Of a stretch of DNA of 4,019 nucleotides, positions 1 to 4,019 are shown piece after piece. How positions within the stretch are numbered: the first letter of the stretch is position 1; every line of letters begins with the position of its first letter. The stretch lies in IMG/VR virus record IMGVR_UViG_2657245634_000018. The stretch is one strand, 5' to 3'. Both the position numbers and the translations under genes were made by a program. This stretch comes from a virus (lineage: Duplodnaviria; Heunggongvirae; Uroviricota; Caudoviricetes). Below the pieces are notes generated by a model. That model saw only the letters and a program-made list of their open reading frames with translations. It was not told the origin of the DNA and searched no databases.

Positions 1-159
1 GTAATCAGCAAGCGATATACGCAGCGAATTGAGCGGCATAACCTGAATCTGAGGCAGCACCTGGCACGGCTGGGACGGAAGTCGCTGTCGTTCTCAAAAT
101 CGGTGGAGCTGCATGACAAAGTCATCGGGCATTATCTGAACATAAAACACTATCAATAA
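1..159 (+). CDS. insB: IS1 transposase InsB, C-terminal fragment (5' end outside window)
   Basis: Open frame from the window edge to TAA at 157-159. The stop lies inside the terminal inverted repeat, as in IS1. Absent from the ORF track because it has no start in the window. Confidence 0.85.
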
Positions 160-174
160 GTTGGAGTCATTACC
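152..174. repeat. IS1 terminal inverted repeat (right end), 23 bp
   Basis: Direct match by eye to the IS1 terminal repeat; insertion junction at 174/175. Confidence 0.85.
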
Positions 175-459
175 CACAGTGTTATCGTTTTCTAACACAA
201 TGTGAATATTATCTGTGGCTAGATAGTAAATATAATGTGAGACATTGTGACGTTTTAGTTCAGAATAAAACAATTCACAGTTTAAATCTTTTCGCACTTG
301 ATCGAATATTTCTTTAAAAATGGCAACCTGAGCCATTGGTAAAACCTTCCATGTGATACGAGGGCGCGTAGTTTGCATTATCGTTTTTATCGTTTCAATC
401 TGGTCTGACCTCTTTGTGTTTTGTTGATGATTTATGTCAAATATTAGGAATGTTTTCAA
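175..459 (-). pseudogene. Phage right-arm ORF interrupted by IS1 (95 native codons fused to 26 IS1-derived codons; ORF-track entry 94..459)
   Basis: The minus-strand ORF crosses the IS1 junction: its last 26 residues ([26 protein letters not shown]) are the reverse-frame reading of the IS1 terminal repeat, so its 3' part is not native. Position matches a lambda right-arm ORF that I recall being annotated as a putative envelope protein; that identity is from memory. The track start is TTG with no Shine-Dalgarno; an internal ATG (residue 42) has GGAAGG 8 nt upstream, so the true start is uncertain. Confidence 0.5.
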
Positions 460-621
460 TTAATAGTATTGGTTGCGTAACAAAGTGCGGTCCTGCTGGC
501 ATTCTGGAGGGAAATACAACCGACAGATGTATGTAAGGCCAACGTGCTCAAATCTTCATACAGAAAGATTTGAAGTAATATTTTAACCGCTAGATGAAGA
601 GCAAGCGCATGGAGCGACAAA

Positions 622-828
622 ATGAATAAAGAACAATCTGCTGATGATCCCTCCGTGGATCTGATTCGTGTAAAAAATATGCTTAATAGCACCATTTCTA
701 TGAGTTACCCTGATGTTGTAATTGCATGTATAGAACATAAGGTGTCTCTGGAAGCATTCAGGGCAATTGAGGCAGCGTTGGTGAAGCACGATAATAATAT
801 GAAGGATTATTCCCTGGTGGTTGACTGA
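622..828 (+). CDS. Small hypothetical protein (68 aa) of the lambdoid right arm
   Basis: ATG at 622 preceded by GGAG (611-614) at 7-nt spacing; TGA stop at 826-828. Size and position match a 68-aa hypothetical ORF in the lambda right arm, as I recall it. Function unknown. Confidence 0.6.
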
Positions 829-992
829 TCACCATAACTGCTAATCATTCAAACTACTTAACCTGTGACAGAGCCAACACGCAGTCTGTCACTGTCAGGA
901 AAGTGGTAAAACTGCAACTCAATTACTGCAATGCCCTCGTAATTAAGTGAATTTACAATATCGTCCTGTTCGGAGGGAAGAACGCGGGATGT

Positions 993-1187
993 TCATTCTT
1001 CATCACTTTTAATTGATGTATATGCTCTCTTTTCTGACGTTAGCCTCCGACGGCAGGCTTCAATGACCCAGGCTGAGAAATTCCCGGACCCTTTTTGATC
1101 AAGAGCGATGTTAATTTGTTCAATCATTTGGTTAGGAAAGCGGATGTTGCGGGTTGTTGTTCTGCGGGTTCTGTTCTTCGTTGACAT
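993..1187 (-). CDS. Small hypothetical protein (64 aa), possible ribbon-helix-helix (Arc/MetJ-like) DNA-binding fold
   Basis: Complete ORF, ATG at 1187-1185 and TGA at 995-993. Basic N-terminal arm (STKNRTRRTTTRN) followed by a strand-helix-helix pattern (RNIRFP / NQMIEQINIALDQKG / SGNFSAWVIEACRRRL) like Arc-type repressors. Weak Shine-Dalgarno. Coding status not proven: the N-terminal codons overlap an imperfect 15-bp tandem DNA repeat (1148-1177). Confidence 0.5.
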   Translation of the reverse strand: MSTKNRTRRTTTRNIRFPNQMIEQINIALDQKGSGNFSAWVIEACRRRLTSEKRAYTSIKSDEE

Positions 1188-1356
1188 GAGGTTGCCCCGT
1201 ATTCAGTGTCGCTGATTTGTATTGTCTGAAGTTGTTTTTACGTTAAGTTGATGCGGATCAATTAATACGATACCTGCGTCATAATTGATTATTTGACGTG
1301 GTTTGATGGCGTAGATGCACGTTGTGACATGTAGATGATAATTATTATCATTTTGC

Positions 1357-1363
1357 GGGTCCT
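1357..1363 (+). promoter_or_regulatory. cosQ-like element (GGGTCCT) upstream of cosN
   Basis: Heptamer gggtcct lies about 24-30 bp to the left of the cohesive-end sequence, where cosQ sits in lambda. Exact boundaries are from memory. Confidence 0.4.
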
Positions 1364-1386
1364 TTCCGGCGATCCGACAGGTTACG

Positions 1387-1398
1387 GGGCGGCGACCT
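1387..1398. other. cosN: 12-nt cohesive-end sequence GGGCGGCGACCT (terminase nicking site; junction of phage right and left ends)
   Basis: Exact lambda-type cohesive end, preceded by ...gatccgacaggttacg (right-end type) and followed by cgcgggttttcgctatttatgaaaattttccgg (left-end type). Confidence 0.87.
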
Positions 1399-1440
1399 CG
1401 CGGGTTTTCGCTATTTATGAAAATTTTCCGGTTTAAGGTG

Positions 1441-1456
1441 TTTCCGTTCTTCTTCG
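1441..1456 (+). promoter_or_regulatory. cosB R3 element (Nu1 binding site)
   Basis: tttccgttcttcttcg is related to the R-element repeat found at 1495-1510 and 1536-1551, at the expected distance from cosN. Confidence 0.6.
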
Positions 1457-1457
1457 T

Positions 1458-1492
1458 CGTAACTTAATGTTTTTATTTAAAACACCCTCTAA
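1458..1492. promoter_or_regulatory. cosB I1 segment (AT-rich IHF bend site between R3 and R2)
   Basis: AT-rich tract aacttaatgtttttatttaaaa between R3 and R2 with a partial IHF-consensus match on the reverse strand; boundaries approximate. Confidence 0.45.
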
Positions 1493-1494
1493 AA

Positions 1495-1510
1495 AGAAAG
1501 GAAACGACAG
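1495..1510 (-). promoter_or_regulatory. cosB R2 element (Nu1 binding site, inverted relative to R1)
   Basis: agaaaggaaacgacag is the perfect reverse complement of the 16-mer at 1536-1551. Confidence 0.72.
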
Positions 1511-1535
1511 GTGCTGAAAACGGGCTTTTTGGCTT

Positions 1536-1551
1536 CTGTCGTTTCCTTTCT
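1536..1551 (+). promoter_or_regulatory. cosB R1 element (Nu1 binding site)
   Basis: ctgtcgtttcctttct; forms a 16-bp perfect inverted repeat with R2, directly upstream of the Nu1 start. Confidence 0.72.
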
Positions 1552-1575
1552 CTGTTTTTGTCCGTGGAATGAACA

Positions 1576-2121
1576 ATGGAAGTCAACAAAAAGCAGCTGG
1601 CTGACATTTTCGGCGCGAGTATCCGTACCATTCAGAACTGGCAGGAGCAGGGAATGCCCGTTCTGCGAGGCGGTGGGAAGGGTAATGAGGTGCTTTATGA
1701 CTCTGCCGCCGTCATAAAATGGTATGCCGAAAGGGATGCTAAAATTGAGAACGAAAAGCTGCGCCGGGAGGTTGAAGAACTGCGACAGGCCAGCGAGACA
1801 GATCTCCAGCCAGGGACTATTGAGTACGAACGCCATCGACTTACGCGTGCGCAGGCCGACGCACAGGAGCTGAAAAATGCCAGAGACTCCGCTGAAGTGG
1901 TGGAAACCGCATTCTGTTCTTTCGTGCTGTCGCGGATCGCAGGTGAAATTGCCAGTATTCTCGACGGGATCCCCCTGTCGGTGCAGCGGCGTTTTCCGGA
2001 ACTGGAAAACCGACATGTTGATTTCCTGAAACGGGATATCATCAAAGCCATGAACAAAGCAGCCGCGCTGGATGAACTGATACCGGGGTTGCTGAGTGAA
2101 TATATCGAACAGTCAGGTTAA
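1576..2121 (+). CDS. nu1: Terminase small subunit gpNu1 (181 aa)
   Basis: ORF-track protein MEVNKKQLADIFGASIRTIQNWQEQGMPVLRGGGKGNEV... is near-identical to lambda Nu1 as I recall it (about 4 substitutions in 181 aa). N-terminal helix-turn-helix segment; lies directly downstream of cosB. Confidence 0.97.
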   Translation: MEVNKKQLADIFGASIRTIQNWQEQGMPVLRGGGKGNEVLYDSAAVIKWYAERDAKIENEKLRREVEELRQASETDLQPGTIEYERHRLTRAQADAQELKNARDSAEVVETAFCSFVLSRIAGEIASILDGIPLSVQRRFPELENRHVDFLKRDIIKAMNKAAALDELIPGLLSEYIEQSG

Positions 2122-4019
2122 CAGGCTGCGGCATTTTGTCCGCGCCGGGCTTCGCTCACTCTTCAGGCCGGAGCCACAGACTGCCGTTGAATGGGCGGAT
2201 GCTAATTACTATCTCCCGAAAGAATCCGCATACCAGGAAGGGCGCTGGGAAACACTGCCCTTTCAGCGGGCCATCATGAATGCGATGGGCAGCGACTACA
2301 TCCGCGAGGTGAATGTGGTGAAGTCTGCCCGTGTTGGTTATTCCAAAATGCTGTTGGGTGTTTATGCCTACTTCATAGAGCATAAGCAGCGCAACACCCT
2401 TATCTGGTTGCCGACGGATGGTGATGCCGAGAACTTTATGAAAACCCACGTTGAGCCGACTATTCGTGATATTCCGTCGCTGCTGGCGCTGGCCCCGTGG
2501 TATGGCAAAAAGCACCGGGATAACACGCTCACCATGAAGCGTTTTACCAATGGTCGTGGCTTCTGGTGCCTGGGCGGTAAAGCGGCAAAAAACTACCGTG
2601 AAAAGTCGGTGGATGTGGCGGGTTATGATGAACTTGCTGCCTTTGATGATGATATTGAACAGGAAGGCTCTCCGACGTTCCTGGGCGATAAGCGTATTGA
2701 AGGCTCGGTCTGGCCAAAGTCCATCCGTGGCTCCACGCCCAAAGTGAGAGGCACCTGCCAGATTGAGCGTGCAGCCAGTGAATCCCCGCATTTTATGCGT
2801 TTTCATGTTACCTGCCCGCACTGCGGGGAGGAGCAGTACCTTAAATTTGGCGATAAAGAGACGCCGTTTGGCCTCAAATGGACGCCGGATGATCCCTCCA
2901 GCGTGTTTTATCTCTGCGAGCATAATGCCTGCGTCATCCGCCAGCAGGAGCTGGACTTTACTGATGCCCGTTATATCTGCGAAAAGACCGGGATCTGGAC
3001 CCGTGATGGCATTCTCTGGTTTTCGTCATCCGGTGAAGAGATTGAGCCGCCTGACAGTGTGACCTTTCACATCTGGACAGCGTACAGCCCGTTCACCACC
3101 TGGGTGCAGATTGTCAAAGACTGGATGAAAACGAAAGGGGATACGGGAAAACGTAAAACCTTCGTGAACACCACGCTCGGTGAGACGTGGGAAGCGAAAA
3201 TCGGCGAACGTCCGGATGCTGAAGTGATGGCAGAGCGGAAAGAGCATTATTCAGCGCCCGTTCCCGACCGTGTGGCTTACCTGACCGCCGGTATCGACTC
3301 CCAGCTGGACCGCTACGAAATGCGCGTATGGGGATGGGGGCCGGGTGAGGAAAGCTGGCTGATTGACCGGCAGATTATTATGGGCCGCCACGATGATGAA
3401 CAGACGCTGCTGCGTGTGGATGAGGCCATCAATAAAACCTATACCCGCCGGAATGGTGCAGAAATGTCGGTATCCCGTATCTGCTGGGATATTGGCGGGA
3501 TTGACCCGACTATTGTGTATGAACGCTCGAAAAAGCATGGGCTGTTCCGGGTGATCCCCATTAAAGGGGCATCCGTCTACGGAAAGCCGGTGGCCAGCAT
3601 GCCACGTAAGCGAAACAAAAACGGGGTTTACCTTACCGAAATCGGTACGGATACCGCGAAAGAGCAGATTTATAACCGCTTCACACTGACGCCGGAAGGG
3701 GATGAACCGCTTCCCGGTGCCGTTCACTTCCCGAATAACCCGGATATTTTTGATCTGACCGAAGCGCAGCAGCTGACTGCTGAAGAGCAGGTCGAAAAAT
3801 GGGTGGATGGCAGGAAAAAAATACTGTGGGACAGCAAAAAGCGACGCAATGAGGCACTCGACTGCTTCGTTTATGCGCTGGCGGCGCTGCGCATCAGTAT
3901 TTCGCGCTGGCAGCTGGATCTTAGTGCACTGCTGGCGAGCCTGCAGGAAGAGGANNGNGNANCANGGTGTCATCGTCTGCGTCGCATGTTAAGGTCAGGC
4001 CCACAGTATAAAAGAGAAC
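2096..4019 (+). CDS. A: Terminase large subunit gpA (stop not reached in window; lambda-type similarity ends near 3965)
   Basis: GTG at 2096, 26 nt before the Nu1 stop, opens a frame reading (M)NISNSQVNRLRHFVRAGLRSLFRPEPQTAVEWADANYYLPKES... (hand-translated) and remaining open to 4019. Frame checked at 2096, 2813 and 3941. Carries the lysine-containing segment VKSARVGYSKM near residue 76. Not in the ORF track because it has no stop in the window. About 620 lambda-like codons, then the anomalous tail. Confidence 0.93.
   Translation, partial: MNISNSQVNRLRHFVRAGLRSLFRPEPQTAVEWADANYYLPKESAYQEGRWETLPFQRAIMNAMGSDYIREVNVVKSARVGYSKMLLGVYAYFIEHKQRNTLIWLPTDGDAENFMKTHVEPTIRDIPSLLALAPWYGKKHRDNTLTMKRFTNGRGFWCLGGKAAKNYREKSVDVAGYDELAAFDDDIEQEGSPTFLGDKRIEGSVWPKSIRGSTPKVRGTCQIERAASESPHFMRFHVTCPHCGEEQYLKFGDKETPFGLKWTPDDPSSVFYLCEHNACVIRQQELDFTDARYICEKTGIWTRDGILWFSSSGEEIEPPDSVTFHIWTAYSPFTTWVQIVKDWMKTKGDTGKRKTFVNTTLGETWEAKIGERPDAEVMAERKEHYSAPVPDRVAYLTAGIDSQLDRYEMRVWGWGPGEESWLIDRQIIMGRHDDEQTLLRVDEAINKTYTRRNGAEMSVSRICWDIGGIDPTIVYERSKKHGLFRVIPIKGASVYGKPVASMPRKRNKNGVYLTEIGTDTAKEQIYNRFTLTPEGDEPLPGAVHFPNNPDIFDLTEAQQLTAEEQVEKWVDGRKKILWDSKKRRNEALDCFVYALAALRISISRWQLDLSALLASLQEEXXXXXCHRLRRMLRSGPQYKRE
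3955..3965. other. Cluster of six ambiguous base calls (N) at the point where lambda-type similarity ends
   Basis: N at 3955, 3956, 3958, 3960, 3962 and 3965. The interleaved called bases (g, g, a, c, a) agree with the lambda A sequence I recall; from 3966 onward (ggtgtcatcgtctgcgtcgcatgttaagg...) the sequence does not. Confidence 0.8.

Follow-up and report, generated by a model that had tools for sequence, protein, structure and literature searches.

A probable simple IS1 insertion in the ybcV gene of a lambda-like prophage

We propose that a single IS1A-type element very probably inserted, by simple transposition, into the intact ybcV gene of a lambda-like prophage, a proposal that draws on the exact junction between the right end of IS1 and ybcV, on uninterrupted versions of the same locus and on a complementary left junction from a metagenome. 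The stretch of DNA analysed here, hereafter the window (4,019 nt), is the entire draft contig CCBW01000299.1 of the NCBI assembly GCA_000939035.1 (L005). An IS1 insertion in ybcV is an ordinary event of an already-known kind, and the result carries little weight beyond annotation, with nothing new on IS1, lambda or YbcV. Within annotation its meaning is that the ORF at 94..459 should be labelled an IS1-disrupted ybcV pseudogene and not a gene, and that the two ends of the contig are products of assembly, one a break at a repeat and the other a chimeric join, neither of which is biology. Furthermore, the insertion could mark the lineage of the few strains that carry it.

Prophage context of the window

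Judged by its gene content and sequence, the window covers the right end of a lambda-like prophage, with its cos region, from an E. coli/Shigella-type host (Table 1). Rightward from position 175 the order is ybcV (minus strand), ybcW, ylcI (minus strand), cos, nu1 and A, and the lambda-like assignment follows both from the gene order bor-ybcV-ybcW-ylcI-cos-nu1-A and from the high DNA identity to lambda, positions 175-1000 aligning with lambda 47291-48116 at 98.8% identity. With an uninterrupted prophage of E. coli O157:H7 PV15-279 (L001) the identity is 100% over the same positions and 98.6% over the longer interval 175-3954; in that prophage PGAP annotates bor, ybcV, ybcW, ylcI, nohD and terminase, in the order seen in the window. 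Order and strands are likewise as here at the right end of phage lambda (bor - lambdap78 - lambdap79 - cos - Nu1 - A) and in the DLP12 prophage of E. coli K-12 (borD - ybcV - ybcW - ylcI - nohD). The difference lies in ybcV itself, which is uninterrupted in lambda and in 35 phage records, whereas in the window it is broken by IS1. The 12-base sequence at 1387-1398 we take to be identical to lambda cos. In a Pfam profile search of the window ybcW matched no family, and a comparison with Rfam found no RNA family within the window.

Table 1. Features of the window, with coordinates, strand and the evidence on which each assignment is based
Feature	Position	Strand	Evidence
IS1 (IS1A type), 3' end	1..174	+	174/174 identical to annotated IS1A, NCTC9104
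Chimeric ORF, 80 aa: 54 YbcV + 26 IS1-derived codons, stop 94-96	94..336	-	gene callers, three NCBI contigs
Right copy of 9-bp target-site duplication CACAGTGTT	175..183		same 9-mer before IS1 left repeat in metagenome scaffold L006
ybcV 5' remnant (lambdap78 / DUF1398), native codons 1-54 of 136, ATG 334-336	175..336	-	PGAP of O157:H7 locus; Pfam; PDB 2HH8
ybcW (lambdap79), 68 aa, intact	622..828	+	annotated in O157:H7 PV15-279 (L001) and NCTC9104 (L002); lambdap79 in lambda
ylcI (YlcI/YnfO family, DUF3950), 64 aa, intact	993..1187	-	Pfam DUF3950, E 5.4e-20; annotated in O157:H7
cos, 12-base cohesive-end sequence GGGCGGCGACCT	1387..1398	+	read from sequence
nu1 (nohD-like), small terminase subunit, 181 aa	1576..2121	+	Pfam Phage_Nu1 1-164/164, E 4e-100
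Large terminase gene A, intact up to 3954	2096..3954	+	identical to sister contigs L003, L004 (641-aa GpA)

The IS1 end and the breakpoint

The annotated reference IS1A of E. coli NCTC9104 is 768 bp long and its final 174 bases equal positions 1-174, the window beginning 594 bp into the element. A complete IS1 measures about 768 bp and carries insA and insB with a programmed -1 frameshift. Read in frame 1, positions 1-156 are the terminal 52 codons of insB, whose stop occupies 157-159; their translation matches positions 80-131 of the 131-position Pfam profile DDE_Tnp_IS1 (E 6.7e-27), which identifies this portion as an IS1-type DDE transposase, namely the InsB part of InsAB'. The right terminal inverted repeat lies at about 152-174. 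The terminal repeats of IS1 are about 23 bp long and imperfect (GGTGATGCTGCCAACTTACTGAT / GGTAATGACTCCAACTTATTGAT), and 18 of 23 positions match between the two ends of the reference copy.

Alignment to the uninterrupted loci starts exactly at 175, and base 174 is 'c' in the window as against 'a' in the empty site, which reads ...TTATTAA/CACAGTGTT... where the window reads ...GTCATTACC/CACAGTGTT...; the element therefore ends exactly at 174. A preliminary description of this DNA had placed the end of IS1 at that same base, and both the complete identity to the reference element and the empty-site alignment bear it out. The insertion point thus falls between ybcV codons 54 and 55, equivalent to lambda 47290/47291.

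The interrupted gene and its chimeric reading frame

The break lies well inside a longer gene. Intact YbcV runs for 82 codons beyond it (...NTV/LIKGLKK...IFPR) in the O157:H7 prophage, in lambdap78 of lambda and in YdfO, and positions 175-1000 are contiguous with upstream ybcV, with no IS1 at the site, in 992 of 5,426 complete E. coli genomes as well as in the 35 phage records. Since these homologues do not stop at the break, the earlier claim that the ORF marks an interrupted gene and not a natural C-terminus is upheld. Only profile positions 1-49 of the 119 of DUF1398 are matched in the window (Pfam E 7.5e-16), about 47 of the 119 being retained in the 80-aa product, leaving an incomplete domain whose remaining 82 residues are absent from the window. 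YdfO of the Qin prophage, a DUF1398 protein of solved structure (PDB 2HH8), matches intact YbcV across all 136 residues; the window retains residues 1-54 only.

The minus-strand ORF 94..459 that the preliminary description had reported does exist, as a 121-aa longest-ORF version with a TTG start at 459 that joins 285 nt, or 95 codons, of prophage DNA to 78 nt, or 26 codons, of IS1. Its count of 95 native codons needs revision, however, as the native part most likely comprises 54. The credible start of ybcV is the ATG at 336, because five lines of evidence agree on it: in the uninterrupted O157:H7 locus PGAP starts a 136-aa YbcV at the ATG that corresponds to window position 336; the paralogue YdfO aligns to intact YbcV over residues 1-136 (E 1.6e-70); the DUF1398 match sets in at residue 49 when counted from the TTG and at residue 8 when counted from the ATG; ATG 336 is preceded, at a distance of 8 nt, by the ribosome-binding site GGAAGG, and TTG 459 by none; and gene callers produced an 80-aa product on three NCBI contigs, recovered by exact look-up on the window's contig and its two sister contigs. 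The same kind of exact protein look-up returned no record of the 121-aa TTG-start ORF. The fusion is thus most likely one of 54 native and 26 IS1-derived codons. All 26 foreign codons do come from IS1, as had been described, yet only about 8 of them lie in the terminal repeat of about 23 bp to which they had all been assigned; the remainder is the 3' end of insB read in antisense. We infer from the truncation that the 80-aa product is almost certainly a non-functional pseudogene product.

In the RefSeq record of lambda, lambdap78 (NC_001416 47042-47575; L007) is a GeneMark prediction of 177 aa that begins at the same TTG as window position 459, lacks a ribosome-binding site and is named "head protein"; this annotation looks both over-extended and misnamed. 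A literature search turned up 30 papers that mention ybcV or DUF1398, none with either term in its title or abstract.

The left junction and the target-site duplication

IS1 typically duplicates 9 bp of its target, and occasionally 8. The preliminary description had predicted another IS1 end and an 8-9 bp duplication of the bases starting at 175, and both were found, on a scaffold whose sample differs from that of the window's assembly. This scaffold (L006; 638 bp, from the ENA metagenome ERZ28566022) was reached by predicting the ybcV fragment that a 9-bp duplication would leave on the missing side of the element, an 83-aa peptide with the duplicated GTG of codon 54 as its start. Exact look-up of three predicted fragments gave one match, the GTG-start 83-mer, on this scaffold; when the absent 85 C-terminal residues served as the query of a homology search, the wanted fragment was not among the cluster representatives.

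Read in the orientation of the window, the scaffold consists of 575 bp comprising the start of bor, the intergenic region and the 3' part of ybcV, followed by CACAGTGTT and then directly by 54 bases of the IS1 left end, which are identical to the reference at 54 of 54 positions (GGTGATGCTGCC...). The 9-mer occurs once in the empty site, at positions 3001-3009 of the O157:H7 locus (L001), and the 584-bp flank that includes it shows 2 mismatches to that site. When IS1 and one copy of the 9-mer are excised from the scaffold and the window taken together, the empty site is restored. A target duplication of 9 bp is thus present, its two junctions coming from different samples, and the base-exact complementarity across these samples argues strongly that both belong to one allele. 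The duplication, together with the rebuilt empty site, is the signature of simple IS1 transposition.

Under the simple insertion that we favour, one 768-bp IS1A element would have transposed into the AT-rich accessory gene ybcV, situated between the lysis genes and bor on one side and cos on the other, and the staggered cut of IS1 would have duplicated the 9 bp CACAGTGTT. The gene would thereby have been split into a 5' part that reads into IS1 and stops after 26 foreign codons, at 80 aa, and a 3' part of 83 codons stranded on the far side of the element. The genes ybcW, ylcI, nu1 and A, along with cos, would have been left unchanged, and the effect on the neighbouring genes is likely to be little or none.

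Possible effects on neighbouring transcription

An alternative to such a silent outcome is that IS1 has a regulatory effect, either by raising ybcW through read-through or a hybrid promoter, or by acting as a polar element on the late transcript toward nu1 and A; we regard this as unlikely. The reading direction of insB was correctly described at the outset as pointing toward the 68-aa ORF at 622-828, which is ybcW, and this co-directionality on one strand, together with the lack of any predicted terminator-like site on the plus strand of 1-1146, would permit read-through. Section 4.2 and Table 1 of one review (PMC9330008, citing Prentki et al. 1986) document fusion promoters at some IS1 sites, which form when a -10 element lies at the right distance from a -35-like hexamer in the IS1 end. 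By eye, a candidate can be picked out at the junction, with TTGGAG (162-167), a 16-nt spacer and TATCGT (184-189), but with 7 of 12 matches it is weak, and it lies 430 bp from ybcW. A scan for promoters and terminators gave chance-level matches alone and none at the junction: no promoter-like site spanning it reached the scan threshold, and promoter-like sites in the region were at the level expected by chance (4 found versus 3.8 expected). Moreover, the promoter of IS1 itself is weak and auto-repressed by InsA.

From what is known of lambda, the plus strand of the window is presumably already transcribed as part of the Q-antiterminated phage late operon. We speculate that polarity of IS1 on this late transcript is at least as plausible as activation of ybcW, and a Q-modified polymerase would probably ignore such polarity.

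At the other end of the element, positions 1-70 of the metagenome scaffold, in minus-strand orientation, contain the by-eye candidate TTGGCA-N16-GTTAAT, which points away from the left end of IS1 in the direction of bor and the 3' fragment of ybcV; it has 9 of 12 matches, and its -10 has no A in position 2. A weak hybrid promoter toward bor at the left IS1 end is conceivable.

Rearrangement and assembly artefact as alternatives

The same right junction is found in three independent NCBI draft assemblies, GCA_000939035.1, GCA_969827725.1 (L003) and GCA_001373235.1 (L004), and the window and both sister contigs all terminate inside IS1. Of the 5,426 complete E. coli genomes 5,195 contain IS1, which matches at a median of 10 places per genome, and the window begins inside the element only through a short-read assembly break at this multi-copy repeat, which is not biology. 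With the far side of IS1 thus unseen in the window and its sister genomes, the junction might instead be one end of an IS1-mediated rearrangement in which inversion, adjacent deletion or IS1-IS1 recombination separated this IS1 from the remainder of ybcV, from bor and from the lysis genes. IS1 does produce adjacent deletions and inversions (PMC9330008, section 5.2.1), and the exact right junction, searched as the 33-mer at 162-194, had no match in the 5,426 complete E. coli genomes, the GTDB species representatives, the JGI metagenomes or IMG/VR, features that would suit a rearrangement. Nevertheless, we consider this very unlikely: a left junction exists that carries the predicted 9-bp duplication and continues into the 3' part of ybcV and bor, products of such rearrangements lack a direct repeat, and it would be a striking chance for a separate event to have hit the complementary coordinate.

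At the opposite end of the contig a run of Ns occupies positions 3953-3963, within which such letters as remain known fit the normal gpA, and 3966-4019 is a 100% match, over 54 bases, to the unrelated core chromosomal gene yhbQ; the final 65 bases of the contig are non-phage DNA. The two sister contigs run on past this point into intact gpA, W and portal, and the gpA/yhbQ contig end is probably a gap-filling or scaffolding artefact and not a deletion junction. The possibility that the right junction is itself an artefact, a chimeric contig joining an IS1 read-end to prophage DNA, might be raised by this chimeric end, but a break that coincides exactly with the terminal base of IS1, the recurrence of the very same junction in three separate assemblies and the complementary left junction in a fourth data set leave it practically no probability.

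Other IS1 insertions in the region

The allele of the window, a simple insertion in our preferred reading, is represented by three draft assemblies and, for its left junction, one metagenome scaffold, and by none of the 5,426 complete genomes. An independent IS1 insertion in ybcV is present in NCTC9104 (L002 2407-3174), where element, target gene, orientation and the anatomy of the 9-bp duplication are as in the window. The two insertion sites are 187 bp apart, that of NCTC9104 closer to the 3' end of ybcV and that of the window closer to its 5' end, and the duplicated 9-mer differs as well, being AGGTATAGT in NCTC9104 and CACAGTGTT here. The NCTC9104 prophage is otherwise decayed, with a truncated terminase fused to a tail gene.

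Three further candidates for IS1 in ybcV, from the complete genomes of PI24, strain 190 and ETEC6 (L008, L009 and L010), were rejected, the element there lying beside intact DUF1398 genes of Qin-like prophages. One of these IS1 copies separates ynfN from gnsB, another lies immediately downstream of a gnsB-family gene shortened to 44 aa, as compared with 57 aa in the other two strains, and a third is found between the DUF1398 gene and its ybcW-like neighbour.

In lambdoid prophages we count five different IS1 sites, from five lineages, in the accessory DNA that separates the lysis genes from cos, and this AT-rich region appears to be hit by IS1 repeatedly. Its GC content is 34-38% in the target region versus 50-57% in nu1/A. 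IS1 is known to prefer AT-rich DNA, as Zerbib and co-workers reportedly described in 1985 (a paper in the reference list of PMC9330008), and the AT-rich ybcV region fits this known target preference. We give hardly any credence, by comparison, to the stronger claim that the region is a preferred landing pad in which ybcV insertions are selected, whether for the loss of YbcV or for outward transcription that would alter ybcW or bor in lysogens.

Separately, ENA contigs of about 3.5 kb yield dozens of near-identical YbcV variants, 135-149 aa in length; these look like error-laden reads or contigs of lambda control DNA and not natural diversity.

Follow-up and report, generated by a model that had tools for sequence, protein, structure and literature searches.

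What does the small open reading frame (ORF) encode that lies beside cos in lambda-like prophages and points away from the terminase genes, and does it encode anything at all? The question was posed by a window of 4,019 nucleotides, the whole stretch of viral DNA analyzed here (IMG/VR record IMGVR_UViG_2657245634_000018). A sequence-only reading had proposed that its positions 993 to 1187 encode a protein of the ribbon-helix-helix (RHH) type, with the caveat that a tandem repeat in the same DNA might instead mark a DNA-level element. We therefore consider in turn the position of the ORF, its coding status, the predicted fold of its product, the settings of its homologues and the DNA upstream of them.

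The ORF next to cos is a lambda-type member of the YlcI/YnfO family

The window represents the right end of a lambda-like prophage, joined via cos to the head genes (Table 1), and matches prophages in E. coli genomes from 175 to 3954 at up to 100% identity. The match to lambda stops at window position 1386, equivalent to lambda 48502, which places the start of the ORF 200 bp from the cosN nick and equates the ORF with lambda 48109-48303. Since nu1 and gene A are carried on the plus strand, the minus-strand ORF is antisense to the late genes, and both its distance from cosN and its orientation are as the sequence-only reading had described them. Positions 1357 to 1363 of the plus strand read GGGTCCT, which we take to be cosQ (lambda 48473-48479, presumably as defined by Wieczorek and Feiss 2001).

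Starting from an ATG that is fixed by an in-frame TGA six codons upstream, the ORF encodes a protein of 64 residues, MSTKNRTRRTTTRNIRFPNQMIEQINIALDQKGSGNFSAWVIEACRRRLTSEKRAYTSIKSDEE. This protein is the lambda-type member of the YlcI/YnfO (DUF3950) family: it matched Pfam DUF3950 (PF13132; 71.4 bits, E=5e-20, cut-off 25), the model spanning residues 21-49, as well as NCBIfam YlcI/YnfO (NF041551; 36.6 bits, cut-off 30) and phrog_949 ("unknown function"; E=4e-35). The matching gene is named ylcI by PGAP in hundreds of E. coli genomes, and the RefSeq gene order over the matching region (ybcV, ybcW, ylcI, nohD, terminase large subunit) is identical to the layout of the window. The ORF is also annotated in phage O276 and lambda imm21; the lambda reference records NC_001416 and J02459 contain no feature at 48109-48303. 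The "orf-64" of the lambda record (44621-44815, plus strand) was rejected as a counterpart, being a distinct ORF.

Small proteins at this position had been called uncharacterized in the earlier reading. With respect to function this holds, as the literature on YlcI/YnfO consists of passing mentions and ynfO is still classed as uncharacterized; the sequence itself is already catalogued in databases, as the named family DUF3950 or YlcI/YnfO and often under the gene name ylcI. RNA-seq of K-12 lists ybcW-ylcI as a convergent overlapping transcript pair (PMC12288877), and a ylcI homologue is transcribed in O157:H7 (PMC7709258). Our literature search returned no report of ribosome profiling or transcripts for the lambda ylcI ORF.

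Table 1. Coordinates of features in the window (position 1 is its first letter)
Feature	Position	Strand	Remarks
IS1 end	1 to ~175		Last 52 transposase residues stop at 156
Truncated ybcV/lambdap78-like DUF1398 ORF	94-459	-	
ybcW/lambdap79 homologue, 68 aa, convergent with ylcI	622..828	+	phrog_657 and annotation
ylcI-like CDS, YlcI/YnfO family, DUF3950	993..1187	-	64 aa; stop at 993-995
Start of predicted helix 2 (codons 37-52), then W40, V41, A44, C45	1032..1079	-	Model and alignment
N36-F37-S38, predicted cap opening helix 2, near-invariant	1080-1082 (N36, codon 36)	-	
Predicted helix 1 (codons 19-32)	1092..1133	-	AlphaFold2 model; I25 nearly invariant
Basic/polar N-terminal arm and predicted beta-strand N14-I15-R16-F17-P18 (codons 1-18)	1134..1187	-	Extended in model
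Imperfect 15-bp tandem repeat, codons 4-13 (NRTRR/TTTRN)	1148..1177		TRF: 2.1 copies, 87% matches, score 46
Weak Shine-Dalgarno-like GGGG, 9 nt before ATG	1195..1198	-	Sequence
AT-rich inverted repeat, 13-nt arms, 85% complementary, 7-nt gap	1257..1289		70-102 nt upstream of ATG
Sigma-70-like match GTGACA-16-TATCAT, -10 inside Fur box	1324..1351	+	10/12, consensus match only
Perfect 7-1-7 Fur-box palindrome TGATAATnATTATCA, ylcI-nu1 intergenic	1336..1350		~150 nt upstream of ylcI
cosN nick (right end/left end of lambda chromosome)	1386..1387		Linear lambda records end at 1386
nu1 (small terminase subunit), divergent from ylcI across cos	1576..2121	+	Pfam Phage_Nu1 E=4e-100
Gene A	2096 onward	+	

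ylcI is a genuine protein-coding gene

The window contains 35 ORFs of at least 30 aa, and the length of the ylcI ORF is not unusual by itself; what lifts it above chance are the family-model matches and purifying selection. To assess the latter, we collected 70 unique coding sequences, at 31-100% protein identity, that come from many genera of Enterobacterales and reside in phages, prophages, satellites or chromosomes. Homologue searches were dominated by frameshifted copies of lambda with many errors, on contigs of ~3.5 kb; these were removed by eye, many contig matches being lambda DNA that contaminates unrelated assemblies. In 68 of the 70 sequences the frame was intact, and the two exceptions (L122 and L124) are themselves error-ridden lambda-contaminant contigs; the frameshifts or stops in relatives that would have counted against a gene were thus absent outside these two. 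Across the conserved core (residues 9-50), the Nei-Gojobori dN/dS ratio was 0.28 in the ylcI frame. The two shifted sense frames gave 1.15 and 1.67, and the antisense frames 1.00, 0.43 and 1.49, with 0.43 found in the frame whose third codon positions coincide with those of ylcI. The synonymous versus nonsynonymous comparison proposed earlier hence came out on the side of a gene. Near-identical copies differed at 7 sites within the ORF, 5 of them third positions, with no indels, and at 33 columns in the cos-side flank, 12 of which were gapped. These results identify ylcI as a genuine protein-coding gene.

The 15-bp tandem repeat noticed in the sequence-only reading is present, but 5 of 200 dinucleotide-shuffled versions of the window also reached a TRF score of at least 46, so that the repeat is real and only modestly unusual. 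If it, a cosQ-like sequence or a terminator were the functional element, the ORF would be fortuitous. Such a DNA-level element would agree with the existence of the repeat, with the likeness of its units to the cosQ context (TTCTGCGGGTTCT versus TTTTGCGGGTCCT), with a terminator-like hairpin on the plus strand and with the absence of the ORF from the lambda reference annotation. However, the terminator-like count is at chance level (1 found, 0.9 expected), the cosQ-like match is within the estimated number of short repeats expected for the region, and purifying selection is confined to the ylcI frame. In distant homologues, moreover, the DNA repeat fades while arm length is kept and IRFP persists at codons 15-18 almost everywhere; homologues at 35-60% identity retain protein motif and arm length despite decay of the repeat, and copies of the type found in BP-4795 carry synonymous changes inside the repeat region. 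The protein features thus outlast the DNA repeat, which is a by-product of coding for a low-complexity basic arm. We rejected the noncoding explanation on the substitution pattern and give it next to no credence, and the caveat falls with it.

The predicted YlcI fold resembles ribbon-helix-helix proteins

An AlphaFold2 model based on a 23-sequence alignment (mean pLDDT 72) consisted of an extended segment at residues 12-18, a helix at 19-32, a four-residue turn and a second helix at 37-63. The predicted model therefore has the RHH topology (strand, helix, helix; ~45 residues), with DSSP calling no strand on the single chain. In a clean alignment of 35 sequences, R16, F37, S38, V41 and A44 were invariant and I15, F17 (both hydrophobic strand residues), I25, N36, W40 and C45 nearly so, a pattern of conservation that reads as an alternating strand followed by a capped second helix. 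Foldseek returned mostly RHH proteins, at ~2 A over 37-42 residues (NikR, Arc, MazE9, ParD2, VapB, MatP, HicB, NikA and pCXC100 ParB), with no match reaching significance.

At the level of sequence profiles, no RHH family in Pfam was matched by the protein at E up to 1, and searches of the PDB with the single sequence and two profiles gave nothing significant. The best PDB profile match was to a CopG-family protein (E = 0.4), with helix 1, the loop and helix 2 all aligned in register. The assignment therefore rests on fold and pattern, by which the ylcI product is most likely an RHH DNA-binding regulator. The Arc/MetJ-like layout anticipated from the sequence (basic arm, strand and two helices) was borne out by the predicted topology, by the predominance of RHH proteins among the structural neighbors and by covariation of arm and strand with palindromes in satellite islands, described below.

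The family recurs in three genomic settings

Homologues of ylcI were found in three recurrent settings: lambda-type prophages, Stx phages and PICI-like satellites. In lambda-type prophages the gene lies between ybcW and cos-nu1-A. One locus, L121, has lambda-like ylcI, 200-bp upstream region, cosQ and cosN next to a Nu1 that is only 35% identical; this exchange of cosB and nu1 assigns ylcI to the module left of cosB. In BP-4795 and JLK-2012-type Stx phages, the packaging module consists of HNH, TerS (Terminase_2 family) and TerL genes that are nonhomologous to nu1 and A, and here too the ylcI homologue, encoded on the opposite strand, is the last gene to follow the lysis cassette before the packaging genes begin; 42 bp separate its start from that of the HNH gene. 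The same antisense slot thus precedes nonhomologous packaging modules.

The third setting accounts for ~24 of 40 divergent loci, in which integrase, in some cases an AntA/Rha/Bro-N protein, AlpA, an opposite-strand ylcI homologue, a small ORF and a primase-helicase gene follow one another. YlcI/YnfO proteins have been listed among the accessory genes of capsid-forming PICIs in Enterobacter (PMC13612085). One PICI-like island with its own TerS and capsid (L166) is inserted in a BP-4795-like prophage, a configuration corresponding to the helper-embedded PICIs described before (PMC10111431). A few chromosomal copies were also observed: one in Tatumella beside a CitMHS transporter and an aminotransferase, one in Salmonella arizonae beside an IpgD-family effector and a C69 peptidase, and one in Pantoea beside a TonB-dependent receptor.

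Some proteins combine the DUF3950 domain with a disordered linker and a helical domain. Such fusions form five clusters that are 44-67% identical to one another, one of which occurs on 39 contigs. Their helical domain (pLDDT ~94) matches Terminase_2 positions 1-53 and is 62-66% identical to residues 2-54 of BP-4795-type TerS and 53-58% identical to the TerS of the island itself. Rare as it is, with five clusters, this fusion links the DUF3950 domain to DNA recognition at packaging sites. The 64-aa protein of the window matched neither of the TerS families (Nu1/Terminase_2) in Pfam.

Satellite homologues are preceded by palindromes that covary with the N-terminal arm

Within 200 nt upstream of the homologue in 25 island loci, we counted 73 GTG-N(5-9)-CAC sites where 4.2 were expected. 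Their spacing is nearly always N6, and three or four of these palindromes precede the island gene, at fixed positions near -150, -99, -76 and -30. The palindromes are distributed around -35/-10-like boxes on either strand. Reading toward the gene, the typical order begins with site A, separated by 11 nt from site B; site B abuts GTCAA, and after a T-rich stretch come TATAGT, which overlaps site C, a Shine-Dalgarno sequence and the ATG. On the opposite strand, which faces the primase operon, TTGACG reads as the -35 and a TATAAG-like sequence as the -10, with site B lying in the spacer between them and site A at the start point. The inner bases of the palindromes are alike within one locus and different between loci, as illustrated by the L139-type homologue (arm TTKG), with sites GTGCACAAACAC and GTGCATATACAC, and the L140 homologue (arm ATKK), with site GTGCGGCCACAC. 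In a second subfamily (L153 and L154) the palindromes differ and are found at ~-50 and across the start codon.

Among 21 related loci with 13 distinct arms, operators diverged in step with protein residues 4-14 (Mantel test: site B, r = 0.70; site A, r = 0.67; p = 0.0002 for each). The corresponding values were 0.13 and 0.04 for helix 1 and 0.23 and 0.19, likewise weak, for the rest of the protein; first-pass correlations with neighboring proteins were 0.00 (integrase), 0.11 (AlpA), 0.23 (primase) and 0.26 (c4). Linked noncoding DNA also covaries with the operators (r = 0.39-0.55), indicating that co-inheritance contributes to the signal. When the leader between site C and the arm codons was removed in a partial Mantel test, the correlation for the arm was 0.71 (p = 0.0002); that between leader and operator, with the arm accounted for, was 0.07. 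Positions 12 and 14, taken to face the groove, were among those most strongly associated with the operator (r = 0.60 and 0.58), whereas in the island homologues positions 13, 16 and 17 are invariant (including R16) and position 15 (I/V) had no association. Tracking at 12 and 14, set beside invariance at 13, 16 and 17 and the lack of association at 15, is the alternation expected of an RHH strand that reads DNA.

Other interpretations of the island DNA were considered. A P4-type CI immunity RNA was dropped as an explanation of the repeats, as the Rfam C4/isrK models had no match at the gathering threshold across 14 island loci, and none up to E = 1 in the control region of L139. EcCIMP1, a PICI of E. 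coli, has a putative repressor of the PerC/ANR type, which was rejected as a family member (PMC11773190). The island palindromes could also be occupied by another protein.

The upstream region of lambda-type ylcI differs and contains a Fur box

No GTG-N6-CAC site was present upstream of lambda-type ylcI. The whole window contains one, which is the chance level, and lambda contains 11 versus 11.8 expected, without clusters. As the lambda-type arm is different (Arg/Thr-rich), a binding site other than GTG-N6-CAC would be expected here. A ribosome-binding site is annotated in lambda imm21 at the place equivalent to the weak GGGG of the window, and the BP-4795 homologue has a stronger Shine-Dalgarno sequence, GAGGAAAG. 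Within 200 nt we found no convincing sigma-70 promoter for ylcI, the best candidate agreeing at 8 of 12 positions. The AT-rich inverted repeat is conserved among close relatives, whose divergence at this place is too low to be informative, and no Rfam family was detected in the window.

The Fur-box palindrome between ylcI and nu1 has zero mismatches, both in the window and at lambda 48452-48466, relative to what we take to be the 7-1-7 consensus. With two mismatches allowed, a match occurred in 3 of 200 window shuffles. The promoter-like site whose -10 lies inside the box points across cos into nu1. Clusters of strong Fur sites upstream of K-12 nohB and nohA were reported by Chen et al. 2007; the nohA site was verified by gel shift and had been recovered earlier by in vivo selection for Fur-binding fragments (PMC2189734). 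By their coordinates, these published noh regions are the same intergenic regions, and the offset given for nohA (-233) agrees with the distance from box to nu1 in the window. In that study the Fur sites were assigned to the noh genes, with ylcI and ynfO going unmentioned (PMC2189734).

Proposed function and alternative explanations

Taken as a whole, and with the lambda copy included, we consider it reasonably probable that this genuine gene encodes a dimeric RHH DNA-binding regulator acting at a module boundary. According to this proposal, DNA bases would be read in the major groove by the 14-residue basic/polar arm together with the short beta-strand (N14-I15-R16-F17); the core of the dimer would be built from helix 1 (19-32) and helix 2 (37 onward), whose N-F-S cap would contact the DNA backbone. 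The role common to the family would be that of a site-specific regulator. It is always encoded by a lone gene that is antisense to and divergent from the operon next to it: nu1-A in lambda, the HNH-terS-terL genes in Stx phages of the BP-4795 type and, in PICI-like satellites, the primase operon. Satellite homologues would most likely repress the leftward promoter and their own promoter via the three or four GTG-N6-CAC palindromes. The lambda-type copy would have the same kind of activity, as a small regulator produced from a leftward transcript with its start close to cos, expressed probably in the lysogen and possibly in response to iron and Fur. Evidence at the family level, as far as sequence comparison reaches, favors an operator-binding repressor encoded antisense where two modules meet, from which a role in lambda itself would follow by extension.

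A different task is suggested by the neighborhood of cos. As an accessory factor of packaging, the protein would bind near cos and modulate terminase action; it could, for instance, shield cos in the prophage, influence cosQ-dependent termination or adjust how the small terminase binds. The gene is always the last before the packaging module whatever the terminase type, it moves with cosQ and cosN when cosB and nu1 are swapped, five diverged clusters fuse its domain to a BP-4795-type TerS-like domain, and the family is present in capsid-forming PICI-like islands with their own TerS (PMC13612085). The conserved slot and the TerS fusions keep this role alive as an alternative. Yet most satellite copies lie between AlpA and the primase operon and face promoter-like elements, in BP-4795 the HNH gene intervenes before the presumed cos, some members are found beside metabolic or virulence genes without a packaging function, and the fusions are rare (5 clusters), so that we regard an accessory role in packaging, all its forms taken together, as unlikely. 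A role in lysogenic conversion, in which ylcI would be a "moron" regulator made by the prophage, perhaps controlled by Fur and iron, and directed mainly at host genes, is quite unlikely too. The accessory character of the bor/ybcV/ybcW region would fit such a role, as would the perfect Fur box ~150 nt upstream, transcription of homologues in uninduced K-12 and O157, and the transporter, effector and receptor genes adjoining chromosomal copies; against it, there is no known host target, the Fur site has been assigned in print to nohA/nohB on the other strand, and the strict conservation of position near packaging genes would be left unexplained.

Many RHH proteins are antitoxins, and RHH antitoxins (TacA2, Rv0298, VapB12, ParD2 and MazE9) are among the structural neighbors of the ylcI product, which raises the question of a type II toxin-antitoxin pair. 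There is, however, no co-oriented partner: ybcW is convergent and matches no toxin family, and the homologue is a lone antisense gene in satellites and Stx phages as well. PADLOC gave no convincing match for six family members, with a single marginal hit to HamA for the fusion form P0256 (E = 0.0015, 16 bits). An antitoxin was rejected on gene context and appears very improbable.

Implications

A wider interpretation, which taken with all its parts jointly is rather doubtful, would make DUF3950/YlcI an unrecognized class of RHH switch repressors of mobile elements. It would supply the missing operator-binding repressor of Gram-negative PICI and capsid-forming PICI satellites, in which the replication operon would be held off through GTG-N6-CAC sites, with specificity conferred by a swappable N-terminal arm. 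The cos-adjacent lambdoid copy, wired to a Fur-controlled promoter that points across cos, might keep either the cos site of the prophage or its packaging operon (nu1-A or HNH-terS-terL) quiet in the lysogen. In some satellites, fusion of the domain to a DNA-binding domain resembling that of the helper's small terminase might serve to target the packaging site of the helper.

The reference records of lambda, whose genome is among the most studied, omit a conserved and selected gene 200 bp from cos. For DUF3950/YlcI, a domain of unknown function, the probable RHH assignment provides a testable mechanism, with predicted operators and an arm that would determine specificity. It suggests a regulator at the boundary of the lysis and packaging modules in lambdoid and Shiga-toxin phages, and possibly a repressor in Gram-negative satellites, whose control is now attributed to the activator AlpA. 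Since the divergent region is shared with ylcI/ynfO, the question of which genes are controlled by the nohA/nohB Fur site is reopened. The practical gain would be modest unless a phenotype is found.

Comparison with known systems

The closest relatives with names are YlcI of the DLP12 prophage and YnfO of the Qin prophage in K-12, which belong to the same family and share with the window copy the slot between ybcW and the nu1 homologue (nohD or nohA) as well as the orientation. The window copy has D29 where many YlcI copies have E29, and YnfO-type copies differ by another, longer C-terminal tail after about residue 50. Among functionally known phage proteins, Arc and Mnt of P22 are small RHH proteins, each consisting of an N-terminal arm, one beta-strand and two helices and encoded in immI among the late genes; Mnt is transcribed against its neighbors and acts in the lysogen. 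The ylcI product is likewise small with a predicted arm, strand and two helices, and Arc is one of its structural neighbors, but there is no detectable sequence similarity to Arc or Mnt, and lambda has no antirepressor gene next to ylcI. In BP-4795 an ant gene is found ~1 kb from the ylcI homologue, and satellites carry AntA/Rha/Bro genes adjacent to it.

CopG, MetJ and NikR, together with RHH antitoxins (TacA, VapB and ParD), furnished the best structural matches and a sub-threshold CopG profile alignment, and the predicted recognition of a palindrome through the strand is a further likeness to CopG, MetJ and NikR. In contrast to these proteins, ylcI has no significant profile match, no toxin partner and no ligand-binding domain. 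For Gram-negative PICIs, published accounts name the activator AlpA as the controlling factor and do not discuss a comparable repressor (PMC11773190, PMC10111431). The satellite homologue would be a functional analogue of Stl, the master repressor of Gram-positive SaPIs, in that it is a lone gene, divergent from the replication operon, with operator-like sites over both promoters; in fold and size, Stl and the satellite homologue are unrelated. Relative to the known RHH regulators and antitoxins, the 12-bp GTG-N6-CAC palindrome and the long arm of 14 residues are particular to the ylcI family.

Candidate operator sites in satellite islands

In the island loci (L125-L165), three or four GTG-N6-CAC palindromes were found at fixed positions within the ∼200 nt upstream of the ylcI homologue, where they surround divergent promoter-like elements. 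Covariation was seen between the inner bases of these palindromes and the DUF3950 protein's N-terminal arm. Palindromes and protein are thus candidates for a repressor-operator switch in PICI-like satellites of Gram-negative hosts; no discussion of a DUF3950 switch of this kind was found in the searchable literature. Two loci, L153 and L154, encode a distinct DUF3950 subfamily with the N-terminus MQEKK... and the strand IRFED. Its palindromes were located in the region from -52 to -27 (GATGGTAGTTACCATC) and at the start codon, where GGTACCTACC overlaps the ATG.

Elements around cos

A perfect 7-1-7 Fur-box palindrome was located beside cos, overlapping the -10 element of a promoter-like site that is directed across cos toward nu1. 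Fur sites have been published for nohA/nohB (PMC2189734) in the same intergenic region. Since ylcI/ynfO share this region, the question arises which gene or genes Fur controls.

Between cosN and the start of nu1, an inverted repeat of 26 nt was detected, with 85% complementarity and a gap of 5 nt; it probably represents the R elements of cosB, which bind Nu1 and are oriented in opposite directions. The context of cosQ (1350-1363) was resembled by the tandem-repeat units inside ylcI (1144-1172), with 11/13 positions matching (TTCTGCGGGTTCT versus TTTTGCGGGTCCT). By our estimate, chance alone would give enough short repeats of this kind in the region to account for the likeness.

Coordinates of features in the window and in related loci
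Feature	Location	Strand	Remarks
IS1 end	window 1-175		
ybcV/lambdap78-like DUF1398 gene	window 94-459		interrupted by IS1 end
Promoter-like site	window 1324-1351	+	
Fur-box palindrome	window 1336-1350		TGATAATnATTATCA; 7 nt from cosQ
Inverted repeat	window 1495-1551		
Ambiguous bases (N)	window 3954-3965		
Two-domain DUF3950 fusion protein	L166 6001-6363		
Two-domain DUF3950 fusion protein	L170 4714-5103		
PICI-like island	L166 (E. coli CP027459.1) 6400-9800		own TerS and capsid
lambda "orf-64"	L173 (NC_001416) 44621-44815	+	between Q and S
Unannotated 64-aa ORF	lambda 48109-48303		

At the left end of the window, the 52 C-terminal residues of IS1 transposase are encoded, ending at position 156, and homology to prophages in E. 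coli genomes starts at position 175. At the right end (3954-4019), gene A is not continued in the final ∼55 bases; the end of the prophage match at 3954 points to a gap in the assembly or to a junction.

Family members and database pitfalls

After residue ∼50 (window 993-1037), YlcI-type, YnfO-type, BP-4795-type, and other copies carry completely different tails; residues 1 to 50 are >85% identical among copies with differing tails. This divergence suggests that a recombination junction lies inside the gene's 3' end or that the tail is variable and binds partners.

Family members were also found outside phages and satellites (L127, L130, L133, L147, L148, L152, L138, and L123). In Tatumella, the family gene lies between a malic enzyme gene and genes for a CitMHS transporter and an aminotransferase; in Salmonella arizonae/diarizonae, it is flanked by genes for an IpgD/SopB-family effector and a C69 peptidase. 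A TonB-dependent receptor gene precedes it in Pantoea, and cytochrome bd oxidase and NlpA genes flank it in Rouxiella.

Assemblies of unrelated taxa (e.g., Streptomyces, Cohnella, and Flavobacterium) were contaminated with lambda DNA, probably sequencing control DNA. In protein databases, error-ridden reads of this DNA appear as hundreds of false "homologues" whose tails are frameshifted. The contaminant set comprised loci L084-L113, L122, and L124, proteins P0001-P0120, and many of P0121-P0258. The "orf-64" of the lambda record is an unrelated plus-strand ORF of coincidentally equal length and is likely to be confused with the unannotated 64-aa ORF.

Terminase fusions and an embedded island

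Rare fusions combine DUF3950 with a small-terminase N-terminal domain of the BP-4795 type. In locus L166, a second, stand-alone DUF3950 gene precedes the fusion gene on the same strand, and the late region of a BP-4795-like prophage holds a PICI-like island. As judged by eye, a short terL-like 5' fragment adjoins the island integrase gene; the prophage terS is apparently split by a frameshift. This arrangement agrees with the published helper-embedded PICI configuration (PMC10111431).

Follow-up and report, generated by a model that had tools for sequence, protein, structure and literature searches.

A lambda-type terminase gene with an aberrant 3' end in a draft Escherichia coli prophage contig is probably the product of a chimeric join

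The closest described counterpart of the locus considered here is the cos-Nu1-A region of phage lambda. The terminase subunit gpA of lambda reportedly ends in a segment of about 30 residues that binds the prohead. Cryptic lambdoid prophages with truncated terminase pseudogenes exist as well; E. coli K-12 offers an example in nohD/aaaD of its prophage DLP12. The DNA analysed here, a stretch of 4019 nt that is termed the window in the following, has the standard cos-Nu1-A layout of lambda at positions 1387-3954, with a DNA identity of 98.1%. It differs from lambda at the very end of A: the contig has Ns and host DNA in place of the final 22 codons (DGAATNKKTLADYARALSGEDE) and the stop codon, whereas these are intact in the closest relatives.

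The window is an entire draft contig (CCBW01000299.1 of assembly GCA_000939035.1); the reverse complement of the contig equals the window exactly. The contig starts within a repeat, an IS1 element whose copies occupy thousands of places in E. coli genomes, and ends 54 nt past the odd junction. In BLAST searches of the window against phage records and complete E. coli genomes, the lambda-type match was limited to positions 175-3954. Over this part, the window shares 98.1% identity with lambda and 100% with a prophage in E. coli O111:H21 strain 15A. Past ybcV, the gene content corresponds to the standard boundary of a lambdoid late region, which consists of ybcW, ylcI, cosN, Nu1 and A. A character scan of all 4019 bases identified exactly six characters other than A, C, G and T, namely Ns at positions 3955, 3956, 3958, 3960, 3962, and 3965. 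The features of the window are compiled in Table 1.

Table 1. Features of the window. Positions are those of the window; L001 is a K-12-derived genome, 15A is the strain with the counterpart prophage, and L003 and L004 are two sister assemblies described in the text.
Feature	Position	Strand	Evidence and remarks
IS1, terminal 174 nt	1-174	+	InsB C-terminus at 1-159 including stop, then terminal inverted repeat; Pfam DDE_Tnp_IS1, E = 6.7e-27
ybcV' (DUF1398), first 54 codons, interrupted by IS1	175-336	-	Pfam DUF1398; ybcV intact in 15A
cosN cohesive-end sequence GGGCGGCGACCT	1387-1398	+	Single exact match; chance expectation 0.02
Nu1 / nohD, terminase small subunit, 181 aa	1576-2121	+	Pfam Phage_Nu1, E = 4e-100; 15A annotation
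Lambda-type terminase large subunit gene A, codons 1-619 plus two bases	2096-3954	+	GpA_ATPase and GpA_nuclease; 100% identical to 15A, L003 and L004
Conflict zone of 11 nt, N N g N g N a N c a N	3955-3965		Overlay of A and yhbQ; sister assemblies read TGGTGCAGCAA
yhbQ, first 8 nt, ATG at 3973-3971	3966-3973	-	100% match to L001 3001-3008; yhbQ CDS is L001 2706-3008, minus strand
yhbQ-yhbP intergenic spacer	3974-4019		100% match to L001 3009-3054; yhbP starts at L001 3059

The N-terminal part of A (window 2096-3952) is recognized in Pfam by PF05876 (GpA_ATPase, E=1.7e-50) and PF20454 (GpA_nuclease, E=9.8e-74). Its start at position 2096 overlaps the end of Nu1 at 2121, and cosN is located upstream, which is the sequence context of a lambda-type gpA. 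Up to position 3954, A can be regarded as a genuine and ordinary lambda-type gene. The frame at 2096-4018 comprises 619 intact lambda-type codons up to ...LASLQEE, followed by five ambiguous codons and by CHRLRRMLRSGPQYKRE. The original prediction, which was made from the letters of the window, had described a gpA that is lambda-like for about 620 codons up to the same motif, six Ns interleaved with called bases that still fit lambda, a last stretch of 54 bp from position 3966 that is unrelated to the 3' end of A, and an A frame that stays open to the edge of the window. All of this was borne out. The five called bases are those of lambda-type A, 44 of the 54 bases from 3966 onward differ from the expected 3' end, and no stop codon occurs up to the edge. 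The chance of finding 17 codons free of stops is about 0.44; the open frame through the tail is fortuitous. Missing from the window are the C-terminal prohead-binding tail of gpA (...EEDGAATNKKTLADYARALSGEDE) and the stop codon that overlaps the start of W; Ns and yhbQ DNA are found instead.

Relatives of the window were identified by means of its IS1 insertion. The element interrupts ybcV after codon 54 and thereby creates a unique chimeric ORF of 80 aa, which consists of YbcV residues 1-54 and an IS1 read-through (window 336 to 94). This ORF served as a lineage marker in an exact-sequence look-up. It is on record in only three contigs, which are CCBW01000299.1, CDRY01000326.1 and a 17.5-kb contig of GCA_969827725.1. 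The identical insertion occurs in none of the 5426 complete E. coli genomes, where the nearest cases are IS1 copies elsewhere near ybcV, and searches of genome-representative and viral contigs for the IS1::ybcV DNA junction gave no match. Given its rarity, the insertion is a useful clonal marker.

Two sister assemblies, L003 and L004, show no difference from the called bases of the window up to 3964; at the six N positions, both have T, G, T, C, G, and A. Past this zone, both continue into a normal 3' end of A (641 aa and stop codon) and into gpW, portal, protease, decoration, and capsid genes. The prohead-binding tail is present in both and identical to the 15A/lambda type. Downstream genes in the relatives with the IS1 marker are of lambda type (gpW, Phage_portal_2, S49 peptidase, HDPD, Phage_cap_E). 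Furthermore, the part that L003 and L004 share with 15A, which extends to window-equivalent position 5041, is 100% identical. The counterpart prophage of 15A adjoins icd and contains an intact ybcV and an A gene of 641 aa, followed by gpW, portal, and other head genes. L004, which is CDRY01000326.1 with a length of 5041 bp, starts at the same IS1 base as the window, 174 nt inside the element. This shared start suggests the same assembly pipeline and the same structure of the IS1 copy. L004 runs on for another 1076 nt, and only the window contig breaks at about 3955-3965. Judged from these sequences, the loss of the C-terminal tail of gpA would concern the record and, very probably, not the phage itself. 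Note that L003 and L004 are related assemblies that may stem from other isolates of the same clone; the state of the window's own isolate is not proven thereby.

In the relatives, the major capsid gene E is split or contains an internal stop (L003 1792-2817; L002 11346-11780; L006 22956-23981). This damage and the IS1 in ybcV suggest a defective prophage. In 15A (L006, NZ_CP077477.1 980000-1029000), the integrase side of the prophage abuts icd. On the tail-fibre side, it borders on a region that contains catalase and ferritin-like genes, a gene of the ompT type, and part of a tail-fibre-assembly gene; this flank may be a trace of recombination between two prophages.

The 54 bases of the window's tail are 100% identical to a core locus of E. 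coli, as represented by the K-12-derived genome: they comprise the first 8 nt of yhbQ in antisense orientation and the spacer between yhbQ and yhbP. The match ends 5 nt short of the yhbP start codon. This locus is present in 5056 of the 5426 complete E. coli genomes and is single-copy, with a median of one place per genome. No match to the tail was obtained in 50,697 phage records. Because of the perfect match to the yhbQ/yhbP core locus and the absence from phage records, the tail can be assigned to the host chromosome and not to an alternative terminase C-terminus.

Two consequences for annotation were observed at this site. By coincidence, the chimeric A frame comprises 641 codons up to the contig end, the same number as the 641 aa of authentic gpA. 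The authentic stop codon corresponds to window-equivalent positions 4019-4021, and a check of gene length would miss the anomaly. Moreover, a spurious ORF of 240 aa is located on the minus strand at window 3251-3973; it begins at the yhbQ ATG, runs antisense through the Ns into A, and might be output by gene-calling software.

In order to characterize the zone of Ns, lambda-type A and yhbQ, placed in register, were aligned side by side with the window. Across the 11 positions 3955-3965, A and yhbQ differ at eight and agree at three (3961 A, 3963 C, 3964 A). The Ns fall on disagreeing positions in six of six cases, and the agreeing positions are called in three of three. All called bases in the zone (3957 G, 3959 G, 3961 A, 3963 C, 3964 A) are those of lambda-type A; the remaining disagreeing positions 3957 and 3959 are thus both called with the A-type G. 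To the left of 3955 the contig follows A, and to the right of 3965 it follows yhbQ. The Ns are not placed at random, since all of them lie within 11 bases and exactly where the sequence changes from one origin to the other. Taken alone, Ns and disagreements are associated with no more than modest significance (C(8,6)/C(11,6) = 0.06), and no simple deterministic rule generates the pattern: the conflict is G versus A at 3956, 3957, and 3959 alike, yet the first of these is an N and the other two are called G. The pattern bears the signature of two sequences that were superimposed over about 11 nt, with conflicts written as N. Shifting yhbQ by +1 or -1 relative to A, which was done by hand, explains the called and N positions no better than the overlay in register. 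A third allele, namely a divergent A from another prophage, is an unlikely source of the Ns, which occupy codon positions 1, 2, and 3 and display no wobble pattern.

As to the cause, the original prediction had offered a consensus built over two different sequences (a collapsed join, a mixed population, or a structural variant) and, alternatively, a natural mosaic that changes the prohead-binding C-terminus. A consensus over two sequences, or a collapsed or false join, agrees with the data: the tail is yhbQ/yhbP DNA, each N is at a disagreement between A and yhbQ, and the sister assemblies resolve the Ns to lambda-type bases. The BLAST search proposed for the 54-bp tail, once run, led to chromosomal yhbQ/yhbP of E. 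coli, which is unrelated to phage. The outcome named as indicative of a local assembly artefact, namely Ns that resolve to lambda-type bases followed by an ordinary 3' end of A and a stop codon, was observed in L003 and L004; these are related assemblies and do not represent a resequencing of the same isolate.

The mosaic alternative did not withstand the comparison. It implies that the last ~22 gpA codons, which specify the prohead/portal-binding part, were swapped with a phage possessing a different head module. The A frame that is open to the window edge, and the prohead-binding role of the C-terminal ~30 residues of lambda gpA, would be in line with such a swap. However, the replacement consists of host chromosome, namely the yhbQ start codon in antisense orientation and the intergenic spacer, and occurs in none of the phage records searched. 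Moreover, 17 stop-free codons arise by chance about 44% of the time, and the relatives contain a lambda-type A end, W, and portal. Neither phage homology past the breakpoint nor recurrence in complete E. coli genomes, plasmids, viral contigs, species-representative genomes, and metagenome contigs was observed, and downstream head genes of a different type were not found in the relatives with the IS1 marker, on which, being outside the window, this point was judged. A mosaic C-terminus was therefore rejected, and its probability is practically negligible.

The junction between A and yhbQ was searched for in other collections. According to BLAST, none of the 5426 complete E. coli genomes has the two sides of the junction, A and yhbQ, together, and plasmid records gave no match to the junction. 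A pattern consisting of the A side, N{0,30}, and the yhbQ side retrieved nothing from viral contigs, GTDB species-representative genomes, and metagenome contigs. In E. coli O157:H7 PV15-279, the genome's own ybcV segment and the tail are located at 1.50 Mb and 4.14 Mb, on opposite strands and about 2.6 Mb apart. In each sequence-level respect that was tested, the junction resembles a misjoin: its sides map to distant, unlinked loci, for which PV15-279 is an example; the closest relatives L003 and L004 are without the join; and the ambiguous calls are exactly at the join and are explained by an overlay.

A junction with prophage on one side and chromosome on the other might also be expected at an attachment site, or at the end of a cryptic prophage that is truncated within A and abuts yhbQ as its neighbour. 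Truncated terminase genes exist in cryptic prophages such as DLP12 of K-12. However, A is located in the middle of a prophage and not at an att end, and the integrase end of the 15A prophage abuts icd. None of the 5426 complete E. coli genomes has prophage DNA beside this point of yhbQ in such an arrangement, the set of head genes is complete in the relatives that share the IS1 marker, and the Ns would be left unexplained. We consider such a prophage end very improbable.

The odd end of A is probably a chimeric join in the draft assembly, to which we ascribe a technical origin, and with high probability it is not a real biological feature. This explanation builds on what was observed directly, namely what the two sides are, where the Ns fall with respect to the disagreements, that the junction is absent elsewhere, and that A ends normally in the closest relatives. 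The underlying biology would be that of an ordinary lambda-type and probably defective prophage with an IS1 in ybcV and a full-length, ordinary A gene. The prophage contig may have ended near 3954-3965 at the stage of assembly, scaffolding, or consensus building. A piece of ~54-65 nt from the unrelated, single-copy yhbQ-yhbP locus would then have been joined to, or overlaid on, this end. Within the resulting superimposed zone of 11 nt, disagreeing positions would mostly have been turned into N, whereas agreeing positions would have been called. The specific step that we infer could be an overlap merge by a scaffolder, a new call of each base across a short gap of Ns, or a cross-link in the assembly graph that arose from a chimeric library fragment. 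The length of the tail is exactly 54 nt, which, speculatively, could be k-1 of a de Bruijn graph with k=55 or a single short read of 54 nt. The 174-nt IS1 end of the same contig fits no simple k-1 rule.

The technical origin has to be weighed against a join that was real in the sequenced culture. In this case, illegitimate recombination would have connected A at codon ~623 to yhbQ at codon 3 as part of a large inversion-type rearrangement, which was present clonally or in a subpopulation. The microhomology available is at most 2 nt (CA, 3963-3964), and the Ns would stem from reads of the rearranged and the unrearranged arrangement. A reciprocal junction would be predicted, in which the antisense 3' remainder of A, ...CCAGTGTTTTCTTGTTGG, leads into yhbQ at about codon 4, TTTCTTTACTTGATCCG.... 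A mixed population would naturally result in conflicting bases at the join, E. coli genomes rich in IS elements and prophages do rearrange, and the prophage flank in 15A, which is the closest complete genome, is unusual. As L004 with the same contig start runs on, something in the data of this isolate must have caused a break exactly at this point; this speaks against an artefact, and a real sub-clonal variant would have the same effect.

On the other hand, the junction occurs in no other genome or contig collection that was searched, and the arrangement is normal in the relatives that share the IS1 marker. An end of the contig in single-copy DNA, 54 nt beyond the join, fits an artefact, since a clean clonal junction should assemble on into yhbP. 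Likewise, the Ns are confined to the A side of the join; they therefore fit the overlay of a short piece and not a symmetric conflict of reads. Finally, A and icd share one strand in 15A. Based on this orientation, on the strands of the tail and of ybcV in PV15-279, and on the location of yhbQ at ~2 Mb from icd on the K-12 map, a real join would probably need an inversion of ~2 Mb that includes the terminus asymmetrically. An inversion of this kind would be expected to be counter-selected. We therefore regard a real join as unlikely; if true, it would represent one private chromosomal rearrangement of minor general interest.

With a technical chimera as the preferred explanation, the main value of the case is one of caution. 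The contig would mislead annotation by presenting a "terminase" of 641 codons with a foreign C-terminus and a spurious antisense ORF of 240 aa, and automated scans could misread it as a phage mosaic or as a phage-host junction. Given the host-core tail and the normal gene in the clone-mates, the feature was removed from the list of candidate novelties.

Compared to known systems, the window shares its gene neighbourhood (ybcV, ybcW, ylcI, nohD, and a homologue of A) with cryptic prophages of the DLP12 type, and its prophage is probably defective, too. In real cryptic prophages, however, a truncation is a clean junction that is conserved across strains and continuous with the flank. In contrast, the junction in the window is unique, contains Ns, and ends after 54 nt. 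The junction also resembles misjoins in short-read drafts. The interleaved pattern of Ns and called bases seen here is less common than the plain run of Ns. The other properties are the same: the join is missing from close relatives and from all other collections searched, loci that are far apart in finished genomes are connected, and Ns mark the join near the end of a contig.
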